Source of the DNA: Syntrophales bacterium
Lineage (GTDB): Bacteria; Desulfobacterota; Syntrophia; Syntrophales; UBA2210
Assembly: GCA_023230565.1 (NCBI GenBank)
Contig: JALNXD010000002.1
Span: forward strand, 16,366 to 80,365
Direction of reading: 5' to 3'
Length of the DNA stretch: 64,000 nucleotides
Part shown: positions 1 through 64,000 of the stretch, piece after piece
Layout of the letters: each line of letters starts with the position of its first letter
Numbering within the stretch: position 1 is the stretch's first letter
Notes under the pieces: generated by a model
Database searches by the model: none
Seen by the model: only the letters and a program-made list of their open reading frames with translations
What the model was told of the DNA's origin: nothing
Program-made: the position numbers and the translations under genes

Positions 1-202
1 AGTGATCATATATACTTCTTTTTTCCGAATCACGCAGCACTTCGTAAGCTTCGGCAGCCTGTTTAAATTTTTCCTCCGCCTCTTTGTCACCGGGGTTTCT
101 GTCAGGGTGATACTTTAATGCAAGCTTTCGATAGCTTTTCTTTATTTCTTCATCCGATGCACTGCGATTTATGCCGAGAATAGTGTAATAATCCTGTTTC
201 AT
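1..202 (-). CDS. J-domain co-chaperone (DnaJ/CbpA-like), N-terminal part only; the gene runs off the left edge
   Basis: Manual reverse-strand translation from the ATG at 202-200 gives [67 protein letters not shown], a canonical J domain with the HPD motif. It is absent from the ORF track because the window edge truncates it. Confidence 0.8.
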
Positions 203-381
203 AATAAATTTAACTATGGAAGCACGGCCGCACTCCCCGTTTGCCGTACCTGCTGACTTTATATTAATTTTTTGCCTGCTCGGCGGGATTTACATAAATT
301 GCCTTTGATGCGCAGGTATTTGGAACCCGAAATTCTCATACCCTGCAAGCGAATATAAGATAATAACAGGACACAGGCCTG

Positions 382-1275
382 TCAAGGAAGAAAAGCTTTT
401 TCCCGCACAATTCGTCTGAATACTTCCTGATAACGCTCTCGCGTTTTTTCCACTATTTCCGCCGGTAATACCGGTGAAGGGGGTTCCCTGTTCCACTGAA
501 TCGAAAGCAGATAATCCCTCAGATACTGCTTGTCAAAACTGGAAGGCGCCCTGCCTTTCTCCAGATCAATTTTCGGCCAGAACCTCGACGAATCGGGCGT
601 AAGCAGTTCATCGATCAGAATAAGCCTGCCGTCAATAATACCGAATTCCATTTTTGTATCGGCAATTATAATCCCTGCCTGATCGGCAATCACTGATGCA
701 CGATTATAAATTTCAAGACTTGCGGCTATAACTTTTTCTGTAAGTTCCGTACCTATTCTATCTGCCATTTCATTCCTGGTTATTGGCAGGTCATGCGTTC
801 CGGCCTCCGCTTTTGTGGTAGGGGTAAAAATGGGCGCTGGAAGTTTTTCAAATTCTTTGAGCCCCTGCGGAAGTTGAATCCCTGAAACCGCTTTTCCTTC
901 GCTGTAATCCTTCCAGCCCGATCCCGTAAGGTATCCTCTCACGATACATTCTACCGGTAAGGGCGCCGCCTTTTTGACCAGCATGCTGCGCCCGTCTATT
1001 TGTTCAGTATATCTGCGGCATTCTTCAGGATACTCATCTGCGTCAGCCGAGATAAGATGAGTTTCAATCACCTGCTCCATAATCCTGAACCAAAAGACTG
1101 ACATCTGTGTTAAAATTTTACCTTTATCGGGAATCGGCGTCGGCATTACTACATCAAAAGCGCTAATACGATCTGTAGCTACAATAAGGAGACGATCACC
1201 CGCTGCATAAATGTCTCGCACTTTCCCCCTGCTTACCAAATTCAGCGATTTGAAATCCGTTTTGATGCACGCCAT
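382..1275 (-). CDS. purC: phosphoribosylaminoimidazole-succinocarboxamide (SAICAR) synthase
   Basis: 297-aa ORF. SRGKVRDIY...ATDRISAFD and LIDELLTPDSSRFW are typical long-form PurC motifs. Confidence 0.93.
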   Translation of the reverse strand: MACIKTDFKSLNLVSRGKVRDIYAAGDRLLIVATDRISAFDVVMPTPIPDKGKILTQMSVFWFRIMEQVIETHLISADADEYPEECRRYTEQIDGRSMLVKKAAPLPVECIVRGYLTGSGWKDYSEGKAVSGIQLPQGLKEFEKLPAPIFTPTTKAEAGTHDLPITRNEMADRIGTELTEKVIAASLEIYNRASVIADQAGIIIADTKMEFGIIDGRLILIDELLTPDSSRFWPKIDLEKGRAPSSFDKQYLRDYLLSIQWNREPPSPVLPAEIVEKTRERYQEVFRRIVREKAFLP

Positions 1276-1293
1276 AGAGTAAAACCTTCTTTT

Positions 1294-1923
1294 TTATAAA
1301 AAGGGATTATTTTTCTTTTCGAGGGCGATTGTTGATGTCGCTCTCATTCCGTAATTATGCCCCGGTAGAACAATTGTATCGTCGGGAAGCGAAAAAAGGC
1401 TTTTTTCAATAGATCTGAGCATTACTGTCCAGGATCCGCCGGGCAAATCCGTTCTTCCCACTCCTTCGACAAAGAGAGTATCGCCTGTAAATACATATCC
1501 TGGCGTGTACAGACTGATTCCGCCCGGTGAATGCCCTGGCGTATGAATCACTGTAAGTGTGATCCCGCCAACCGACAGGGTATCTCCGTCTTTTACTCTC
1601 GTATCCGCGGCAGGAGACGGTTCTGCTCCGAACATTCTCAGAACTGGCAAGGGAGTTGAAACAAGCATGTCGGCATCATCCTCGTGAATCACTATTTTTG
1701 CCCCTGTCATTTTTTTCATTTTGGCATTGCCCGAAATATGATCGACATGGCCATGGGTGTTTACAATATATCGAATCGAAAGATTATTTCTCTTTGCTTC
1801 ATCAATAATAGCTTCAACATCTGCTGCAGGGTCGATAACCAGCCCTGTTCCCTCTTCCTCATCGCCGAGAAGATATGCAAAAACGGCCATATTTCCTACC
1901 TGCATCTGTCGCAGTATCATCAC
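1294..1923 (-). CDS. MBL-fold metallo-hydrolase (glyoxalase II-like)
   Basis: HxHxDH motif (NTHGHVDHISG) and later HTPGHSPG. The track start is a GTG at 1923 and an ATG follows at 1920. GGAGG lies 7-10 nt upstream. Confidence 0.85.
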   Translation of the reverse strand: MMILRQMQVGNMAVFAYLLGDEEEGTGLVIDPAADVEAIIDEAKRNNLSIRYIVNTHGHVDHISGNAKMKKMTGAKIVIHEDDADMLVSTPLPVLRMFGAEPSPAADTRVKDGDTLSVGGITLTVIHTPGHSPGGISLYTPGYVFTGDTLFVEGVGRTDLPGGSWTVMLRSIEKSLFSLPDDTIVLPGHNYGMRATSTIALEKKNNPFL

Positions 1924-2089
1924 TTTATTACCTCCGGATTTTCCTGGAATAAAGAAGGGATTGGATACCTTTTTTTCTCATCGATGTCAATGACTTTATA
2001 GTAATCGTGATGGAAACGGGTATTACGCACAATATTCACTTTTCCTTTCCTGTAAAATGAAATACGGGCATTCAGATTTGTCTGCACAC

Positions 2090-2665
2090 TTATCGGCCCG
2101 CCAAACCAGTTTCATGAGCTACCTCACGCATCCCCATTATCGTATCCTCGATAAGCTCTTCAATATCCACTCCCATCATCTCGGCACCTTTCTGAATGAT
2201 ATTCCGGTTTACCCCGGCAGCAAATGCCGGCACTTTCCATTTCTTTTTCACTGATTTGACTGTCATATCGAGTACGCTTCCCGATGGACGGACCAGGGCG
2301 TTGGCTGCCACAAGTCCTGTAAGTTCGTCTATGGCATAAAGCGTCTTTTCCATCCGCGACTCCGGTTTTATATCTGAGCAGAGCCCCCAGCCGTGCGAAA
2401 CGGCTGCACGGACATATTCCGCCGGCCAATTATGAGTCTCGAGTATTTCTTTTGTCTTTGCGCAATGCTCTTCGGGATATCTTTCATAATCAAGATCGTG
2501 GATGAGTCCGACAATCCCCCATTTCTCTTCATCTTCCCCATGCTTCCGGGCACAATAGCGCATGACACCTTCAACAGCATATGCGTGCCTGATCAATGAT
2601 TCATTTTTATTATATTCCTTAAGCAGAGAAAGAGCATCCTGCCTGGTCGGTGTTTTCTCCTCCAT
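2090..2665 (-). CDS. HD/HDIG domain phosphohydrolase
   Basis: 191-aa ORF with H...HD metal-binding signature (IRHAYAVEGVM ... GLIHDLDYERYPEEH). Confidence 0.8.
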   Translation of the reverse strand: MEEKTPTRQDALSLLKEYNKNESLIRHAYAVEGVMRYCARKHGEDEEKWGIVGLIHDLDYERYPEEHCAKTKEILETHNWPAEYVRAAVSHGWGLCSDIKPESRMEKTLYAIDELTGLVAANALVRPSGSVLDMTVKSVKKKWKVPAFAAGVNRNIIQKGAEMMGVDIEELIEDTIMGMREVAHETGLAGR

Positions 2666-2683
2666 GATTCGGCTTCCTTCTTT

Positions 2684-4042
2684 TTACCGGTTTCCGGTTT
2701 TTTTCAATATTGCCCCAAAAAATCCGTCGGCGCCATGGCGGTGGGGCAAAGTCCTGAAAAATCCTCCTGAATCGATCGTATCAGGGCGGGGAAATTCACG
2801 TGGTGTGCAAAGAGACAGGGAAGAATCCCGGGCCAGTACACAATCTATCAATTCTTCATTTTCTTCCGGTTCCGTCGTACAGGTTGCATATACCATTGTT
2901 CCTCCACTTTTAAGATAGAGTGAACAATTTTTCAAAAGCGCTCCCTGAATTTTTGCATAGTGCATACTGTCGCCCTCATTTGCAAACCATTTTATTTCAG
3001 GTTTTCTCCTCAGTGTTCCCAGACCGGTACAGGGCGCATCTACAAGAATTCTGTCGAATCGTCCATAAAATGCGTTTCCGAAATCCTTTTCTCCGTCAGC
3101 AGCAATTCTTTCGATAATTCCTATTCCGAACCTCTGTGCAAGTTCCGCCCCCTGCGCAAGTCTGGCTGAATTCTTGTCTACGGCCAAAATGGAACCTTGA
3201 TTTTTCATAAGTGCGCCTATATGGGTCGACTTGATGCCGGATCCCGCACACATATCAAGCACTGTCTCGTCCGGCCCGGGATTGAGGAGGTATGAAACAA
3301 GCTGCGATGCTTCATCCTGGAATTGAAAAAAACCCTGAATATACAGTGGAGATTCCGCTAACGGATAGGGATGGTGATCAACCAAGACAGCATCCGGAGA
3401 AAGGGGTGACGGTCTTGGATGGAACCCTTCTTTTGACAGCTCGCACATCAGTTTTTCCCGAGTTGTTCTCATGAGATTGGCTCGGACAGCCAGCGGGGGT
3501 ATCCGGTTATTCGCCTCGCATATTTCAAGAGTCTCATCGATACCGAAATATTCAGCCCACCGGGCGACAAGCCAGTGAGGATGTGAATGAAAAGAAGCAA
3601 TGAATTCAACCGGATTTTGACAATACCCGGGATAGACAATTTCCTTTTTCCTTCTGGCTGAATTCCTTAAAATCGCATTTACAAGGCCTTCCCTGCCGGG
3701 ATACATACTTTTAGTGAATTGAACCGCTTCATTAACGGCCGCATACCCGGGTATTTTATCCATACAGAACATCTGATAAAGCGCTACTCGCAATATATTT
3801 CGGATCCCGTCTTCCATTTTCTGAAAATTACCGCTGTAAAAATATGTGATTATGAAATCCAGGCGATTTTTCAGCCTGAGAGTACCATATACCAATTCAT
3901 TGAGCAGCCTTTTATCCTCCGTTTTTTCATAGCGAACTTTCAAAAAAACCTTGTTTATAAGAGGTTCGGCATAAAAGTGATCCCTTTCCACCATGTTCAA
4001 AATTTCTACGGCATTGCTTCGAGGATTTCTGTATTTAATCAT
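2684..4042 (-). CDS. rsmB: 16S rRNA (cytosine-C5)-methyltransferase RsmB/Sun
   Basis: N-terminal NusB-like region plus a SAM methyltransferase core (VLDMCAGSGIKS, DAPCTGLGTLRRKPE, YATCT). It lies downstream of fmt, as in the conserved fmt-rsmB arrangement. Confidence 0.9.
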   Translation of the reverse strand: MIKYRNPRSNAVEILNMVERDHFYAEPLINKVFLKVRYEKTEDKRLLNELVYGTLRLKNRLDFIITYFYSGNFQKMEDGIRNILRVALYQMFCMDKIPGYAAVNEAVQFTKSMYPGREGLVNAILRNSARRKKEIVYPGYCQNPVEFIASFHSHPHWLVARWAEYFGIDETLEICEANNRIPPLAVRANLMRTTREKLMCELSKEGFHPRPSPLSPDAVLVDHHPYPLAESPLYIQGFFQFQDEASQLVSYLLNPGPDETVLDMCAGSGIKSTHIGALMKNQGSILAVDKNSARLAQGAELAQRFGIGIIERIAADGEKDFGNAFYGRFDRILVDAPCTGLGTLRRKPEIKWFANEGDSMHYAKIQGALLKNCSLYLKSGGTMVYATCTTEPEENEELIDCVLARDSSLSLCTPREFPRPDTIDSGGFFRTLPHRHGADGFFGAILKKTGNR

Positions 4043-4868
4043 TTTCCTTTTTCATAAGCACAATGTTCCCAAAATATGCATTGACTCCCTCATTGGTATC
4101 TTCGGTATCTGAAAGGACGAGAATTCCTTTTAATCCCTCTGCATGCCCGCCGAATATGTTTTTATAATCTTCAACGAGGTTTCTTTTTTCCCATACCCAT
4201 CGATCTGCCTTCTTTTCACCCGATTCGACAAACATAATTTTGTGCCGGGAAGAACCGGGGTAGTCGATAATGGTGCCGCGGGGAAAACCGTTTCCCCAAA
4301 TGTAATCAATTTTATAGCCGGCCGGCTCTTTCGGCCATAGCGAAAAACCAAAATTTTTTAAAATTCCGTCAACGAAGGATGGCGAAGTTGCCTCCTTTGC
4401 ACCATAAACCGCACGCACCCTTGCGACACTGTCATTCCTGTCTATTGTATCTTCTCTGGCCATCCCTGTTACCCGGTCAATTTTCCATCTCCATGCGAGG
4501 ATCGGATATTCATAAAGATCGACCGATGGAACCGTCAAAAGCGATGAATAACTGTTAAGACTCTTCATGTGTACAATAATACTTTTCCCTTCGCGTTCAA
4601 GAAGTATTGTATTTTCCTTTTTTCCGGGTTTCGCAACATGCTTCCATTGGGATGGCACGGTATCCTCGCCGGGCTCTTTCTTGAAACCAAGAACGATACG
4701 GTCACTTTCATTGCCGTGAGCTGCTTCGATTTGAAATCCACATGGAAAGAGGGAAAACATCAAAAGAGCCGCCATGATGATCCCCGTGAAGAAACCCGTA
4801 ACGCAATTGTCCGCACGTCCAACCACACCGCCGCTCCTATTCAAGAACGTCTTCACTCGATATTGCAT
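4035..4868 (-). CDS. DUF3047-like exported or membrane-anchored protein
   Basis: 277-aa ORF with an N-terminal hydrophobic segment (FFTGIIMAALLMFSLFPCGF). The C-terminal LVLSDTEDTNEGVNAYFGNIVL resembles the DUF3047 family as I recall it. It overlaps the rsmB start by 8 nt and the fmt end, so the true start is uncertain (an internal Met lies near 4775). Confidence 0.6.
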   Translation of the reverse strand: MQYRVKTFLNRSGGVVGRADNCVTGFFTGIIMAALLMFSLFPCGFQIEAAHGNESDRIVLGFKKEPGEDTVPSQWKHVAKPGKKENTILLEREGKSIIVHMKSLNSYSSLLTVPSVDLYEYPILAWRWKIDRVTGMAREDTIDRNDSVARVRAVYGAKEATSPSFVDGILKNFGFSLWPKEPAGYKIDYIWGNGFPRGTIIDYPGSSRHKIMFVESGEKKADRWVWEKRNLVEDYKNIFGGHAEGLKGILVLSDTEDTNEGVNAYFGNIVLMKKEND

Positions 4869-5778
4869 TCCCTCTGAGAAAATCGGCTACAGACATTCGC
4901 TTTCGGCCTTCTAGTTGTATTTCCCGCAGGTAAACATGGCCATCGCCTGCCATTACCTGCAAACCTGATTCAAAAAGCCGGCCTACACGCCCCGGTTCTT
5001 TTTCCCCCGAAGCTTCCTGGTCACCTGCCAGAGCTTGATATATTTTTAATTTTTTGTCTCTGAGGAATGTAAAAGCACCGGGTGAAGGGGATAGGCCCCG
5101 GATTAGATTCACTATTTCTTTGGAAGACTGCCTCCAGTCGATATGGCCCATTTCCTGCGACAATCTGGGGGCATAGGTCGCTGCCGATGAATCCTGCGAT
5201 ATCGGCCGGGCAATTCCGTCGACGACTTGTCCTACTGACTTGATAAGCATGCGCGCACCTATGGCAGCCAAACGAACAGAAAGTTCACCAAAGGACTCCA
5301 AAGGGTCGATTTCCGTCTCTTCTTGAAGCAGTATATCTCCCGAATCGACACCTTCATCCATTTTAATAATTGTGACACCTGTTTTCTTTTCTCCTCTGAT
5401 GATTGCCCAGTGTATCGGGGCCGCTCCTCTTAAATGGGGTAGAAGAGATGGATGCAGATTGATACAGCCGAGGGGAGGGGAGTTAATAATTTCAGAAGGC
5501 AGGATCTGACCGAAGGCAACAAGGACGACCATATCGGGAGCGAGCATTCTGAAAGTCTCGAGAAAAGATTCACTCCGCACACGTTCGGGTTCATACACAG
5601 GGATCCCCGCAGCTTCCGCATAAAGCTTTACCGCTGTCGGAGCTCTTTTTTTTCCGCGCCCTTTCGGTTTTTCCGGCTGGGTAACGGCACCAATAACCGG
5701 ATAACCGTTCTTTACAAGCAAATCAAGGGCCGGGATGGAAAAATCAGGGGTTCCCATAAATAAAATCTTTGGCTTCAT
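4837..5778 (-). CDS. fmt: methionyl-tRNA formyltransferase
   Basis: ILFMGTPDFS N-terminus, the HPSLLPHLRGAAPI formyltransferase motif, and a typical length of 313 aa. Confidence 0.95.
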   Translation of the reverse strand: MKPKILFMGTPDFSIPALDLLVKNGYPVIGAVTQPEKPKGRGKKRAPTAVKLYAEAAGIPVYEPERVRSESFLETFRMLAPDMVVLVAFGQILPSEIINSPPLGCINLHPSLLPHLRGAAPIHWAIIRGEKKTGVTIIKMDEGVDSGDILLQEETEIDPLESFGELSVRLAAIGARMLIKSVGQVVDGIARPISQDSSAATYAPRLSQEMGHIDWRQSSKEIVNLIRGLSPSPGAFTFLRDKKLKIYQALAGDQEASGEKEPGRVGRLFESGLQVMAGDGHVYLREIQLEGRKRMSVADFLRGNAISSEDVLE

Positions 5779-6030
5779 AGATGAAGTTCCTTTGCATACT
5801 TTAGGTTATCGTAAACGCTCTTCATGCCGGCCGAGCTGGCAGTATAACGGGAAGCAAGCGAAGCTTTCACATATGTGTCCTCCGTATATTTACATGCATG
5901 AGATTCTGACCGTGAATCATCTGTGCGAAGCGCCCGCCCCGGCTCTACCTGTGCTTTTATTCCAATCAACTGCTTCTTCCTTTACTGCAATGCGACCAGG
6001 CATTACAATTCAACGGCCTGAAATCAGTTA

Positions 6031-6495
6031 TCAGTAAATACCGAAAGCTACACCGGCAGCAAGGGTTTTGCCGAGTTCTTCACATTGCAGAATAATTTCC
6101 TCAGTTACCATTCCCTTGCATATTAAAGGATTATATACTTTTTTGAACTGATACCCAAGAGCGATTCGCTCAATACTGTGTACCGCTCCAGATCCGTCAT
6201 TGCCTGCACTGACAAAAACGGCATAAGGCATTCTAAGAACTTTTCCACGGGCATGAATATAGGTCCTGTCAAAAAAATCCTTGATCAGGCCCGACATATA
6301 GCCGAAATTTTCAGGTGTCCCTATGGCAAGCCCCTGACAGCCCAAAAGATCATCGATCATTGCTTCGGAAGCTATTTTCAGAACCGCTTCGATATCCTCG
6401 ATGGAGGAGGCACCCCGATATACTGCCCTGGCCATTTGTTCCGTATTGCCCGTCTGGGAAGAGTATAAGATGAGTATTTTTTTCATAGTATTCAA
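6031..6495 (-). CDS. flavodoxin-family FMN protein
   Basis: 154-aa ORF. KILILYSSQTGNTEQMA is the flavodoxin-type FMN phosphate-binding loop. Confidence 0.8.
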   Translation of the reverse strand: MNTMKKILILYSSQTGNTEQMARAVYRGASSIEDIEAVLKIASEAMIDDLLGCQGLAIGTPENFGYMSGLIKDFFDRTYIHARGKVLRMPYAVFVSAGNDGSGAVHSIERIALGYQFKKVYNPLICKGMVTEEIILQCEELGKTLAAGVAFGIY

Positions 6496-6551
6496 AACCT
6501 CAAAAACCTTACCATGGCAAAAAACACAATGTATCGCTTCGTACCGGCACG

Positions 6552-6581
6552 AAAAACCCCCGGCGCTTCTCGCACCGGGGG
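6552..6581 (-). terminator. intrinsic terminator downstream of the Fe-S oxidoreductase gene
   Basis: Minus strand reads CCCCCGG-N11-CCGGGGG followed by TTTTT. It lies about 35 nt after the stop at 6615. Confidence 0.6.
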
Positions 6582-6614
6582 TTCTTTCACCTTATTGATT
6601 TCCGGACCGGCTTC

Positions 6615-8732
6615 TTATTCGGGAGGAGTTCCGGCATCGGTTTCTTTTTCAACAGCCATCGACTGCCAGACGATTTCCGCAATATCAAATGCTTTCATAT
6701 TCTCTTCCTTTTCACGATCCTTGATGCCGTCAGACATCATGGTCAAGCAGAAAGGACAACCAACAGCTATCGTATCGGCTTTCACGTCTATGGCCTGATC
6801 GGTTCTCATATCATTAATCCGTTCTCCGATATCTTCTTCCATCCACATACGCGCACCACCGGCCCCGCAGCAGAATGACTTTGCGCGGTTGGATTTCATT
6901 TCCACCATACGCATACCCGGAACAGCCCCAAGCACCTGCCTCGGCTGATTGTATATATCATTATACCTCCCGAGGAAACAGGAATCATGATATGTAAAGA
7001 GCCCTTCTACCGGCTTGGTGAGTTTGATCTTCCCTTTGGCAATCAAATCGGCAAGAATTTCCGTGTGGTGAAAGACCTCAAAATTGCCTCCGAAATGTCT
7101 ATAATCCTTCTTCAATGCATTATACCCGTGGGGGCAGGTGCATACTACCTTTTTTACACCATAGCCGTTCATGGTCTCAATATTCATCTGAGCAAGCGTT
7201 TGATAAAGGTACTCATTGCCGCCTCTCATTGCCGAATCTCCGCAGCAGCCTTCCTCTTCACCAAGAATACCAAAACTTACACCCGCTTCTTTCAGTATTT
7301 TTGCAAATGCAACAGAGACCTTTTTGCCTCGATCGTCAAAAGAGCCTGAACAACCAACGTAGAAGAGATATTCGACATCAGGATCCTCGGCCAGTGTTTT
7401 AATGCCGAGATCTTTCGCCCAGTCACCCCGCATATGGGCACCTATGCCCCATGGATTGGAATTATTTTCCATATTCCTGTAGGTCAGCTGAAGCTCAGGC
7501 GAAAAATCCGCTTCCATGAGAACTTTATACTGTCTCATTTGTACAATTTTAGGCACATGTTCAATGAGGGCCGGGCAATGCTCCATGCAGTACATGCAAT
7601 TTGTGCACGCCCAGAGCTCATGCAAATCTATTACCTCTCCCACCATGGCCTTATCGGGCTCCGGTATAGCAGCTTCCTCACCTTCCTTGGTCTTCTTCCC
7701 GGCTGCCAAAACTGAAGGCGCCCTTTCAAGCCAGTAGGTTTTTATATCCTGGATTACTTTCTTAGGTGACAGGGGTTTACCTGAAATATAGGCGGGACAT
7801 CCGTCCTGGCATCGCCCGCATCTGGTGCATGCCTCGGAATCAAATATCTGCTTCCATGTAAAATCCTCAAGTTGTCCTGCGCCGAAGGACTCTGCGTTCT
7901 CGAAATCGGCTATAGGTTTCAACGTTCCCGTCGGTTCGAGATTTTTCATGTAATAATTAGCCGGGGTCGTAAAGATATGAAGCAATCTGGAAAACGGAAG
8001 ATAGGCTATCAAGCCCAGAGTTATAAAACTATGGACCCACCATGTTATTTTATGTAAAATCCTAGTTGTATCATAGCTTACACCGGCAAGTGTTTTTGAA
8101 AGAGCGTAGCCCACGAAAGACCAGTCTCCCCAGGTAAATCCATCCACATTAATATTTACATGGAGCCTTAGCGCCTCTATGATAAATCCAGTTACAATGA
8201 TCGCGCCGATTCCAACCAGAACTATGGCATCGTCAGGTCTGTTATCCGGAACCCCTTTATAGCCAAGGAAATCCGGCTTGAAGATATATCTGCGCATGAT
8301 GGCCATCACTATCCCTATTAAAACAGCCAAACCGAATATCTCCATAATCAGGGAAAACCATAAATAGAAGCCGCCGTGGAAAAATGGCAGACCTATATGA
8401 AATTGAGTCGCGTCAATAGCAGCCCCAAATATAAGAACAAGAAACCCGAAAAAGATCAGTCCGTGAAATATCCCCGGATAGGCCTCCCTGAAGGTTTTAA
8501 CCTGAAATAAACCATTCATTATCAGCGCTTTGAATCGTTCGCCCGCATTATCAGTTCTATTCTCGGGAAGCCCGATGGCTTTCCACATCTGCCAGCGACG
8601 ATAAATCCCATACGCAAATATTACGAGTGCGATAGCCGTAAAGAAAAAGAGAATTCCCTCGTAGGGGGCATTCCAGAATACCTCCCTTCCTTCATTTCCC
8701 ACTTTAAGGACGTGTTCGCCACCGTGTGCCAT
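6615..8732 (-). CDS. membrane-bound Fe-S oxidoreductase (N-terminal polytopic membrane domain, 2x[4Fe-4S] ferredoxin motifs, two CCG domains; HdrD/DsrK/GlpC-like)
   Basis: At least 5 hydrophobic helices lie in the first ~270 aa. They are followed by CTRCGRCQDGCP and CTNCMYCMEHCP, then two Cys-rich CCG-type modules (EEGCCGDS ... CTCPHG; HDSCFLG ... FCCGAGG ... GCPFC). It is adjacent to etfAB. Confidence 0.85.
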   Translation of the reverse strand: MAHGGEHVLKVGNEGREVFWNAPYEGILFFFTAIALVIFAYGIYRRWQMWKAIGLPENRTDNAGERFKALIMNGLFQVKTFREAYPGIFHGLIFFGFLVLIFGAAIDATQFHIGLPFFHGGFYLWFSLIMEIFGLAVLIGIVMAIMRRYIFKPDFLGYKGVPDNRPDDAIVLVGIGAIIVTGFIIEALRLHVNINVDGFTWGDWSFVGYALSKTLAGVSYDTTRILHKITWWVHSFITLGLIAYLPFSRLLHIFTTPANYYMKNLEPTGTLKPIADFENAESFGAGQLEDFTWKQIFDSEACTRCGRCQDGCPAYISGKPLSPKKVIQDIKTYWLERAPSVLAAGKKTKEGEEAAIPEPDKAMVGEVIDLHELWACTNCMYCMEHCPALIEHVPKIVQMRQYKVLMEADFSPELQLTYRNMENNSNPWGIGAHMRGDWAKDLGIKTLAEDPDVEYLFYVGCSGSFDDRGKKVSVAFAKILKEAGVSFGILGEEEGCCGDSAMRGGNEYLYQTLAQMNIETMNGYGVKKVVCTCPHGYNALKKDYRHFGGNFEVFHHTEILADLIAKGKIKLTKPVEGLFTYHDSCFLGRYNDIYNQPRQVLGAVPGMRMVEMKSNRAKSFCCGAGGARMWMEEDIGERINDMRTDQAIDVKADTIAVGCPFCLTMMSDGIKDREKEENMKAFDIAEIVWQSMAVEKETDAGTPPE

Positions 8733-8867
8733 AATTGCCTCCCTTCTTAGTACTCAATCCAATCGAGCTTACGATGGTCGTGATTCGCTGCATGTTATTA
8801 CTGATTTAGAATGAAACGTCGCACGGCGGCCGTCCATTCGCAACAGATCTTCAGCGTTCAATCTATC

Positions 8868-8900
8868 AAAAAAAAAGGGGGGAACCGTATCGCTCCCCCC
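8868..8900 (-). terminator. strong intrinsic terminator downstream of etfA
   Basis: Minus strand reads GGGGGGA-gcgatacggt-TCCCCCC followed by a run of nine T, immediately after the etfA stop (8907). Confidence 0.85.
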
Positions 8901-8906
8901 TGATAT

Positions 8907-9881
8907 CTACAAAATCTTTTTTACTTCAGCCGTTAATTCAGGAACTATCTTGAAAAGATCATCCACTATTCCATAATCGGCCTTCGCAAAGATGGGCGCT
9001 TCCTCATCCTTGTTAATGGCAACTATATATTTGGAAGAACTCATTCCAGCCAGATGCTGGATCGCACCGGAAATACCGCATGCCACATACAGATTTGGGG
9101 AAACAACCTTTCCGGTCTGGCCTACCTGATCGGTCTGAGGCCGCCATCCGGCATCGACGGCCGCTCTCGATGCACCCACCGCTGCGCCGAGCAGATCCGC
9201 GAGCGCTTCAAGTATCTGGTAGCCCTCGGGACCTTTCATTCCCCGGCCGCCCGAGACGATAACCATCGCTTCAGTAAGCTCTACTCTGCCACTCGCATCC
9301 TTCTGCACATCGACAATTTTTGTTTTCAGTGCTGCAGCGTCGAGGGCCGGATCAAATTTTACCACTTCTCCCGCTTTCGCACTTTCTACAACAGGAAATA
9401 CATTGGGACGAAGTGATGCCATCTGAGGCGAACCATCCACTTCAACCTCTGCAAAGGCCTTACCGGCATACATGGGCCTAAGGGCGATCAGCTTGCCTCC
9501 TTCAATCCTCAGGTCGGTGCAATCCGAGGCCATTCCGGTCGCAAGTGATCCTACCAGCCGGGAAGACAGATCTTTTCCCTCAACAGATGCGGCAAGAAGC
9601 AGTATCGCCGGGTCGTTTTCTTTTACCGCCTTGGTGACTGCCTGTACATATGCATCGGTGGTATATTTTTCAAAGGCGGGATCATCGGCCACATATACCT
9701 TGTCCACCCCGTATTTTCCAAGTTCGGCCGCGATGCCCTCGATACCGGATCCGAGCACCATTGCGCTGACTTCATCACCAAGCTCATCGGCCAGTTTTCG
9801 CGCCGCACTTGCTATCTCAAAGGAGACCTTTCGAAAGGCTCCGTCTCTCTGTTCTGCAACTATCCACACACCTTTTGCCAT
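8907..9881 (-). CDS. etfA: electron transfer flavoprotein, alpha subunit
   Basis: 324 aa. The C-terminal FAD-binding signature [19 protein letters not shown] is present. It is paired with etfB upstream. Confidence 0.93.
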
Positions 9882-9904
9882 TTTATCTCCTCCATTTGAT
9901 TCGA

Positions 9905-10675
9905 TTAAATTACCTTGGCCTCTTCCCTCAGTAACTTGACCAGTTGAGCGGCCTTTTCGGCAGCTTCCTCGCCGCCGACTATTTTGCCGGGGGCCCTTTC
10001 CGGAGGAGGCATCATTTTGACGATCTTCGCTTTTGCCGCAACGGAAATTCCCAAGGCAGCGGCATCTTTTACATCCACTGGTTTCTTCTTCGCTTTCATG
10101 ATGCCGGGAAGAGAAGCGTACCTCGGTTCATTCAACCCCTTTGCAGCAGTTATTACACAGGGAAGAGAAGTCTCAATCACAAGTTGGGCGCCCTCTATTG
10201 CCTTTACCGCCGTCGCTTTACCATCGGCAACCTCAAGTTTTGTAACTACCGTTACCTGGGGTATTCCCAGGAGCTCGGCAAGAATCGACCCGACTTGCCC
10301 GGCATCGTCATCAATTGCCCGCATCCCGCAAAAAACGATATCATGAGGTATTTCCTTGATTGCCGCTGCAAGTGCGCTCGCCGTTGTGTAAGCATCAGCG
10401 CCTTCAAGCGCGGGATCATTTATATGAATACCTTTTTCCGCACCCATTGCCAGGGCAGTTCTGATCGTTTCCAAAGCCCGTGCAGGACCGACAGATACTA
10501 TTGTCACATCACCGCCGTTTTTTTCCTTCAGTTTCAGCGCCTCTTCTACTCCGAACTCATCATATGGATTCATTACCCACTTGATTCCGCCTTCGTCGAT
10601 GCCGGATCCGTCCGCCTTCACTTTAATCAAGGCTTCCGTGTCCGGAACCTGCTTCACACACACAACTATGTTCAC
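9905..10675 (-). CDS. etfB: electron transfer flavoprotein, beta subunit
   Basis: 256 aa with N-terminus MNIVVCVKQVPDTE, typical of EtfB. GTG start with GGAGG 5 nt upstream. Confidence 0.93.
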   Translation of the reverse strand: MNIVVCVKQVPDTEALIKVKADGSGIDEGGIKWVMNPYDEFGVEEALKLKEKNGGDVTIVSVGPARALETIRTALAMGAEKGIHINDPALEGADAYTTASALAAAIKEIPHDIVFCGMRAIDDDAGQVGSILAELLGIPQVTVVTKLEVADGKATAVKAIEGAQLVIETSLPCVITAAKGLNEPRYASLPGIMKAKKKPVDVKDAAALGISVAAKAKIVKMMPPPERAPGKIVGGEEAAEKAAQLVKLLREEAKVI

Positions 10676-10798
10676 AATGACCTCCTTTCACCGACAAATG
10701 CCGGCACGGGTCCACCCCATGCCGGACTTTTGCCGCGATATAAGTATGTTACACGTTTAGGCCTGACGTCCTTATATGAGAAAAGAACGCCCTTTCAA

Positions 10799-12766
10799 CT
10801 AAAGCCTGTTTTTTACAATGTCATCCACTACCGAAGGATCAGCCAGAGTCGACGTATCTCCCAATTCTGAAATATCACCCGCTGCCACCTTTTTCAGAAT
10901 CCGGCGCATGATTTTACCGCTTCTTGTCTTGGGCAGACTGTCCGCCCATTGTATTTTTTCTGGAGTTGCAATGGGACCGATTTCTTTTCGTACATGCGCG
11001 ATAAGCGCCTTCTTTAATTCTTCCGACTTTTCTACGCCGGCGTTTAAAGTAACATATGCGTAAATAGACTGTCCCTTGATCTCATGAGGATAACCGACCA
11101 CAGCGGCTTCGGCGACCGATTCGTGCGCTACCAGGGCGCTTTCCACTTCCGCCGTTCCCATGCGGTGACCTGATACGTTAATGACATCATCGATACGGCC
11201 CGTGATCTGGTAATATCCGTCTTCATCTCTTCTTGCGCCGTCACCTGCCACATAATAACCGGGGAACTGTTCGAAATATGTTTCCTGAAATCTCTGGGGA
11301 TCGCCGTAAACGCCTCGCATAAGACCGGGCCAGGGTTTCTTCATACACAGCGCTCCACTGGCCACTTTATCGGTGATCTCTTTTCCTTCATCATTAAGGA
11401 GGACCGGCCATACGCCAAAGTAAGGCACTGTCGCCATTCCCGGTTTAATATCGATGGCACCGGGAAGCGGGGTGATCAAGATCCCGCCGGTCTCTGTCTG
11501 CCACCAGGTATCTACAATCGGGCACCGCCCTTTACCGATGACATTGAAATACCAGTTCCAGGCCTCGGGATTGATCGGCTCGCCTACAGTCCCTAGAATG
11601 CGCAGCGACGAAAGATCGCTTCCCTTGACCCATTCAAGACCTTCTTTCGCAATTGCGCGGATCGCAGTGGGTGCAGTATAAAAAATATTTACTTTGTATT
11701 TGTCGACTATTTTCCAGAAACGGCTCATGTCGGGGTAATTCGGTACGCCTTCAAACATGACCGTGGTTGCGCCATTTGCCAGCGGACCGTAGACAATATA
11801 ACTGTGACCGGTAACCCATCCGATATCGGCTGTGCACCAATAGATGTCTCCCTCATGATAATCGAAAATCATCTTGTGTGTAAACGCTACATACATGAGG
11901 TAACCGCCTGTCGTATGGAGCACGCCCTTCGGCTTTCCCGTTGATCCAGAGGTATAAAGAATAAAAAGAGGATCTTCCGCGTCCATTTCCACAGGTTCGC
12001 AATTTTCGCCGGCTTTGGCCATTTCGTCGTGCCACCAGAGATCTCTTCCTTCGGCCCAGTCGCACTTGATTTTGTCGCCGACGCGGTTCACTACGATCAC
12101 TTTTTCCACCGAAGGGCATTGAGCTACGGCTGCATCGGCATTCGCTTTCTGAGGGACGGCTTTTGAACCGCGGAATGTTCCATCGCAGACAACCACCATT
12201 CGTGCTTCGCTGTCGAGCAGTCTGTCGCGAAGCGCATCGGAGGAAAATCCACCGAATACGATACTGTGAATGGCGCCGATCCTGGTACAGGCCAGCATTG
12301 CGATCGCAAGCTCAGGAATCATAGGCAGGTACAGGCAGACCCGATCCCCCTTTTTAATTCCATAGGATTTCAGAACATTTGCAAATTTGCAGACCTGCGC
12401 GTGGAGTTCTTTGTACGTAAACCCCTTATCCTCGCCGGGTTCATTGCCTTCCCACTGGATGGCAATCTGATCGCCCCTTTTTTCCAGGTGCCGGTCGAGG
12501 CAGTTATAGGACACATTGAGTTTTCCGCCTGCGAAATACTTCACGTAGATGGGCCCTTTGTTTTTGTCGAAATTGTAATCTTCGACCTTGCCGTCCCACT
12601 TTTTGAACCACGTTACATATTCTTCGGCAATTTCGGCCCAAAAGCTTTCGGGATCCTCTATAGACCGCCTGTAGATGGTTTCATATTCATCTCTGCTTTT
12701 GATGTATGCACCCTCTCTTATGCGCTCCGGCACCGGATATACGTCTTTTAATTCAACTTCTCCCAT
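10799..12766 (-). CDS. acs: acetyl-CoA synthetase (AMP-forming)
   Basis: 655 aa. Motifs seen: [19 protein letters not shown], and the C-terminal [13 protein letters not shown] motif. Confidence 0.95.
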
Positions 12767-13023
12767 CTTCTACCTCCATTTTTCTTATTTATCTATTCCG
12801 CTTCGGTGAAACACCTGCCTTTTTTTCGCCCTAAACCCGTTGCTATATAATGTGCCAACCATTCTCTGTCAAGGAAAAACTTCCCCAAAAAACACTTGAC
12901 ATTGCTGGGTTAAGGTGCTACTTGTCCATCAAATAACGTTCTACGGCGTGGTATGTCCGGGATCGAGGGAAGGGGGTGAAAAAAGAGAAGTCCAGTCAAA
13001 CGTCATATAAATTCGGTTTACAA

Positions 13024-13059
13024 TTCAAAGGTTTAAAGCAGAATACATCTTTTAGGAGG
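13024..13059 (+). promoter_or_regulatory. putative sRNA-pairing site spanning the leader and Shine-Dalgarno of the porin-like gene
   Basis: TTCAAAGGTTTAAAGCAGAA (13024-13043) and TAGGAGG (13053-13059) recur at 36632-36651 and 36654-36660, where the opposite strand is predicted to be transcribed. Confidence 0.4.
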
Positions 13060-13067
13060 AAAGATAT

Positions 13068-14420
13068 ATGAAACGTTTGTTAGTAGCTCTGCTCGCGCTG
13101 GGCCTCATATGCGCATTTGCAATGCCCGCAGGCGCGACTGATATCAAGTTTAACGGCCTTTATTATGTCGAGGGATGGTACAGCGCCAATCCCCGGCTGG
13201 AAGAAGATAACTCGTCAAGCGCCTGGTACAACCAGCGCATGAGAATCAATACGGTATTTCAGGTGAGCACGGGCCTCAGCCTTACCACCCGCTTCGATGT
13301 CATGGAAGGTGCGTGGAAGGGCGCGAATTCCGTCTATGACAAAAACGGCAATGTCTATGCCGATAGCTTTGCAAACAATGCACTGGCCGAATCCGATATC
13401 GATTTCGATTTTCTCTATCTGAGCTTCAACACCAAATGCGGCGCAATTCATGTAGGTCAGATGTCCGACAGTATTTTCGGAACCCCCTTCGGCAACGGCG
13501 AGATCTCCCTTCCCAAGATCGGCTGGAACCTGCCTTTCGGAGGCGGAAAGTTCCTTAACGTATTCCAGCTCAAAAAATATGACGATTCGGAATACATCAA
13601 TGCAAAGAATAATGTAAGGTACGAGTCGGACGCTCAGATGGCAGGCTACATGGACATCATCTTCTACTTCGACAAGACCACCGAAGCGGCGTTCCTGTAT
13701 CAGTACACCCCCAGCTCAGCCGCATCCGGCATTGCGGCGGCCCTTGGACCAAACAAGAGCTATTCGCATACAATTCTTCCTTACATCAAGAAGACCCTCG
13801 GCAGCTTCTATATCGAAGCCGAGTTGAAGTGGACGAAGGGCGAAGTGGAATACGAAGACGAGGCGATCGCATTGGGCTTTACCGATACCGATACATCTGG
13901 CTTGAGCTTCTTCCTTCATGGCAAGCAGACGATCGGCGCCGGCTATCTGGGCGCAATGTTCGCCTATTCCCAGGGTAACGATATCACGACCCCCGATGAA
14001 AACGAAGGCGGAGCGACCGGCGGATATGAGTGGGATCCCTGTCTGATACTCTGGAACCACGACTATGCCGACTGGGGCACCAACGCGGGACTGGGAACAG
14101 CCGCGGGACTCAAAACGGGCCGCGAGATGGGTAATGCACTCTTCTATCAGGTCTATGGCGGCTTCAAACCTATGAAGGCTCTGGAACTCTTTACGTCCAT
14201 ATCCTATGCCACTGCCGACGAGGATGTGGTACTCAATCAGGTTGATGATGACTACGGCGTCGAGTTTGACGTAAAGGCCACCTACAAGCTGTTCGATAAC
14301 CTCGAATACATGGTAGGCTTCGGCTATTTCTGGGCAGGAGACTACTACAAAGGTGCGGATCCCACTCTGGAGATCGACAACGACTACCTGCTCATCCACA
14401 AGCTGACCTTGAAGTTCTAA
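13068..14420 (+). CDS. outer-membrane beta-barrel porin-like protein
   Basis: Signal peptide MKRLLVALLALGLICAFAMPAGA. The composition is aromatic- and Gly-rich with alternating residues. The C-terminus ...HKLTLKF ends in Phe. Strong RBS (AGGAGG) and strong terminator. No family assignment is possible by eye. Confidence 0.6.
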   Translation: MKRLLVALLALGLICAFAMPAGATDIKFNGLYYVEGWYSANPRLEEDNSSSAWYNQRMRINTVFQVSTGLSLTTRFDVMEGAWKGANSVYDKNGNVYADSFANNALAESDIDFDFLYLSFNTKCGAIHVGQMSDSIFGTPFGNGEISLPKIGWNLPFGGGKFLNVFQLKKYDDSEYINAKNNVRYESDAQMAGYMDIIFYFDKTTEAAFLYQYTPSSAASGIAAALGPNKSYSHTILPYIKKTLGSFYIEAELKWTKGEVEYEDEAIALGFTDTDTSGLSFFLHGKQTIGAGYLGAMFAYSQGNDITTPDENEGGATGGYEWDPCLILWNHDYADWGTNAGLGTAAGLKTGREMGNALFYQVYGGFKPMKALELFTSISYATADEDVVLNQVDDDYGVEFDVKATYKLFDNLEYMVGFGYFWAGDYYKGADPTLEIDNDYLLIHKLTLKF

Positions 14421-14442
14421 GGTTCGGCTGATGTACAGCATG

Positions 14443-14475
14443 AAAAGCCCCGGGAACTCCCCGGGGCTTTTTTTA
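14443..14475 (+). terminator. intrinsic terminator of the porin-like gene
   Basis: GCCCCGGG-aactc-CCCGGGGC followed by TTTTTTT. Confidence 0.85.
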
Positions 14476-14540
14476 TTGACTGTGCCGGCAGGGAGGGCTT
14501 ACTATAAGCCCGTCAATAATGGTCCCCGAAAGACCTGAAA

Positions 14541-16199
14541 TTGATAGTTCATCACAGGAGTTACCAGGCCATACCCCGCATATACGGAAACACGACCGGA
14601 CTTAAGCCGAGCGAGATCAGGGAAATCGAGCAGCTCTACAGGAGACGCATACCTCCCGAGCGCATAATTACGCAAGAATATGCCAGGCGCCTCACGGAAC
14701 TTTCTTTCCGGACGGGCCGCCAGCTGGGCGTTTTGATCAACCGGCGCGGTGAAACCGATTATGTGATTGCAGGTGACCACCGCCAGATCGTCATACCTGG
14801 ACTCACCGGGTTCCGGGCTGCATCAACGCGCCTGAAAGGATTGCGGCTTATCCACACGCACTTGAAAGAAGAGAGGCTCAGCCGGGACGATCTGACGGAT
14901 CTCGCGCTGCTGCGCCTCGATCTCGTAGCGGCGCTTACTCTGGATGCGCAAGGTCTGCCGGATACTGTGCATTCAGCCCATCTGATTCCTGAGAACCCGC
15001 AAGGCGAATACTGGCAGATTCTCGAGCCGCAGCGAATATCGGAGACTGATACGAATTTCATATCTTTTATCCAGGCTCTTGAAGAAGAGTTCGCCCGCCG
15101 GCAGAAGGTTAGAAAAGTCGAATCGCGCGACCGGGCCATTCTTGTCCGGGTTGAAACAAACTCCTTCTTCGACAGCGATTCCTCCATAGAAGAACTGAAA
15201 GAACTTGCCCGGTCTTCGGACGTCGAGGTCTTCGATACCGTGATACAACATCGGAATGCTGCGGACCCGAAATTTCTCATGGGAAGAGGGAAACTCGCAG
15301 AGGTTGTTATCAAAGCGCTCCAGATGGGGGCAAATCTTCTGATATTCGATCAGGAGCTCACGTACGCCCAGGTTCGCTGCTCCATTACCGATTTTACCGA
15401 AATGAAGGTAATAGACCGGACTCAGCTCATTCTGGACATCTTCGCACAGAGAGCTCTTTCGAAGGGCGGCAAGATTCAGGTTGAACTGGCACAGCTTAAA
15501 TATCTTCTTCCCCGCCTGATTACGAAAAATACCGCCCTTTCAAGATTGACGGGCGGCATAGGGGGAAGGGGGCCCGGCGAAACCAAGCTCGAGATCAACC
15601 GCCGAAGAGTGCGCGACCGGATCAATCGTCTTGAAAAAGAACTCGGCCGGATTCGGAAAGGAAGAACAGAACGCCGCTCAAGGAGGAAAAAAGAGGGCCT
15701 TCCGGTTATTTCGATTATCGGGTATACAAATGCCGGTAAATCGACCCTCCTGAATGCACTGACGGAAAGCGCGGTGCTCGCTGAAAACAGGCTATTCGCG
15801 ACGCTGGACCCGAAGAGCGCCCGTCTGAGGTTCCCGCGGGACCGCTCAGTAATAATAACTGATACGGTGGGTTTTATTCGTGATTTGCCCAGGGAACTAG
15901 TGGCGGCCTTCAGAGCGACCCTGGAAGAACTTAACGAGGCCGATCTCCTTCTGCAAGTTATTGATGTTGCCAATCCCGCTTTCGAGGACCATATACGGGC
16001 AGTTGAGATAATTCTGGAGGAACTCTCACTCGCAACAAAGCCCCGCATCAAGATCTTTAATAAGGAAGATCTTTTCCCCGACAGGGAAGTTCTCTCGAAT
16101 TTGTGTGTGAGATATAATGCCCTCGCGCTTTCTGCGCACAACCCTGCAACCTTTACGCCTCTTCTTGATTCGATTGAGCGCATTCTTTTCTCATCATAA
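14541..16199 (+). CDS. hflX: GTPase HflX
   Basis: GYTNAGKSTLLNAL (G1), DTVGF (G3), NKED (G4), and an HflX-type N-terminal domain with a coiled linker. The track start is a TTG and the true start is uncertain. Confidence 0.88.
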   Translation: MIVHHRSYQAIPRIYGNTTGLKPSEIREIEQLYRRRIPPERIITQEYARRLTELSFRTGRQLGVLINRRGETDYVIAGDHRQIVIPGLTGFRAASTRLKGLRLIHTHLKEERLSRDDLTDLALLRLDLVAALTLDAQGLPDTVHSAHLIPENPQGEYWQILEPQRISETDTNFISFIQALEEEFARRQKVRKVESRDRAILVRVETNSFFDSDSSIEELKELARSSDVEVFDTVIQHRNAADPKFLMGRGKLAEVVIKALQMGANLLIFDQELTYAQVRCSITDFTEMKVIDRTQLILDIFAQRALSKGGKIQVELAQLKYLLPRLITKNTALSRLTGGIGGRGPGETKLEINRRRVRDRINRLEKELGRIRKGRTERRSRRKKEGLPVISIIGYTNAGKSTLLNALTESAVLAENRLFATLDPKSARLRFPRDRSVIITDTVGFIRDLPRELVAAFRATLEELNEADLLLQVIDVANPAFEDHIRAVEIILEELSLATKPRIKIFNKEDLFPDREVLSNLCVRYNALALSAHNPATFTPLLDSIERILFSS

Positions 16200-16262
16200 T
16201 AAAGCTCAATAAAAAATGATTTGACTTTTACCTGCCTTTTTCATAAAGCAAAGTCATAATTT

Positions 16263-16450
16263 AAAAGGCCTCAATAACGACATACCCCGAAATGAATGTA
16301 AAAAAGAAACATCGGTCACTTCTCGCGCTGACTCACTTGCGCCCCGCTCTTCCCGGGGCGACATACCGGGCCTTGTCGTCTTGAGAATAGATTCCCTGGG
16401 AAAGAGCCATGATAAGGCCACGGACATAATCCGCGGCCTTTAATTTTTTT
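16263..16450 (+). promoter_or_regulatory. candidate transcription-attenuation leader (riboswitch-like) of the oxidoreductase operon
   Basis: A terminator hairpin at 16414-16440 (AAGGCCaCGG / CCGcGGCCTT) plus TAATTTTTTT ends 13 nt before the ATG. An upstream CCGGGCCTT (16366-16374) can pair with the same 5' arm as an alternative helix. AAGGCC at 16265-16270 can in turn sequester it. A GC hairpin lies at 16340-16360. Confidence 0.4.
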
Positions 16451-16463
16451 AAAGGAGCAGCAT

Positions 16464-17042
16464 ATGTACGAAATAATCTGGCACGGCCGCGGCGGGCAGG
16501 GAGTCGTCCTTGCATCGGAAGTCCTTGCAGAAGCGGCATACCTCCAGGGATATAAGGGAGTTACGTCTGCACCAACCTTCGGTCCGGAAAGAAGAGGAGC
16601 GCCCCTTGCGGCATCAACAAGAATATCGCATGAACCGATACGGACTTTTTCGCAGATCGAGCATGCAGATATAGCGGTCGTACTCGATGATTCCCTTTTT
16701 AAAGTGGTCGATATATGGGGAAGGCTCAAAGAAGGAGGAATCATGGTCGTAAATTCCTCCGCACCTCCCGCGGAAAGCTCCATTGTGAAAAAAGTGATGA
16801 TAATATGGATCGATGCTGCAGCAGTTGCCCGCGAGCACCGTCTGACAGCGGGAGGCACACCGGTTGTAAATACTCCTCTGTTAGGCGCTCTCGTAAAAGG
16901 CTGGAACTATATCGCTCTTGAAAATATAGAGCAGGGTCTTGCAATCAAAATGGCTGCATCAGGTGCATATAAAAATTTTCAGGCGGTAAAGTCGGCTTTT
17001 TCAAAAGCAGTAATCAGAGAGTATCGGGGTACGCACGCATAA
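16464..17042 (+). CDS. 2-oxoacid:ferredoxin oxidoreductase, gamma subunit
   Basis: 192 aa. MYEIIWHGRGGQGVVLASEVLAEAA is the typical POR/VOR gamma N-terminus. It is first in a gamma-delta-alpha-beta operon. Confidence 0.88.
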   Translation: MYEIIWHGRGGQGVVLASEVLAEAAYLQGYKGVTSAPTFGPERRGAPLAASTRISHEPIRTFSQIEHADIAVVLDDSLFKVVDIWGRLKEGGIMVVNSSAPPAESSIVKKVMIIWIDAAAVAREHRLTAGGTPVVNTPLLGALVKGWNYIALENIEQGLAIKMAASGAYKNFQAVKSAFSKAVIREYRGTHA

Positions 17043-17062
17043 ATGCAAATTAAAAACCGAGG

Positions 17063-17362
17063 ATGAATATGATAAAACAAGATGAAAATATATCCGGTAT
17101 CTGCACGCCTGCTATAGGAGAAGCGGGCAAGACAGGCGATTGGAGCGATGTCAAGCCGGCCATCGATCATTCCAAGTGCACACCGGCCGTAAAAGGAAAG
17201 GCAGCCTGCTTTCTCTGCTGGCTCTACTGCCCTGAGGGAGTTGTTCACATGACAATTCCCGTTCAAATCGATCTGGATTACTGCAAAGGGTGCGGAATAT
17301 GCGCCGAAGAATGCCCCCCTAATGCAATCACCATGGTCCGAAAGGAAGATATGAATGAGTGA
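17063..17362 (+). CDS. 2-oxoacid:ferredoxin oxidoreductase, delta (2x[4Fe-4S] ferredoxin) subunit
   Basis: 99 aa with CFLCWLYCPEG and CKGCGICAEECP cluster motifs. Confidence 0.88.
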   Translation: MNMIKQDENISGICTPAIGEAGKTGDWSDVKPAIDHSKCTPAVKGKAACFLCWLYCPEGVVHMTIPVQIDLDYCKGCGICAEECPPNAITMVRKEDMNE

Positions 17363-18563
17363 AATTCGTATAATAACGGGAAATGAAGCAGCAGCGCTTG
17401 CCGTTACCCTGTGTGAACCGAAGGTGGTTGCCGCATATCCGATCACTCCTCAGACAAAAATATCGGAACTCCTCTCGATGTATGTGGAAACCGGAACCCT
17501 GAAAGCTGAATATGTCCGTGTAGAAAGCGAGCATTCTGCCCTGACTGTCCTGATTTCAGCCTCTACGGTAGGTGCCAGAGTGTTCACAGCAACAAGTTCC
17601 AACGGCCTTCTTTATATGCACGAACAGCTTCATTGGGCCGCCGGATCGAGGCTGCCTATCGTCATGTGCTGTGTAAACCGGGGCGTAGGCGCCCCATGGT
17701 CTATTTTCAATGATCAGCAGGATTCGATGTCCCAGCGGGATACAGGGTGGATCCAGCTTTACTGCAGAGATAATCAGGAAATCATTGATACAGTAATTCA
17801 GGCCTACCGGATTGCCGAGCAGGTCTACATACCGACGATGGTCTGTTATGACGGGTTTGTCCTTTCACACACCATGATGCCCGTGGAAATTCCGGAAGCG
17901 GCACAGGTAAAAAATTTTCTACCCCCCTACCGCCCTCATACATTCCTTGATCCGGAGCGGCCGCGCACAATTAATCCGGTATTCTTCCCCTGGCGGCGGG
18001 AAAACGCCGAAGGCGTGCTCTGCGACGGTTACATGGAGATGCGCTACAAACTCCAGCGCGATTTTGATACTTCACTGGAAGTGATAGAAGACGTCAACGT
18101 ACAATACACAGATCTATTCGGGCGCAATTATGGCGGTCTCATCTGGGAATACCAAACCGGGGACGCAGACATTTTTGTCACCGGCATGGGGTCAATCGCC
18201 CAGGAAGCGACACTTGCCGTTGATGCACTGAGGGAAGAGGGGATCAAAATCGGCGTTGTCGGTATCCGCTCCTTCAGGCCATTTCCCAAAGAAAAATTAA
18301 TTCATGCTTTCAGCAGGGCCCGTATCATTATCGTGTTTCAAAAAGCGATAAGTTACGGAAATGAAGGAGGCCTTTCTACGGAAGTGAAAGCGGCGCTATA
18401 CGGCTCCGGAATTGATGCGCCGGTACATGATTATATAGCCGGCCTGGGGGGGCGCGACGTAAAAACGCGGGAACTCATCGCAGCAATACGGGACACCCTT
18501 GAGCGTTCCGGCGGCGGTGACTGCAAAAATAAAACAACCTGGCTCAACTGCCACAGGGGATAA
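17355..18563 (+). CDS. 2-oxoacid:ferredoxin oxidoreductase, alpha subunit
   Basis: 402 aa. GNEAAALA...AAYPITPQT N-terminus typical of POR/VOR alpha. It overlaps the delta subunit by 8 nt. Confidence 0.9.
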   Translation: MSEIRIITGNEAAALAVTLCEPKVVAAYPITPQTKISELLSMYVETGTLKAEYVRVESEHSALTVLISASTVGARVFTATSSNGLLYMHEQLHWAAGSRLPIVMCCVNRGVGAPWSIFNDQQDSMSQRDTGWIQLYCRDNQEIIDTVIQAYRIAEQVYIPTMVCYDGFVLSHTMMPVEIPEAAQVKNFLPPYRPHTFLDPERPRTINPVFFPWRRENAEGVLCDGYMEMRYKLQRDFDTSLEVIEDVNVQYTDLFGRNYGGLIWEYQTGDADIFVTGMGSIAQEATLAVDALREEGIKIGVVGIRSFRPFPKEKLIHAFSRARIIIVFQKAISYGNEGGLSTEVKAALYGSGIDAPVHDYIAGLGGRDVKTRELIAAIRDTLERSGGGDCKNKTTWLNCHRG

Positions 18564-18567
18564 CGGG

Positions 18568-19467
18568 ATGCATGAAAACCTCTTTAAAATAAACGAAAAA
18601 GAATATATTCTTCCGGGAAGCAGGGCCTGTCAGGGCTGCGGTCTTTCCATCGCTTACCGCTATATTTTGAAAGCACTCCGCGAAAATACGATCGTGGCAA
18701 TCCCGCCAAGCTGTCTGTGCGTTCTTCACGGCCTTTATCCCAATACATCCGTTACAGTACCGGCTCTGAATATCACCTTTGCGGGAAATGCAGCTTCAGC
18801 CTCTGGAATTGTAGCAGCTCTCACAGCTTTGAACAGACCTGACATAACCGTGCTCGCCCTTTCCGGGGACGGGGGCACCTATGATATAGGCATTCAGTCA
18901 TTGAGCGGGGCAGCCGAGCGGAATACCGATTTCATTTTTGCCTGCTACGACAATGAAGCATACATGAATACGGGCACACAGCGCTCGGGAGCCACGCCTA
19001 TGGGCGCTGTAACAACCACTACACCTGTTTTGACAAAGAAGGACCATAAAAAGGACTTCATCAGAATTATGGAAGCACATAATATACCCTATATCGCTAC
19101 GGTATCCCCGGCATATCCGATCGATCTTTACGAGAAATTCGTCAAAGCCAAACGCATCAAAGGAACCCGGTATATTCAGATCGATACGCCCTGCCCCCCT
19201 GGATGGGGCTATCCTGCCAAAGACACAGTAAAAATTGGCAAACTCGCTGTTGAAACAGGAATTTTTCCTCTTCTGGAAATAGAAGACGGAAAGCTTCGGT
19301 TAACAGGCAGAAGCAACACATTGTCAGTAAAGGGCAAGCGTATGCCTATCATTCATTACGTTGAGCGTCAGATGAGATTCAGAAAAATGAGCATCGAACA
19401 GCTCAATCAGCTGCAGAGCTGGGTCGACAAACGGTGGAATGATTTCACAAACAGGGCTGACAACTGA
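18568..19467 (+). CDS. 2-oxoacid:ferredoxin oxidoreductase, beta (TPP-binding) subunit
   Basis: CQGCG near the N-terminus and the GDGGTYDIG TPP motif. I place the start at the ATG at 18568, 5 nt after the alpha stop, rather than at the overlapping track start 18499. Confidence 0.88.
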   Translation: MHENLFKINEKEYILPGSRACQGCGLSIAYRYILKALRENTIVAIPPSCLCVLHGLYPNTSVTVPALNITFAGNAASASGIVAALTALNRPDITVLALSGDGGTYDIGIQSLSGAAERNTDFIFACYDNEAYMNTGTQRSGATPMGAVTTTTPVLTKKDHKKDFIRIMEAHNIPYIATVSPAYPIDLYEKFVKAKRIKGTRYIQIDTPCPPGWGYPAKDTVKIGKLAVETGIFPLLEIEDGKLRLTGRSNTLSVKGKRMPIIHYVERQMRFRKMSIEQLNQLQSWVDKRWNDFTNRADN

Positions 19468-20761
19468 GGAGGACTGAAGAGATGAGATCGGCATAGCGCA
19501 GCGACGCCCCCCTGTTTTTTTGAAGAACGCCTTTCCCCGCTTCTCCCCGAAGGCGGCGTTCTTCCGGTTTGCTAAACATGGCGTTTATCCCCACTGCAAG
19601 ATCTTTCGCACAGGTTACCGTAATTCCAGCTCCTGCCGCGACCAGTTGATCGCGCTCACTAATGAAATCTTCCATGTGCGGGCCGAAAAAAACGACCTTG
19701 CCCCATGCGGCCGCTTCCAGTGCATTCTGTCCTCCCCTCGGCACAAGACTTCCGCCGCAGTACACTGCATCTGCACATCCATACAGTGCAAAAAGGATTC
19801 CCATCGCATCAACAATGACCACCTGGCGCCCGTCCCTGTTTTTCCCTTTCACCAATTCGGTGAAGCAGATGGCTTCACGATCAAGCCCTTCCTCAATGAG
19901 CAGGTGCCGAATTGCCCCGACCCTCTCGATATGCCTGGGAACAATGAACAGAACAAGATCGGGAAACTCTTTTTTCAAGATTTTAAACACATCAAAAAGG
20001 ATCTTTTCTTCACCCTCATGCGTACTGCCGGCAACAAGAACGGGAACCTCATCCGAAAGCGCCAGCAGGCGCATTAATTCCTGCAGCCGTATTTCATCGG
20101 CACCTGTATCGAGACTGTCGTATTTCGCATTGCCTATGATGCTGATTTTATGAGATTGAGCCCCTATTGCTTCGAACCTTTCGGCATCTGTTGTTGAAAT
20201 TACTCCAATGGAATCGACGGATTCCAGCACCTTTGCCCAAAAAAATCTCGTAGCTTTATATCCGGCAAAAGATCGCGGAGATATCCTGCCGTTCACCATC
20301 ACTACCTTCACTTTCAATTTCCGGCAAATGTGAATAAAATTAGGCCATATTTCGGTTTCCACAGGAACAAATACATCAGGAACAACCTTTCCCATTATCC
20401 GGTCTATTACCCAGGGAATATCAAGGGGGTAATAAAGATGGGCCGCCGCGCCCCCGACAAGCCTCTTCGCAGTATCATGCCCGGTCTCGGTGCTCGTTGA
20501 AAGTATTATGCATCCTTCAGGATATCTGGCACGAAGTTCCTCAATTATCGGCTTCGCCGCAGATACCTCTCCTACCGATACGGCATGAACCCATATTCTC
20601 GGAGTTCCATTCAAATTCCGGAAAGTTTCCGGAGAATAAAAGCCTAATTTCGCCCCCGCACTCCTTTTGTACTTGCCAGTGAATGCCAGACGGAAACCGT
20701 AATAAGGTACAAGGATGATAGCTGCAGCACCAAGCACTAAGTTATATAGAAAATATCTCAT
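19445..20761 (-). CDS. waaA: 3-deoxy-D-manno-octulosonic acid (Kdo) transferase
   Basis: 438 aa with an N-terminal membrane anchor and the RIWVHAVSVGEV motif typical of WaaA/KdtA. Confidence 0.9.
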   Translation of the reverse strand: MRYFLYNLVLGAAAIILVPYYGFRLAFTGKYKRSAGAKLGFYSPETFRNLNGTPRIWVHAVSVGEVSAAKPIIEELRARYPEGCIILSTSTETGHDTAKRLVGGAAAHLYYPLDIPWVIDRIMGKVVPDVFVPVETEIWPNFIHICRKLKVKVVMVNGRISPRSFAGYKATRFFWAKVLESVDSIGVISTTDAERFEAIGAQSHKISIIGNAKYDSLDTGADEIRLQELMRLLALSDEVPVLVAGSTHEGEEKILFDVFKILKKEFPDLVLFIVPRHIERVGAIRHLLIEEGLDREAICFTELVKGKNRDGRQVVIVDAMGILFALYGCADAVYCGGSLVPRGGQNALEAAAWGKVVFFGPHMEDFISERDQLVAAGAGITVTCAKDLAVGINAMFSKPEERRLRGEAGKGVLQKNRGASLRYADLISSVLLSCQPCL

Positions 20762-21016
20762 TTACCGGACCCGGCGTCCAGGGCCTTTCTATTGATTTTC
20801 GGATTCAATACCATGTTATCGGCGCCCTCTGCAACTGATACAATACAAATTAAGGAAGACCGCTCTTTTCCGGCTATTCTGATAACTGCAGCGGCATGCG
20901 TATTCCGTCACTTTCGTTATTTCCCCCCTTCAAATGAAAAGATTGACAGGGGAAAATCTGGTATAGTAAAGAAGTATACAATCATGAAGACAGATCATCT
21001 CGCAAAGGAGCAGAAA

Positions 21017-21805
21017 ATGGAATGTATAAATATAATGCCATGCCTCGACATAAAGGATGGCAGTGTCGTCAAGGGAATTCACTTCGTCGATCTGAAAAAC
21101 GCAGGCGACCCTGTTGAGCAGGCTCTTTTTTATGAAAGGGAAGGCGCTGACGAATTGGCATTTCTCGATATAACCGCAACGATAGAAGGGCGAAAAACAA
21201 CGGCAGACCTGGTAAAAAGGGTTGCAGAGGCAATCAAGATACCGCTTACAGTCGGGGGAGGGATAGGAGAAATATATGATTTTGAACGGCTATTTACGGC
21301 AGGAGCGGAAAAAATATCGGTAAACACCGCTGCGTTCAGAGATCCGGGACTCCTGAAAGAAGCGGCAGACGCATTCGGCAGAGAGAGAATAGTTGTTGCA
21401 ATAGATGCAAAAAAGACAAATAGCTTTCCATCAGGATATGAGCTTTATATAAACGGAGGCCGTACCCCGGCAGGAAAAGATGCCGTTGAATGGGCACGCC
21501 GCGCCGCAGAGCTGGGTGCCGGAAGCCTTCTCCCCACAAGCATCGATACAGACGGCACTAAAGACGGATATGATCTCATCCTTACAAAAAGTATCGCAGA
21601 GGCTTCCGGCCTCCCGGTCATCGCTTCGGGCGGGGCGGGCACTCTCGAACATCTCTACCTGGGTGCAACCGAAGGCAAGGCGACCACTCTTCTTGCCGCT
21701 TCGATTTTCCATTTTCGCGAGCTGTCAATATACCAAGTAAAACATTACCTTCGCGAACGAGGGCTTCCCGTCCGAATGCAATTCACGGAGACACAAGGAG
21801 TTTGA
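21017..21805 (+). CDS. hisF: imidazole glycerol phosphate synthase cyclase subunit HisF (or HisF-like)
   Basis: MPCLDIKDGSVVKG, LAFLDITAT, LTVGGGI, VIASGGAG. The start is chosen at the ATG at 21017, which has AGGAG 6 nt upstream. The track ORF start at 20792 adds an implausible 75-aa extension. Confidence 0.85.
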   Translation: MECINIMPCLDIKDGSVVKGIHFVDLKNAGDPVEQALFYEREGADELAFLDITATIEGRKTTADLVKRVAEAIKIPLTVGGGIGEIYDFERLFTAGAEKISVNTAAFRDPGLLKEAADAFGRERIVVAIDAKKTNSFPSGYELYINGGRTPAGKDAVEWARRAAELGAGSLLPTSIDTDGTKDGYDLILTKSIAEASGLPVIASGGAGTLEHLYLGATEGKATTLLAASIFHFRELSIYQVKHYLRERGLPVRMQFTETQGV

Positions 21806-21806
21806 A

Positions 21807-22550
21807 ATGAATCGAAGGTATTTCGCAGTAATAGGTCTTTCACTCATAACATGTGCTGTTTTTATCTTCGTTTCAGGCTGCACACGATACGAAAGAAAGA
21901 TCGTTCCCTTTAAAATGCCCGCAGCTTATCCCAATGCAACAGCCGCCGCGGGAGCGTTAATCGGCGCACAGGCATACTCCGATCAAACGAAAGCAAATTC
22001 CGCATTCGGATTCGACATTCTGGGAACAGGCGTTCTGCCGGTCCAGGTTGTATTTGATAACCAGGGAACCCATCCGCTGGAAATTGTTCCGGCGAAAACA
22101 TATTTCATCGATTCCAACGATAATCTTTGGCCTATTATTGATGAGAGACTTGCCTATGACAGAATTTCTCAAAAAACTCAATTCAGCGAAGTCGCCCCGA
22201 GAGTGTTAAAACCGGGACTCTTAGGAGGAGCCGCCGGTGCGGTAATAGGCGCTGCAATAGGTATAGTCACAGGAACAAATGTAGGAGAAGCCCTGGGAAA
22301 GGGCGCGGCAGTGGGGGCGGCAGTCGGAGCAACGGCAGGGGGAATTTCAGGGATTGATGAAACCGACGTTCACAGACAAATAGGCGAAGATCTGCACGCA
22401 AGAACTCTTGAAAAAAGACCGATTCCCCCTAATGAAATAGCGCACGGGTTCATCTTCTTTCCTGCCGAGGCGGCAGAGGCAAAAGAGCTCCGCCTTGTAA
22501 TCAGGGAGATAGATACGGGGACCATTCACAATCTGAGGTTGAAGTTCTGA
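21807..22550 (+). CDS. lipoprotein with glycine-zipper segment, function unknown
   Basis: Lipobox FVSGC after a signal peptide. A Gly/Ala-rich stretch follows ([43 protein letters not shown]). It is packed tightly between hisF (2-nt gap) and rpe (2-nt gap). Confidence 0.6.
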
Positions 22551-22552
22551 AA

Positions 22553-23212
22553 ATGAAAAAAATCGCACCTTCAATATTGTCTTCCGATTTCAGCAGGCTG
22601 GGCGAAGAGATCAAGGCCGTGGAAACGGCAGGGGCCGATCTCATACATGTTGATGTAATGGATGGACATTTCGTTCCCAACCTCACAATTGGTCCGCCGA
22701 TCGTCAGATCCATAAGAAAAATAACTTCTCTTCCATTTGACGTGCACCTGATGATCGAGAACCCGGATGCCTTCATCGCAGATTTCATTTCAGCCGGAAG
22801 CGACTGCGTGACCGTTCACGCAGAAGCCTCATCACATCTGCATCGGAGTATCCAGATTATAAAAGACGGGGGAAAACTGGCCGGTGTTTCAGTAAATCCG
22901 GCAACACCGCTTTCGCAGATCGAATACATTCTCGCCGATATTGATCTTCTTCTTATAATGACAGTGAATCCAGGATTTGGCGGACAGAAATTCATCGGCA
23001 CCATGCTCCCTAAAATCCGGGAAGCCCGAGAAATGATCAACCGCATTTCGCCTGCGGTGACTCTGGAAGTAGACGGAGGAGTAACTCTGGATAATATTGG
23101 ATCCATTGCGCAGGCGGGCGCCGATATCATAGTGGCGGGATCATCCGTATTCGGAACCGACGATTATGCATATGTTATCAAACGCATGAAGGAAATAGTC
23201 GCACAATTATAA
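22553..23212 (+). CDS. rpe: ribulose-phosphate 3-epimerase
   Basis: [10 protein letters not shown]...[12 protein letters not shown]...[12 protein letters not shown] motifs; 219 aa. Confidence 0.95.
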
Positions 23213-23264
23213 AAATGATTTGTGAAGACATGGGATTCACTATAGGTTCGACTCAGGGATAAAA

Positions 23265-23939
23265 ATGGGCATTCATACTCTGTCATCATATAATTTCAAA
23301 GGGTTTCTGGCCGATGCCGAGGCGCAAAGACTTTATGACGCGGCAAAAGAAGCTTCCAGTTTCGGCCCCTGCCTTGAAATCGGGAGCTACTGCGGCAAAT
23401 CGACTGCATTTCTTGCGGCAGGCTGCAAAGAACACAATTCGATTCTATTTTCAATAGATCACCACCGCGGTTCGGAAGAGCAGCAGCCGGGTGAAGAATA
23501 TTTTGATCCTGACCTTCTGGATACAGAATCAGGTATGATCGATACTTTCAGAATATTCAGAAAAACGATTGCCGATCTCGATCTGACCGAAACGGTGGTT
23601 CCTATTGTCACTTCCTCGATAACTGCGGCACGCCACTGGAAAACACCGCTCGCGCTGGTATTCATTGATGGAGGGCATAGTTATGAAGCCGCATTCCGCG
23701 ATTACAGCGCCTGGTCGCCTTTTATACTATCCGGCGGGTATCTTCTGATTCACGATATTTTTCCGGATCCTGCCTTTGGGGGGCAGGCTCCTTACTGCGT
23801 GTACCGTCTTGCCGTACATTCTGGTCTTTTTGAAGAGCTCCCCTCTGTTGAGACCTTAGGCGTATTGAAACGCATACGGCCGGGTTCACTCTCACAAAAA
23901 GCAAAAGAAATCTGGAAAGAGCGAACTGAACCCTCTTAA
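23265..23939 (+). CDS. class I SAM-dependent methyltransferase (O-methyltransferase-like)
   Basis: CLEIGSYCGKST (SAM-binding loop) and VFIDGGHSYEAAFRDY...LLIHD, typical of Methyltransf_24-type proteins. Confidence 0.72.
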   Translation: MGIHTLSSYNFKGFLADAEAQRLYDAAKEASSFGPCLEIGSYCGKSTAFLAAGCKEHNSILFSIDHHRGSEEQQPGEEYFDPDLLDTESGMIDTFRIFRKTIADLDLTETVVPIVTSSITAARHWKTPLALVFIDGGHSYEAAFRDYSAWSPFILSGGYLLIHDIFPDPAFGGQAPYCVYRLAVHSGLFEELPSVETLGVLKRIRPGSLSQKAKEIWKERTEPS

Positions 23940-24048
23940 AGTTGGCTTTTTTTTGAATCGTAAGGGTAAAACCTGAATACTCAACCCAAAATCCGGTTCA
24001 TGGTTCACGTGCTTATATGATATGAGAGCAAAAGGGTGGACGTGTATT

Positions 24049-24912
24049 TTACAAATGAGAGTTGAGGTGTCGGATTTTTTTTAATAAACGGGTTACAATT
24101 CCGGTTTGTTTCGCATTACTGCAGTGCCGACATAGAATATCTGCAGAATCGTCGCTTAATCCTTCTATAACTTTATTATAGGAATCATTATTAAATAATG
24201 AATTGTAATCCTCCGAAATCAAATTACCCAGGATATGCCGCATTCCGTAATCCATGCAACACAGGATGACATCCCCATTTGGCAGCAACACATTGTGATT
24301 TAACAAACGGCTGCAACTTTTACACACAATTTTTCCTGTCAGATATATACAGTGATTGACCTTTCCGATATCGCCGATGTTCCCTGCCCGGTTAATACAT
24401 TCATCTTCCCTGATATCCGCCGCAGATAAAAGCTTTTTGATTTCCTCATGGACTCCTCCGATACTCATATAGCGTAAGCCGCTTATACTGCTCTCGGAAA
24501 TCCTGCCAAGTCTTTTCAGATACTCTTCATCTACTTTTATAGCTGTATAATTTTTATTATCGGGCAAATGGATTTCAAATATCCGGAAGGGGATATGTTT
24601 GATGGCATCTATATCCGCCAATGACATGCCTGTGGTAGTTGTATATACCGAAATTTCAAATCCGCATTCATAGGCATGTAAAATCATTTGTGTACAATTC
24701 GGATTGAGCCATGGCTCCGCCATTCCGGAAAAATGGATATGAACCTGCGGCGGTATCTTATCCAGACATACCTTGAACGTTTCGAAAGACATGCATACTA
24801 TGTTACTTTTTTTGATATAAGCCCTTATAAATATATCCTGCGGACAGTATACACACCTGTTTCTGCACCCGATCACTGTGGTTATTTCCATGGTTCCCGC
24901 TACGGCCACCAT
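24049..24912 (-). CDS. radical SAM enzyme with C-terminal Cys-rich (SPASM/twitch-like) domain
   Basis: CRNRCVYC (CxxxCxxC) near the N-terminus. C-terminal CKSC...LCCMDYG...CRHC cluster. Confidence 0.78.
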   Translation of the reverse strand: MVAVAGTMEITTVIGCRNRCVYCPQDIFIRAYIKKSNIVCMSFETFKVCLDKIPPQVHIHFSGMAEPWLNPNCTQMILHAYECGFEISVYTTTTGMSLADIDAIKHIPFRIFEIHLPDNKNYTAIKVDEEYLKRLGRISESSISGLRYMSIGGVHEEIKKLLSAADIREDECINRAGNIGDIGKVNHCIYLTGKIVCKSCSRLLNHNVLLPNGDVILCCMDYGMRHILGNLISEDYNSLFNNDSYNKVIEGLSDDSADILCRHCSNAKQTGIVTRLLKKIRHLNSHL

Positions 24913-24930
24913 ATAGCTTAACCTCTCGAA

Positions 24931-25728
24931 TTACTTCCTTAAACCTTTTTTACAAAAAAAGGGGATATTTTCCCTGTTAAGATACTCAATATTCGCCCCC
25001 TCTCTCCAATGCCTGTTTCCCAATTCCTTCGGATGCCACAAATGGAGTACCTTTGCAGAAGGTATGATCGAACGGCCTCGAAATCCGGCTTTTATGAAAC
25101 GCAACGCCAAATCCTCATCCTCGCCACCCCAGCCTATAAAATTTTCATCGTACCCGTTCACAAATTCCATGTCTTTTCGATGTACGGAGAAATGGCTGCT
25201 GCATTTTTGTTTTCTCGGATTAACTGCCCTGAATCTCATCAGAATGCCATATTTTATGAAATTAAAATGTTCTCTCGTCACAGGTTTCTCCGGCAACTCG
25301 TGATAAAGATTTTCGAGCAACTCCTTTGAAATTTCTTCATGCAATATTCTCTTTGCCTGTTCCTGAGTAGTATATTTACAAAGCCCGGCAATGAATTTCC
25401 CCGGCTTGGCCGCTTTTACGTGGCACTCGATCGTGCCGGGCAATACCAGAAAATCACAATCCAAAAAAATCAAATACTCTCCGGCAGCTTTACGAATACC
25501 GTTATTGCGGGCAAGTGCAAGCCTGAATCCGTTTTTTGGCTGCCATACATGTGTTATCGGAAACTCATACGCCGGGATGAGATCTTGTAATCTATTGACA
25601 GTCTCAGTACCTGAACCATCATCGGCAATAATGACTTCATCGAAATTGCCTCTGCAAAGCCTGAGAGAATCAAGACAGCACCGTAAATAATCCAGCCGTT
25701 CATAAAAGGATATTATTATGCTCACCAT
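24931..25728 (-). CDS. family 2 glycosyltransferase
   Basis: VSIIISFYERLDYL...IIADDGS...LDCDF (DxD) and GWGGEDEDLALR, typical GT2 / GT-A motifs. Confidence 0.85.
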   Translation of the reverse strand: MVSIIISFYERLDYLRCCLDSLRLCRGNFDEVIIADDGSGTETVNRLQDLIPAYEFPITHVWQPKNGFRLALARNNGIRKAAGEYLIFLDCDFLVLPGTIECHVKAAKPGKFIAGLCKYTTQEQAKRILHEEISKELLENLYHELPEKPVTREHFNFIKYGILMRFRAVNPRKQKCSSHFSVHRKDMEFVNGYDENFIGWGGEDEDLALRFIKAGFRGRSIIPSAKVLHLWHPKELGNRHWREGANIEYLNRENIPFFCKKGLRK

Positions 25729-25818
25729 GATGAATTGTATCCTCAGTGTTTAAAAGCAGGAGCATCTCTTTTCTGTTCATCTGCCGCACATAATGATCGT
25801 AATGGGTCCAGGTTCAAA

Positions 25819-27117
25819 TTACGAATGCGTTTCCATCCCTTTGATATTTTCTTCATCAAAAGCTGAAGAATTGAGCCTCCATACTATGGTTATAAGGGCA
25901 AAGAGTATATAACAAATGTATATTGGCACATTCGTCAAGGCAGGCTCGAACATACCTTTTACAAGATAGACCGCCATTGACGCAACTAATGTCCATACCC
26001 ATTCTTGCCCCAGATGGTTCTTTTCACTTCTGCTGACAGCCAGAACCATTTTTCCATAGATAATAAAGAGATAAAAATAAAGGATCAGTCCCACTATGCC
26101 CGTCCTGACCGCTACACTAACCACAATATTGTGCGGGTCCTGCATTACAGCGCGCTTATCCTCCGGAAGTCTTTGCGAATATTTTTCCCATAGTGTTTCG
26201 TCATACCACATCTGCATGCCGTATCCGATACCTGTTACAGGATAGTCTTTTATCATTTCATAATAGGTAAGCGCTATTTTATATCTGTCGTCTCCCTGGA
26301 TTTTTCTTTCGAGTGCTTCCGGATTGATCCTTTCTTTGACAGGGAAAAAGAATAAGCTGATTACTATTACGAAACCTATGCAAAGGACTATTTTTGTTTT
26401 ATTCAGTGAAAGTATAAGCAGAGAAACCATCAAGGCAATTACGGTGCTTATGGATTGCGTGAGCAGTGTGATAACAGCCGTGCTTATAATGGAAATGATA
26501 AGCCATATGCGAACATGCCACTGTCTATACCGGGGCAGCAGGTTTATAGAAAAAAGAAAAGATATTATTGTAAGGAATCCGATAATATTTATTTGAAATT
26601 CTTTGAAGTCAATCCTGCTGGATACAGGATTCTCTTCTATCGCATAAAAGTAAATTCCGCATGTAATTGAAAATATACTGGCTGAAGCGATCAGGGTGTG
26701 GACAATCGTCAAAAAGCCCTTTTTCGAATCAAAACTATTGATCAGAATAAAATAGAAAATGATATATCGTACCAAATGGCTGTAGAAATCTTCTATGCTG
26801 TTTGGTTTATTCAAGGCAAAAAACAATCCTAAAAAAGACCAGGATGCGAAGAGAAGCAGCGTAACTGTAAACGGGGACCGGAAGTAGAAAAGGCTCTGCT
26901 TTACTATAATCAAGCCGACGAACAAAAGGCCGGAAATATAAAAACAAATTTCTCTGATCGCTGTCGTGTGGGGGAAAGGCATCAGAAAAACGAATGCAGC
27001 CATCAAACAGACAATCGTCTTTTTAATTATTTCAATGTTTCTTTCTTGCTCAAAATGTTCCATCTTCTCCAACTTCATCTTCTTCGTAATAATTCTTTCA
27101 TTATGCTTTCGCTGCAA
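25819..27117 (-). CDS. O-antigen ligase/polymerase family (Wzy_C-like) polytopic membrane protein
   Basis: 432 aa with about 10 or more hydrophobic helices and a larger loop near GIGYGMQMWYDE...DPHN. It sits next to GT2 and radical SAM genes in an A+T-rich segment. Confidence 0.7.
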   Translation of the reverse strand: MQRKHNERIITKKMKLEKMEHFEQERNIEIIKKTIVCLMAAFVFLMPFPHTTAIREICFYISGLLFVGLIIVKQSLFYFRSPFTVTLLLFASWSFLGLFFALNKPNSIEDFYSHLVRYIIFYFILINSFDSKKGFLTIVHTLIASASIFSITCGIYFYAIEENPVSSRIDFKEFQINIIGFLTIISFLFSINLLPRYRQWHVRIWLIISIISTAVITLLTQSISTVIALMVSLLILSLNKTKIVLCIGFVIVISLFFFPVKERINPEALERKIQGDDRYKIALTYYEMIKDYPVTGIGYGMQMWYDETLWEKYSQRLPEDKRAVMQDPHNIVVSVAVRTGIVGLILYFYLFIIYGKMVLAVSRSEKNHLGQEWVWTLVASMAVYLVKGMFEPALTNVPIYICYILFALITIVWRLNSSAFDEENIKGMETHS

Positions 27118-27217
27118 AGAAGTACCCCGGTACGTAACATAAGCCTGCCGCAGGATTCAAGATTTTCTTATAGCGCTGGTAAAACAAAAAATCCGAAAAC
27201 GGAATCATTTTTTTATG

Positions 27218-27246
27218 TTGACGCAAGGGACCTTCTCTGATATCAC
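27218..27246 (+). promoter_or_regulatory. sigma70-type promoter candidate for the Na/Pi transporter gene
   Basis: TTGACG (27218-27223), 17-nt spacer, TATCAC (27241-27246). Confidence 0.35.
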
Positions 27247-27347
27247 AAATATCAAAATTAACATTAACTATTTGAAATAACATAACAATAGGAAGCTGAT
27301 CTACTGCGGTACAATCGGTGCTCCCTACCATCAAAACGAGTATACTA

Positions 27348-28955
27348 ATGGATTACAGGGTCATTCTCGGAATCATCGGCGGTCTTGGTCTTTTTATTTA
27401 CGGAATGCATCTTTTGAGCGATTCGCTCAAAAAGCTTTCACTCACGCTTCTTAAAACCATGCTCGAAAAGCTCACTTCCGACAGAATACGGTCGGTTCTT
27501 GTGGGGTTGGGCGTAACCGCCATTATACAAAGCTCAAGCGCCACATCAGTCATTCTCATTGGATTCCTCAATGCAGGAATAATACAGCTTGCAGCTGCTC
27601 TTTCCATCATGATAGGAGCAAATGTAGGAACGACGGTAACTGCCCAGCTCATTGCCTTTAAATTCACTGCGGCAGCTCCGCTGTTCGTTTTTGCAGGGGC
27701 GATAATATTCTTTTTCGCACGAAAAAATAAACATAAAAACAAGGGCCTCGCTCTTTTAGGATTCGGGCTTCTTTTTATGGGCCTCGCCCTCATGAGTTCG
27801 GCGGTCAAACCGCTCGCGGGAAACGAGGCTGTAAAAAACTCCTTTACTTCTTTCGGAAGCCAACCATTTCTTGGAATACTGGCTGGCTTGACCGTGACGG
27901 CAATTCTTCAAAGCAGCAGCACCACTGTGGGTATGATTATCGCGTTTGCATTAGCCGGGCTGCTCGATCTGTCATCTTCGATTTATCTTTTGTTTGGAAC
28001 AAACATAGGAACCTGCGTTACGGCAATCATTGCAAGTTTTGGAGGCAACCTTTCAAGTAAGAGGCTCGCCCTGGGAAACACACTTTTCAATGTCGGCGGA
28101 ACCATTCTTGGCGTGTTAATGGTTCCGCTATACTTGAGCTACGTGCCGCTGTTTTCAGAAAGCATAGCCCGCCAGGTTGCCAACAGTCATACGATATTCA
28201 ATGTCATCAATACTATTCTTATTGTTCCGCTGATTCCGGTTTTTGTGAAAATCCTGGAAAAAATGATTCCCGGAAAAGATTACAAGAAGCAGGAAATAAG
28301 ATATCTTGACCACAATCTCCTTTCTACTCCCCATCTGGCTCTTTCGGCAGTTATAAAGGAGCTTACGGTGATGCTCAGCATATGCGAGGAAATGCTTGAA
28401 AAGGCAGAAACATGCGCTTTTTCATATAATCACAAACTTAAAAATGAAATAACATTCGACGAAGAATCAGTTGACGAGATGCAGAAAAATATAACGAATT
28501 ACCTGGTTGAAATCACGAAAAATGAGCTTACCGATCGCCAGCGAAGGCTTGTGCCGGCAATCCTGCACAGCGTAAACGACATAGAAAGAGTGGGTGATTA
28601 CTGTGAAAATATCGTTACACTGGCACAGCGTACCTTTGAAGAAAACCTTAGTTTTTCGGGCGCTGCAAAGGAAGAACTGGAACGCCTTTTTTCGAAAACA
28701 AAGACAGTCCTGAAACATACTATCAAGGCGGTAAAGTATGACGATCACAAATCTGCCCACATCACTCTGACGATAGAAAAGGAATCCGATGAACTGATCA
28801 GTCAATATAAATTGAATCATATCCTGCGCCTTGAGGCGGGAACCTGCGTCAGTGAATCAGGACTGGTCTTTTCGGATATCTTGACTGACATAGAAAGAAT
28901 TAACGGACATCTCTGCAATATAACCAAAGGAATACTGCACATCGGCAAACGATAG
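27348..28955 (+). CDS. Na+/phosphate cotransporter family protein with C-terminal PhoU-like domain
   Basis: GGLGLFIYGMHLLS and QSSSATSVILIGF / QSSSTTVGMIIAF duplicated NaPi-II motifs. The ATG at 27348 is preferred; the track start GTG at 27318 is possible. Confidence 0.85.
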   Translation: MDYRVILGIIGGLGLFIYGMHLLSDSLKKLSLTLLKTMLEKLTSDRIRSVLVGLGVTAIIQSSSATSVILIGFLNAGIIQLAAALSIMIGANVGTTVTAQLIAFKFTAAAPLFVFAGAIIFFFARKNKHKNKGLALLGFGLLFMGLALMSSAVKPLAGNEAVKNSFTSFGSQPFLGILAGLTVTAILQSSSTTVGMIIAFALAGLLDLSSSIYLLFGTNIGTCVTAIIASFGGNLSSKRLALGNTLFNVGGTILGVLMVPLYLSYVPLFSESIARQVANSHTIFNVINTILIVPLIPVFVKILEKMIPGKDYKKQEIRYLDHNLLSTPHLALSAVIKELTVMLSICEEMLEKAETCAFSYNHKLKNEITFDEESVDEMQKNITNYLVEITKNELTDRQRRLVPAILHSVNDIERVGDYCENIVTLAQRTFEENLSFSGAAKEELERLFSKTKTVLKHTIKAVKYDDHKSAHITLTIEKESDELISQYKLNHILRLEAGTCVSESGLVFSDILTDIERINGHLCNITKGILHIGKR

Positions 28956-29117
28956 TTCAAGGAAAGAACCGATCAGTTCAAAAAATTTTTTCTGATGCTT
29001 TTTCAATGCTTGACAGAACTGATTTGATGTTTATTTTAAAGCTGCTGATTTATAAAAATAAAGGATTTTTCTTACCTTAATTAAAAACCATCTATAAGGA
29101 AAGGAGAGTAATGAAGT

Positions 29118-29408
29118 ATGAACATCAGACCTTTACATGACAGAATTCTTGTTCGACGCCTCGAGGAAGAAGAGAAGACAAAGGGTGGCATTATCATCCC
29201 TGACAGTGCCAAAGAAAAACCGATGGAAGGTGAAGTCATCGCAGTCGGAAACGGGAAAAGGACGGAAGACGGCAAACTGATCCAGTTGGATGTCAAGGCA
29301 GGTGACAGAGTGCTTTTCAGCAAATATGCGGGCACAGAAGTCAAAATTGAAGATGTGGAACACCTCATAATGAGGGAAGACGATATTCTCGGAATCATAG
29401 AAAAGTAA
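29118..29408 (+). CDS. groES: co-chaperonin GroES
   Basis: [14 protein letters not shown]...[13 protein letters not shown]...; 96 aa. Confidence 0.97.
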
Positions 29409-29417
29409 TAAATATAG

Positions 29418-31079
<1,662 letters not shown>

Positions 31080-31121
31080 CGGGACAGCTCCCGTAAATTC
31101 CTCGACTAATCCGGTAATCCT

Positions 31122-31165
31122 AAAGAGGCCTTTCATCCCTATAAGATGGAAGGCCTCTTTTTTTC
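31122..31165 (+). terminator. intrinsic terminator of groESL
   Basis: GAGGCCTTtCATC-loop-GATGgAAGGCCTC followed by TTTTTTT. Confidence 0.85.
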
Positions 31166-31338
31166 AAATGCCCGCCTATCCGATGGGGGTTGATTTCAAA
31201 ACACATTGAATCCCGAATTTTACCAATCATTGCTTTTTGCCGCGCCTCATTTTCAGGGGTTTACAAAAATATTGCCTCATTTGAATAATTTGTGTTATAC
31301 AGACCCGTTACATTATACAGGAAAATTAGGAGAAATCG

Positions 31339-34143
31339 ATGAACTATAAAGATACACTCAACCTTCCCAGAACCGGCTTTTCCATGAAAGCGAATTTAGC
31401 AATAAAAGAACCGGAGATGCTCGGGAAGTGGGAGTCTATAAATATCTATACGAAAATAAGAGAAACATTAAAAGGAAGAACACCTTTTATCCTTCATGAC
31501 GGCCCTCCCTATGCCAATGGTGACATCCATCTGGGAACGGCGCTCAACAAGATTATAAAAGATATCGTCATCAAATCCAAAAATATGTCAGGCTTCGACA
31601 GTGTATATGTCCCGGGATGGGACTGCCATGGACTGCCCATTGAGCATCAGGTAGATCAGAAGCTGGGAGATGAACGATTTACAATTTCACAGGCGGAAAA
31701 GAGACGTCTGTGCCGCGCCTATGCTGAAAGGTTTGTATCCATCCAGCGAAATGAATTCAAAAGGTTTGGCGTTTTTGGTGAGTGGAACAACCCTTACATC
31801 ACGATGGACTACGATTATGAGGCCACGACGATCGAAGAATTCGGCACGCTTCTGCTGGGCGGCAATGTATATAAAGGAAAAAAGCCCGTATATTGGTGCG
31901 CATCTTGCAAAACAGCCCTTGCAGAAGCCGAAATAGAATATGCGGACCATTCTACACCTTCCATATATGTCAAATTTCCGCTGGTTTCAGATATCTCATC
32001 TGTTATTCCTGCATTGACGAAAGAAAGAGTATCGGTTGTCATCTGGACGACGACTCCCTGGACGATTCCCGCAAATCTTGCAATTGCCCTGCATGAGGAT
32101 TTTGAATACGTCGCCGTAAAAGTTGAAGGAGAAGTTTTAATATTTGCAGAAGAACTGACGGATTACTGTCTGGATGCCTTCGGTTTAAGAGGAAAAGATA
32201 CTGAAATCCTGGCCACTTTTAAAGGATCCCTTCTTGAAGGACTGTCATGCCGACACCCTTTTATAGATCGGGAAAGCAGACTTATCGTCGCCCCATTTGT
32301 GACTCTCGATGCGGGAACCGGATGTGTGCATATTGCACCCGGTCATGGTCAGGAAGATTATGAAATCGGTTTAAAATACGATTTGGATGTATATGCTCCG
32401 GTAAATGATGAAGGCCGTTTTACCTCGGATGTAGATTTATTTGAGGGACAATTCGTTTTCGATGCGAATCAGGCTGTGATTGATACATTACAAGAGGTGG
32501 GTGCTCTTCTGGGACACATGGATATGGTACATCAATATCCCCACTGCTGGCGCTGCAAAAATCCGATTATATTCCGCTCTACAGAGCAATGGTTCATCTC
32601 CATGGAAAAAAATGCTCTACGCAAAAGAGCTCTCTCGGCAATTGACAGCGTGACATGGTTTCCCTCCTGGGGGCGTGATCGGATTTACGGCATGATCGAA
32701 AACAGACCCGATTGGTGTATCTCAAGACAAAGATCATGGGGGGTTCCGATTACCGTCTTTTATTGTGCAGGCTGCGGCCGGTATCTGGCAACTAAAGAAG
32801 TTGTCGACCATGTAGTCTCGCTCGTGCGTGCAAGCGGAGCCGATATCTGGTTTGAACGGGAATCGACAGATCTTCTGCCGCAGGGAACCGTCTGTCCGCA
32901 TTGCGGTAAAAATCAATTTCTAAAGGAGACCAATATACTTGACGTCTGGTTTGATTCAGGTGTCAGTCATGCCGCCGTACTTCAGAATTCTTCGAAATGG
33001 CCCGATCTTTCATGGCCGGCGGATCTTTACCTCGAAGGCAGCGATCAGCACCGCGGCTGGTTCCATTCATCTCTCCTCGAATCGGTCGCCTCCAGGGGTG
33101 TCGCCCCGTATCGGTCGGTTCTCACACATGGATTTGTGGTCGATGGAGAGGGGAAAAAGATGTCGAAATCGATGGGTAATTTTATCGATCCTCAGGAAAT
33201 GGTGGACCAATATGGCGCAGAGATCCTCCGCCTATGGGTGGCGGCAGAGGATTATACAATGGATATACGGATTTCGGAAGAAATCCTTAAACGGCTCGTG
33301 GAAGCGTACCGCCGAATCAGAAATACCAGCCGTTATATTCTCGGCAATCTCTATGATTTTGCTCCCGAAAAAGATTCGGTTTCTTATGATAATATGGAGC
33401 AACTGGACAAATGGATTCTCCACAGGCTCGCCGAAATCAACGGCCGCGTTCGCAAAGCGTATGATGATTACCAGTTTCATATCGTATATTATACCCTGTA
33501 TAATTTCTGCACAGTCGACCTCAGTTCCCTGTATCTGGACATTCTTAAGGACCGGCTTTATACTTCAAAGGCCGAATCGGCTGAAAGAAGATCTGCCCAG
33601 ACTGCAATGCACATTATCCTCGATTCGATGGTGCGTCTCCTGGCGCCGATTCTGACCTTTACGGCAGAAGAAATATGGGAATATCTCCCCCTTTATAAAA
33701 GCAAAGAAGAAAGTGTGCACATGGCGGAGTTTCCGAAGATTGGGTCACGCTATTTTGATGAAAATATCGGTGAGCAGTGGAAGACAATTTGGGCCGTCAG
33801 GGGAGAAATTTCAAAGGCTATAGAAAGAGCGCGCCGTGAAAAAATTATCGGACATTCACTGGACAGTCGCATCGAAATTTCGGCACCGGAAAACATTGAG
33901 AAACTGCTCGATAACCGTATGGATGAATTAGCGACATTATGCATTGTTTCCTCGGCAGACCTTACGCCTCTTGAAGAACTGCCGGATTCCTTCGAAAGCG
34001 CAGAAATAAGCGGACTGAGAATACGAGTCTCAAGGGCAGAAGGGAACAAGTGTGAACGCTGCTGGCATTATAGTGAAACAGTGGGAAGCGATGCAAAACA
34101 TCCGGGCATCTGCAGCCGTTGCCTTCAGAACCTCTCAATGTAA
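31339..34143 (+). CDS. ileS: isoleucine--tRNA ligase
   Basis: 934 aa. PPYANGDIHLGTALNK (HIGH region), KMSKSMGN (KMSKS), and a C-terminal Cys cluster CERCW...CSRC. Confidence 0.97.
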   Translation: MNYKDTLNLPRTGFSMKANLAIKEPEMLGKWESINIYTKIRETLKGRTPFILHDGPPYANGDIHLGTALNKIIKDIVIKSKNMSGFDSVYVPGWDCHGLPIEHQVDQKLGDERFTISQAEKRRLCRAYAERFVSIQRNEFKRFGVFGEWNNPYITMDYDYEATTIEEFGTLLLGGNVYKGKKPVYWCASCKTALAEAEIEYADHSTPSIYVKFPLVSDISSVIPALTKERVSVVIWTTTPWTIPANLAIALHEDFEYVAVKVEGEVLIFAEELTDYCLDAFGLRGKDTEILATFKGSLLEGLSCRHPFIDRESRLIVAPFVTLDAGTGCVHIAPGHGQEDYEIGLKYDLDVYAPVNDEGRFTSDVDLFEGQFVFDANQAVIDTLQEVGALLGHMDMVHQYPHCWRCKNPIIFRSTEQWFISMEKNALRKRALSAIDSVTWFPSWGRDRIYGMIENRPDWCISRQRSWGVPITVFYCAGCGRYLATKEVVDHVVSLVRASGADIWFERESTDLLPQGTVCPHCGKNQFLKETNILDVWFDSGVSHAAVLQNSSKWPDLSWPADLYLEGSDQHRGWFHSSLLESVASRGVAPYRSVLTHGFVVDGEGKKMSKSMGNFIDPQEMVDQYGAEILRLWVAAEDYTMDIRISEEILKRLVEAYRRIRNTSRYILGNLYDFAPEKDSVSYDNMEQLDKWILHRLAEINGRVRKAYDDYQFHIVYYTLYNFCTVDLSSLYLDILKDRLYTSKAESAERRSAQTAMHIILDSMVRLLAPILTFTAEEIWEYLPLYKSKEESVHMAEFPKIGSRYFDENIGEQWKTIWAVRGEISKAIERARREKIIGHSLDSRIEISAPENIEKLLDNRMDELATLCIVSSADLTPLEELPDSFESAEISGLRIRVSRAEGNKCERCWHYSETVGSDAKHPGICSRCLQNLSM

Positions 34144-34195
34144 TGAAGATAATGATTTCCGGTTCAGCATCAATTAGACGCGTGCAGAAAGTCTT

Positions 34196-34699
34196 ATGAA
34201 GAGAATTCGATTCACAAAGGAACACGCTGTATTTTTACCGGTGTCGCTTTTCGTCATAGTTTCAGACCAGGTAACAAAATTTCTAATTCGGGACTCCCTC
34301 GGCCTTTATGAAACGATTCCCGTTATAGAAGGGCTCTTCAATATTACCTATATCAGAAATCCTGGTGCTGCTTTCGGCTTTTTATCAGGCGCTTCCCCCT
34401 TTTTCCGTTCTCTCTTTCTGACCTTAATCACAGTCGCTGTTATTGCTCTTATTATTTATATTTTAGGAAAAAATGACAGGCAGGAGAGACTATTACACGT
34501 ATCTCTTTCACTTGTACTCGGCGGCGCCATCGGAAATCTGATAGATCGAATTGTTTTCGGTGAAGTAACTGATTTTATTGATTTATATATCGGTTCCGCT
34601 CATTGGCCGGCCTTCAATATCGCAGACATGGCTATTTCAGCAGGCGCATTCATGCTTATTTTTGAAATGATAAAAAAGGGCAGAAATCAACGCCGTTGA
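34196..34699 (+). CDS. lspA: lipoprotein signal peptidase II
   Basis: 167 aa with four hydrophobic segments. NPGAAFG and FNIADMAI motifs. It follows ileS as in the conserved ileS-lspA pair. Confidence 0.93.
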   Translation: MKRIRFTKEHAVFLPVSLFVIVSDQVTKFLIRDSLGLYETIPVIEGLFNITYIRNPGAAFGFLSGASPFFRSLFLTLITVAVIALIIYILGKNDRQERLLHVSLSLVLGGAIGNLIDRIVFGEVTDFIDLYIGSAHWPAFNIADMAISAGAFMLIFEMIKKGRNQRR

Positions 34700-34723
34700 G
34701 TTTTTTATCTGCGAAGTTACGCT

Positions 34724-35284
34724 TCAGGGCTTTTTTATTATTACATTTAAATATTTTTTACCCCATTTAAGGGCATCATCACGGTCGGGAAAAAATATAT
34801 CGATATGCTCACCTTTGATCGCCCTTCCGCGGTCATGCACTTCTCCCCAGCCGTAGCCCGGCACATACATTTTCGTGCCGAACGGATATTTCGGGTCAGC
34901 AGCTATTGTGCCTTTTCTTGCCTTTGTTCCATCCGCTGTGATCCCCACCCGCTTTCTTTTCCCTTTTAGTGGTCCGTACGCGTATACAGGCGGACCAAGA
35001 CACCAGTATTTCTTTTTCCAGCCGCATGATTCAGGACCGGCGTCATAGGCTGTCACAAGCATTCTCCTTACTTCACCTTCACCCGGTTCTGCTTTTATTT
35101 TTGGAAAAAAACAGCATCCTCCAAGGAGGATCAACGTATAAAAAGAAATGATCAAGATAGAAAAGCATTTTACAAAATTTTCTCTTTTATAACATTTGGG
35201 GGTCAGAGCAGTCGATCCAATCCTGAATAATGGAAACGATTCCGGTGCCGATGGAACTGATCTGAAAATTTGTTTAAAAATCAT
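34724..35284 (-). CDS. 3D-domain (MltA/RlpA-like double-psi beta-barrel) exported protein
   Basis: N-terminal hydrophobic/signal region, then TAYDAGPESCG...GITADGT...GTIAADPKYPFGTKMYVPGYG...VHDRGRAIKG.HIDIFF, typical of 3D domains. Confidence 0.7.
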   Translation of the reverse strand: MIFKQIFRSVPSAPESFPLFRIGSTALTPKCYKRENFVKCFSILIISFYTLILLGGCCFFPKIKAEPGEGEVRRMLVTAYDAGPESCGWKKKYWCLGPPVYAYGPLKGKRKRVGITADGTKARKGTIAADPKYPFGTKMYVPGYGWGEVHDRGRAIKGEHIDIFFPDRDDALKWGKKYLNVIIKKP

Positions 35285-35298
35285 TAATACTCCTCTTT

Positions 35299-36339
35299 TT
35301 AAACCTCCGTCACTCTCGATAGGTATTCAGCCTTAAGGTGTCGATACATATTCATAAGAGCATTATTTGAGACTACGGCAAAGGACGTACTTACCATGAT
35401 TTTCTTTACTTCATTTCGGCTTATTTTTATTTTATGGCCGTCAAGCAGATCTTCATTCTGCTCATTAAGCTTTATCAAGGTCTTAATAGCCATAAATAAG
35501 GGCCAAAGGCAAAAAAGGCGGTATCTTACGCATGCTCTTGGAATATCCAGGGTATAGAATAATGCCTCGTCAAGATTTTCAAGAGCCAAATTCGTGAGAC
35601 GTTTGAAAATCCTCATGCATACTACCCGGTTTGATTTGATTTCATTTAAGTTTAGTGTTATTCCTTCCGCTTCAAAATAACTCTTTGGTACATAACACCA
35701 TCCCCGTCTTAAATCCGGGAAGAAATCTTTTGAAATATTCGTAAGCTGAAGCCCAATTCCAAACTTCACACTTCGTGATATCAATCTTTCTTCTATTTTT
35801 TCAGTAATGCGCGGCGCACCTTTGGAAAAAATCGATGTAATCATCAGCCCGACTGTTCCTGCCACATAATAGCAATAATGCTTCAGCTCCTCTTCCGTAT
35901 TCAGACATACAATGCTTCCTTCAGATGTTTTTTTCTGAAAATCAGCCATTCCGAGAGCCATTTCCTTCACATATTCCGATATAATATCTACATACCCAAC
36001 GGGCAGATCAAGAAGCTCCCTGAAGACGCGCGGCATATCACCTACAAGGACCGAATCATCGCAGACAGTACCGAAAGATACACTCTCCACAAAACTTCGA
36101 GTACGGGCATCCCACCCGGAGGACGGTGGGAAAAGACCGGCAAATGTGTTGAGATGCCCGATCTTTTTTTCTGCGGGTAATAATGGATCGTCTTCAAGGG
36201 TATCTGCAATTCGGCATAAAAGATATGCGATAAGAAGCGCCCGGTATACATCGCCTCTGAGAACCTGAATATTGATTGCAAATGTTCTTGAAACCTTAGC
36301 AAGGTGTTGTTCACATATTTTCAAGTCGTCGCCCTTCAT
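35299..36339 (-). CDS. squalene/phytoene synthase family protein
   Basis: VSRTFAINIQVL...CRIADTLEDD (first Asp-rich motif) and YCYYVAGTVG, typical of trans-isoprenyl diphosphate synthase head-to-head enzymes. Confidence 0.75.
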   Translation of the reverse strand: MKGDDLKICEQHLAKVSRTFAINIQVLRGDVYRALLIAYLLCRIADTLEDDPLLPAEKKIGHLNTFAGLFPPSSGWDARTRSFVESVSFGTVCDDSVLVGDMPRVFRELLDLPVGYVDIISEYVKEMALGMADFQKKTSEGSIVCLNTEEELKHYCYYVAGTVGLMITSIFSKGAPRITEKIEERLISRSVKFGIGLQLTNISKDFFPDLRRGWCYVPKSYFEAEGITLNLNEIKSNRVVCMRIFKRLTNLALENLDEALFYTLDIPRACVRYRLFCLWPLFMAIKTLIKLNEQNEDLLDGHKIKISRNEVKKIMVSTSFAVVSNNALMNMYRHLKAEYLSRVTEV

Positions 36340-36461
36340 GAATGCACATTCCTCTGCCTTTCACCAATATTCAGGACGTACTGTAAATAAATATTAGCGC
36401 TTATGTCAAAATTTTTATTGGAATTATAGGGAAAAGAAAATAAATAGAAAACAGGCGCACA

Positions 36462-36492
36462 CAAAAAGAAAGGGAGGCTTTAAAAGCCTCCC
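36462..36492 (-). terminator. intrinsic terminator ending the candidate sRNA
   Basis: Minus strand reads GGGAGGCTT-tta-AAGCCTCCC followed by TTTCTTTTTGT. No U-tract follows on the plus strand, so it is oriented for minus-strand transcripts. Confidence 0.78.
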
Positions 36493-36675
36493 TTACAAGG
36501 GGGGTTACCAACCAATGTTTTAACCCGTATCGGATAAACCGAACTTTCAACTGGTTGATTTAACTCAAATATTACCCTCGCACTCTCATTCCACTCACTG
36601 CACCATCCGAGGGTTTTAAACAATCGGTCGGTTCAAAGGTTTAAACCAGAAAATAGGAGGGATTTTCCGGTTCGA
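36462..36675 (-). ncRNA. candidate sigma54-dependent small RNA (~210 nt), unclassified
   Basis: It is bounded by the sigma54 promoter (36686-36701) and the terminator (36462-36492). No minus-strand ORF is present. A 5' hairpin AACCGGAAAAU[CCCUCCU]AUUUUCUGGUU lies at 36644-36672. Internal stems are ACCCUCG/CGAGGGU, GAACCGA/UCGGUU and GGGUUA/UAACCC. It is antisense to the porin leader at 13024-13059. Confidence 0.5.
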
Positions 36676-36685
36676 TATTGTCTAA

Positions 36686-36701
36686 AGCATTATTTATGCC
36701 A
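36686..36701 (-). promoter_or_regulatory. sigma54 (-24/-12) promoter
   Basis: Minus strand reads TGGCAT-AAATA-ATGCT against the consensus TGGCAC-N5-TTGCW. The canonical GG-N10-GC spacing is preserved. Confidence 0.55.
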
Positions 36702-36859
36702 AAATGCAATTTTATCCAAGTTATCCTAATGTCTTCAGAATCTCCGGCCCCGCATAAAAGATTATTTCTTCACAAGGAAAAAAATGTCGAGACGGATCTG
36801 ATTCAGTGTAATATCAGTAATAATTTCAATGTGTATCGGTTTGTCATATTTTTCACCCA

Positions 36860-36877
36860 TTCGACAAAATTGTCGAA
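36860..36877. promoter_or_regulatory. perfect 18-bp palindrome, candidate enhancer/operator site
   Basis: TTCGACAA-AA-TTGTCGAA. It is centred about 190 bp upstream of the predicted sigma54 start and about 260 bp upstream of the divergent kinase gene. An extra TGTCGA half-site lies at 36785-36790. Confidence 0.4.
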
Positions 36878-37129
36878 ATTCGTTTCCGGACTCACATTTT
36901 CCGTTTAACATAATTTCTTGTATTCAAAGGAACAGTGCGATATGTTGGCTCAAAAAGACTGAATATGTCAAGCAGTTAAATACTTGGCATATACCGTTTC
37001 CGATCTGCCGGATACCGGAAATTATATGTACGTTTCATGAGAGCTTCTGAATTCAATGTTTCTCGTTTTTAAAAGATCGGCGTACCTATACCGGGAACAA
37101 GGAATTAAAAAGTTGAATCTGAGGTGATA

Positions 37130-38899
37130 ATGGAGCGAACAAAGCTTTCAAAATACATCATGCCCCTTACATTGTTTTTGGTGGTTGCAGTATTCATTGT
37201 GCTTATTTTGATCATGGGCTTCATGGATCTGCGAAGGCTTGACAGTACGCTGGTTGGATTCATGCAAAACAGAGGGCTTGACATAGTAAAAACAATTGAA
37301 AACGTGGCACAGGAAGATCTTGATTTTCTCCGTCTCACTCTTAAGGAGAACAGGAGCGAGCGCAGAATTTCGCCTATTCCTCTCTCGGATAAGGAATTTT
37401 CGATACAGGAATCCCTTGTAAAGGCCCTGGTTGACGTGGCGCGGGCAATTGACCTTAAATGGCACCAAAAAGATCTTTCGGAACAATCCCTTAAAGAAAT
37501 TGCTGCACTGGAAAAGTTGTCAATAATAGCAATATTTGATGAGCAGGGAGAAATTGTTCTTCAGAATAGAAAGTTCGATGAATCTTTCGCGGAAAAATCG
37601 GATTCAATGAAATCGGCTCAGGAAAAGATCATGATCGATCTTTTTGACCGTTTGGGGAATCTCGGTGAAATGGGCTATATTGCCCTTAAAAGGAAAGACG
37701 GCAGCGGAACCATTCTGATTGCACTTGATGCAGAGAAACTTAAATACTGGGGAACAAAAATAGCTGTTATCAAAGTAATAGAAGAAATAGGATGGGAGCA
37801 GGAGCTCGCCTATTTAACTGTCGCAGATAATGATGGGAAAGTGCTCGGCACTGTAGGGAAATTACCACAAGAACACCAAGAACGATCACGTATTGTGACT
37901 GATGAGATACTGTCGGGGCGGCTTGATATATTAAGCCGCAAACTAAGACATAAGGATGCGGATTTTCTTGATATCATCGCTCCGCTTCATCTCGATAGCT
38001 CTGTTATAGGGTATGCGCGTTTAGGTTTAAAGTGGGATCGGGCCCGGGCAATACTTGCAGAAAACAGAAACAGAATGATAATCAGCACAATTCTGATTAT
38101 ATTGATCGGAATTATGTCAATTACAGCCCTTTATCAAAATCAAAGCAGACATTTGGCAAGAATGGATGAAATGGAAAAGAAGCTCCGTCGAGCTGAGAGA
38201 CTTTCCGCGCTTGGCCAGCTTGCTGCCGGTGTAGCCCACGAGATCAGGAATCCCCTAAATGCCGTAAGCATTGCGAGTCAGAGACTACAGAGAGAATATG
38301 CCCCCGCAAATGAAGAGGAAAAGAAAGAATTCTACCGTATAACTGGCATTATTCGTGAAGAAATCAGGCGTCTCAACAATATTATCGAAGAGTTTGTAAC
38401 TTTTTTCCGGATAAGGAAAATGGAACTGAAGAGCCATCCCCTTGAGGAAGTCATATTGAAAATAGCAAATCTAGTAGAAGGGGAATTTAAATCCAGGAAT
38501 ATTGACTTGAAAACATATCTGAACGGTCATAATTTGCGAGTAATGATGGATTCTGATAAATTGACGCAGGCCTTCCATAATTTACTAAAAAATGCGATGG
38601 AATCGATACCCGCATCAGGCATAATTTCCATTTCCGTGGATCCTGTCAATGGCGACCGGCTGGCAGTGAGAATTTCCGATACCGGGACAGGGCTGACGGA
38701 AGAAGAAATTGAACAGATATTCAATCCCGAATATACCACCAAAGAAAAAGGTCTCGGTTTGGGTCTGACGCTTGCACATGAAATTATTCAAAGTCATAAA
38801 GGCGAAATATCCGTGACAAGCCGAAAAGGTTCGGGAACGACATTTGAGATCATCTTACCCAGAGATCATGAAGATTCGAAAGAATTTCAGGAAAGTTAA
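37130..38899 (+). CDS. sensor histidine kinase (two TM helices flanking a ~280-aa extracytoplasmic domain; HisKA + HATPase_c)
   Basis: TM1 LTLFLVVAVFIVLILIMGF and TM2 MIISTILIILIGIMSITALY. H-box AAGVAHEIRNPLNAV. N and G boxes (NLLKNAMES, DTGTGL, GLGLGL). The ATG at 37130 with upstream GAGG is preferred over the GTG at 37124. Confidence 0.88.
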   Translation: MERTKLSKYIMPLTLFLVVAVFIVLILIMGFMDLRRLDSTLVGFMQNRGLDIVKTIENVAQEDLDFLRLTLKENRSERRISPIPLSDKEFSIQESLVKALVDVARAIDLKWHQKDLSEQSLKEIAALEKLSIIAIFDEQGEIVLQNRKFDESFAEKSDSMKSAQEKIMIDLFDRLGNLGEMGYIALKRKDGSGTILIALDAEKLKYWGTKIAVIKVIEEIGWEQELAYLTVADNDGKVLGTVGKLPQEHQERSRIVTDEILSGRLDILSRKLRHKDADFLDIIAPLHLDSSVIGYARLGLKWDRARAILAENRNRMIISTILIILIGIMSITALYQNQSRHLARMDEMEKKLRRAERLSALGQLAAGVAHEIRNPLNAVSIASQRLQREYAPANEEEKKEFYRITGIIREEIRRLNNIIEEFVTFFRIRKMELKSHPLEEVILKIANLVEGEFKSRNIDLKTYLNGHNLRVMMDSDKLTQAFHNLLKNAMESIPASGIISISVDPVNGDRLAVRISDTGTGLTEEEIEQIFNPEYTTKEKGLGLGLTLAHEIIQSHKGEISVTSRKGSGTTFEIILPRDHEDSKEFQES

Positions 38900-38901
38900 C
38901 C

Positions 38902-40263
38902 ATGAAATCATTGAATATACTTGTCGTCGAAGATGGGCAATCGCAAAGGGAAATGCTTAGAGATTTCCTTGTGAAGGAGGGTCATCTTATACGCGAAGCT
39001 GATACAGGCACCAAGGCTTTACAGGAAGTTCTTGAAGGACATTTCGATTTGGTTCTTCTCGATTACAAAATGCCTGGAATGAATGGACTCGAAACGCTGA
39101 AGAAAATCAGGGAAATAAACCCCGAAATCGATATTGTTATGATGACGGCCTACGGAACGATTGAAACAGCCGTGGAAGCAATGAAGAACGGTGCCGTCGA
39201 CTACATAACCAAACCGATAGACCTGGATGAACTTATCATTTTGATAGACAGGATCTCGGAGCGCCGCATACTTATAAAAGAAAACGAGATCCTCCGGCAC
39301 AAGCTCTGGAAAAAAGGTATGAAAAGTTCACAGATAATTTACCAGAGCTCAAAAATGGAACAACTTATCAATATGGCAGGCCGAGTTGCCGACAGTAAAG
39401 CAACTGTTCTTATTGAAGGAGAAAGCGGCACCGGAAAAGAACTTTTCGCCCGCCTTATTCACACTATGAGTCCCCGGTCCGAGAATCCCATGATGGTAGT
39501 TAATTGCGGCGCTCTTCCTGAAACGCTGCTTGAAAGCGAACTTTTTGGACATGAGAAAGGCGCCTTTACCGGCGCTACGGGCAGAAGAATCGGACGGTTT
39601 GAAGAAGCTGACGGAGGAACCCTTTTTCTGGATGAAATTGGAGAGCTTTCTTCCCCGGTTCAGGTCAAATTGTTAAGATTTCTCCAGGAAAAAGAATTTC
39701 AGAGACTTGGAGGCAATCAGACACTTAAATCGGATGTAAGAATTATCAGTGCCACGAATCGCAATCTCGAAGAGCAGATGAGAAGGGGACTTTTCAGAGA
39801 TGACCTTTATTATCGGTTGAATGTAGTGGTAATGAAAATTCCACCGCTCCGGGAAAGAAAAGAAGATATTCCTCTTTTAATTCAGCATTTTATAAATGTA
39901 TTTGCCCTCGAAAACAAGAAGGACATTAAAGGTGCAAGCCGGGAGGCACTCGATATGCTGTTGAAGTATGAATATCCTGGCAATGTGAGGGAGCTGGAAA
40001 ATATTATCGAAAGAGCTGCAGTCATCACGAGAGATTCTGTGATTTCAATCCGTGATCTTCCTTTCAGAGACGAATCCGATCATGGTATGGGCGAATCAAA
40101 AAGACATGGCAGCCTTATGAAAGATTCCGTTGAAACACTGGAATGTCAACTGATTGAACAAGCCCTTGGAGAAGCGGGTCAAAACCAGACAAAGGCAGCC
40201 GACCTTCTCGGAATCACGGAAAGAACCCTTCGATACAAGATAAAAAAATACGGACTGAAATAA
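38902..40263 (+). CDS. sigma54-dependent response regulator (NtrC-family bacterial enhancer-binding protein)
   Basis: REC domain ([13 protein letters not shown]). AAA+ domain with GESGTGKE, the sigma54-contacting GAFTGA loop, and DEIGEL. C-terminal Fis-type HTH ([24 protein letters not shown]). Confidence 0.93.
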
Positions 40264-40285
40264 ATCAATACTTCAAAGCTTTCTT

Positions 40286-41416
40286 TTACCCAGGCACAAG
40301 ATCAATAGCCACTACTTCAGGAGGCGACAGAAATCTCATTGGAGGGCCCCAGGTGCCGGATCCTCTGCTGACATAAAGAATATGCCCTTCCCCGAGATCA
40401 TATCTGCCTGCAAGATAGGGATAAAAAAGCGCTGTTATCAAGTTAAAAGGTGCAATCTGACCTTTATGTGTATGGCCTGAAAGCTGAAGATCAAAAGGTG
40501 TTTCACCGTTTTGCTGCGCTATTGTAGGTTGATGCTTCAGAAGGATCCGGAAGTAATCTCCTTGAAAACATTTCATATTTTTCATTTCCGACTGATTTCC
40601 GTTCAACCCGAATCCTTTCTCTGCCGGGTCGTCCACGCCGGCTATGAGTATCGATCCTTTCACTAACGCGGCCTCATCACGCAGGAGCCTGAATCCCGCC
40701 GCTTCAATAAACGCGGTCGCCTGATGTATGCCCGCATAGAATTCATGGTTTCCCGTTACGGCAAATTTTCCGTAAGGAGCATTGATGTCCTTCAAGAAAG
40801 AAGAAAGATGATGAAGATCATTCATTTCGCCATCCACGAGGTCACCTGTCGAAACCAAAATGTCAGGGGCCAATTCCTCTACTTTGTTCAAAATTCGCAA
40901 CAAGCGATCTTCACGCATTATAAGGCCGAGATGTACATCTGAAATTTGTACGATGCGGATTGAATCTGCGGCGGATTGAATAATGGGCGTTTTAATTTTG
41001 ACGGTGGTGACACCAATGGTTTTCGCCTCAAAATATCCGTAAAAACAGATAAAGGCACCGGCTGTAATGGCGAATGCGTAAATCAGGCGGATCACTCCGG
41101 AAACTTCGCTCTTTTGTACTGTGCCCGTCAGAAAAACTGTTACCCAAAATACATCGAAGACTAAAAGGAAGCAAAAGCTCAGAAAGATAAATCCCATCCA
41201 GCTATAGCTTAGAAATGCCAAATGGCGAAGCCAGCTGTCCCATCCGGATTGTTCAAGCACCCTGATCAATATGGGGGAGACGACCATGAACATCAAAAAC
41301 AATGCAACGATGAGGTTCACAGGGAACCCAAAGCCGAAGAGGTATTTCAACTTCAGGAAAAAATACAGATGTACTCCTCCATACACCAACAAAAGGGCGA
41401 TTAGAAATAAAGCCAT
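40286..41416 (-). CDS. membrane-anchored metallophosphoesterase
   Basis: Four N-terminal hydrophobic helices, then calcineurin-like motifs (ISDVHLG, GDLVDG, GNHE, SGHTHKGQ). Confidence 0.8.
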   Translation of the reverse strand: MALFLIALLLVYGGVHLYFFLKLKYLFGFGFPVNLIVALFLMFMVVSPILIRVLEQSGWDSWLRHLAFLSYSWMGFIFLSFCFLLVFDVFWVTVFLTGTVQKSEVSGVIRLIYAFAITAGAFICFYGYFEAKTIGVTTVKIKTPIIQSAADSIRIVQISDVHLGLIMREDRLLRILNKVEELAPDILVSTGDLVDGEMNDLHHLSSFLKDINAPYGKFAVTGNHEFYAGIHQATAFIEAAGFRLLRDEAALVKGSILIAGVDDPAEKGFGLNGNQSEMKNMKCFQGDYFRILLKHQPTIAQQNGETPFDLQLSGHTHKGQIAPFNLITALFYPYLAGRYDLGEGHILYVSRGSGTWGPPMRFLSPPEVVAIDLVPG

Positions 41417-41491
41417 ACCGTCTCCATCAAAATAACTGACATTCCGTCCATTTCACCATCACTTGCGCTTTGACCTCCAATTCGGATTTTT

Positions 41492-42739
41492 TCACCGCAC
41501 CGTATTTGCATCCAATTCAACCCGGTATGGAAATATCATGGAAGCGTATGTAACTGCACTTGAAGTCGCTTTTTCATGGTACACACGATGTGCGAGACAT
41601 TTTCCGCGAAAACCTTCCATTACTTTTGTAAATAAAATAATTGAAGGAAGACCGCATACGTTATACCGGTCTTCTGTTTTAAGCGAATGCTCGAATATCG
41701 CTCCGGCATTTGGGTCTTTGATGAATGATAAAATCAACCGGTCATTGAAAAGAGCATTCGAAAGCAAATCATCCGCAGTTTTTTGATGCCCGAATTTTAA
41801 ACCTATATGAGATAAATCTACCGCCGAAATAATTAATGTCCGGGAATTCGAGCCGGTTACGGCCTTCAATAGCATTTCTGCTGTTTTCCGGAACCTTATG
41901 TCATCAAAAATGCTTTTTCTTTCATGAATAAATTCGTGAATCGAACCGCAAAGAATCGGAACTATTTTAAAGGAAGGTGTAAGATAGTGGTGCAGAAATG
42001 TTGTCTGAAACTCTATCGAATGCTCCATTTTGTGGCCGAAATCATCTGCCGTCAGTGTTCCCTGAGGAAGAAATTTTTGCAATTCGTTTATAAAAGGAAT
42101 ATCAGGTTCAATTCTTCCAAAAGGAGTAATAAAATTCTTACTGCTCACGCAGTAAAGTCCATCTTGTACTTGATGGTTGATTCCCAGGATAATTACTCTT
42201 TCATAACTTTTTCCTTTTATGCGCCGATAGAGATCTACATATGTTGATTTGGCTACTCCGATATCGATATGGGGGGCAAGAATTCCTGCTATCGGCAAAT
42301 CCGAGGAATCATCGTGAATGAGGGGAAGCTCCTCTTCAATAGAAGAAATGTCTGCTGCAAGTTGAAGAGGATCGCCTTCATATGCTTTCCCAGCATGGAC
42401 CGGGCGCCGAAAGGAGAGAGCCTTGAATTCTTTATGAAGGTTGTCCATGTGATTTCTGAATCGATCGTTTTCAAGAAGATAATATTTGTCGAGACTGTCG
42501 AGAAGGGATCTCAATGGAGCAAGTCCAATTGTAACACCATCTGGCGCTTTGACCAGTTGCTTCTTAATTTCATCATAGCTATGATTTCCATCAAGATGTA
42601 CAAGCACTGTAAAAAGTTCCATATCACACACCAGATTTCCTTCGGCAAGCCTCAAAGGATCCATAAAGACGATTACCCGCCTTCCTTTGACAGCAGCCGG
42701 TATCAACTGAAGATCTCTTCGCAGTTGAGGTTTTTCCAT
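41492..42739 (-). CDS. MEMO1-family protein (AmmeMemoRadiSam system protein B-like) with extra N-terminal domain
   Basis: GILAPHIDIGVAK...RVIILGINHQ...SAVDLSHIG are Memo-like motifs in the C-terminal ~280 aa. The start is set at the ATG at 42739, which has AAGGAG 5 nt upstream; the track start at 42790 is less likely. Confidence 0.68.
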   Translation of the reverse strand: MEKPQLRRDLQLIPAAVKGRRVIVFMDPLRLAEGNLVCDMELFTVLVHLDGNHSYDEIKKQLVKAPDGVTIGLAPLRSLLDSLDKYYLLENDRFRNHMDNLHKEFKALSFRRPVHAGKAYEGDPLQLAADISSIEEELPLIHDDSSDLPIAGILAPHIDIGVAKSTYVDLYRRIKGKSYERVIILGINHQVQDGLYCVSSKNFITPFGRIEPDIPFINELQKFLPQGTLTADDFGHKMEHSIEFQTTFLHHYLTPSFKIVPILCGSIHEFIHERKSIFDDIRFRKTAEMLLKAVTGSNSRTLIISAVDLSHIGLKFGHQKTADDLLSNALFNDRLILSFIKDPNAGAIFEHSLKTEDRYNVCGLPSIILFTKVMEGFRGKCLAHRVYHEKATSSAVTYASMIFPYRVELDANTVR

Positions 42740-42853
42740 CAATTCTCCTTTTTGCAGTATAGTAATAATTAACAAAAAGCTTGGTGACAACTCATTTCTT
42801 TCACCCTCGAAGCACCTGTGGTCAAAGCACCTGGAGCATTTGCCGTTTTTCTA

Positions 42854-44347
42854 TTATAAATAAGGAGAAAGGAGCCAGGCAAGGGCATCACGCACTTTGA
42901 CAGGCAATGACCGCCCGTCTACTTCTTCAAGCGTAAGTAAGCGCGATCTTTCAAGCACTTTTTCAATATGAGTGTTCAATTCGCGCGAAAGTAATGTATC
43001 ATATACCTCAACAGCCAACTCAAAGTTCAGCCTGAGACTTCGAGGATCAATATTTGCCGATCCGATATTAATATACGTATCGTCGATCATAAAAAGCTTC
43101 GTATGAACAAAAGGAGCCGGCTGATAATATATTTTAACTCCCCGCTCCAGAAGTTCCCATAAAAGATTACGCGTTGCCCAGTGTACGAGAGACAGATTAT
43201 TTTTTTCGGGCAAAACAACAATAACTTCCACTCCCTTAAGAGCGGCTGCCTGCAGTGCGGCTAAAAGACCCCGAGGAGGGATAAAATAAGGGGTCATGAT
43301 TATAATTTTTGATTTGGCGGATGAAACCCCGCCTATCAATATCATAGACAGCTTATCGAGATCTTCATTCGGACCTTCCGTAATAACTCTGCACGCTGCA
43401 GATCCTTCTGCCCGAGAGGAATATGGAATTTGTTTCTCATATCTGCCGGTAACAAATTGCCAATCTTCCCAGAAAACTTTTCCTATCTGCTCTACTACAG
43501 GCCCGCTCAGGCGGAAATGAATATCGACAACTCTATTTTGATTTTCAGTTCTATTCGCTAAATGCCGGTCTCCTATGTTCATACCCCCTGTAAATCCTAT
43601 CTCATCTGCTAAAAGTATTTTTCTGTGATTTCTAAGATTGATATGGAAAGTGGGAGGAAAAAGCTTCGGTGGAAGAAATCTGGCAATGTCTACTCCCTGC
43701 TTCTTAAGGAGTGTTCCGGCTCTGGGGAAAGAATACAATTCTCCTATTCCGTCTATAATCACTTTCACATCAACACCCCGCAGGGAAGCATTTCCAAGGG
43801 CATTGATAAATCTGCGACCGGTTTCATTGGTTTCAAAAATATATGTACTCAGGTAGACTGATTTGCGGGCATTTTCTATTGCACGCAACATCGCCGGAAA
43901 TGCCTCTTCTCCATTGTGAAGTATATCGACAGTATTACCTGAAAGCAGCGGTCTTACTGCAACTACATCCGATATATTGACAAGCTCGCGGCCGTACGGA
44001 ACAAACTCGCTATTTAAAGGCGTCCGGATAATTTTTCGCCCTCTGTGATCCATATCCGCTTCCTGTAGATATCCTTTGAGTTTTTTGGCTCGTGTACGTA
44101 CTCTGTTGATTCCAAAAAGAAAATAGATAAAAGGTCCTATAAACGGAACAATGAAGCAAAGCGCTATCCACCCGAGAGCAGCTTTCGGATCCCTCTTGGA
44201 AAGAAGAGCATGTCCGGCACTTAATGCGGTTATTACGAACGCAGAGAAAGTAATAAAATAATCAATTACATTACGCATCTCATCAAACGGCATAACTCTT
44301 ACCCTTATATCTGAAACTGACAGAATGAATATTTGATGGATTCGCAA
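42854..44347 (-). CDS. cls: cardiolipin synthase
   Basis: N-terminal TM helices and two PLD HKD motifs (HRKILLAD..G..N; HTKLFMIDD..GSAN). The start is uncertain, with an alternative ATG at 44293. Confidence 0.9.
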   Translation of the reverse strand: MRIHQIFILSVSDIRVRVMPFDEMRNVIDYFITFSAFVITALSAGHALLSKRDPKAALGWIALCFIVPFIGPFIYFLFGINRVRTRAKKLKGYLQEADMDHRGRKIIRTPLNSEFVPYGRELVNISDVVAVRPLLSGNTVDILHNGEEAFPAMLRAIENARKSVYLSTYIFETNETGRRFINALGNASLRGVDVKVIIDGIGELYSFPRAGTLLKKQGVDIARFLPPKLFPPTFHINLRNHRKILLADEIGFTGGMNIGDRHLANRTENQNRVVDIHFRLSGPVVEQIGKVFWEDWQFVTGRYEKQIPYSSRAEGSAACRVITEGPNEDLDKLSMILIGGVSSAKSKIIIMTPYFIPPRGLLAALQAAALKGVEVIVVLPEKNNLSLVHWATRNLLWELLERGVKIYYQPAPFVHTKLFMIDDTYINIGSANIDPRSLRLNFELAVEVYDTLLSRELNTHIEKVLERSRLLTLEEVDGRSLPVKVRDALAWLLSPYL

Positions 44348-44585
44348 AAAAAATTATTATACCAATACGTCGGCATTAAAATAGAAGAAAATGATGCTGT
44401 CGAACCAAATCCAGTTAATCCTGGTGTAAAGTTTCTGCGAAAGCAGGAGTCCATAACTATTCAAATTCAGGATTCCATGTCAAGCACGGAATTAAGAAAA
44501 GAGAGCATCAAATACGATCTTTTCTTCTTCTTGACTTTACGAAAAATAGACTTATGTTAATACTATACAAAAAGAAGGAGGAACC

Positions 44586-44807
44586 ATGAAAGAACAAGTA
44601 GCGAAAGCTCTCGATGAAATAAGACCGGCGCTTCAAGCTGATGGCGGTGATGTTGAATTAATCGATGTCAGTGATGATGGAATTGTGAAGGTCAGATTAA
44701 TGGGTGCCTGCGGTGGGTGTCCAATGGCTATGATGACATTAAAAGGCGGTATCGAAAAAAGATTAAAACAGGCTGTCCCGGAAGTGAAAGAAGTTGTTCC
44801 GGCCTGA
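44586..44807 (+). CDS. NifU C-terminal-domain (Nfu-like) Fe-S cluster protein
   Basis: 73 aa. [17 protein letters not shown]...GACGGCPMA with the CxxC motif. Strong RBS (GGAGG). Confidence 0.82.
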
Positions 44808-44840
44808 CAGAATTGTTGAGGAAGAGCATAACCCGCGCGT

Positions 44841-44873
44841 GAACCCGCTTTCAAAAAAAGCGGGTTCTTTTTA
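44841..44873 (+). terminator. intrinsic terminator after the nfu-like gene
   Basis: GAACCCGCT-loop-AGCGGGTTC followed by TTTTT. Confidence 0.8.
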
Positions 44874-44883
44874 TTTGCTGATT

Positions 44884-45990
44884 TTATTCAAAAAGCTTTT
44901 TGTATTCTCCATAACCTTCTTTTTCCAGATCTTCCAAAGGTATGAAGCGTAACGCTGCCGAATTGAGGCAATACCGTAACCCAGTCGGTTGAGGTCCATC
45001 TTTAAAAACATGTCCCAGATGTGAGTTACCGTTGACACTCCTTACTTCCGTCCTGGTCTGAAACGCAAGTTTTCTATCCTCTCTCTCAATGATGTTTTCC
45101 GGTGCCAGAGGCTTGGTGAAGCTGGGCCAGCCTGTTTTAGAATCATACTTATCAAGAGAACTGAACAGAGGCTCACCGGAAACAATGTCTACGTAGATGC
45201 CCTGTTTTTTATTATCCCAATATTCATTATCAAAAGGAGGTTCGGTTCCTTCCCGCTGCGTTACTTCAAACTGCATTGGTGTAAGACGCCTTTTAATCTC
45301 CCGGTCGGTCCTTTTTGTCTCCGTTTTTTTACCTTCTTTGCCCCAAACCGTATTCAGGAAATCATCACGACCGGAACCTGTTCTGTATGTACGATACCTC
45401 TGCGCCTGTTTTCTGTAGTAATCCTGGTGATACTCCTCGGCAATATAAAAGTGTTTGAATTCGAGGATCTCAGTCGCAACGGGCTTTTTGAATCTTCCCG
45501 ATGTATCGAGCTCATCCCTCGATTCCTCAGCCATTTGCTTCTGTTCGTAATCATGGTAGAAAATAGCGGTCCGATACTGAGACCCCCTGTCAGCGAATTG
45601 TCCTCCCTGATCTGTCGGATCAATATGGCGCCAGAACACCTCGAGGAGATCCTTATAGGTGACTTTTTCAGGATTGTACATAACTTGAACCGCCTCGAAA
45701 TGTCCCGTTTCCCCAGTTGACACCTCTTCATATGTGGGATTTTCATTCTCTCCCCCCGTATACCCCGATATGGCTTCATATACGCCTTCAACTTTCTCGA
45801 AATCGGATTCCAGACACCAGAAACATCCTCCCGCAAATGTGGCCACAGCCTCCTTATCTCCCCTCTGTCGATTCATGACTCCCTCCTTTTTGTCTTCACA
45901 TGCCCCGTTATTCGGAGACAACTGAAGATTCAAAATAACAAAAAGCACGATTGCACTACCTGCCAACCAAAGCTTGTTTGACTTCTTCAT
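44884..45990 (-). CDS. msrAB: exported bifunctional methionine sulfoxide reductase MsrA/MsrB
   Basis: Signal peptide, then the MsrA motif GGCFWC and the MsrB motifs (CxxC-type region, RYCLNSAAL). Confidence 0.9.
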
Positions 45991-46148
45991 ATCTCTTTCC
46001 CCCGGTCCTCACATATTAAGTATTATATTATATAATATTTCCCGCCGATGGGAACTCTTGTTTGCAGCCTTTTCCCAATATATTGAGAGTTAAAAATTTG
46101 GAAATGGTGAAGAGTTGATACAGACTCCGGCCAGACAGTATGGAGGCA

Positions 46149-47324
46149 TCAATGAAGGCGGCTTTTGAGTGCCATGATTCTCTTATACGATGTATTGATC
46201 CGTGCCGGACTTATCAGATTTTTTTGTAACACGAGCTTCCTGATGATCGAATGGGCGCGGGACGCAATCATTTCATCATAAATCGAATTGTTCGCAAAAA
46301 CAAGCATGTCGCAACCGGCAAGAATAGCACGATATATCGCCCGTTCGAGACTATAGTTCAATCTGATCGCCCCCATCTGAAGGTCATCGGATATCACGAC
46401 TCCCGTATACACAAGATTTATTCGAAGAATGCCGCTTAGTATATGGGTCGACAAGGTTGCCGGCCACAGGGGATCAAGTTTTCTATTCATAACATGAGCA
46501 GTCATGACGAAATCTGCCTTTTTCAACCGTATAAGGGCCTCAAAAGGTAAAAGTTCTTCAGGGGCCCAGGAATCAGTAACATCGACAAACCCCTCATGTG
46601 AATCTGAATCGGAGCTGCCATGGCCTGGGAAATGTTTGATTGCGCAAAGCACTCCATATCGGTGAAAGGCATCGATAGTTGCTCTCGCATGCCTGATTAC
46701 CACAGAAGAATCAGGAGAATAGCTTCTTTCAAGTTCTCCGATAACCGGATTTTCAGGATTTCGATTGAGATCAACGACAGGGGCGAAATTCACGTTTATT
46801 CCCAAATCCTTCAATGTTTGAGCCGTAATTTCCGCAGTTCGCGAGGTTTCATCCAAATTATCAGCATGACCAAGGAAAGAGGCTGATACCGAATCAGGAA
46901 ACCCGTAACACGATTTAAGCCGCGATACCTTTCCACCTTCCTGATCAATGGCTACAAAGAGAGGCACATCGGAAAAAGACTTAAGTTTTTTTACCATAGT
47001 CTTCACTTGATGGGGTGATTGAATATTTCTTACGTGACTTCCTGATGGCACATCATAGTCGAAAAGAATCACTCCGCCAATGGTTTTCGATCGAATATCT
47101 CTTACTATCGGACTTCCTTCATCAACTAAAAGGCCCCGGAATCCCACCAGTATCATTTGTCCGATTTTGGCATCCAGGCAATCCGACGAGGGTAATTTTT
47201 GAACTGCAAATGCGGGTTGACAAAAAACCAAACCTGCCGAACACAATAGAAGAAAAAGAAATTTTTTCATTGTAAAGCCGAATCGAATAGAAATCCGGAT
47301 ATTTTCCGTCCGGGGAGAGCTCAT
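46149..47324 (-). CDS. glycoside hydrolase family 3 (beta-N-acetylhexosaminidase, NagZ-like), exported
   Basis: AIDQEGGKVSRL and KHFPGHG motifs. A signal peptide MKKFLFLLLCSAGLVFCQPAFA starts at the alternative ATG at 47270. The longer start at 47324 forms an ATGA overlap with the cyclase stop. Confidence 0.8.
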   Translation of the reverse strand: MSSPRTENIRISIRFGFTMKKFLFLLLCSAGLVFCQPAFAVQKLPSSDCLDAKIGQMILVGFRGLLVDEGSPIVRDIRSKTIGGVILFDYDVPSGSHVRNIQSPHQVKTMVKKLKSFSDVPLFVAIDQEGGKVSRLKSCYGFPDSVSASFLGHADNLDETSRTAEITAQTLKDLGINVNFAPVVDLNRNPENPVIGELERSYSPDSSVVIRHARATIDAFHRYGVLCAIKHFPGHGSSDSDSHEGFVDVTDSWAPEELLPFEALIRLKKADFVMTAHVMNRKLDPLWPATLSTHILSGILRINLVYTGVVISDDLQMGAIRLNYSLERAIYRAILAGCDMLVFANNSIYDEMIASRAHSIIRKLVLQKNLISPARINTSYKRIMALKSRLH

Positions 47325-49618
47325 TTTTCATTCATTATCCACACACCATCCCATCCGGCGCCGGGATTCTGTAATTTGAGAGTTTTACATCTCTGGAGGT
47401 ACATTTCAGTCACTTTATCCTGGCAATTGAGGCTGAGTGCCTCCTGAAATGCGTCAACTGCTTTTTCCCAATTTGCTCTACGATAATGGTCCAATCCATT
47501 TTTGAAGTGAGTAACCACCTCCATTACATTCGGAAAACTTTCATATGTATGATAATCAAGAACTTCGTATATTGCGACAGGTGCACGTTTACCCTTTACC
47601 ACCACCCGGTCAACTTCGCGGATCCTGTATGTTCCCCTCAATTTTTTATAGGTGTTTTCGCTTAAAAGAATCTGAGCATGATACTGCTTGCATGCACTTT
47701 CAAGTCTCGCAGCCAGATTGACGCCATCACCGATTAGTGTATAATCCATCCGCTTCGGTGATCCTATGTTCCCTGATACCACCATGTCTGTGTTAAGGCC
47801 GATTCCGATCCGGACTTCTTTCTTTCCCTGGATGTACCGCTCCCGATTCCATGCATTGAGATGCTCTATCATTGAAATGGCCGACCGCACCGCACGATCT
47901 TCATCATCACCGTACGCAACGGGGATACCAAATGCCGCCATGATTGCATCGCCGATGAATTTATCCAGCATACCTTTCTCATTCTGAATACATTCCACCA
48001 TGATAGTAAAATATTCATTGAGCAGCGATACTGTTCCCTGGGCCCCTAATTCCTCGGTCAGATTAGTGAAGCTCCTTATGTCAGAAAAAAGAATTGTTGC
48101 CATTTTACTTGTACCGCCCAGAATATCCTCGCCGCCGGCTAAAAGCTGATCTGCCAGATCTGGATCCATGTAACGGGACATGGTCGATTTCATTCTTTTT
48201 TCGCTTGTAATATCGTCAAATATGATCATGGATCCCAATTTTTTCTTTTCGACACTCAGAAGAGGCAATACAGTCAGATTCACAGAAATATTTTCACCCC
48301 CGAAAGTCAGTACCGCATCCATAGTGACATCAGATTCCTGACTTTCCTCGACGCGATGAATTTTCTCCAAAATCCAGTCATTGTCGCCGGTAAAAAATGC
48401 ATCTGCATTTTGTCCTATAATCTCGGCTTCGTCTACTTTCATTATCTTTATGCCCGCTGCATTGCAGGTCACTATTGCTCCTTCATCATTCAGGGTTACA
48501 ACACCGTTGGTCATGCTCTCAAGTATGCTTTCACTGTAATTTTTCATGTTCTGCACATCATCGAAGAGCTTTGCATTCTCCAGTGCAATTGAAATCTGAG
48601 CGGTAAAGGCCTTGAGCCGGGCCTCATCCTCTTCCGTGAAAGGACCTCCCGTTTTATTTAGTACCTGTGTTACCCCGATGGTTTTGCCGCTTTTATTGAT
48701 GACCGGCACACAAAGAATTGAGCGTGTAAAAAACCCAGTCTGTCTGTCAAAAGAAGGATTGAACCGGAGATCAGCGTATGCATAAGGAATATTGACAGTT
48801 TTGCCCGAAGTAAACACGGCTCCTGCGATTCCCACATGATTCGGCAGCCTTATTTCCGTGCCTAACCCTTCTCCTACTTTTGAAAACAGCTCTTTTTTCT
48901 TTTCATCATGTAAAAAAAGCGTAGATCTTTCCGCTTTCAGCATACGTGTAGCTTCCGACATCACCTTCTGCAGAATCGCTCCGAGATCAATTTCAGATAT
49001 GACATCAGAAACAATGTCAAAAAACTCCATTTCCTGCACGCGGGAACGCTGCATCCGTTCCACAAATTGTGTGCTTTGAAGGGTAACGGCCGCCTGAGCA
49101 GTCATGGCTTCAAGTAATGCAAGGTCACTTGCGGTAAAAGGGCCTGAGCTTTTATTAAGGGCCTGAGCCACACCGATTATTTCCCCTTTGGCAGTTCTGA
49201 TTGGTGCACAGAGAATCGATCTTGTCACAAATCCCGTCTGTTCATCTATGGCACGATTAAATCGGCTGTCTGCATAGGCATCGTGAACTATTGCACCCGC
49301 TCCGGTTGTAAATACATCTCCTGCCACACCAGAATTATTGAGGATTCTTATTTCACGAAGATGAGTTCCCTGAGCCACCCGTGAATACAGTTCTCCTGTT
49401 TCGCTGTCATTCAGAAAAATTGTGCCCCGTTCCGCATCGAGTTCGCGAGTGGTGATCTCGACCAATGTCTTAAGCATTTCATCAAGTGTTTCATATGCTG
49501 CTATTGTTTTCGAAACATCAAGCAGCATTTCGGCTTGTGTCAATTTTACATTTTTATCCTTAGGGACTAGATTTACATGATTTTTTTGCACTTTTTCTAA
49601 TTTATTTTTTTGTCCCAT
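47321..49618 (-). CDS. class III adenylate/guanylate cyclase with GAF-GAF-PAS sensor region and C-terminal helical (TPR-like) tail
   Basis: Two GAF-like modules (…ERGTIFLND…GVAG…; …ERSTLFLHD…GIAG…), a PAS-like segment, and a cyclase core (ATILFSDIRSFTNLTE…KFIGDAIMAAFG). Confidence 0.85.
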   Translation of the reverse strand: MGQKNKLEKVQKNHVNLVPKDKNVKLTQAEMLLDVSKTIAAYETLDEMLKTLVEITTRELDAERGTIFLNDSETGELYSRVAQGTHLREIRILNNSGVAGDVFTTGAGAIVHDAYADSRFNRAIDEQTGFVTRSILCAPIRTAKGEIIGVAQALNKSSGPFTASDLALLEAMTAQAAVTLQSTQFVERMQRSRVQEMEFFDIVSDVISEIDLGAILQKVMSEATRMLKAERSTLFLHDEKKKELFSKVGEGLGTEIRLPNHVGIAGAVFTSGKTVNIPYAYADLRFNPSFDRQTGFFTRSILCVPVINKSGKTIGVTQVLNKTGGPFTEEDEARLKAFTAQISIALENAKLFDDVQNMKNYSESILESMTNGVVTLNDEGAIVTCNAAGIKIMKVDEAEIIGQNADAFFTGDNDWILEKIHRVEESQESDVTMDAVLTFGGENISVNLTVLPLLSVEKKKLGSMIIFDDITSEKRMKSTMSRYMDPDLADQLLAGGEDILGGTSKMATILFSDIRSFTNLTEELGAQGTVSLLNEYFTIMVECIQNEKGMLDKFIGDAIMAAFGIPVAYGDDEDRAVRSAISMIEHLNAWNRERYIQGKKEVRIGIGLNTDMVVSGNIGSPKRMDYTLIGDGVNLAARLESACKQYHAQILLSENTYKKLRGTYRIREVDRVVVKGKRAPVAIYEVLDYHTYESFPNVMEVVTHFKNGLDHYRRANWEKAVDAFQEALSLNCQDKVTEMYLQRCKTLKLQNPGAGWDGVWIMNEK

Positions 49619-50024
49619 TTTGCTCCTCTAGCCGCTGCCGCAATGCTTTAATTGTTTCTTTTAATTGCAGGATCTCATCCCTGGACTCCCGTGTGCAATT
49701 TTGTATCATCTCTTCGCAATGTATCCGATACTGCTCCAGTTCATCTCGCAGAGCCCTGATAGTCTTTTTCAGCTGGTCCATTTCAGCATTTGCTGCAACT
49801 TCTTTTTTCTGTAAACTTTCCGCTTTCTCGAATGCAGCTTTCTCCAATTCTTCTCTTAATGCAAAGGTAACAGATTTCAACTGATTGATCTCATCATTTG
49901 CACTGCCAAGAGCCCGTTGAATCGCTTCATCCCGGACAGCATCAATCTGCTCCAGCTCGTTTCTCAGCGCCTGTATCATTTCTTTAAGATAACGATTTTC
50001 CATCTGAAGAGACTTTGTATCCAT
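49602..50024 (-). CDS. coiled-coil repeat protein, function unknown
   Basis: 140 aa with four copies, about 36 aa apart, of an 18-aa motif E-x-x-(Q/Y)-L-K-x-x-I-x-A-L-R-x-E-L-E-(Q/K/E). It overlaps the cyclase start by 17 nt. Confidence 0.55.
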   Translation of the reverse strand: MDTKSLQMENRYLKEMIQALRNELEQIDAVRDEAIQRALGSANDEINQLKSVTFALREELEKAAFEKAESLQKKEVAANAEMDQLKKTIRALRDELEQYRIHCEEMIQNCTRESRDEILQLKETIKALRQRLEEQNGTKK

Positions 50025-50138
50025 AAAAACTTATTCCGGGTGCGGGTCCGTAATTCAATGAAGATATTAAAACCTGCCTTTATTCTTATCAGCTGCTTGA
50101 AAGCCCGGACGTGTCTGATTAAAAACCGGGCGATTCTA

Positions 50139-51224
50139 TCAGCGATATTTTTTTACTTTTTCTTCCCCTCCAAGAACTCTCAAGGCGCTCCTCGCAAGAG
50201 ATCGCATTTCATCCTCACCTGCAAAAATAAAAAGAGGTGCAATGAATTCCACGTCACGCCGTATCCATCTCACAAGCATCTTTGAATGGGCCAATCCACC
50301 TGTTAATACTATCGCGTCTACATCACCTTTAAGAACAGTGCTCATTGCCCCTATTTCCTTGGATATCTGATAAGCCATCGCACGATAGACCAATCTGGCT
50401 TTCCGGTCACCTCCCCGGATCATAGATTCGACTTTTTCCGCCGATGCCGTTCCTAAATATGAAACCAGCCCGCCGGTGCCTGTTAATTTGGCTTTAAGCC
50501 TGTCCGTATCCAGTTGCTCCGAAATTGTCAGGTCTATCAGATCCAACACGGGAAGGGTTCCGGAACGTTCAGGAGTAAAAGGCCCTTCATTCAAACCATG
50601 ATTGCTGTCAATTACATGCCCATTTTTGTGAGCGCCCACAGTGATACCACCTCCCAGGTGCGCTATCACCAAATTAACAGCATCATATGGCTTTTCCATG
50701 CGTTCAGCAGCCAGTCTGCCTGCGGCTTTCTGATTGAGAGCGTGAAGCGCGCTTCTGCGTTCGATACCGGAAAGACCCGATATTCTCGCAATCGGTGCAA
50801 ATTCATCGGTACTTGGAGGATCGGCGACGATTGCTTTTATTCCACGGCTCTTTGCAAAAGCAAGGGCAATTAGAGGCCCAAGCGCTGAGGCGTGAGAACC
50901 GTAACGCGCCATGCGAAGGTCCTCACACATTCTCTTATTGATTTCATAAACCCCCGCGGGTCCGGGTCGCATGAGTCCGCCTCTGCTCACTACTATATTG
51001 ATCCGTCTGCCGGAAAACTCCTGAGCCTCGGCAAAATGCAAAAAATCCTTCCAGCGAATCTCGTATTGGCTGGCCAAATCTAAAGATTTCTGCCAGGTTA
51101 CAGATTCATAATTCACTTTTTTCTCTGCAATCGTTTTGGAACCTTCATAAAAAGATAGTTTTGTGGAGGTAGAACCGATATTGACAACAAGAATGCCCGG
51201 ACTGATCTTCTCACTACGTATCAT
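50139..51224 (-). CDS. buk: butyrate kinase (acetate/butyrate kinase family)
   Basis: ILVVNIGSTSTKLSFYEG N-terminal ATP-binding motif and AHLGGGITVGAH. The ATG at 51224 is preferred over the TTG at 51257. Confidence 0.85.
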   Translation of the reverse strand: MIRSEKISPGILVVNIGSTSTKLSFYEGSKTIAEKKVNYESVTWQKSLDLASQYEIRWKDFLHFAEAQEFSGRRINIVVSRGGLMRPGPAGVYEINKRMCEDLRMARYGSHASALGPLIALAFAKSRGIKAIVADPPSTDEFAPIARISGLSGIERRSALHALNQKAAGRLAAERMEKPYDAVNLVIAHLGGGITVGAHKNGHVIDSNHGLNEGPFTPERSGTLPVLDLIDLTISEQLDTDRLKAKLTGTGGLVSYLGTASAEKVESMIRGGDRKARLVYRAMAYQISKEIGAMSTVLKGDVDAIVLTGGLAHSKMLVRWIRRDVEFIAPLFIFAGEDEMRSLARSALRVLGGEEKVKKYR

Positions 51225-52128
51225 GGCCACTTTCACATAAGAGAGATGCGAGAGCAAGCTCCGTCATAAATGAATCATCGGAAATAAAATTAACATCAAG
51301 AATTATTGGACAGATCGCTCCCACAAGTATTCCTGCAGTCGGAAACCGCCCTGCAAACGTCAGAAGTTGGGCCAGAGCATATCCCGATTCTATATCAGGC
51401 GTCATGTATATATGGCAATGCCCTGCAACGTGTGTCCGGACACCTTTCCGGAGCGCCGCATTAAGATCAAGGGCGCAATCGATATCAATTGGTCCCTCAA
51501 CGCAGGTTCGTCCCCAACGCCCTCTCCCGGACATCTTGGACAGAACTGCAGCATCAAGTGTCGATGGAATCTGAGTATTCACCTGTTCAATTGAGGTCAA
51601 AGCCGCAATATTGGGATTCTCAATTTCCAGAACCGATGCAATTAAAAGAGCATTTTCGATTATCGAAATTTTTTCCGTAATATCTGGATAATTATTCAGA
51701 TAGCAATCCGTTACCATCATAAGACGCTTTTTCTCTGTTTGCTCAAAAAGCGCTACATAACTGGGGGCATGATTTGTTATCTTCAACGCTCCCGGTGAAA
51801 GTATGTAATCGACAAACAAAGCCTGGTCTATGATGCCTTGCACGATAATATCGGCTTTGCCTTCAATCACAAGATCAACAGCTGTCCTGAGTGCCGACAA
51901 CTCGCCTTTTGCTTCTATGAATTCTTTTTTAGCAGGCGATTGTGTTCGTGCCCATTGGTTCAACAACTTGCTGCTTCCGATAAAAACGGGACTAATGAAA
52001 CCGGCAAGACCTGCTTTTACAATCGCCGCCAGCTTTCTTTCTTGCGGCTGTAAAACAATTGCAACTTTTTTGCAGGATCTGTTCTTTGCTTTTTCGATTA
52101 CTTCGGCGAATGATGTCAACATATTCAA
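51214..52128 (-). CDS. ptb: phosphate butyryltransferase / phosphotransacylase (PTA_PTB family)
   Basis: 304 aa, a short Ptb-like length. It lies immediately upstream of buk and overlaps it. Confidence 0.82.
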   Translation of the reverse strand: MNMLTSFAEVIEKAKNRSCKKVAIVLQPQERKLAAIVKAGLAGFISPVFIGSSKLLNQWARTQSPAKKEFIEAKGELSALRTAVDLVIEGKADIIVQGIIDQALFVDYILSPGALKITNHAPSYVALFEQTEKKRLMMVTDCYLNNYPDITEKISIIENALLIASVLEIENPNIAALTSIEQVNTQIPSTLDAAVLSKMSGRGRWGRTCVEGPIDIDCALDLNAALRKGVRTHVAGHCHIYMTPDIESGYALAQLLTFAGRFPTAGILVGAICPIILDVNFISDDSFMTELALASLLCESGHDT

Positions 52129-52168
52129 GTCACGCGGCCGGGGTCAGGTTGAAGGTAGAGAACCTCAT

Positions 52169-52744
52169 TTATGAGGTACACACAATATTCTCCAAATCAT
52201 CCCTGCAATTCAGATTTAAAAACATTTTTCCCTCTTCATCAAATGAACGGATAATAGAGTCCGGAATTTCTATATATTTACAGTGCTTATAAAATCCTCT
52301 GATCTTCAATAGATCCTTTTCGATGAGCTTTTTGATCGGATGTAGACATCTTTTAGAGTAGACTGCATGAAGCGGTTGAATACCGTCAGCCGGAGAGGGA
52401 ACAAGAATATCATAGTTCTTCTCATGTTTTTTCATGTAAAGGATAAATTCACTATTAAGAAAAGGCATATCGCAGGATGTGACAAAGGCAAAACCGAAAG
52501 AAGAAAAAAACAGTCCCGTATACAACCCTCCAAGAGGTCCTTTGCCGGGGAAAATATCGGTTGCTATTTTGACATCAAATTCAAGATAGGCAAGCGGATC
52601 ATTGGTTACTATGATGGTTTCCTTAAAAATTTTCCGGAAAATGCCGACTGTTCTTTCTATTATACGCTCTCCCCTTACTTTAAGAAAGGCCTTATTCTCC
52701 CCCATCCGAAAGTTCTTTCCCCCGGAAAGTATTATTCCGGTCAT
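52169..52744 (-). CDS. mobA: molybdenum cofactor guanylyltransferase
   Basis: GIILSGGKNFRMGENKAFL N-terminal motif. The ATG at 52744 is preferred over the TTG at 52771. Confidence 0.85.
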   Translation of the reverse strand: MTGIILSGGKNFRMGENKAFLKVRGERIIERTVGIFRKIFKETIIVTNDPLAYLEFDVKIATDIFPGKGPLGGLYTGLFFSSFGFAFVTSCDMPFLNSEFILYMKKHEKNYDILVPSPADGIQPLHAVYSKRCLHPIKKLIEKDLLKIRGFYKHCKYIEIPDSIIRSFDEEGKMFLNLNCRDDLENIVCTS

Positions 52745-53119
52745 TGAGGTATTTCCATCTATCGTATGCAAAAGCTTAAAATCTCCTCGAAGACATCAGG
52801 GGCATATGATTCATTTCGGAAGCACCTGCCGAGATGTCAAGAACCGCAGATATCGGCATTACATTTAACTGTCTTTTTTAAAATGAAAAATCCCGGAGAT
52901 CGCCATCTGTCATCACCCCTGCCGCAATTGATTTGGGCTTCTCCACCCGAAAATTCTATGATTTCAATAATGGCTTCTCTAAGAGAAGCAGTAATATGAT
53001 CGTATACGCCGTTTTTCTTATGCCGCTCATAGTATAAACGAGAATAACCGTTCAGTAATTCCTGAAATTCTATACATTAAGAGCCTTATCAATGTCAATC
53101 TCTCCTTTTACTGAAGTGT

Positions 53120-54691
53120 ATGCATGGGAAAACCCTTTCTTCAAAAAAGCAACTCCTTTCTTTTTTAACTCACATGTGTTTATATAAGCAAAAAAATATC
53201 ACAGAGGATATTTTGAAACCTGTGGAGAAAAAAATTATAAATCGGAACAGTTTCTCCAAAGAAGATCTTTACAGAATTCTGGCCAATAAATCCCAGGTCG
53301 GAGTGTATATTATGCAGGACAAGAGATTCAAATTTGTAAATCCGCACATTCTGGATTACACCGGCTATTCCGAAAGTGACATCAAGGCCCTGGATCCATC
53401 ATGCATAATTTATCCGCCCGATCGGCGAATGACCAGAAAATACGCAGTGCAAATGCTGAAAGAACAAAGATTTTCCCCGTATGAATTCAGAATCATTACC
53501 TCCGATGGCCGCACGAAGTGGATTATGGAAACGATTACATCCATATCCTTTCAAGGCCAGCGAGCTATCCTCGGAAATTCACTTGATATAACGGAGCAAA
53601 AAGAAGGCCGCAAACGCCTCGAAGAACTTGAGGCTCTTGAATCTTCCATTCTGGATGCCATTCCTCAGGCAGTCGTGGGACTTCAGAACCGTTATATAAA
53701 CTTTGCAAATAATGCAGTACGGGATATATTCGGCTGGAACCGAGAAGAGCTCATAGGGAAACATGTATCCATCTTCTACCATACTAAAGAAGCTTCAAGA
53801 AATATAGGAGATCTCTTCTATTCAACATTGGAAAGCCAGCGGACATTTATTACCGAATTTCCCTGTATCCGAAAGGATGGAAAAGAAATCCTCTGCAGAA
53901 TGAAAGCATCGCGTATAGGAGAGAAACTCAGAGAACGCCGTATAGTGGTTACCTACGAAGACATTACCGAGAAAAAGAAAGCAGAAGAAGAACTCGAAAG
54001 GTCTCATGAGGAACTGAGAAATCTTTCAGCTCATCTTCAATCTGTCCGGGAAAAGGAAAGCACGCGTATTGCCCGCAGGATCCATGATGAACTGGGACAA
54101 TCTCTCACGGCACTCAAAATGGATCTTTCCTGGCTTGAAAGCAGACTGCCAAAGAAGCTGGAAATTCTCAAGGGAAAAGCAAAAAAAATGGCTTCTCTTG
54201 TAGATACCACAATCGAGAGCGTTCACCGGATATCTACTGAATTGAGACCTATACTGCTTGACGATCTCGGCCTGCTCGCAGCGATCGAGTGGCAGGCGGA
54301 GGAATTTGAAAACCGGTCGGGCATTCCCTGTGATGTCACGTTCAAATGCAATGATATCTCTATTGATAAAGAAATAGCCACTGCACTCTTTAGGATTTTT
54401 CAGGAAACACTTACCAATATCGCGCGCCATGCAGGTGCTGACAGAATCAGCGTTACTCTGAGGAAAACAGAAAAAGATCTTGTTATGGAAGTCGCTGACA
54501 ACGGTCAGGGCATTACGCATGAGCAAATTGAAGATCCTCGGTCATTTGGAATTATGGGAATGAGGGAAAGGGCATCTCTTCTCGGAGGCACCGTATACTT
54601 GACAGGAGAACATTTAAAAGGAACTCGCGTAACCGTAATTATCCCTGTTCCGGAAGGAGAAAAAGATGATTCGAATTCTTGTCGCCGATGA
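53120..54691 (+). CDS. PAS-PAS sensor histidine kinase (HisKA_3 / NarX-DegS type)
   Basis: Two PAS-like modules, a coiled linker, H-box RRIHDELGQSLTALK, and an HATPase region (DNGQGI, GIMGMRERA). Confidence 0.86.
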   Translation: MHGKTLSSKKQLLSFLTHMCLYKQKNITEDILKPVEKKIINRNSFSKEDLYRILANKSQVGVYIMQDKRFKFVNPHILDYTGYSESDIKALDPSCIIYPPDRRMTRKYAVQMLKEQRFSPYEFRIITSDGRTKWIMETITSISFQGQRAILGNSLDITEQKEGRKRLEELEALESSILDAIPQAVVGLQNRYINFANNAVRDIFGWNREELIGKHVSIFYHTKEASRNIGDLFYSTLESQRTFITEFPCIRKDGKEILCRMKASRIGEKLRERRIVVTYEDITEKKKAEEELERSHEELRNLSAHLQSVREKESTRIARRIHDELGQSLTALKMDLSWLESRLPKKLEILKGKAKKMASLVDTTIESVHRISTELRPILLDDLGLLAAIEWQAEEFENRSGIPCDVTFKCNDISIDKEIATALFRIFQETLTNIARHAGADRISVTLRKTEKDLVMEVADNGQGITHEQIEDPRSFGIMGMRERASLLGGTVYLTGEHLKGTRVTVIIPVPEGEKDDSNSCRR

Positions 54692-55295
54692 TCACGCCGT
54701 CGTTCGTGAAGGGGTAAAGCAGATCATTGCCGACGTCCGTGATATGGAAGTGAAGGATGAAGCAGTCAACGGGCAGGAAACGCTCAATAAGATAATGAAA
54801 AATCAGTATGATGTGATACTTCTCGATATATCGATGCCTGGAAGGAGTGGCCTGGAAATATTGGAAGAAATAAAATCTCAGCAGCCAAAGTTGCCTGTTC
54901 TTATATTAAGTATGCACCCTGAGGAACAATATGCCATCAGAGCATTGAGAGCAGGAGCATCGGGATACCTGACCAAGGCGAGCGCTCCCCAGGAACTGAT
55001 TGGCGCAATAAGAAAAGCTGCTATAGGCGGGAAATATGTTACTTCATCTCTTGCAGAAAAACTGGCTCTGGAACTTGATTTAGGAACTCACAAACCCCGC
55101 CACGAATTACTGTCAAACCGTGAATATCAGGTTATGCTAATGCTGGCGCAAGGAAAATCCGTGACGGAAATTGCATCTGATTTGTACCTGAGTGTCAAAA
55201 CTATCAGCACCTATCGAAGCCGGATTATGGAAAAAATGAATATGAGAAAAAACGCCGAACTGACTCTTTACGCAGTAGAAAGCAAGCTGCTGTAA
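54666..55295 (+). CDS. NarL/FixJ-family response regulator (REC + LuxR HTH)
   Basis: IRILVADDHAVVREG...ILLDISMPG, and LSNREYQVMLMLAQGKSVTEIASDLYLSVKTISTYRSRIMEKM. Confidence 0.92.
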   Translation: MIRILVADDHAVVREGVKQIIADVRDMEVKDEAVNGQETLNKIMKNQYDVILLDISMPGRSGLEILEEIKSQQPKLPVLILSMHPEEQYAIRALRAGASGYLTKASAPQELIGAIRKAAIGGKYVTSSLAEKLALELDLGTHKPRHELLSNREYQVMLMLAQGKSVTEIASDLYLSVKTISTYRSRIMEKMNMRKNAELTLYAVESKLL

Positions 55296-55531
55296 AATTT
55301 TTGTACTCCTTTCACTGCATAATGCCCTCCTTTTGCGGCCAATTCCTGCAATTCATTTTGTAAGATAAATACCTTCAAAATCATAGCCGGCACTCCGACA
55401 TAAGAAAGAGATACCGCCTGATACAACGTTATATGTACGTGTGGTATTTGCCTTACAATGCTTATTTCAAGCAGAAAACATCAATACCGGTCTTGGGGGC
55501 GGAAGACGGCACACTATAAAGGGGCAGCACG

Positions 55532-58204
55532 ATGGCAAGCGGCGATATGATAAAAAAATTGCAGGGTGCGAAAATCTGCGTCTTTTCCGCCGAAAAGAAA
55601 AAAAGGGTGGATATCGGAGAAACCGAAAGGGAAATTTTATGCCGGGCTATTCATGAAAACCGCAGTTATTTAATGGAAAATGAATGCAAGGAAATCCTCG
55701 AAGGACTGGGAATTACAACAACGGGATTCCTTGTCGCTGCCACTGAAGATGACGCGGTAGCGATAAGCAGGCGAATTGGATATCCTGTGGTTTTAAAAAT
55801 ACTGTCACCTGACGTGATCCATAAATCAGACGCAGGTGGAGTCCGGCTGAATCTGACGGGGGATGAAGCGGTTCGTGCAGCCTACAGGCAGATGATCGAA
55901 AATTTCAGATTCCGTCATATTATCGGAGTTTCTGTACAAAAAATGGCGGAACAAGGCCTGGAAGCTATTGTAGGGGTCATAAGAGACCCTTCTTTCGGGC
56001 CAGTATTGATGTTTGGCTTAGGAGGGATATTCGTCGAAGTGCTCAGAGATGTTTCTTTCAGGGTACTTCCCGTAAATGAAAAAGATGCAGACGAAATGAT
56101 AAAGGAAATCAAGGGGTATGGACTTCTGAAAGGATACCGGGGACATTGTGCAGATATAAATGCACTGATTGACCTGTTGTGCAAGATTTCCCTTCTTGTT
56201 ACCTCCCATCCGGAAATAAGGGAGCTGGATTTGAATCCGGTTTTACTCTATCCGAAAGGCTACATGGTCGCTGATGCACGGATTTTTGTCGAGGAGGTTT
56301 CAGCGAAAAGATCGAAAGAAAGAGAAAAAAAGGATCTTCATGATTTCTTTTACCCTGAAAGTATTGCAGTAATCGGCGCCACAGATTCGAAAAACAAATT
56401 GGGGCACAACGTGTTCCATAACCTCGTATCTCATGACTTTAAAGGAAAGCTTTATCCTGTAAATCCGGCAAAACAATCAATACTCGGCTATACCGCGTAT
56501 CCGTCAATCAAAGAAGTGAAAAATTCAATAGATGTAGCTATAATAATTGTTCCGGTTAAAGCGGCAATCAAGGCAGTTGAAGATTGCTGTGCCAAGGGAG
56601 TCTCCTACATAATCATGGAAACAGCCGGTTTTGCAGAAACAGGTGAAGAGGGGAAAAAAGTCCAGTCACAAATAGAAGAAATAATACGAACCAAAGAATG
56701 CCGTATTCTCGGCCCCAATTGCTCGGGTATAATAAATACGCACCATAATATGGTACAGTCCTTGGGAATACTTGAAGATCTCAAGAAAGGAAACATCGGA
56801 TTGATTGCACAGGCTGGAGTGTATGCCGCCGGTATTCTGACGGGACTTCGTCATATCATAAATTTCGGAATTGTAGCAACTATCGGAAACAAAATGGATA
56901 TCAATGAAACTGATATTCTTGAATACCTGGGTGAAGACAAAAATATCGGTGTGATTGGCATGTATATGGAAGATGTAAAAAGCGGCAAACGGTTTCTAGA
57001 GGTAGCGAGCCGGGTAGCCGTCAAAAAGCCTGTCATCGTTCTCAAGGCCGGCAAAACGGAGGCTGGAAGAAAGGCAGTTTCATCGCATACGGCATCCCTG
57101 GCGGGAAATGAAGAGATAAATGGTGCCGCTTTCAAGCAGAGCGGATTGATAAGAGCAAGGGACAATGAACATCTATTTTCTTTACTGAGAGCTTTTTCCA
57201 AGCAGCCCCTCCCGCGCAGTAACGGTGTGATGGTGATTACCTATACCGGTTCACTGGGTGTTGCGGCCACTGATATGATGTACCTGAATAATTTAAGATT
57301 GGGAGCTCTGGAACCTTATCTTAGGAATAAATTAAAAAATGTGCTTCCCTCGTATCTCAATATTGGAAATCCGGTAGATTGTTCGTTCAGCATGGACCCG
57401 GAGCAGGTCAAGACACTGATTGAAATAGGGATCGAAAGCGCCGAGATAGATAGTTTTATTGTTATTATCCAAGGCGAAATGCTTGCCTCTTTTGTGGATA
57501 CCCTTAAAAGTATAAACTATAAAGGCAAACCGATTGTCTGCTGCGTCGCCTGCAAGGAATTCATGATGGATAATGTGATAAAAATGGAACAAAATGGGAT
57601 TCCGGTGTATTCTACGTCTGAAATGGCTGCTGAAGTTCTGGGTGAAATGTATCGATATGGCCAAAGACAGCGCAAGACCCTTTCAGATTCAATTGCCTCC
57701 AACCTTCATGATGATGCAATTGTAATCGATAATACCTTACTGCGGCTGCGTCTTATTAACCAAAGCGATATTCAATCATGGACGGATTTTGTCAATAGTT
57801 GTTCCCCCCAGTCTCTCTGGATGCGTTTTCTTTCTCCCTTTATTCCCACTCCCCAGAGAGCGGAGAAATTCTGTAATGTTGATCCTAATCATGAAATCGC
57901 GGTAGTCGCAGAAATGACGAAGGATGATCATAAAAAATTAGTTGGCATTGCGCGTCTTCTGAAAGATGTTCACCGTCATGAAGCCGATTACGCTTTGATC
58001 ATATCTGATCCTTGGCAGAAAAAAATGCTGGGATGCCTCATGTCTGAACGATGCATCGAGCTGGCAAAAAACTGGGGGGTTAAGAAGATAAAAGCAGAAA
58101 CGATCCAGCAGAACTTCCCCATGCTCCGTGTTCTGAAGCACTGCAATTTTGCACTCGAACACAAGGATGGCAATATGATTTTTATGTCGCGTGATTTGCA
58201 ATGA
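55532..58204 (+). CDS. ADP-forming acyl-CoA synthetase-like protein fused to a C-terminal GNAT acetyltransferase (Pat-like), with the ATP-grasp domain first
   Basis: N-terminal ATP-grasp region (ENECKEILEGLGI...YPVVLKILSPDVIHKSDAGGVRLNL). Then a CoA-binding/ligase region (ESIAVIGATDS...GPNCSGIIN...SSHTASLAGNE). Then a GNAT-like tail (…IAVVAEM…LVGIARLL…). Confidence 0.82.
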   Translation: MASGDMIKKLQGAKICVFSAEKKKRVDIGETEREILCRAIHENRSYLMENECKEILEGLGITTTGFLVAATEDDAVAISRRIGYPVVLKILSPDVIHKSDAGGVRLNLTGDEAVRAAYRQMIENFRFRHIIGVSVQKMAEQGLEAIVGVIRDPSFGPVLMFGLGGIFVEVLRDVSFRVLPVNEKDADEMIKEIKGYGLLKGYRGHCADINALIDLLCKISLLVTSHPEIRELDLNPVLLYPKGYMVADARIFVEEVSAKRSKEREKKDLHDFFYPESIAVIGATDSKNKLGHNVFHNLVSHDFKGKLYPVNPAKQSILGYTAYPSIKEVKNSIDVAIIIVPVKAAIKAVEDCCAKGVSYIIMETAGFAETGEEGKKVQSQIEEIIRTKECRILGPNCSGIINTHHNMVQSLGILEDLKKGNIGLIAQAGVYAAGILTGLRHIINFGIVATIGNKMDINETDILEYLGEDKNIGVIGMYMEDVKSGKRFLEVASRVAVKKPVIVLKAGKTEAGRKAVSSHTASLAGNEEINGAAFKQSGLIRARDNEHLFSLLRAFSKQPLPRSNGVMVITYTGSLGVAATDMMYLNNLRLGALEPYLRNKLKNVLPSYLNIGNPVDCSFSMDPEQVKTLIEIGIESAEIDSFIVIIQGEMLASFVDTLKSINYKGKPIVCCVACKEFMMDNVIKMEQNGIPVYSTSEMAAEVLGEMYRYGQRQRKTLSDSIASNLHDDAIVIDNTLLRLRLINQSDIQSWTDFVNSCSPQSLWMRFLSPFIPTPQRAEKFCNVDPNHEIAVVAEMTKDDHKKLVGIARLLKDVHRHEADYALIISDPWQKKMLGCLMSERCIELAKNWGVKKIKAETIQQNFPMLRVLKHCNFALEHKDGNMIFMSRDLQ

Positions 58205-58262
58205 TTCACAATTTCCGCTGCGGGAGATTCGCCCATCGATCATGTGATCGACTTCTCCCCGG

Positions 58263-58308
58263 GAGGGAAGCTGAGGCCTCGGAGACCACGGTTTCCCTCT
58301 CTTTTTTT
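58263..58308 (+). terminator. terminator-like hairpin after the ACD/GNAT gene
   Basis: GAGGGAA ... TTCCCTC (enclosing the GAGGCCTC palindrome) followed by TCTTTTTTT. Confidence 0.6.
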
Positions 58309-58440
58309 CATATAGCTACACAAAATATTGGAAAAATTGCTTGCGTAAAATGCCTGCCCATATTAGCATTCGAAAGTCTTATTATTTGTACTTCTCTTAA
58401 ACTGTGTGCGTCAATTGAATGCTGAAGGGGGGAACCTGAT

Positions 58441-59253
58441 ATGGCATATTCGACTATCTTTGTGACAATCGATGACGGAATAGCAACAGTAACCTTGAAC
58501 CGGCCTGATGTCATGAATGCCTGGAACGCATCTATGGCCGCAGAAATCAGTGAAGCGTTTACCGTACTTAACAATGATGATACGATTCGTGCCATAGTCC
58601 TGACAGGAGCGGGATCCGCCTTTTGCGCCGGCTCCGATTTAAGCGGCAATAATGCTTTTAAGGCCGGGACACAGGATATGAAAGAGAAGCGAAAGGCTCT
58701 TGCCTTCCCTTCTATCATGCCCTGGGAACTCAGAAAACCGGTCCTTGCTGCAATCAACGGACATGCAATAGGCGTGGGAATCACATTTCCGATGTCTTGC
58801 GATATGAGATTTGTGGCAGAAGACGCAAAAATCCAATTTGCCTTTGTTCGCAGAGGTATAATTCCTGAATTGTCATCCCATGCACTCGTAGCAAGGATAG
58901 CCGGGTTCTCCGTCGCATCTGATCTGATGCTTACGGGAAGAATCATCCTGGGACGGGACTTTGCTCGCTTAGGGCTCGCCTCTGAAGCTCTGCCGGCAAC
59001 TGATGTACTGCCTGCGACAATTGCGCGGGCACGAGAATTTCACAAAGCTGCCCCTGTATCGGTAGCAATATCAAAAAAACTTTTGTGGGAAGGGCTCGAT
59101 ATGCCGGTTTCTGAAATTTATGAACGGGAATTCTCACTTTTCAGCTGGATATGCGAGCAACCTGATGCAACAGAAGGGGTAATGTCATTTCTTGAGAAAA
59201 GAGATCCTCTGTGGAGTATGAAAACATCGAGAGATCTTCCCGATCTTCTGTAA
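58441..59253 (+). CDS. enoyl-CoA hydratase/isomerase (crotonase) family protein
   Basis: VTLNRPDVMNAW...VLTGAGSAFCAGSDL...AAINGHAIGVG; 270 aa. Confidence 0.88.
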   Translation: MAYSTIFVTIDDGIATVTLNRPDVMNAWNASMAAEISEAFTVLNNDDTIRAIVLTGAGSAFCAGSDLSGNNAFKAGTQDMKEKRKALAFPSIMPWELRKPVLAAINGHAIGVGITFPMSCDMRFVAEDAKIQFAFVRRGIIPELSSHALVARIAGFSVASDLMLTGRIILGRDFARLGLASEALPATDVLPATIARAREFHKAAPVSVAISKKLLWEGLDMPVSEIYEREFSLFSWICEQPDATEGVMSFLEKRDPLWSMKTSRDLPDLL

Positions 59254-59317
59254 GAAAGATGATTCCCAATATCCAGATGAAAGTGCGTAAAGACACACTG
59301 CTGCTGCACGCAGGTTA

Positions 59318-59512
59318 TTATGTTTTTCCAGGCACAAAAATCCACAGGAGAATGTAGAGAACTACCCCGAAACCAAAGAATATCACACAGAGGCAAAAGG
59401 CAAGCCGCCACACCCAAGAAGGAAGCGGAGTATGTTCACCAAGCCCTCCGCAGACGCCTCCGATCCACCTGTCTTCACTGGATCTTGTAAGATTTCGAAG
59501 CCATTCAACCAT
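59318..59512 (-). CDS. PspC-domain small membrane protein
   Basis: LTRSSEDRWIGGVCGGLGEH...WRLAFCL...VVLYILLWIFVP matches the PspC domain pattern. Confidence 0.7.
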   Translation of the reverse strand: MVEWLRNLTRSSEDRWIGGVCGGLGEHTPLPSWVWRLAFCLCVIFFGFGVVLYILLWIFVPGKT

Positions 59513-59564
59513 GTTCGTCTACTGAATCCGAAGAGTTCAAAGCAACTAGTTGCCATCTAGAGGC

Positions 59565-59600
59565 AAAACTAAAACAGGGTTACAGTGCAGCCTGTAACCC
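59565..59600 (-). terminator. intrinsic terminator of tRNA-Val
   Basis: Minus strand reads GGGTTACAG-gctgca-CTGTAACCC followed by TGTTTTAGTTTT, about 10 nt after the tRNA 3' end. Confidence 0.72.
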
Positions 59601-59610
59601 CTTGAAATCA

Positions 59611-59685
59611 TGGTAGGCGGTACTGGATTTGAACCAGTGACTTCTACCGTGTGAAGGTAGCACTCTCCCGCTGAGTTAACCGCCC
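59611..59685 (-). tRNA. tRNA-Val (anticodon CAC), CCA encoded
   Basis: Manual cloverleaf: acceptor GGGCGGU/ACCGCCU, D arm ACUC-AGCGGGA-GAGU, anticodon arm CUACC-UUCACAC-GGUAG, variable AAGUC, T arm ACUGG-UUCAAAU-CCAGU, discriminator A, CCA. 75 nt in total. Confidence 0.93.
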
Positions 59686-59699
59686 CGATAAGGTCTGTG

Positions 59700-59728
59700 A
59701 CATTAGCGCAAAGCACCTATGATTGCAA
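59700..59728 (-). promoter_or_regulatory. sigma70-type promoter candidate for tRNA-Val
   Basis: Minus strand reads TTGCAA (59728-59723), 17-nt spacer, TAATGT (59705-59700), ending about 15 nt upstream of the mature tRNA 5' end. Confidence 0.5.
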
Positions 59729-59832
59729 GTCAAAAAATCCTGGCAGAAAAGGAGAAAAAGAAAGAATGGCGATGTATCGATTGAAGGCATTGGTTGGGAA
59801 AAAATCGATTTCTCTTCATTTTAATTCATCAA

Positions 59833-59861
59833 TTGACGGCGGATCTTTTTTTCTTTACTAT
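59833..59861 (+). promoter_or_regulatory. sigma70-type promoter candidate for the 97-aa ORF
   Basis: TTGACG (59833-59838), 17-nt spacer, TACTAT (59856-59861). Confidence 0.5.
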
Positions 59862-59899
59862 TAGCAAAGATCGAAACATCGGTCCGAGGGAGGCCAAAG

Positions 59900-60193
59900 A
59901 TGAAGGCAAGTATCATTTTCACTGGTACAGGCCCTATCCTTATTCTTACCTCATATGAATCTCTGACTGATCCAAAATTAATCGATAAGCTGGCATCGAA
60001 AGGGATAAAAAAATTTATCGCAACGGAACTTCCTATTGAAGAGGTAGAAAAAAGGTATAAGGAACATTTTAAAATCGTATTGGATGATCTTCATCAAACG
60101 GATGATCTGCGGGTTCTTGACTATAACGGTCATAACATTCTTGAATCTTTTTCCTTCGCTGAAATGGGAAAACCGGTGTATTACGAACCGTAA
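59900..60193 (+). CDS. hypothetical 97-aa cytoplasmic protein
   Basis: A good promoter plus GGGAGG 6 nt before the ATG. No motif that I recognise. Confidence 0.5.
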   Translation: MKASIIFTGTGPILILTSYESLTDPKLIDKLASKGIKKFIATELPIEEVEKRYKEHFKIVLDDLHQTDDLRVLDYNGHNILESFSFAEMGKPVYYEP

Positions 60194-60266
60194 GATATCT
60201 CTCGCACATCAGGAACAGCGGAAACTGCGTAGAATCTCCTGTTACCGAGCACACCGGCCTTAAAGG

Positions 60267-60296
60267 TAATAAGTGATGCTGTCGCATCACTTATTA
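60267..60296. other. perfect 13-bp stem-loop between convergent genes (overlaps the hydratase stop codon)
   Basis: TAATAAGTGATGC-tgtc-GCATCACTTATTA. No clean U-tract on either side. Confidence 0.5.
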
Positions 60297-61069
60297 AAAC
60301 GTCCTTTTTTACCTTCTCCGCTTTGAAAACGGAGGGCGCCCGCGTGCGATTCACCGCTTTTGATCACCTTCATACCGAGCTTAAATTCCAGAGAAAGGGC
60401 ATCCCCTAAAGCAAGATCGAAGCCTTTATATACCGCCTCTCTGTCACTTCTAAGACATATTTGAGGGAATTTTGAAATTGTATATGCAATTTTTTCTGCT
60501 TCCGCTCGCGCCTGGCCCCTTTCGACCAGCCTGTTTGCGAGTCCCATTTCAAAAGCTTCTGTTGCGCTTACAGGTCTCCCCGTCAGTATCATATCCAAGG
60601 CTCTGCTCATTCCTATAAGCCTCGGAAGGCGCTGAGTCCCCCCATCTATAAGCGGTACGCCGAAACGGCGGCAGAATACTCCGAACACAGCATCCTTTTC
60701 TGCAACACGGAGATCGCAGAGACAGGCAAGCTCCAGGCCTCCTGCTACAGCATATCCGGAAACGGCTGCAATAACCGGTTTGGAAACGCTCATCCTCGTT
60801 GGTCCCATAGGACCATCAGCGCTCATGTCATCCTTAAGACGAACAGACTCTTTTTCCATTTTTGAAGCCAGTGCATTCAGATCGGCTCCTGCACAGAAAG
60901 TCCCTCCAGAACCCCAGAGCACTGCGGCATTGAGCGTATCATCATTTTCGAAAGCCCGGAACGCATCGGCCAGCAAACGAGCCATTTCAGCGTCAAAAGC
61001 ATTGCGAACCTCCGGGCGATCCATAATGATGGTCAGAACAGGTCCGTTACGTTCCAGTTGTATCCCCAA
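60287..61069 (-). CDS. enoyl-CoA hydratase/isomerase (crotonase) family protein
   Basis: IIMDRPEVRNAF...GSGGTFCAGADL...AAVSGYAVAGGLELA; 260 aa. Confidence 0.88.
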   Translation of the reverse strand: MGIQLERNGPVLTIIMDRPEVRNAFDAEMARLLADAFRAFENDDTLNAAVLWGSGGTFCAGADLNALASKMEKESVRLKDDMSADGPMGPTRMSVSKPVIAAVSGYAVAGGLELACLCDLRVAEKDAVFGVFCRRFGVPLIDGGTQRLPRLIGMSRALDMILTGRPVSATEAFEMGLANRLVERGQARAEAEKIAYTISKFPQICLRSDREAVYKGFDLALGDALSLEFKLGMKVIKSGESHAGALRFQSGEGKKGRFNK

Positions 61070-61096
61070 ATTGCTCCCCTTTCCTCTCCGCCTTCA

Positions 61097-61900
61097 TCAG
61101 GCCCCCTGGAAATCGGGTTTTCGTTTTTCGGCAAAGGCCTTCATGGCCTCCTTACAATCTTGTGACGGGAGCAGCAACATGTTTTTATGGACGGCCAGCG
61201 AAATTCCGTCGCGAATTGATGCGAATCGGCTGTAATTGAGTACTTCTTTCGTATTTTGAACGGCCAAAGGAGCACTTTCAGTGATTTCCATGGCAAGCTT
61301 CCTGGCAGCAACCATAAGAGTATTTTGATCGGAACAGACTTCTGTGACCAGTCCCATCCGCTCAACTTCAGCGGCACTGAAAAATCTGCCGGTGAAGGCC
61401 ATTTGCCTGGTAAAAGCTTGCCCTATAATGAAGGGAAGTCTCTGAAGCACTCCCATGTCCGCGACAATCCCTATGCGTGCCTCACGCAGCGAAAAAGTGG
61501 CGTCTTCCGTACAGAGGCGAAGATCACACGCTGAAATAATATCGAGTCCTGCACCAACGCACATTCCGTGAACGGCAGCTATTACCGGCTTCTTACATTC
61601 TTCAATTACATGACAACAGTCGAAGATTGCCTTATCACGCACGGGAATATCGAGCATATTGCGCGGATTACCCATTAATCCTCGCGACATGGCATCCTTT
61701 AAGTCAAGACCGGCCGAAAAAATTCTGGCATTACTTTTTAAAATTATTACCCATACATCATCACGTATTCCCAGTTCTTGAAAAATTCCGGTAATCTCGG
61801 TGGCAAGCTCGAAGCTCAGTGCGTTTAAGCTTTCTTTTTTGTTCAAAGAGACGGTGGCTACGTGATCTTCCGTTACTACCTCAATCCATTTGTAACTCAT
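61097..61900 (-). CDS. crotonase-family protein resembling delta(3,5)-delta(2,4)-dienoyl-CoA isomerase
   Basis: FSAGLDL, AAVHGMCVGAGLD. The segment IVADMGVLQRLPFIIGQ...APLAVQNTKEVLNYSR...DCKEAMKAFAEKRKP is what I recall from ECH1-type dienoyl-CoA isomerases. Confidence 0.8.
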   Translation of the reverse strand: MSYKWIEVVTEDHVATVSLNKKESLNALSFELATEITGIFQELGIRDDVWVIILKSNARIFSAGLDLKDAMSRGLMGNPRNMLDIPVRDKAIFDCCHVIEECKKPVIAAVHGMCVGAGLDIISACDLRLCTEDATFSLREARIGIVADMGVLQRLPFIIGQAFTRQMAFTGRFFSAAEVERMGLVTEVCSDQNTLMVAARKLAMEITESAPLAVQNTKEVLNYSRFASIRDGISLAVHKNMLLLPSQDCKEAMKAFAEKRKPDFQGA

Positions 61901-62070
61901 GAGAACCTCCTGTGTATGCTTTCAGTATTTTTTTAGCCACCAATCAGGCTGGCACGAAATGCGATGGAACAACTGTAACTATCATCAAATAAAAGAAATT
62001 ACAATCGGAGAGCGTATAAAAGTTCTCTGGAACTAGATCCGAGGCTGTGATAGCGTCGATATGGAGGGAG

Positions 62071-62874
62071 ATGATGAAAAAATTTGGAAAAAACAATTAT
62101 TCGGCAATAGATAGGCCGGAGATTCTGTCGTATATTTTTTATCCCCGAAGGGAAAATACGAATTATCGATCCGAAAGTTGTGCCGAAGATATGCTCATTC
62201 CTGTGGAAGGCAACGATATTTGCATAGGAGTCCGTTTTCATTTCGTTTCGAATAAAATGCCCACAATTTTGTTTTTTCATGGAAACGGCGAAATTGCAGC
62301 CGATTATGACCACATCGGGTCTCTTTACACTTCAATGGGAATCAATTTCGCAGTAGCCGATTACAGAGGATACGGCATTTCAGCAGGACGGCCTACAGTG
62401 GCGGCTATGATGACCGACTGTCATATTATTTTAGAACACCTGTTGAAGAAGCTGTCTGATGAACACTGCTCGACCTCTGTAATCGTCATGGGCAGATCAC
62501 TAGGCAGCGCATCGGCCCTGGAGCTTGCATATCGTCATCCGGAGCTGGCCGGTCTGATTATTGAAAGCGGGTTTGCATATATGATGCCTCTGCTTCAGCG
62601 AATCGGCATTCCCCGCACTGTAGATATTTCAGAGGAAGATGGGTGCATGAACATCGAAAAGATCAAAGAATTCAAAAAACCTACACTTATAATTCATGCC
62701 CTGTATGATGACATCATACCATTTTCCGAAGGCAAAGCGCTGTACGAGGCCTCGGGAGCATATGAAAAGCGTTTTCTCACTATACCAGATGCAGATCACA
62801 ATACCATTTTCATAAGAGGATTCCGGGAATATCTCTCTGCTGTTGCGGATTTCACGAACGCCCTGACCGCATAA
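62071..62874 (+). CDS. alpha/beta hydrolase
   Basis: HGNGE, nucleophile elbow GRSLGS, and late D...H residues. ATG ATG at 62071/62074 lies directly after GGAGGGAG. The track start GTG at 62047 is less likely. Confidence 0.8.
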   Translation: MMKKFGKNNYSAIDRPEILSYIFYPRRENTNYRSESCAEDMLIPVEGNDICIGVRFHFVSNKMPTILFFHGNGEIAADYDHIGSLYTSMGINFAVADYRGYGISAGRPTVAAMMTDCHIILEHLLKKLSDEHCSTSVIVMGRSLGSASALELAYRHPELAGLIIESGFAYMMPLLQRIGIPRTVDISEEDGCMNIEKIKEFKKPTLIIHALYDDIIPFSEGKALYEASGAYEKRFLTIPDADHNTIFIRGFREYLSAVADFTNALTA

Positions 62875-62928
62875 GGCACAGGGGAAAGAAGCGCCTTCCA
62901 TCGAACACAGCCGGAAAACCCAAATTTT

Positions 62929-63375
62929 TCAGTGAAATTCCTCGGCTTTAATGATAACAGCATATATTTTTTCCTTCCGGAAAAAATGCTGCCCGATATC
63001 GTAGCGACGGCCGGAATCCAGATCCAATACTATGCGTATTTTACGTTCAGGTATTCTGTGTGTACCAACCCGGATCTGCTTTATCAGTTCGCCTGACGTA
63101 TATGTGGTACGTTTTACTCCTTTTGCAATTCCCACATCGATAAAATCGCAGACAATTCGATATTTCTCACCCTCCATCGCGAAAATTTCAGGAAAATACT
63201 CCCCATTGAACTGTAAAAAAACCCTCTCTTCACCATTCGAAATTTTTTCGAATCTAATCTCTTCAAGTAAAGGGTCTTCCGCAGATAACCATATGGGTGC
63301 TGCACACACAAAAATACATATCGCCACCGCTGCTGTAATTAGTTGTCGTAAGGTAGTATTCTTTTTTGCGCTCAC
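62929..63375 (-). CDS. AMIN-domain exported protein
   Basis: Signal/anchor LITAAVAICIFVCAAPIWLSA, then a beta-rich domain with ...RVGTHRIPERKIRIVLDL..., resembling AMIN domains. Confidence 0.55.
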   Translation of the reverse strand: MSAKKNTTLRQLITAAVAICIFVCAAPIWLSAEDPLLEEIRFEKISNGEERVFLQFNGEYFPEIFAMEGEKYRIVCDFIDVGIAKGVKRTTYTSGELIKQIRVGTHRIPERKIRIVLDLDSGRRYDIGQHFFRKEKIYAVIIKAEEFH

Positions 63376-63453
63376 CTTCCGGTTTAATCTCTTTTATGCA
63401 ATTAAGAAAGCTGTTTCACCGCGAGTTCCGTCATACCGAATATTCGAGCAGGA

Positions 63454-63999
63454 CTATTTTTCAGGACCGCGGCCCGGCTCATTCATTTTTTTCTGAGCAA
63501 TTCTTTTTTGCTCGTCCAGAATAATTTGTGTTGCCATACGCGCCGTTTCTCCAACCAACGTCGAACACTTTTCGGGCATACCCGCTTTAAAGGCAGCTTC
63601 CATCTCTTTCGGATCGTAGAGATTAAAGAAACGGCCTACCATTTTTTTCTGAATATCTTCACATCGGCAGGTTCCATACTTTTCAACAAAGGCATCATGA
63701 AGCTTTTTCGACAACATGCACGCTTTCAGCTGTTTTGTGATATTATCGAATTCTTCCATGGATCTTCCGAAAAAATATCCGATGGCGAGTGTTCCTCCTG
63801 AAAGGGCTCCACAATGACCATCGCCGGTCAGTCCGACCCCGTCGGCAAGGCCTGTTGCCGCCTTGAAAACTGTCGTATCTTCTACTCCCAGTGCCTCAAA
63901 AATTCCCGCAAGTGTGCACTGCGGACAGCCACCGCTTGCAAGTTCATGAGCTTTTGCACGATCAAAAGCTTTTTGCAGAACAGCTTCTTCTTTTTCCAT
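63454..63999 (-). CDS. C_GCAxxG_C_C family redox protein
   Basis: GGCPQCTLAG near the N-terminus, HCGALSGG (GCAxxG) and CRCEDI later. The start codon lies 1 nt from the window edge. Confidence 0.8.
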   Translation of the reverse strand: MEKEEAVLQKAFDRAKAHELASGGCPQCTLAGIFEALGVEDTTVFKAATGLADGVGLTGDGHCGALSGGTLAIGYFFGRSMEEFDNITKQLKACMLSKKLHDAFVEKYGTCRCEDIQKKMVGRFFNLYDPKEMEAAFKAGMPEKCSTLVGETARMATQIILDEQKRIAQKKMNEPGRGPEK

Positions 64000-64000
64000 C

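Follow-up and report, generated by a model that had tools for sequence, protein, structure and literature searches.

A candidate small RNA (sRNA) encoded on the minus strand at 36.6 kb of the window, i.e. the whole 64,000-nt stretch of Syntrophales DNA that was analysed, would probably be activated through an adjacent two-component system, pair with the leader of a porin mRNA and repress porin synthesis. The 36.6-kb element would form the 5' domain of a trans-acting sRNA of about 212 nt. The kinase and its NtrC-type regulator would switch on the sigma-54 promoter of the sRNA through an upstream palindrome; the hairpin loop CCCUCCUA would pair with the porin Shine-Dalgarno (SD) sequence UAGGAGG, and the linker UUUAAACCUUUGAA, reaching into the 3' arm of the hairpin, with a conserved box that lies 25-44 nt ahead of the start codon. 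Activity of the two-component system would block ribosome binding, and less porin would be synthesized. We infer from the sequence that the sRNA is produced, that it pairs in vivo and that the effect is repressive.

The repeated sequence and the porin leader

Two similar plus-strand segments, TTCAAAGGTTTAAAGCAGAA at positions 13024-13043 and TTCAAAGGTTTAAACCAGAA at 36632-36651, share 14 contiguous identities and differ by a single G/C mismatch (13038 vs 36646). The first spans 44 to 25 nt upstream of the porin ATG (13068). TAGGAGG follows both copies, at 13053-13059, where it is read as the plus-strand SD of the porin gene, and at 36654-36660, the gap between the box and TAGGAGG being 9 nt at the porin and 2 nt at the 36.6-kb copy. 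The coordinates, the 14-nt core, the distances to the ATG and the TAGGAGG following each copy, as given in the initial annotation, all agreed with the re-read sequence. Its count of 20 identities in 21 positions with the flanking base included needs correction to 19/20, because neither flanking base matches (13023 a vs 36631 g; 13044 t vs 36652 a).

A 14-mer had been said to be able to recur by chance in 64 kb, and such recurrence is expected; the repeats listed for the window include 39 families with 12-nt seeds. To this extent the similarity could be a chance repeat in A+T-rich intergenic sequence. However, none of 400 dinucleotide shuffles of the 211-nt sRNA attained 19/20 against any of the 54 start regions (-60 to +10) within the window. 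The shuffle maximum was 17, attained in 4% of the shuffles, and the second-best real start region scores 16. The pattern GGTTTAA-N(5-35)-GGAGG is present in the window only at these two sites, with a chance expectation of 0.17. The earlier judgement that the two-part match is unlikely to be accidental is thus upheld, and because the match is also conserved and co-varies in independent genomes, chance is effectively refuted and its probability close to nil.

The porin-like gene (13068-14420, plus strand) encodes 450 amino acids with a signal peptide. The AF2 model (pLDDT 86.7) has about 18 strands, and the top Foldseek matches in PDB were AlgE, Campylobacter jejuni MOMP and OmpK36/OmpF (E 4e-16 to 1e-10). 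On this model the product is an 18-strand beta-barrel porin of AlgE/MOMP/OmpF likeness, with a predicted channel function. The NCBIfam model DESULF_POR1 gave a weak match to the N-terminus, and the homologues were all from Syntrophales or Deltaproteobacteria. In every orthologous locus the porin gene is followed by hflX, while the orthologous proteins are 37-54% identical. The candidate P0041 was rejected as an orthologue, being a paralogue that is not beside hflX and is without the box.

A likely sigma-70 promoter of the porin gene was found at 12896-12924 on the plus strand (TTGACA, 17 nt, extended -10 TGcTACTTG), and the arrangement TTGACA...TGnTAnnnT also occurs in the relatives' loci L001, L172, L088, L169 and L006. 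The 5' UTR would be about 135 nt long with the transcription start placed from this promoter. Alignment of eight orthologous leaders showed a conserved G-rich block, GAGGGAAGGGGGTGA, in the 5' UTR (12965-12979, plus strand), which may offer C-rich loops of the sRNA a second site. The core target site is the plus-strand box at 13024-13043, and each of the eight leaders has an RRGGTT(T)AA box that precedes the SD by 12-30 nt. In the predicted leader fold the porin SD sits in the loop of a small AUCUUU/AAAGAU stem.

The candidate sRNA gene and the adjacent two-component system

The candidate sRNA gene (36463-36676, minus strand; about 212 nt, the start being placed from the -12 element) is indicated by its fold, by the conserved locus in L004 and by profile matches. 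It is located 23.6 kb from the porin gene and has a promoter, an activator site and a terminator of its own. The putative sigma-54 promoter, TGGCAT-aaata-ATGC (36687-36701, minus strand), has -24 GG and -12 GC elements that read as correctly spaced, and TGGCAC/T-N5-xTGC is present at the orthologous position in nearly all kinase loci. Its distance upstream from the orthologous kinase gene is 213-488 nt in most loci and about 770-1000 nt where a zraP-like gene intervenes. The upstream palindrome TTCGACAAAATTGTCGAA (36860-36877) recurs in 32 of the 32 loci checked as TCGACA-N4-TGTCGA, 145-214 nt upstream of the promoter; the distance is 167-191 nt in every type-a locus. The window also has a half-site TCGACA (36785-36790), and most type-a loci have a half-site that follows at about 80-95 nt. 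The palindrome is likely to be the binding site of the sigma-54 response regulator encoded nearby. The intrinsic terminator (36470-36494, minus strand) consists of an 11-bp stem rich in G+C and a U run after it; L004 retains it, with another loop and a longer GGGAGGCC/GGCCUCCC stem, as do L089-L094 and L098. The genes downstream of the sRNA vary by locus, and those read have sigma-70-like promoters of their own.

Divergently from the sRNA are encoded a sensor histidine kinase (37130-38899, plus strand; Pfam HisKA and HATPase_c) and an NtrC-class sigma-54-dependent response regulator (38902-40263, plus strand; Response_reg, Sigma54_activat and HTH_8). The kinase is 100% identical to a protein of a Syntrophales MAG. 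The nearest NCBIfam models are AtoS/ZraS for the kinase and AtoC/ZraR for the regulator, all scoring below cut-off: the ZraS model gave 204 bits against 479 and the ZraR model 451 against 760, and the AtoS/AtoC models, outscoring these, were also below theirs. By the NCBIfam cut-offs the two proteins are consequently not ZraS/ZraR equivalogs. No zraP-like gene was found in the window by tblastn, while the loci of the relatives L004, L093, L094 and L012 include a gene for a ZraP-like periplasmic protein (PF13801). Because such a gene shares the locus in relatives, the signal is possibly envelope or metal stress. The response regulator is presumed to be the activator of the sRNA promoter; the promoter, the palindrome and the domains of the adjacent regulator are consistent with the earlier proposal of porin control wired to a sigma-54 two-component system.

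The predicted fold of the sRNA has an energy of -66.4 kcal/mol (z -3.1). Its 5' hairpin (36643-36673, minus strand) exposes a 7-nt loop, CCCUCCU (36655-36661), forming an anti-SD, and is followed by the single-stranded linker AAACCUUUGA (36633-36642, minus strand), an accessible seed core inside the 20-nt complement at 36632-36651. The minimum free energy and centroid folds agree on this arrangement, which is the one predicted in the initial annotation. Across homologues the hairpin positions are 88.7% paired, with double changes at four of the nine pairs. Among the transcribed columns of 23 distinct homologues, conservation is highest in the anti-SD loop and the linker, CUUAAACC being the most conserved transcribed block after the loop. 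In about 30 Syntrophales loci this architecture is again found upstream of the kinase orthologue, and a profile of the 5' domain matched 30 loci; the sRNAs of subfamily ii have two CCUCCU loops each. A metagenome scan limited to the sensor domain was far more effective in locating relatives than the scan of the genome collection, in which generic kinase motifs diluted the matches. Rfam gave no sRNA match at gathering score (best E-values about 0.8-5, to unrelated families), and by sequence and structure the RNA did not belong to the Qrr family in Rfam.

The strand of transcription bears on another reading, in which both sites are same-sense sites of a common DNA-binding regulator or RNA-binding protein and the minus-strand complementarity is incidental. 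Motif copies tracking one factor would also co-vary within genomes. However, no plus-strand promoter was found at 36.6 kb and no conserved plus-strand ORF at the sRNA locus among the relatives compared, while the minus-strand sigma-54 promoter is conserved. The two promoters are at unequal distances from the motif, which in both cases is inside a transcribed region; for the SD/anti-SD part no DNA-level rationale is apparent, and box-SD spacings of 9 and 2 nt suit pairing better than a rigid protein site. A sigma-70-like promoter match overlapping the box (13017-13044) was rejected, as it is not conserved in L001. This reading is accordingly given a very low probability. About 25 G-U cells in the hairpin alignment would be A-C mismatches on the plus strand, and together with the conserved promoter and palindrome this strand-specific pattern supports the earlier view that the 36.6-kb copy would be transcribed from the opposite strand.

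Plus-strand leaders at 36.6 kb were also considered as candidates and rejected. The 76-aa ORF at 36678-36908 has no Pfam match, AGGAGG is without a subsequent start codon in L013 and L087, and the zraP-like gene of L004 has no counterpart in the window.

Predicted pairing and co-variation in relatives

The 5' region of the sRNA is predicted to pair with positions 13012-13060 (plus strand) of the porin mRNA, i.e. -56 to -8, including both the box and the SD. The complement comprises 19/20 positions at the box and 7/7 at the SD, and the interrupted pairing spans 39-49 nt in the window, with the helices UCGGUU, UUCAAAGGUUUAAA-CAGAA and UAGGAGG. The duplex-only energy is -41.3 kcal/mol. RNAduplex runs on long sequences were set aside, their energies being inflated and poorly discriminating. 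The complementarity to the porin leader and its SD suggested in the initial annotation is supported on computational evidence. A duplex over this segment would be expected to keep ribosomes from binding and so to reduce porin synthesis.

Target ranking, moderate overall for the porin, covered the 54 start regions of the one 64-kb window. When only the 5' 60 nt of the sRNA were cofolded, the porin ranked first of the 54 (ddG -16.4); the full-length sRNA put it fourth (ddG -12.3), other start regions giving similar values. For half of the 20-nt complement, which belongs to the 3' arm, pairing requires the hairpin to open. An IntaRNA-type check had been proposed earlier; a home-made, accessibility-corrected scan in 26-nt windows did not recover the porin among its top 12. 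Such a scan cannot model a two-part site jointly with hairpin opening, and its outcome stands as a caveat.

The same proposal included co-variation of the complementarity in related genomes, and this was found. The two-part complementarity is kept in three same-genome pairs, the window included. The second pair is on contig k141_485875 of ERZ27252236 (L004 sRNA and L001 porin; duplex -34.4 kcal/mol) and the third in the MAG GCA_019313905.1 (L087 and L088; -30.1 kcal/mol), where the two loci are on separate contigs and the net ddG of -7.0 is near the shuffled background of -5.7 +/- 3.3. Between the window and this distant relative there are three compensatory double changes. The leader CAAAGG has become ACAGGG and the sRNA CCUUUG has become CCCUGA, giving the first two, in which A-U is replaced by G-C and by C-G; the third is in the SD flank, where leader UAGGAGG corresponds to CAGGAGG and sRNA CCUCCUA to CCUCCUG.

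Matching rare variants were also found on unlinked contigs. The sRNA of L092 has GGUUGAAACC and the leader of L173 GGUUUUCAACC, and the L100/L182 sRNA variant CUCCUCCAACUUUUUCGGCUUAACCC matches the L169/L170 leader collinearly at 23 of 26 positions, both variants occurring in JGI sample 3300031111. Only the three pairs above are securely from the same genome; the remaining matches were chosen as best partners and are weaker, because this choice is partly circular. In ERZ21831104 the leader box is kept (L006), and no sRNA or activator site was found upstream of the orthologous kinase (L005).

These comparisons also bear on whether the porin is the main or only target. The sRNA could be real and act as a general anti-SD regulator of several targets, or the abundant porin leader could serve as a titrating sponge. 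The CCUCCU loop complements any strong SD and could touch many mRNAs, an ability to which the two anti-SD loops of subfamily ii, the similar cofold ddG of the full-length sRNA with other start regions in the window and a 10-bp linker match upstream of a radical-SAM/SPASM gene (24937-24949) also point. On the other hand, the co-variation of linker and box is specific to the porin leader and extends across lineages, no gene of the window but the porin has the two-part site, and a match in the leader of a 3D-domain gene (35298-35309), rejected as a target, is not conserved in L004. That the porin is not the main or only target is considered unlikely.

The initial annotation offered as its alternative a decayed duplicate of a porin leader. 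In such a reading the 36.6-kb copy would be the relic of an inverted duplication, the copies would no longer interact, and the RNA, if made, would be otherwise employed. The collinear similarity of 26-45 nt is indeed beyond a typical seed and includes spacer positions, as in the 23/26 of L100 and L169. However, unselected copies would decay independently, whereas the sites co-change while the proteins diverge to 37-54% identity, and within the sRNA conservation is highest in the shared segments. Duplication may thus describe the origin; as a description of the present state it is, given the co-variation, quite improbable. With the nhmmer profile built on the 5' domain of the sRNA, every sRNA locus was recovered, whereas indels separating the box from the SD kept it from matching porin leaders in antisense; relatedness of sRNA and leader is therefore not established at the profile level. 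More speculatively, and with considerable doubt, the 5' domain of the porin-repressing sRNA may have arisen as an inverted copy of the porin leader that stayed collinear through co-evolution or repeated conversion, and throughout the class Syntrophia the RNA would be the output of an envelope-stress system of Zra-like, sigma-54 type.

Relation to known regulatory RNAs

Like MicF, which is under two-component control via OmpR, the candidate would be a trans-encoded antisense RNA whose conserved 5' part pairs imperfectly along an extended stretch of a porin mRNA that takes in its 5' UTR and ribosome-binding site. The conserved 13-nt 5' end of MicF is the core of its duplex, and Photorhabdus keeps the ompF target region without micF (PMC1489923). 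The latter case is paralleled by L005/L006, with the box kept and no adjacent sRNA. In contrast to MicF of Enterobacteriaceae, the present RNA belongs to a different phylum, with Syntrophales as its source, and has no sequence or Rfam relationship to it. Its promoter is of the sigma-54 type with an enhancer site instead of sigma-70, and its pairing would begin in a hairpin loop, not at a free 5' end.

MicA, RybB, MicC, OmrA/B, VrrA and CpxQ are stress-induced sRNAs that occlude the SD of mRNAs for abundant outer-membrane proteins. The logic of the envelope-stress sRNAs is shared, leading from a stress-sensing regulator through an sRNA to an occluded SD of an outer-membrane protein mRNA; MicA, for example, shields the SD of ompA (PMC1489923). 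The promoters of the MicA-type sRNAs depend on sigma-E or sigma-70 and their seeds measure 7-16 nt, whereas the candidate would take its input from sigma-54 and an NtrC-type regulator, and its complementarity, in two parts, extends over 26-45 nt.

GlmY, CrcZ and NrsZ are other sigma-54-dependent sRNAs. The likeness to Qrr1-type sRNAs consists of the -24/-12 promoter and of an NtrC-family response regulator as activator; in Vibrio, the regulator gene luxO adjoins qrr1 directly and divergently (PMC10162802). The targets of Qrr1, GlmY, CrcZ and NrsZ differ, being quorum-sensing regulators, glmS and titration of Hfq/Crc; these RNAs have no sequence similarity to the present one and are without an anti-SD hairpin loop. 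With ZraPSR the locus shares a sigma-54 two-component pair and a divergent sigma-54 promoter, but here that promoter would drive an RNA and not zraP. In RNAIII/RsaE of Staphylococcus aureus, RoxS of Bacillus subtilis and RepG of Helicobacter pylori a C/U-rich loop captures a G-rich ribosome-binding site. The present RNA resembles these in setting a C/U-rich hairpin loop against such a site; they are from Firmicutes or Epsilonproteobacteria, have other regulators and have no adjacent collinear second seed. The sequence comparisons support classifying the putative sRNA as a MicF-like porin-repressing type with a Qrr1-like sigma-54/two-component input.

In Desulfovibrio vulgaris, of a related phylum, four ncRNAs are described as being under two-component sigma-54 regulators encoded nearby, and the DVU1419 regulon is labelled envelope stress response (PMC4641369). 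The regulon table of that paper labels the ncRNAs only as 'posttranscriptional regulation', its searched passages name no mRNA target for them, and the words 'porin' and 'outer membrane' did not occur in the text searched (PMC4641369). As far as these passages go, the likeness to the present RNA is one of architecture. No described sRNA-target pair for Syntrophales was found in Rfam or the literature searched. The Syntrophales are uncultured or hard-to-grow syntrophs without genetics. The proposed circuit, from kinase to sigma-54 regulator to sRNA to porin, would be conserved in dozens of their environmental genomes, and it would carry the rule that envelope-sensing systems restrain porins by way of sRNAs into a distant phylum and over to a sigma-54 input. 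A possible role is suggested as well for those sigma-54-dependent ncRNAs of Desulfovibrio-like bacteria that are still orphans. Collinear complementarity of such unusual length is relevant to the origin of trans-acting sRNAs: if the inverted-copy origin is true, this would be a bacterial sRNA gene born from its target, as has been proposed for some plant microRNAs.

The repeat and its chance expectation

The leader of the porin gene (13068-14420, plus strand) carries TTCAAAGGTTTAAAGCAGAA at 13024-13043 (the box), and the sRNA locus at 36.6 kb carries TTCAAAGGTTTAAACCAGAA at 36632-36651, both read on the plus strand. Each copy is followed by TAGGAGG (13053-13059, the Shine-Dalgarno (SD) sequence of the porin gene, and 36654-36660, plus strand), in agreement with the initial annotation. 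The copies are identical at 19 of 20 positions, 14 of them contiguous as described there; the identity of 20 of 21 also given was a small miscount, because the flanking bases mismatch on both sides.

The 64-kb window contains 39 repeat families with 12-nt seeds, and a recurring 14-mer alone is unremarkable. When the best complement of the 211-nt RNA was sought over 54 translation-start regions, the top score in 400 dinucleotide shuffles of the RNA never exceeded 17, as against the real 19 of 20, and the second-best real start region of the 54 scored 16. The pattern GGTTTAA-N(5-35)-GGAGG was present in the window only at these two sites, with 0.17 expected. The shuffle test and the uniqueness of this two-part pattern, together with conservation in relatives, exclude a chance repeat, which had already been considered very unlikely from the sequence.

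The candidate RNA gene and the adjacent two-component system

The candidate sRNA gene of about 212 nt (36463-36676, minus strand) has a -24/-12 promoter, TGGCAT-aaata-ATGC (36701-36687, minus strand), and an intrinsic terminator (36494-36470, minus strand). The predicted RNA, starting at about 36675 (fold z = -3.1), forms a 12-bp 5' hairpin with the 7-nt loop CCCUCCU (anti-SD), a single-stranded 10-nt linker, AAACCUUUGA, and a long-range helix of AACCGACCGA with UUGGUUGGU enclosing a variable body. The loop and the linker after it are thus both exposed in the predicted fold, as first proposed. The Rfam search matched no family at the locus, and the candidate belongs to none; the sole gathering-score match in the window was a tRNA gene (59614-59685, minus strand).

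About 30 loci were found to have an RNA like that of the window, designated type a and made up of the hairpin, a CCUCC loop and the linker CUUAAACCCUUG. When 23 distinct copies were aligned, conservation among the transcribed columns was highest exactly at the loop and the linker, and hairpin pairing across copies was 88.7%, with double changes at four of the nine pairs. The predicted minus-strand transcription of the 36.6-kb copy is favored by a promoter conserved on this strand only, by about 25 hairpin G-U cells that become A-C mismatches if read on the opposite strand, and by the lack of a conserved plus-strand ORF among the loci compared. The same minus-strand-only promoter, together with the unequal spacing of box and SD in the two copies, makes a common same-sense protein site at both places unlikely. 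The genes downstream of the sRNA vary among loci and those read have their own sigma-70-like promoters, which argues on comparative grounds that the element is a stand-alone, independent RNA gene and not a leader.

Two variants were observed among relatives. Type b, in more distant Syntrophales (loci L007-L011, L015, L019, L021, L047, L113-L153), lies on the minus strand upstream of the kinase, after the same divergent sigma-54 promoter and palindrome, and has the hairpin loop ACGGGCAUG followed by AAACCC and UCCUCCUGGA, an order that is the reverse of that in type a. An sRNA subfamily (L013, L087, L095-L111, L132, L157) has a second hairpin with a CCUCCU/UCUCCU loop some 60-100 nt after the sRNA start; in it, neither the long-range helix nor the canonical terminator of the window version is present.

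A histidine kinase gene (37130-38899, plus strand) and an NtrC-class sigma-54 response regulator gene (38902-40263, plus strand) are divergent from the sRNA; the system was found to be an equivalog of neither ZraSR nor AtoSC. Orthologous kinase loci were gathered from genomes, and from metagenomes with the sensor domain alone as query. Nearly all have the divergent sigma-54 promoter upstream of the kinase gene, at 213-488 nt in most and at about 770-1000 nt where a zraP-like gene intervenes. The palindrome TCGACA-N4-TGTCGA (36860-36877 in the window) was present 145-214 nt upstream of the promoter in 32 of 32 loci checked. Across all anti-SD-type loci the distance narrows to 167-191 nt, and most of these loci also have a half-site at about 80-95 nt. 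In L004 (3522-3962), L093, L094 and L012 a ZraP/CpxP-like periplasmic protein (PF13801, weak NCBIfam ZraP match) is encoded between the kinase and the sRNA promoter; tblastn gave no match for it in the window. What the divergent promoter transcribes in loci L154-L168 seems to be a protein gene and not an sRNA. The architecture of the candidate locus resembles that of qrr1-luxO and of the sigma-54-dependent ncRNAs that adjoin two-component regulators in Desulfovibrio vulgaris (PMC4641369).

The porin leader and complementarity across genomes

The porin-like product (450 aa, with signal peptide) was confidently modeled by AlphaFold as an 18-strand beta-barrel (pLDDT 86.7), with AlgE, Campylobacter MOMP and OmpK36/OmpF/PorB as the top solved-structure matches. 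Homologues were found solely in Syntrophales and related MAGs, and hflX follows the gene in every orthologous locus examined. Judged by the position of a conserved TTGACA...TGnTAnnnT promoter, the leader would be about 135 nt long. Three blocks are kept in eight orthologous leaders, although the proteins behind them are only 37-54% identical: a G-rich block, the RRGGTT(T)AA box and the SD. The first (GAGGGAAGGGGGTGA, 12965-12979, plus strand, some 90 nt before the porin start; 8/8 leaders) could serve as a standby ribosome site or offer C-rich sRNA loops another place to dock. Folding of the leader is predicted to put the SD into the loop of a small A/U stem, AUCUUU/AAAGAU (13040-13066, plus strand), a placement that would allow loop-loop kissing with the anti-SD loop. 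The stem is also seen in the porin loci L001 and L172, with weak stems in other leaders.

Three sRNA/porin pairs each come securely from a single genome: the window, ENA contig k141_485875 (sRNA L004, porin L001; kinase 77% and porin 54% identical) and MAG GCA_019313905.1 (L087/L088; 52% and 39%). The anti-SD/SD and linker/box helices are kept, collinear, in all three, with duplex-only energies of -41.3, -34.4 and -30.1 kcal/mol, respectively; the net ddG for GCA_019313905.1, -7.0, is close to the shuffled background. Between the window and this MAG, CAAAGG of the box is replaced by ACAGGG and CCUUUG of the sRNA by CCCUGA, including two pairing-preserving double changes, and the SD flank (UAGGAGG/CCUCCUA to CAGGAGG/CCUCCUG) adds a third. 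The complementarity thus co-varies in relatives, a check proposed in the initial annotation. The alternative named there, that the 36.6-kb segment is a decayed duplicate of a porin leader, is unlikely in the sense of a non-interacting relic, because both sites keep changing together and no part of the sRNA is better conserved than the shared segments; an origin from the leader may still hold.

Matches were also found between unlinked contigs. The L173 leader GGUUUUCAACC fits the L092 sRNA GGUUGAAACC, both rare variants. Between the L169/L170 leader GGGUUAAGUCAAAAAAUUUGGAGGAG and the L100/L182 sRNA, 23 of 26 collinear positions match, including the otherwise unique CCUCCAAC/UUUGGAGG, and both partners occur in JGI sample 3300031111. 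These are supportive and not independent evidence, because the partners were chosen as best matches. In ERZ21831104 (ctg97431l) the box ACAAGGGTTTAAGC, a near-exact complement of the consensus sRNA linker, is kept (L006, 2940-3000), and upstream of the orthologous kinase (L005, 3600-4010), where glyQS adjoins, no sigma-54 promoter, palindrome or sRNA was found. The sRNA may have been relocated there, or the box may have an additional role; in Photorhabdus, which has no micF, the ompF target region is likewise retained (PMC1489923).

Energetics and the proposed regulation

Cofolding of the 5' 60 nt of the sRNA ranked the porin start region first of 54 (ddG -16.4), and of the entire sRNA only fourth. 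The porin was not among the 12 best in a short-window scan with accessibility penalties, since the 3' arm of the hairpin makes up half of the 20-nt complement. The targets may be more numerous or different: the anti-SD loop is generic, and AAAAGGTTTAAGG (24937-24949, minus strand), which precedes the start of a radical-SAM/SPASM gene (24049-24912) by 25-37 nt, has a 10-bp match to the linker, making this gene a possible secondary target. In the leader of a 3D-domain (cell-wall) gene, GGAGGTTTAAA (35298-35309, minus strand) is also complementary to the linker, probably by chance, since the orthologous L004 leader is without it.

The comparative sequence evidence supports the initial reading of the porin leader and SD as a trans target, and pairing with repression is probable. 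The kinase would perceive a signal, and an envelope or metal cue may be the input, as suggested by the ZraP-like gene between sRNA and kinase in four loci. The phosphorylated regulator would bind the palindrome and activate the sigma-54 promoter, and the sRNA would cover the porin ribosome-binding site, lowering porin synthesis; pairing would likely begin with loop-SD contact and proceed by strand invasion via the linker. Sequences, architecture, conservation, covariation and target fold were obtained directly, and we infer transcription, in vivo pairing, sign of effect and signal.

In mode of action the candidate resembles MicF/ompF and the envelope-stress sRNAs repressing outer-membrane proteins. 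Its novelty lies in the Syntrophales lineage, in the sigma-54 control of a porin-targeting sRNA and in a collinear complementarity of unusual length; the last of these suggests a possible origin of the sRNA from the leader of its target.

Follow-up and report, generated by a model that had tools for sequence, protein, structure and literature searches.

In enterobacteria, and in a few other groups besides, leader-peptide attenuation is a textbook mode of control for operons of amino-acid biosynthesis. The trp attenuator (trpL) provides the four-region model of helices 1:2, 2:3 and 3:4 (general theory in PMC1183508); the three helices are mutually exclusive, the default fold of the untranslated RNA is competent for termination, and the stop codon is sited where a ribosome that terminates on it blocks region 2. 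In the enterobacterial leu leader (leuL; RF00512, Leu_leader), a short upstream open reading frame (ORF) with a run of Leu codons is followed by an intrinsic terminator right before the first structural gene, an antiterminator competes for the 5' arm of that terminator, and ribosome position is expected to choose the fold. Leu-rich attenuator peptides of ilv-leu operons form a related example (e.g., Staphylococcus aureus; PMC5794164). Outside the Gammaproteobacteria, comparative genomics has predicted leader-peptide attenuators for ilvBNC and leuA of Actinobacteria, in which codons for branched-chain amino acids occur together with alternative hairpins (PMC1262725), and a three-hairpin model exists for Corynebacterium glutamicum (PMC11857589). 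Transcriptional OFF riboswitches likewise depend on helix competition, an outer helix sequestering the antiterminator strand.

The traits just listed for leader-peptide attenuators recur, partly as predictions, in a leader found in a window of 64,000 nt from a Syntrophales bacterium (UBA2210; GCA_023230565.1, contig JALNXD010000002.1, positions 16,366 to 80,365, forward strand). Coordinates given below are those of the window, and all features lie on its + strand. The leader precedes a porG-D-A-B operon (16464-19467) that encodes, according to Pfam, a four-subunit 2-oxoacid:ferredoxin oxidoreductase (OFOR) of the pyruvate/2-ketoisovalerate family, in the subunit order gamma, delta, alpha, beta; the Shine-Dalgarno sequence of porG, AAGGAG, lies at 16452-57 and its start codon at 16464-66. 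Judged from its sequence and that of its relatives, the leader is probably a ribosome-mediated (leader-peptide) transcription attenuator controlling porGDAB. We prefer a classical ribosome-sensed attenuator to a riboswitch because the terminator and antiterminator overlap a Leu-rich upstream ORF. The target is an OFOR, rather than leuABCD or ilv as for leuL, the host belongs to the Syntrophales, and the leader has no sequence or covariance-model similarity to leuL; it differs from the actinobacterial attenuators in phylum, sequence and regulated enzyme class. Leader-peptide attenuation is described neither for Syntrophales nor for any OFOR in Rfam 15 or in the literature searched, and the leader most likely represents a new family of a known kind of attenuator in an unusual place, before a ferredoxin-dependent OFOR of syntrophic bacteria.

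Related leaders were collected in two ways. Orthologous loci were located through PorG alone, giving a protein-anchored set of 21 loci, of which 20 leaders were compared; a DNA-only pattern running from region 2 through the 5' arm of the terminator yielded 104 metagenome stretches, from which 77 non-redundant leaders were compared, with spacing of the start codon assessed in 61. The main-family set (A2) was gathered by a pattern that fixes much of regions 2 and 3, so that covariation in these two regions is not assessable on it. RNAalifold applied to the 77-sequence alignment gave the terminator only; alternative helices were specified by hand and their pairs then counted across the alignment, with slid pairing registers and shuffles as controls (200 shuffles for each duplex of the window).

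A putative sigma-70-type promoter lies at 16221-16249 (TTGACT at 16221-26, a 17-nt spacer and TAAAGC at 16244-49), with transcription predicted to start near 16256-58. The arrangement TTGACW-N17-TAnnnn is identically placed in 20/20 protein-anchored loci. The transcript would begin with a leader of approximately 195 nt, comprising a 30-codon ORF and four segments able to form three mutually exclusive helices. A consensus promoter and terminator scan of the window listed neither this promoter, because its -10 hexamer is weak, nor the terminator described next, because its stem has an internal mismatch.

The terminator pairs AAGGCCaCGG (16414-16423) with CCGcGGCCTT (16431-16440), with one A.C mismatch and an additional pair, A16424:T16430, and is followed directly by TAATTTTTTT (16441-16450), which ends 13 nt before the porG ATG. 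Region 4 comprises the 3' arm (16430-16440) together with a U-rich tract, UUUAAUUUUUUU, at 16439-16450. The helix has an energy of -17.5 kcal/mol, well beyond shuffles, and the hairpin is present in both the minimum free energy (MFE) and the centroid folds of the window leader; the 64 kb contain a single copy of the motif GGCCRYGG-N-CCRYGGCC, against 0 expected. Across the family, the stem is 96.3% paired, with compensatory changes at five pairs (21 cells), a level that no shuffle reached. An earlier reading of this DNA from its letters and ORFs (the first-pass annotation) had called the hairpin at 16414-16440 and its U tract a terminator, and that call holds; every sequence element it listed is present where it had placed it. 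The intrinsic terminator (16414-16450) thus lies between the leader ORF and porG. Because it sits less than 60 nt before the porG ATG in most loci, transcription of the operon requires read-through, as had been proposed for the window; in a minority of loci, terminator and porG stand 150-400 nt apart.

The 5' arm of the terminator can also pair upstream. By folding and duplex energy, the antiterminator joins 16366-16379, which begins with CCGGGCCTT (16366-16374), to 16409-16423 in a helix of 14 bp with one bulge and -22.9 kcal/mol, an energy equalled by 1 of 200 shuffles. Its 5' arm lies inside region 2 (16362-16385), where the leader ORF ends with its last seven sense codons and its stop, and which can pair with region 1 or region 3; its 3' arm lies in region 3 (16409-16424), overlapping the terminator 5' arm at 16414-16424. 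The first-pass annotation was right that this helix and the terminator exclude one another, but its 9 bp understated the length. Within the clade of the window (six leaders), the antiterminator is 92.9% paired, with two compensatory pairs, against 22-45% in slid controls; the corresponding values in A2 are 91.1% and 40-62%, on a set whose collecting pattern fixes much of both arms.

Region 2 has a second partner in region 1 (16270-16294), where CUCAA, ACGACA, CCCG and the leader AUG pair with 16362-16385 to give an anti-antiterminator (P1) of 18 bp in four segments at -21.9 kcal/mol; shuffles reached -10.3 +/- 3.0 kcal/mol, and none of 200 was as good. In the main family, an analogous pairing, TTCCTGAAAATGAC:GTCGTTTTTAGGAA, is 76% paired against 39-53% in slid controls and closes the MFE structure of 69 of the 77 leaders. 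Support is weaker in the window clade, where the register specific to the window is conserved at only 62%. The outer helix had previously been drawn as 6 bp between AAGGCC (16265-70) and GGCCTT (16369-74). We rejected that pairing: on refolding of the window leader, a check which recovered the terminator hairpin, it was missing from both MFE and centroid folds, the stronger 16270-94:16362-85 helix appearing instead, which it would cross; at the equivalent 5' site, two relatives (L002 and L128) carry the self-complementary AAGGCGCCTT, and it is not the outer helix that relatives conserve. Terminator and antiterminator share the strand at 16414-23, and antiterminator and P1 that at 16366-79, so that the three helices are mutually exclusive. 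The MFE fold of the full-length leader contains P1 and the terminator, and that of a transcript cut before region 4 contains the antiterminator. Relatives and folding thus bear out the three-way logic of sequestering helix, antiterminator and terminator, and alignment upstream of orthologous por operons, a check suggested with that scheme, found both terminator and antiterminator conserved and covarying.

The stretch enclosed by P1, which the first-pass annotation had left without a gene, holds an ORF of 30 codons and a TGA stop (MNVKKKHRSLLALTHLRPALPGATYRALSS; 16292-16384), with a same-frame ORF in relatives. Its end codons and stop sit on the 5' arm of the antiterminator, and its start region pairs with that arm. 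All 20 protein-anchored loci have the ORF in frame with the conserved block GCCTCGCTCTT, and 76 of the 77 metagenome leaders have an ORF of 28-42 codons with a start codon. Distances from ATG to this block fall into eight classes spaced by 3n (52, 55, ... 73 nt), with 60/61 the same modulo 3, and ahead of the Leu block every indel is a multiple of three. This frame stays open in 60/61 leaders, compared with 1/61 and 31/61 for the other two frames. The stop codon of relatives always falls 4-17 nt past the start of the T5 block (region 2), on the antiterminator arm or just beyond it, and the frame never reads through. The leader therefore has the conserved ORF that characterizes leader-peptide attenuators.

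The only residues of this ORF conserved at the codon level form a Leu cluster. In the window, it comprises five Leu within codons 10-20 (L10, L11, L13, L16 and L20; 16319-16351, CTT CTC. CTG.. TTG... CTT), which are candidate regulatory codons. Relatives, whose leader peptides are 24% Leu, have the core L-L-x-L-A-L-L-L, with six Leu positions 70-99% conserved across synonymous CTN/TTR changes; codon entropy in the cluster is 0.33 at position 2, against 0.77 at position 1 and 0.76 at position 3. Peptides of divergent clades (the window, L128, L131 and L003) are otherwise unrelated and have only Leu clusters in common. The same C-terminal nucleotides yield a peptide ending ..PSPVVFRK or ..PIARRF depending on frame, and because the C-terminal peptide changes in this way, the 3' part of the ORF is constrained as RNA. 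The pyrimidine-rich Leu block can itself pair with the purine-rich codons 5-8, so part of its nucleotide conservation could be structural; this candidate helix (P2) exceeded composition-matched shuffles only slightly (-13.3 vs -10.6 kcal/mol), and we do not claim it.

Between the Leu codons and region 2, a hairpin with a 7-bp GC stem (CGCCCCG at 16340-46, CGGGGCG at 16354-60), already annotated in the first pass, is present in the sequence and in all folds of the window leader. It is the positional equivalent of family hairpin 1, which is 87.8% paired, with 76 compensatory cells and a covariation score of 0.438, against 0.20 for shuffles, and it is possibly an RNA polymerase pause hairpin.

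From these elements we infer how ribosome occupancy and kinetics on the leader would set its fate. Region 1 would be the start region of the ORF, region 2 its end with the stop codon, region 3 the spacer and terminator 5' arm, and region 4 the terminator 3' arm and U tract; helix 1:2 would act as anti-antiterminator, 2:3 as antiterminator and 3:4 as intrinsic terminator. In a ribosome-free leader, 1:2 would form first and then 3:4, and transcription would halt 13 nt before porG. Smooth translation to the stop codon would lead to the same result, the ribosome covering region 2 while 3:4 forms. Ribosomes stalled at the mid-ORF Leu codons would open the internal hairpin, and region 1 would be occupied by others queuing or initiating; region 2, now free, would pair with region 3, no terminator would form and the operon would be transcribed. 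The geometry accords with this scheme: with the stop at 16382-84, the antiterminator arm at 16366-79 and the Leu codons at 16319-51, a terminating ribosome would be expected to mask the antiterminator strand, and one stalled at the Leu codons would not, given general ribosome footprint sizes.

Since it is stalling on Leu codons that would free region 2, the supply of charged tRNA-Leu is the leading candidate for the signal, low leucine switching the operon on; we hold this identification at roughly even chances. The design departs from the known systems at region 1. In leuL, the anti-antiterminator arm is a segment beside the regulatory codons; here, it would be the translation start region of the leader itself. 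Compared with trpL, there are Leu rather than Trp codons, region 1 overlaps the start codon, and an extra covarying hairpin within the ORF separates the stall codons from region 2. Because region 1 lies at the start codon, some 60 nt before the Leu codons rather than beneath the stalled ribosome as in trp, antitermination driven by stalling would need ribosome queuing or steric exclusion.

Terminator and antiterminator are conserved, with covariation, before orthologous porGDAB across more than 120 genomes and metagenome contigs of Syntrophales, the leader instances coming from digester, sediment and wetland metagenomes. The common layout (promoter, small ORF, hairpin, region 2, region 3, terminator, porG) is seen in 19 of the 21 PorG-found loci, and the main-family profile matches the window solely at 16293-16449 (nhmmer, E = 1e-4).

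An ORF with its own promoter and a strong terminator could also be an independent small gene for a hydrophobic micro-protein, porGDAB being transcribed, with no sensing, through constitutive leaky read-through or from an unrecognised promoter, for which the longer terminator-porG gaps of the minority of loci leave room. The conserved ORF, with a charged N-terminus and a hydrophobic core, suits such a gene. We nonetheless consider it unlikely. The peptide is poorly conserved beyond its Leu codons, its C-terminus following the frame while the RNA is conserved; the hydrophobic run amounts to merely 8-14 residues or so and is missing in the L131 clade (MTMMTVNELLLQGNLALTGPT); and eight representative leader peptides have no match in Pfam or NCBIfam. 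Most loci, the window included, leave only 13-40 nt between U tract and porG ATG. The element occurs solely before por operons, a PorG homologue lying just downstream in all 98 of the 104 pattern-found stretches with enough downstream sequence, and a small gene leaves unexplained why antiterminator and anti-antiterminator overlap the ends of the ORF.

The first-pass annotation had favoured an OFF riboswitch or protein-dependent switch, in which a ligand or protein would stabilise 1:2 and the fold it encloses, sequestering the antiterminator arm and allowing termination, with the ORF incidental. The layout of P1, antiterminator and terminator is indeed real, in ribosome-free folds 1:2 encloses a multi-helix domain including the covarying hairpin, and TPP, CoA thioesters and 2-oxoacids, as cofactors or substrates of the OFOR, would be plausible ligands. 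What is enclosed, however, argues against such a sensor. Where OFF riboswitches have a conserved aptamer core and an Rfam family, the approximately 95 nt enclosed in the window (some 60-100 nt in relatives) are a predicted translated ORF, almost without sequence conservation outside the Leu block and differing greatly between clades in length and sequence (21 to 42 codons); length changes are strictly 3n with the frame kept open, the stop is always on region 2, and Leu codons persist through synonymous changes. Rfam offered no relevant match in the leader region even at permissive thresholds (E up to 10), its gathering-score scan gave one tRNA only in the whole window and no family in ten related loci, and none of its leader and attenuator covariance models matched (Leu_leader, Trp_leader, His_leader, Thr_leader, leu/phe leader, T-box). 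The annotators' statement that they could match the leader to no riboswitch class they knew therefore stands, while their sensor now seems decidedly improbable.

Nascent-peptide arrest of the TnaC, SpeFL or SecM type, in which the ribosome would stall in response to a small molecule or to defective secretion, not to tRNA-Leu charging, and once stalled would set the RNA fold, would have the same geometry as the preferred attenuator, and a basic N-terminus followed by a hydrophobic segment resembles a signal sequence; one sub-family also has a PPP motif. Arrest peptides depend on conserved C-terminal residues, however, and here these vary with reading frame and clade, only the Leu codons being conserved; PPP is limited to the one sub-clade, and the target operon is unconnected to secretion. 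We regard arrest as very unlikely. That the hairpin is simply the terminator of hflX, which stops at 16199 on the same strand as the por operon, or serves as a transcriptional insulator and has no alternative fold of regulatory function, is scarcely credible and was rejected on position and synteny, since it lies 215 nt past the hflX stop and downstream of a conserved promoter, the main family keeps leader and terminator with its upstream neighbour on the opposite strand, and Smithella loci have hflX directly followed by a por-type operon and lack the element.

Under the attenuator reading, the window copy is somewhat degenerate. No Shine-Dalgarno sequence precedes its leader ATG (16292), the context being only A-rich; at the site homologous to the relatives' start codon, it reads ATA (16274); and its 30 codons include just six for Leu, since CCC stands in place of one core Leu codon. 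In the closest relative (L127, 93% PorG identity), an A-run 4 nt shorter truncates the leader ORF, which may reflect an assembly error or decay of the ORF in this lineage.

What leucine control would accomplish depends on the enzyme. NCBIfam matches of PorGDAB are at subfamily level only, below every equivalog cut-off, and among solved structures the alpha subunit is closest to 9bt4, a four-subunit PFOR; neither NCBIfam nor PDB comparison decided between a POR and a VOR substrate. Activity as a pyruvate synthase or as a branched-chain 2-oxoacid synthase would either way feed leucine synthesis. The physiological logic is conjectural, because porGDAB does not belong to the canonical operons of leucine biosynthesis and no substrate can be assigned to its enzyme. 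A bolder reading, which we find possible but doubtful, is that the attenuator marks the OFOR as a leucine-responsive anabolic enzyme, with the leader's own start-codon region as anti-antiterminator. If true, the OFOR could be a pyruvate synthase whose level depends on leucine sufficiency, or else a synthase of branched-chain 2-oxoacids (2-oxoisocaproate) making leucine by reductive carboxylation, and the start-codon-region design would tie initiation of translation, queuing of ribosomes and termination together in a single switch.

That an architecture of helices resembling a riboswitch can be a translated attenuator is relevant to automated RNA motif discovery. If confirmed, the leader would add a widespread cis-regulatory RNA family of more than 120 instances and a natural leucine-sensing switch from strict anaerobes. 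Syntrophic degraders are hard to grow and hard to study genetically; for them, confirmation would provide a regulatory clue to the role of an OFOR conserved among syntrophic degraders of fatty acids and aromatic compounds.

The 264-nt gap at 16200-16463 separates hflX (14541-16199) from a four-subunit 2-oxoacid:ferredoxin oxidoreductase (OFOR) operon, porGDAB (porG, 16464-17042; porD, 17063-17362; porA, 17355-18563; porB, ending at 19467). Read against the sequence, every element described here in the first-pass annotation lies where it was placed: a terminator stem of AAGGCCaCGG (16414-16423) and CCGcGGCCTT (16431-16440) with one A.C mismatch, a U-rich tract that ends at 16450 and leaves 13 nt to the porG ATG, CCGGGCCTT at 16366-16374, AAGGCC at 16265-16270, and a 7-bp GC hairpin at 16340-16360. 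The terminator hairpin is present in both minimum free energy (MFE) and centroid folds, and its motif occurs once in the 64-kb window, against a chance expectation of zero; a simple terminator scan overlooked it because of the internal mismatch. The only Rfam family reaching its gathering score in the window is a tRNA gene (59614-59685, minus strand). Upstream of hflX, a 450-amino-acid open reading frame (ORF) (13068-14420, plus strand) lacks a Pfam match at E values up to 0.001; gene prediction on the identical Logan contig L001 gives this gene too, again without Pfam hits.

The window derives from a Syntrophales metagenome-assembled genome. A protein search anchored on PorG yielded 21 loci from other species, 19 of which share a single upstream layout. 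This comprises a putative promoter (TTGACW-N17-TAnnnn), a small ORF with a conserved block, GCCTCGCTCTT, a hairpin within that ORF, a conserved segment that is mostly GCCCGTCGTTTTTAGGA, and, after a variable loop, TCCTAAAGGCCATGGG followed by the terminator 3' arm and U tract, with porG 13-60 nt past the terminator. Two more distant Smithella loci (L021 and L022; PorG 41% identical) lack both leader ORF and terminator, and their por-type operons directly follow hflX across a short intergenic region; the attenuator is thus not universal for hflX-por synteny. Metagenome contigs were also scanned with a pattern for the RNA element only, GTTTTTAGGA-N10-40-TCCTAA-N1-3-GGCCRYGG, which matched 104 stretches. 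A PorG homologue lies immediately 3' in all 98 whose sequence continues downstream for at least about 90 nt, so the element is specific to the por operon. Conserved synteny runs from hflX, through an SDR gene in main-family relatives, to the leader, porGDAB, waaA, and rpe. When 77 non-redundant main-family leaders are built into a profile HMM, the window gives one match (16293-16449, E = 1e-4); its leader is a divergent homologue and falls in a small clade that also contains L002, L127, L128, and L130.

Further variation was seen around the leader. A minority of loci (L037, L042, L044, L061, L023, and others) carry inserts of 150-400 nt between terminator and porG that share repeat-like segments (e.g., ..GCAGTGAAGCAATCT..ATTGCCGC..CTCCTCGCAATGAC..) suggestive of the insertion of small mobile or repeat elements into the leader. 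At one main-family locus (L135:8480-8659), a lysine-rich ORF of 59 amino acids, MDKKEKSVLDAMKKEGNPMRPGDIAKKVDMDKDEVSKIIDKLKKERKVSSPKRCFYAPV, with no recorded Pfam hit, is located just 5' of the leader promoter.

In the window the leader ORF spans 16292-16384 and encodes MNVKKKHRSLLALTHLRPALPGATYRALSS. An ORF of 28-42 codons with a start codon is present in 76 of the 77 non-redundant leaders. Aligned distances from ATG to conserved block are 52, 55, 58, 61, 64, 67, 70, and 73 nt, a single class modulo 3 in 60 of 61 cases, and the in-register frame is open in 60/61, versus 1/61 and 31/61 for the other two frames. Downstream of the block the frame is not respected: the distance to the segment at the ORF end (region 2) is 37, 39, 40, or 43 nt, never a value that would permit read-through, and the stop codon in relatives always falls 4-17 nt past the point where the T5 run of region 2 begins. 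The same nucleotides are read in two frames to give unlike C-termini (..PSPVVFRK and ..KPIARRF), and this frame dependence indicates that the RNA, not the protein, is what is conserved there. Constraint on the first 18 codons is nearly absent, and eight representative peptides had no match in Pfam or NCBIfam. The presence of the ORF, its in-register distances, and its stop placement in relatives are evidence that the leader ORF is translated.

The block, consisting largely of Leu codons, is the sole part of the ORF conserved at the codon level. Six of its eight positions encode Leu in 70-99% of leaders despite changes among CTC, CTT, CTG, TTG, and TTA, and codon position 2 has the lowest entropy (0.33, versus 0.77 and 0.76). 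Leader peptides contain 24% Leu; in the otherwise unrelated clade peptides (window; L128, MTDREPRGTLSMLSLLAVLSLLCLALPGRHSRASSS; L131, MTMMTVNELLLQGNLALTGPT; L003/L009), Leu clusters and a stop at region 2 are the only common features. Main-family codons 5-8 are purine-rich (AAGAAGAG, conserved "RR") and complementary to the pyrimidine-rich block (CTCTTCTT; alignment columns 71-85 versus 131-142); the duplex energy is barely better than that of composition-matched shuffles, and the pairing may or may not be selected.

When the transcript is cut before the terminator 3' arm (region 4), almost all loci give a long helix that pairs region 2 with region 3, which comprises the spacer and the complete terminator 5' arm. 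The antiterminator of the first-pass annotation is therefore correct, and longer than described: in the window it pairs 16366-16379 with 16409-16423 (14 bp, one bulge, -22.9 kcal/mol). In the 77-leader alignment, terminator pairing is 96.3%, with compensatory changes in five pairs (21 cells), and the ORF-internal hairpin is 87.8% paired (76 compensatory cells). Antiterminator pairing is 91.1% against 40-62% in slid controls, with many of its columns fixed by the search pattern and hence not judgeable for covariation. Window-clade sequences were gathered through protein alone; their region 2 differs in sequence from that of the main family and has the same role, the antiterminator being 92.9% paired (six sequences) with both-sided change in two pairs (e.g., U:A to C:G).

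A third helix joins region 2 to the ORF start (region 1). In the main family it pairs TTCCTGAAAATGAC with GTCGTTTTTAGGAA (76% paired versus 39-53% slid; mean energy -15.8 kcal/mol versus -7.3 shuffled), and in 69 of the 77 leaders it closes the MFE fold from region 1 to region 2. The window equivalent, 16270-16294 with 16362-16385 (18 bp, -21.9 kcal/mol, equaled by none of 200 shuffles), takes in the AUG (16292-16294) opposite CAU (16362-16364); its exact register is 62% conserved in the clade, which retains the core ACGAC:GUCGU. The 6-bp helix originally proposed for this role does not appear in these folds.

The earlier reading of the leader as a riboswitch or protein-binding element is disfavoured by an enclosed region that is unconstrained, always open, and altered by indels of 3n, and by the lack of any Rfam match, even at E values up to 10. 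A sensor based on an arrest peptide is likewise disfavoured, because C-terminal residues are not conserved. An independent micro-protein gene leaves unexplained the conserved competing helices over both ORF ends, the frame-dependent C-terminus, and the 13-40 nt spacing between U tract and porG at most loci. The hairpin as a terminator of hflX is excluded on position and synteny.

Ribosome-mediated attenuators are defined by the features assembled here: a leader ORF in which one type of codon is clustered, a stop codon lying in the antiterminator strand, and a choice among helices 1:2, 2:3, and 3:4. This is an already known kind of mechanism; no such attenuator was found in Rfam 15 or by full-text literature searches for this leader family, host group, or target enzyme. 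The helices, the ORF, and the codon conservation are demonstrated by the sequence comparisons, and on them a most likely scheme can be built, operating on transcripts begun at a predicted promoter and start site. With the ribosome absent or at the stop codon, region 2 would be unavailable, the terminator would form, and transcription would end before porG. Ribosomes stalled at the Leu codons (L10-L20; 16319-16351 in the window) would melt the internal hairpin, which might itself have a pausing role, and leave region 2 from 16362 onward outside their presumed footprint, while queued or initiating ribosomes would occupy region 1; the antiterminator could then form and the operon be transcribed. 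Leucine would be the probable signal. The scheme departs from the trp attenuator on a single point, the location of region 1, which here coincides with the start of leader translation, about 60 nt 5' of the stall codons.

The window ATG (16292) has an A-rich context and no Shine-Dalgarno sequence, and CCC replaces one core Leu codon. The start-codon position of the L002 and L128 leaders (ATGATGACG) is ATAACGACA in the window (ATA, 16274), in the ORF frame and six codons upstream of the ATG; this former start region (16274-16294) is still the pairing partner of region 2. In the closest relative (L127:62-271; PorG 93% identical), the A-rich run after the ATG is 4 nt shorter than at 16292-16330, shifting the frame so that the ORF ends after 11 codons; the difference may reflect either misassembly of a 1.1-kb contig or real decay of the leader ORF in the lineage. 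Given these features, the case for attenuation is stronger for the family than for full function of the window copy.

The OFOR subunits reach only pyruvate/2-ketoisovalerate subfamily models: the best matches, both under cut-off, are archaeal PorA for alpha and VOR beta for beta, and the closest solved alpha subunit is that of a four-subunit PFOR (9bt4). The conserved neighbors (hflX, SDR, waaA, and rpe) give no metabolic hint. Induction at low leucine would fit either an anabolic pyruvate synthase, with leucine as a sufficiency signal, or a branched-chain 2-oxoacid synthase feeding leucine synthesis.

Follow-up and report, generated by a model that had tools for sequence, protein, structure and literature searches.

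A candidate sigma-54-dependent small RNA with an anti-Shine-Dalgarno loop, divergent from a sensor kinase/NtrC-type activator operon in a Syntrophales bacterium

RESULTS

A putative sRNA unit in an ORF-poor gap

The minus strand of an ORF-poor gap (36340-37123) in the window, the whole 64-kb stretch of DNA from a Syntrophales bacterium that was analyzed here, contains a putative sRNA unit. We favor, with moderate confidence, the interpretation that this region is a gene for a trans-acting sRNA of ~210 nt that would be independently transcribed in a sigma-54/activator-dependent manner and would serve as an anti-Shine-Dalgarno (anti-SD) repressor and an arm of a stress response. The gene is probably switched on by the neighboring sensor/activator pair via the sigma-54 promoter. 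A first-pass annotation of this DNA had proposed an ORF-less minus-strand sigma-54 unit under a divergent kinase/activator pair; every element that it described is present where it had been placed, and comparison of relatives supports the proposal as a whole. The same annotation described the gap as the largest non-coding one in the window. By a crude measure it is the second largest ORF-free gap, the larger one (59254-60286) having a tRNA.

Transcription is predicted to start near 36675 and to stop near 36465 at an intrinsic terminator (Table 1); promoter geometry gives the predicted 5' end, and the U-tract of the terminator the 3' end. Folding of the 214-nt RNA gave a minimum free energy (MFE) with a z score of -3.07 relative to shuffled sequences. 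The region is overlapped by mechanically called ORFs of 42-49 aa that begin with TTG, and no conserved ORF or ribosome-binding site was found in it in the window or in relatives. The 64-kb window holds no second copy of the RNA, of the promoter or of the upstream palindrome described below.

Table 1. Positions of the predicted sRNA, its elements and the adjacent genes in the 64-kb window
Feature	Position	Strand	Remarks
Squalene/phytoene-synthase-like gene	35299-36339	-	downstream of sRNA, co-oriented
Sigma-70-type promoter TTGACA-18-TACAGT	36380-36409	-	serves squalene/phytoene-synthase-like gene; outside sRNA
Predicted sRNA transcript	36462-36675	-	~211-214 nt; MFE -66.4 kcal/mol
Intrinsic terminator AAGGGAGGCUU-UUA-AAGCCUCCCUU then UCUUUUUG	36462-36494	-	terminator scan
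Single-stranded C-rich stretch UAACCCCCCUUGU	36495-36507	-	directly 5' of terminator
Long-range helix P2, 3' arm AUUGGUUGG	36508-36516	-	pairs with 36623-36631
Long-range helix P2, 5' arm CCGACCGAU	36623-36631	-	pairs with 36508-36516
Single-stranded UAAACCUUUG, 3' of SL1	36634-36643	-	consensus TTAAACCCTTG kept across type-A sequences
SL1, 5' hairpin	36644-36672	-	11-bp stem, one G-U pair; A3 alignment and R1 model (68.6 bits)
Sigma-54 (-24/-12) promoter TGGCAT-AAATA-ATGCT (TGGCATAAATAATGCT)	36686-36701	-	pattern match and conservation
Enhancer-like palindrome TTCGACAAAATTGTCGAA	36860-36877		conserved; presumed binding site of adjacent NtrC-type regulator
Sensor histidine kinase	37130-38899	+	HisKA and HATPase_c; large periplasmic domain, weak Cache-like hints
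NtrC-family response regulator/sigma-54 activator	38902-40263	+	REC, AAA+ (Sigma54_activat), GAFTGA at residue 220, HTH_8

Conserved promoter and enhancer-like palindrome

The sigma-54 promoter had been identified from its correctly spaced GG and GC dinucleotides, and these lie 10 bp apart on the minus strand, at 36700-36699 and 36688-36687, respectively. Given that the pattern TGGCAY-N5-WTGCW, although matched only once in 64 kb, is expected 0.25 times and that 24 of 100 shuffled sequences gave at least one match, the promoter match is not significant by itself. The evidence beyond chance is conservation among relatives. For this comparison we used 96 loci that encode an orthologous kinase and have 450 nt or more of DNA upstream of it. 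In 71 of them, a palindrome of the form (T)TCGACA-N4-TGTCGA(A) precedes, by 161-190 bp, a TGGCAY-N5-nTGCW promoter facing away from the kinase, and a further 14 have the promoter without the palindrome. The promoter is therefore found on the strand opposite to the kinase in 85/96 loci, against a background of ~0.09 pattern matches per kb per strand, and its geometry relative to the palindrome is fixed in 71 of the 85.

The same palindrome is present in 65 non-redundant orthologous loci, at a promoter distance of 161-190 bp in nearly all. In the window, CGACA-N4-TGTCG occurs once, with the palindrome centered 168 bp upstream of the promoter GG. Identity with a known site was considered and rejected, since the palindrome matches neither the one between enterobacterial zraP and zraS nor the tested DVU1419 site. 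The whole element is missing from one orthologous locus (L162). Two kinase homologs are on megabase contigs (P0117 and P0119), with the element in one and absent from the other; both are metagenome assemblies, so neither provides a cultured host. The rpoN gene is absent from the 64-kb window.

The divergent kinase and activator

The claim of an immediately divergent operon encoding a histidine kinase and an NtrC-type activator with an intact GAFTGA loop was borne out, and no other GAFTGA activator is encoded in the window. The kinase is presumed to be the sensor of the circuit and the regulator the activator of the sRNA promoter. Against NCBIfam models, the regulator scored 498 bits for AtoC and 451 bits for ZraR (ZraR cut-off, 760), both below the equivalog cut-offs. 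The kinase scored 204 bits for ZraS (cut-off, 479), and its ZraS/AtoS matches span only the transmitter half of the protein; within the tests made here, its sensor domain is unrelated to that of ZraS. The scores for AtoC and AtoS are slightly higher than those for ZraR and ZraS and are likewise below cut-off. Assignment of the pair as ZraR/ZraS equivalogs was thus rejected, both proteins falling under the NCBIfam cut-offs.

Structure of the predicted RNA

The 11-bp 5' hairpin (SL1) described in the first-pass annotation is present, and its 7-nt loop, CCCUCCU (36655-36661), is an anti-SD sequence that is proposed to be one of two seeds (seed 1). The annotation had suggested alignment of orthologous intergenic regions as a test for covariation. 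Across 18 sequences (alignment A3), SL1 was 90.6% paired, with compensatory changes in 5 of 9 pairs, compared with only 21-60% pairing in control alignments that had been slid, and the loop keeps CCUCC in relatives. A covariance model (R1) detected the SL1-type hairpin in 20 loci, the window and 19 relatives; the window has one copy, and its score is the second best of the 20.

At the 3' end, the annotated single-stranded C-run was located at about 36506-36499 (AACCCCCC), immediately before the terminator and within a C-rich stretch that is proposed to be seed 2; relatives carry AAACCUCC at this position. The terminator has a G+C-rich stem of 11 bp (36494-36470) followed by the U-tract UCUUUUUG, and the scan detected it on the minus strand alone, in agreement with the orientation assigned to it originally.

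The interior of the RNA is less uniform. The long-range helix P2 is 93.7% paired in seven long-form sequences, and its changes across the six sequences having the helix are one-sided (G-U to G-C or A-U). Three internal stems had been annotated. One of these, ACCCUCG/CGAGGGU, is kept in the closest relatives but not beyond them; locus L121 has GCCCUUA/UGAGGGU and locus L085 has UCCGUUC/GAACGGA, and the helix is 56% paired in seven sequences. The other two, GAACCGA/UCGGUU and GGGUUA/UAACCC, did not hold up, since they are not conserved beyond L121 and overlap the better conserved P2. The central region of the RNA is not conserved and contains indels of arbitrary length.

Relatives of the RNA

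Downstream of the promoter, Syntrophales-type loci have a structured RNA with an intrinsic terminator at its end and no ORF preceded by a ribosome-binding site; in most relatives, promoter and terminator are 100-250 nt apart. One or two CCUCC loops are present in the RNAs of relatives. Of 52 non-redundant RNA bodies, 43 contain the CCUCC pentamer, compared with 2.9 expected; only about half of the pentamers are unpaired when each sequence is folded by itself to its MFE structure. Apart from the architecture found in the window (type A), a second, shorter architecture (type B) was recognized, in which the stems covary and an invariant single-stranded CCUCCUG precedes the terminator; a further loop, ACGGGCAUG, is likewise invariant in type-B RNAs. 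The two types have the promoter, the anti-SD motif and the terminator in common. The words ACGGG and CCGAU/AUYGG also occur in both, with a different order of the arms.

The first-pass annotation recognized no described RNA family here, and a cmscan search confirmed this. Across the window and the loci of 11 relatives, no Rfam 15 family other than tRNA reached its gathering score, neither RNA type matched, and at E <= 10 only chance-level matches to the terminator hairpin were obtained. A literature search yielded no description of a Syntrophales sRNA or of a ZraR-linked or anti-SD sigma-54 sRNA. These RNAs would form a new family within a known kind of RNA, comprising more than 50 distinct sequences in at least two architectures.

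Association with LTXXQ proteins

In distant orthologous loci (Desulfobacterales and Syntrophobacteraceae), the gene driven by this enhancer and promoter encodes a secreted LTXXQ/Metal_resist (ZraP/CpxP/Spy-like) protein. This divergent LTXXQ gene lies behind the promoter in loci L008, L010, L012 and L014, and an LTXXQ-related protein is encoded by the first gene of the kinase operon in the closest relatives of the window (L121, L084 and L094). No LTXXQ gene, remnant or distant copy was found in the 64-kb window. Given that the window has lost an LTXXQ gene kept by its closest relative, the sRNA locus has been remodeled, and the sRNA would be the only local output left in this genome. Since LTXXQ proteins either share the enhancer and promoter or are encoded at the head of the kinase operon, the most likely role of the RNA is to act post-transcriptionally as one arm of a ZraPSR-like response to envelope or metal stress. 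The label "envelope stress" comes solely from the LTXXQ proteins, because the kinase, regulator, sensor domain and palindrome differ from those of the Zra system.

Search for targets

Pairing of the SL1 loop and the C-rich stretch with 84 translation-initiation regions of the window was evaluated with RNAduplex, and no specific target emerged. The top matches were an acetyl-CoA-synthetase-like gene and the genes for MsrAB, a metallo-beta-lactamase-fold protein and an enoyl-CoA hydratase, with no envelope protein among them; these matches are uninformative because the ranking only reflects strong Shine-Dalgarno (SD) sequences. Two local targets were rejected. Feedback on the divergent operon in the manner of Qrr/LuxO was not supported, given that pairing was inconsistent across 18 loci; pairing with the adjacent synthase gene was likewise inconsistent, and several of the orthologs lack a strong SD sequence.

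DISCUSSION

A working model can be assembled from these observations. The membrane kinase would sense a signal, probably periplasmic or envelope-related, and phosphorylate the NtrC-type regulator, which, judging from the conserved site, may bind TTCGACA-N4-TGTCGAA ~170 bp upstream of the promoter. By analogy with established sigma-54 biology, its GAFTGA-containing AAA+ domain would then open the complex of sigma-54 holoenzyme at TGGCAT-N5-ATGCT. Transcription would run from near 36675 to the terminator near 36465, and the exposed CCCUCCU loop and the C-rich strand would repress translation of target mRNAs by pairing with their ribosome-binding sites.

The same region could instead be a sigma-54-driven 5' leader or attenuator of the squalene/phytoene-synthase-like gene, controlled by terminator read-through, as the first-pass annotation offered as its alternative. 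The synthase-like gene is co-oriented and starts 125 nt past the terminator, and such a gene lies downstream of the RNA in 8/20 type-A loci. We nevertheless regard this as very unlikely. The downstream gene differs in the other 12/20 type-A loci, a convergent gene end abuts the terminator in the three type-B loci checked, and the element tracks the kinase operon rather than the synthase gene. The terminator is also strong, with its G+C-rich stem and U-tract, and the synthase gene has its own conserved sigma-70-type promoter: a TTGACw-N17/18-TAnAnT promoter lies between terminator and gene in the window, and the same promoter type was seen by eye after the terminator in loci L121, L088, L081, L083, L148 and L151. 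A gene for a small protein, or a dual-function RNA, is the least probable of the alternatives and appears highly improbable. The 42-49-aa mechanical ORFs could be read in its favor, but no ORF preceded by a ribosome-binding site follows the promoter in any sRNA-type locus, the unconserved central region tolerates indels of arbitrary length, and what is conserved consists of helices with covariation at the nucleotide level.

Only a slim chance, slightly below that given to the leader, attaches to a fortuitous or decayed feature that yields no transcript in this genome. The expected number of promoter-pattern matches per window and the remodeling of the locus, with loss of an LTXXQ gene that the closest relative keeps, are compatible with it, whereas the elements are intact and score like those of relatives (R1, 68.6 bits), and palindrome, promoter and terminator all lie at canonical spacing. 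More weight, although it is still an unlikely outcome, is given to a genuine sigma-54-dependent non-coding RNA (ncRNA) that does not pair with ribosome-binding sites and acts by protein titration or as a sponge or decoy for RNA or G-rich sequences. Consistent with this, no specific mRNA target was found among the 84 initiation regions, the divergent operon and the synthase gene, and the type-B invariant loop ACGGGCAUG is not explained by any anti-SD model. In a reading of the alignment, moreover, GGGGAG in the 5' arm of the type-B terminator is complementary to the seed CUCCUC of the same RNA, so that the seed could be masked. On the other hand, the single motif common to both architectures is the anti-SD pentamer, placed in loops or single strands. 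CsrA/RsmA-type proteins bind GGA motifs, whereas the exposed loops here are C/U-rich CCUCC; anti-SD loops are, furthermore, proven base-pairing seeds elsewhere (PMC10746234). The C-run of the window pairs only imperfectly with GGGAGG.

We thus retain the independently transcribed, anti-SD sRNA as the preferred reading. Members of the Syntrophales (relatives of Syntrophus and Smithella) are key syntrophic degraders of fatty acids, aromatic compounds and alkanes in methanogenic systems. A possible, rather tentative, evolutionary scenario is that in this order a ZraPSR-like module kept its kinase, activator, enhancer and promoter while its secreted LTXXQ product was replaced by a family of anti-SD sRNAs. 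If true, the stress response would throttle the translation of a group of mRNAs, presumably ones that encode envelope proteins, instead of adding a periplasmic chaperone, and the RNA would be the sole local output of the system in the genome of the window. A single conserved enhancer/promoter whose product is a protein or an RNA depending on the lineage would provide a clean evolutionary case. Sensor, activator, enhancer, sigma-54 promoter and RNA make up a concrete circuit that is testable without culture, and the RNA family, absent from Rfam, has clear sequence and structure signatures. The kind of mechanism is not new: sigma-54-dependent sRNAs and anti-SD seeds are already known.

In the ZraPSR system of Enterobacteriaceae, an operon for a kinase and a sigma-54 regulator is divergent from a sigma-54 promoter, with a palindromic enhancer between them (PMC4987338). 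Distant orthologs of the present system resemble it in having a divergent gene for a ZraP-like LTXXQ/Metal_resist protein. The window differs in that its divergent product is a predicted non-coding RNA rather than ZraP, and also in its sensor domain, its spacer palindrome and its sub-cut-off ZraR/ZraS scores. Known sRNA arms of envelope-stress responses include MicA, RybB and MicL (sigma-E) and CpxQ (Cpx), which is derived from cpxP mRNA. The likeness to these is that a stress regulon couples a periplasmic chaperone-type protein with an sRNA lowering envelope-protein synthesis; they depend on another sigma factor and other regulators and have no homology to the window RNA, for which envelope targets are hypothetical.

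Qrr1-5/LuxO in Vibrio and GlmY/GlmZ-GlrKR in Enterobacteriaceae combine a sigma-54 promoter and an upstream activator site with a short, terminator-ended sRNA (PMC3045617). As proposed for the window, the sRNA gene adjoins that of its own NtrC-type response regulator. By contrast, neither Qrr (RF00378) nor GlmY/GlmZ matches the window RNA in Rfam even at E <= 10, the seed of the window RNA is a generic anti-SD motif, and signal, regulon and phylum differ. In Desulfovibrio vulgaris Hildenborough, a member of the same broad group (the former Deltaproteobacteria), sigma-54/activator-dependent ncRNAs beside two-component sigma-54 activators were predicted from promoter and binding site as targets of DVU0653, DVU0679, DVU1419 and DVU2359, with DVU1419 annotated with an envelope-stress target and an ncRNA (PMC4641369, PMC3333781). 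The tested DVU1419 site is GTGTGCCATCGTTTGCACA, compared with CGACA-N4-TGTCG in the window. These ncRNAs are structurally uncharacterized.

CcsR and RsaE/RoxS are similar sRNAs with C-rich loops. The alpha-r14/NfeR1 sRNAs of alpha-proteobacteria have three hairpins with identical CCUCCUCCC in unpaired regions, and their anti-SD loops on variable stems are redundant seeds that occlude the ribosome-binding sites of many mRNAs (PMC10746234). A conserved anti-SD motif in hairpin loops with variable stem sequences is shared with the family described here. The alpha-proteobacterial RNAs are not sigma-54-activated, NfeR1 being activated by LsrB and repressed by NtrC, and the present family instead displays CCUCC(U), 5-7 nt long, on one or two loops and has a C-rich single strand. 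Membership was rejected for the window RNA, which has one CCCUCCU loop and a C-run and gives no Rfam match. By analogy, therefore, the window RNA may work like the alpha-r14/NfeR1 family without being a member of it.

Elements of the predicted sRNA gene

The sRNA region is flanked by a minus-strand synthase-family gene and a plus-strand kinase/regulator operon. Here, the first-pass annotation had placed a sigma-54 promoter, an 11-bp 5' hairpin with the loop CCCUCCU, a C-run directly 5' of the terminator and a terminator with a U-tract. Each of these elements was found, the terminator being detected on the minus strand only, and the 214-nt RNA folded more stably than shuffled sequences (z = -3.07). 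The region had also been called the largest non-coding gap; strictly, it ranks second, as 59254-60286, which bears a tRNA gene, is the longest stretch free of ORFs of 120 aa or more. Taken alone, the promoter pattern is weak evidence, because 0.25 matches are expected by chance per window and at least one occurs in 24% of shuffles. Given that no other sigma-54 pattern occurs in the window, a looser palindrome at a distance from the sRNA is probably a chance occurrence.

Coordinates of features in the window and in loci with an orthologous kinase (L-numbers; positions count within each locus)
Feature	Position	Strand	Remarks
Looser palindrome GACATTTTTGTC	18168-18179		lacks outer C/G of enhancer consensus
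Squalene/phytoene-synthase-family gene	35299-36339	minus	SQS_PSY match; under squalene-synthase equivalog cut-off; syntenic with sRNA only in clade nearest window
Sigma-70-type promoter of synthase gene	36380-36409	minus	equivalents in L121, L088, L081, L083, L148, L151
Terminator	36494-36470	minus	followed by U-tract
5' hairpin	36672-36644	minus	
Sigma-54 promoter TGGCATAAATAATGCT	36701-36686	minus	
Palindrome TTCGACAAAATTGTCGAA	36860-36877		upstream of kinase
Histidine kinase	37130-38899	plus	in operon with regulator; 100% identity to protein labelled 'MAG: Syntrophales bacterium' at NCBI
NtrC-type response regulator		plus	same operon; REC, Sigma54_activat, AAA_lid, HTH_8; GAFTGA at residue 220
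tRNA gene	59614-59685	minus	Rfam, 64.5 bits; inside 59254-60286
Metal_resist/LTXXQ-like gene	L121:2558-2998, L084:2507-2947, L094:2549-3004, L086:2516-2959	plus	~146-151 aa
Type-B RNA	e.g. L042:3540-3653	minus	L001-L003, L005, L009, L013, L015, L042, L098-L146

A palindrome at fixed distance from the promoter

A blastn comparison of the intergenic region revealed a palindrome absent from the first-pass list of elements; many loci have it again ahead of the kinase gene. By means of aligned kinase orthologs, 160 loci were drawn from collections of genomes and metagenomes, and the 96 whose upstream DNA spanned 450 nt or more were scanned for CGACA-N4-TGTCG and, on the strand opposite the kinase, [TCA]GG[CT]A[CT]-N5-nTGC[ATC], a pattern with a background of ~0.09 per kb per strand. 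Palindrome and opposite-strand promoter at proper spacing were observed in 71 of the 96 loci; a further 14 had the promoter with the palindrome degenerate or missing, and only 8 had neither. The distance from palindrome centre to promoter GG was 161-190 bp in nearly all loci, clustering at about 161-164, 171-178 and 182-190 bp (~163, 175 and 186). As these steps are close to a full turn of the helix, the palindrome may be constrained to one helix face. The 168 bp measured in the window falls between clusters. As judged from sequence, this geometry is that expected where a bacterial enhancer acts on a sigma-54 promoter, and it is the strongest single argument for a real promoter served by the adjacent regulator, which would bind the palindrome.

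The element is not obligatory for the two-component system, since an orthologous kinase/regulator pair on a 1.8-Mb metagenome contig (L162:2610-3010) lacks palindrome, sigma-54 promoter and sRNA. Nor is the 3' neighborhood of the operon conserved: in the window, the gene after the regulator is a convergent metallophosphoesterase gene (40286-41416), and on two long metagenome contigs SIR2-family and TANGO2-family genes come after the kinase/regulator pair (L161:6178-7750, L162:6218-7794).

Two predicted RNA architectures share the promoter

In Syntrophales-type loci, an intrinsic terminator lies ~100-150 nt (short form) or ~200-250 nt (long form) past the promoter, the window RNA being of the long form. 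The window and 19 other loci carry one of two RNA architectures (type A), in which the loop of the 5' hairpin keeps (C/U)CCUCCU, followed by UUAAACC, on a covarying stem (AACCGG/CUGGUU, AGUCAG/CUGGCU, GUCAAGAAC/GUUCUGAC, UGCCGAAAA/UUUUCGGC). Alignment cells were paired in 90.6% of cases compared with 21-60% for a slid partner, compensatory changes occurred in 5 of 9 pairs, and no shuffle reached the observed covariation score. A covariance model of this hairpin module recovered a single copy in each locus, located where it was expected (68.6 bits in the window), and two further members. The long-range helix CCGACCGAU/AUUGGUUGG, which is 93.7% paired, is common to long-form relatives, as is a single-stranded stretch ahead of the terminator that is C-rich or reads AAACCUCC; several type-A relatives have a second hairpin with an additional CCUCC or UCUCC loop.

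About 40 distinct sequences of ~100-125 nt make up type B; they come from loci resembling those of Smithella, Syntrophus and Syntrophaceae, where they lie downstream of the same enhancer and sigma-54 promoter. Their hairpin, whose ACGGGCAUG loop does not vary, is followed by a small hairpin that may be missing, then by a single-stranded CCUCCUG that is likewise invariant and by a terminator of the form GGGGAGnn; compensatory changes occur in 8 of 16 predicted pairs. Of 52 non-redundant RNA bodies of the two types, 43 contain CCUCC, where 2.9 would be expected. In some relatives (L009:3462-3500, L094 and L153), CCUCCUU directly follows the terminator stem (...CCUCCCCCAUCCUCCUUU), such that the anti-Shine-Dalgarno (anti-SD) motif would sit in the RNA 3' tail. 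Rfam 15 gave no gathering-score match for the window RNA, the terminator hairpin alone matching, at chance level, at E <= 10; neither type was matched. In all, the feature is very probably a genuine, conserved, activator-dependent sRNA gene.

Proposed mode of action and alternatives

GAFTGA-containing AAA+ activators act on sigma-54 holoenzyme. Here, the phosphorylated regulator at the palindrome would activate the holoenzyme, with transcription starting ~12 nt past the promoter GC, near 36675, and ending near 36465. Pairing of the exposed anti-SD loop and C-rich strand with ribosome-binding sites would then block translation. What is observed of these steps is the sequence features and their conservation. 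Action through anti-SD pairing is somewhat favored, because the two architectures have no motif in common except the anti-SD pentamer, because this pentamer lies in loops or single strands on freely changing stems, and because the same design, anti-SD loops on variable stems, provides redundant seeds (mRNA-pairing stretches) in the alpha-r14/NfeR1 sRNAs (PMC10746234). Duplex scans within the window ranked only strong-SD genes and named no target, and neither the divergent operon nor the synthase gene showed conserved pairing with the sRNA.

The RNA may instead have a non-base-pairing role, for example as a decoy or protein-binding RNA, given that seed pairing leaves unexplained both the invariant type-B ACGGGCAUG loop and the complementarity of the type-B seed, CUCCUC, to the 5' arm of its own terminator, GGGGAG (type-B alignment A7, columns 101-137). 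By such pairing, the seed could be hidden or termination hindered; the corresponding C-run of the window (36470-36507) is only imperfectly complementary to GGGAGG. The RNA is unlikely to code for a protein, as no ORF with a ribosome-binding site was found after the promoter in Syntrophales-type loci and the long-form interior is not conserved, with indels of arbitrary length. The first-pass alternative, a leader of the squalene/phytoene-synthase-family gene, is disfavored: of the 20 type-A loci, only 8 have that gene after the RNA; elsewhere the next gene is unrelated or, in the three type-B loci inspected, convergent; the terminator is strong; and a TTGACw-N17/18-TAnAnT promoter lies between terminator and synthase gene in the window and, as read by eye, in 6 of 7 other such loci.

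A protein counterpart and comparison with known systems

In Desulfobacterales, Syntrophobacteraceae and Desulforhabdus loci (30-38% kinase identity), what comes after the promoter is a gene for a secreted ~150-aa protein with two LTxxQ motifs and Pfam Metal_resist and LTXXQ matches, i.e. of the ZraP/CpxP/Spy kind; the same palindrome is present in most of these distant loci. In L121, the closest relative of the window (76% kinase identity), and several others, a secreted Metal_resist-like protein opens the kinase operon, between palindrome and kinase. No such gene was detected by tblastn in the 64 kb of the window, where the palindrome-kinase spacer is only ~250 bp; the window has lost it. For the specialist, the most interesting part is that the product of the same enhancer and promoter would be an RNA in the window, whereas in other lineages it is an LTXXQ protein.

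Given these proteins at orthologous loci, the module resembles ZraPSR in layout and output, yet it is not orthologous to it. ZraR/ZraS scores in the window fall under NCBIfam cut-offs (as do those for AtoC/AtoS), the ZraS match spans only the transmitter half of a kinase whose sensor domain gives weak Cache-like hints only, and the enterobacterial zraP-zraS spacer has another palindrome. Tentatively, the sRNA may be part of an envelope or metal stress response.

Known sigma-54/activator-dependent sRNAs include Qrr with LuxO, GlmY/GlmZ with GlrR, CrcZ, NrsZ and Pxr. Neither this RNA nor any other Syntrophales sRNA turned up in full-text literature searches, and the window RNA belongs to a new family within this known class. 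Four sigma-54-dependent ncRNAs have been predicted in D. vulgaris, and the regulator of one of them has a link to envelope stress as well (PMC4641369, PMC3333781).
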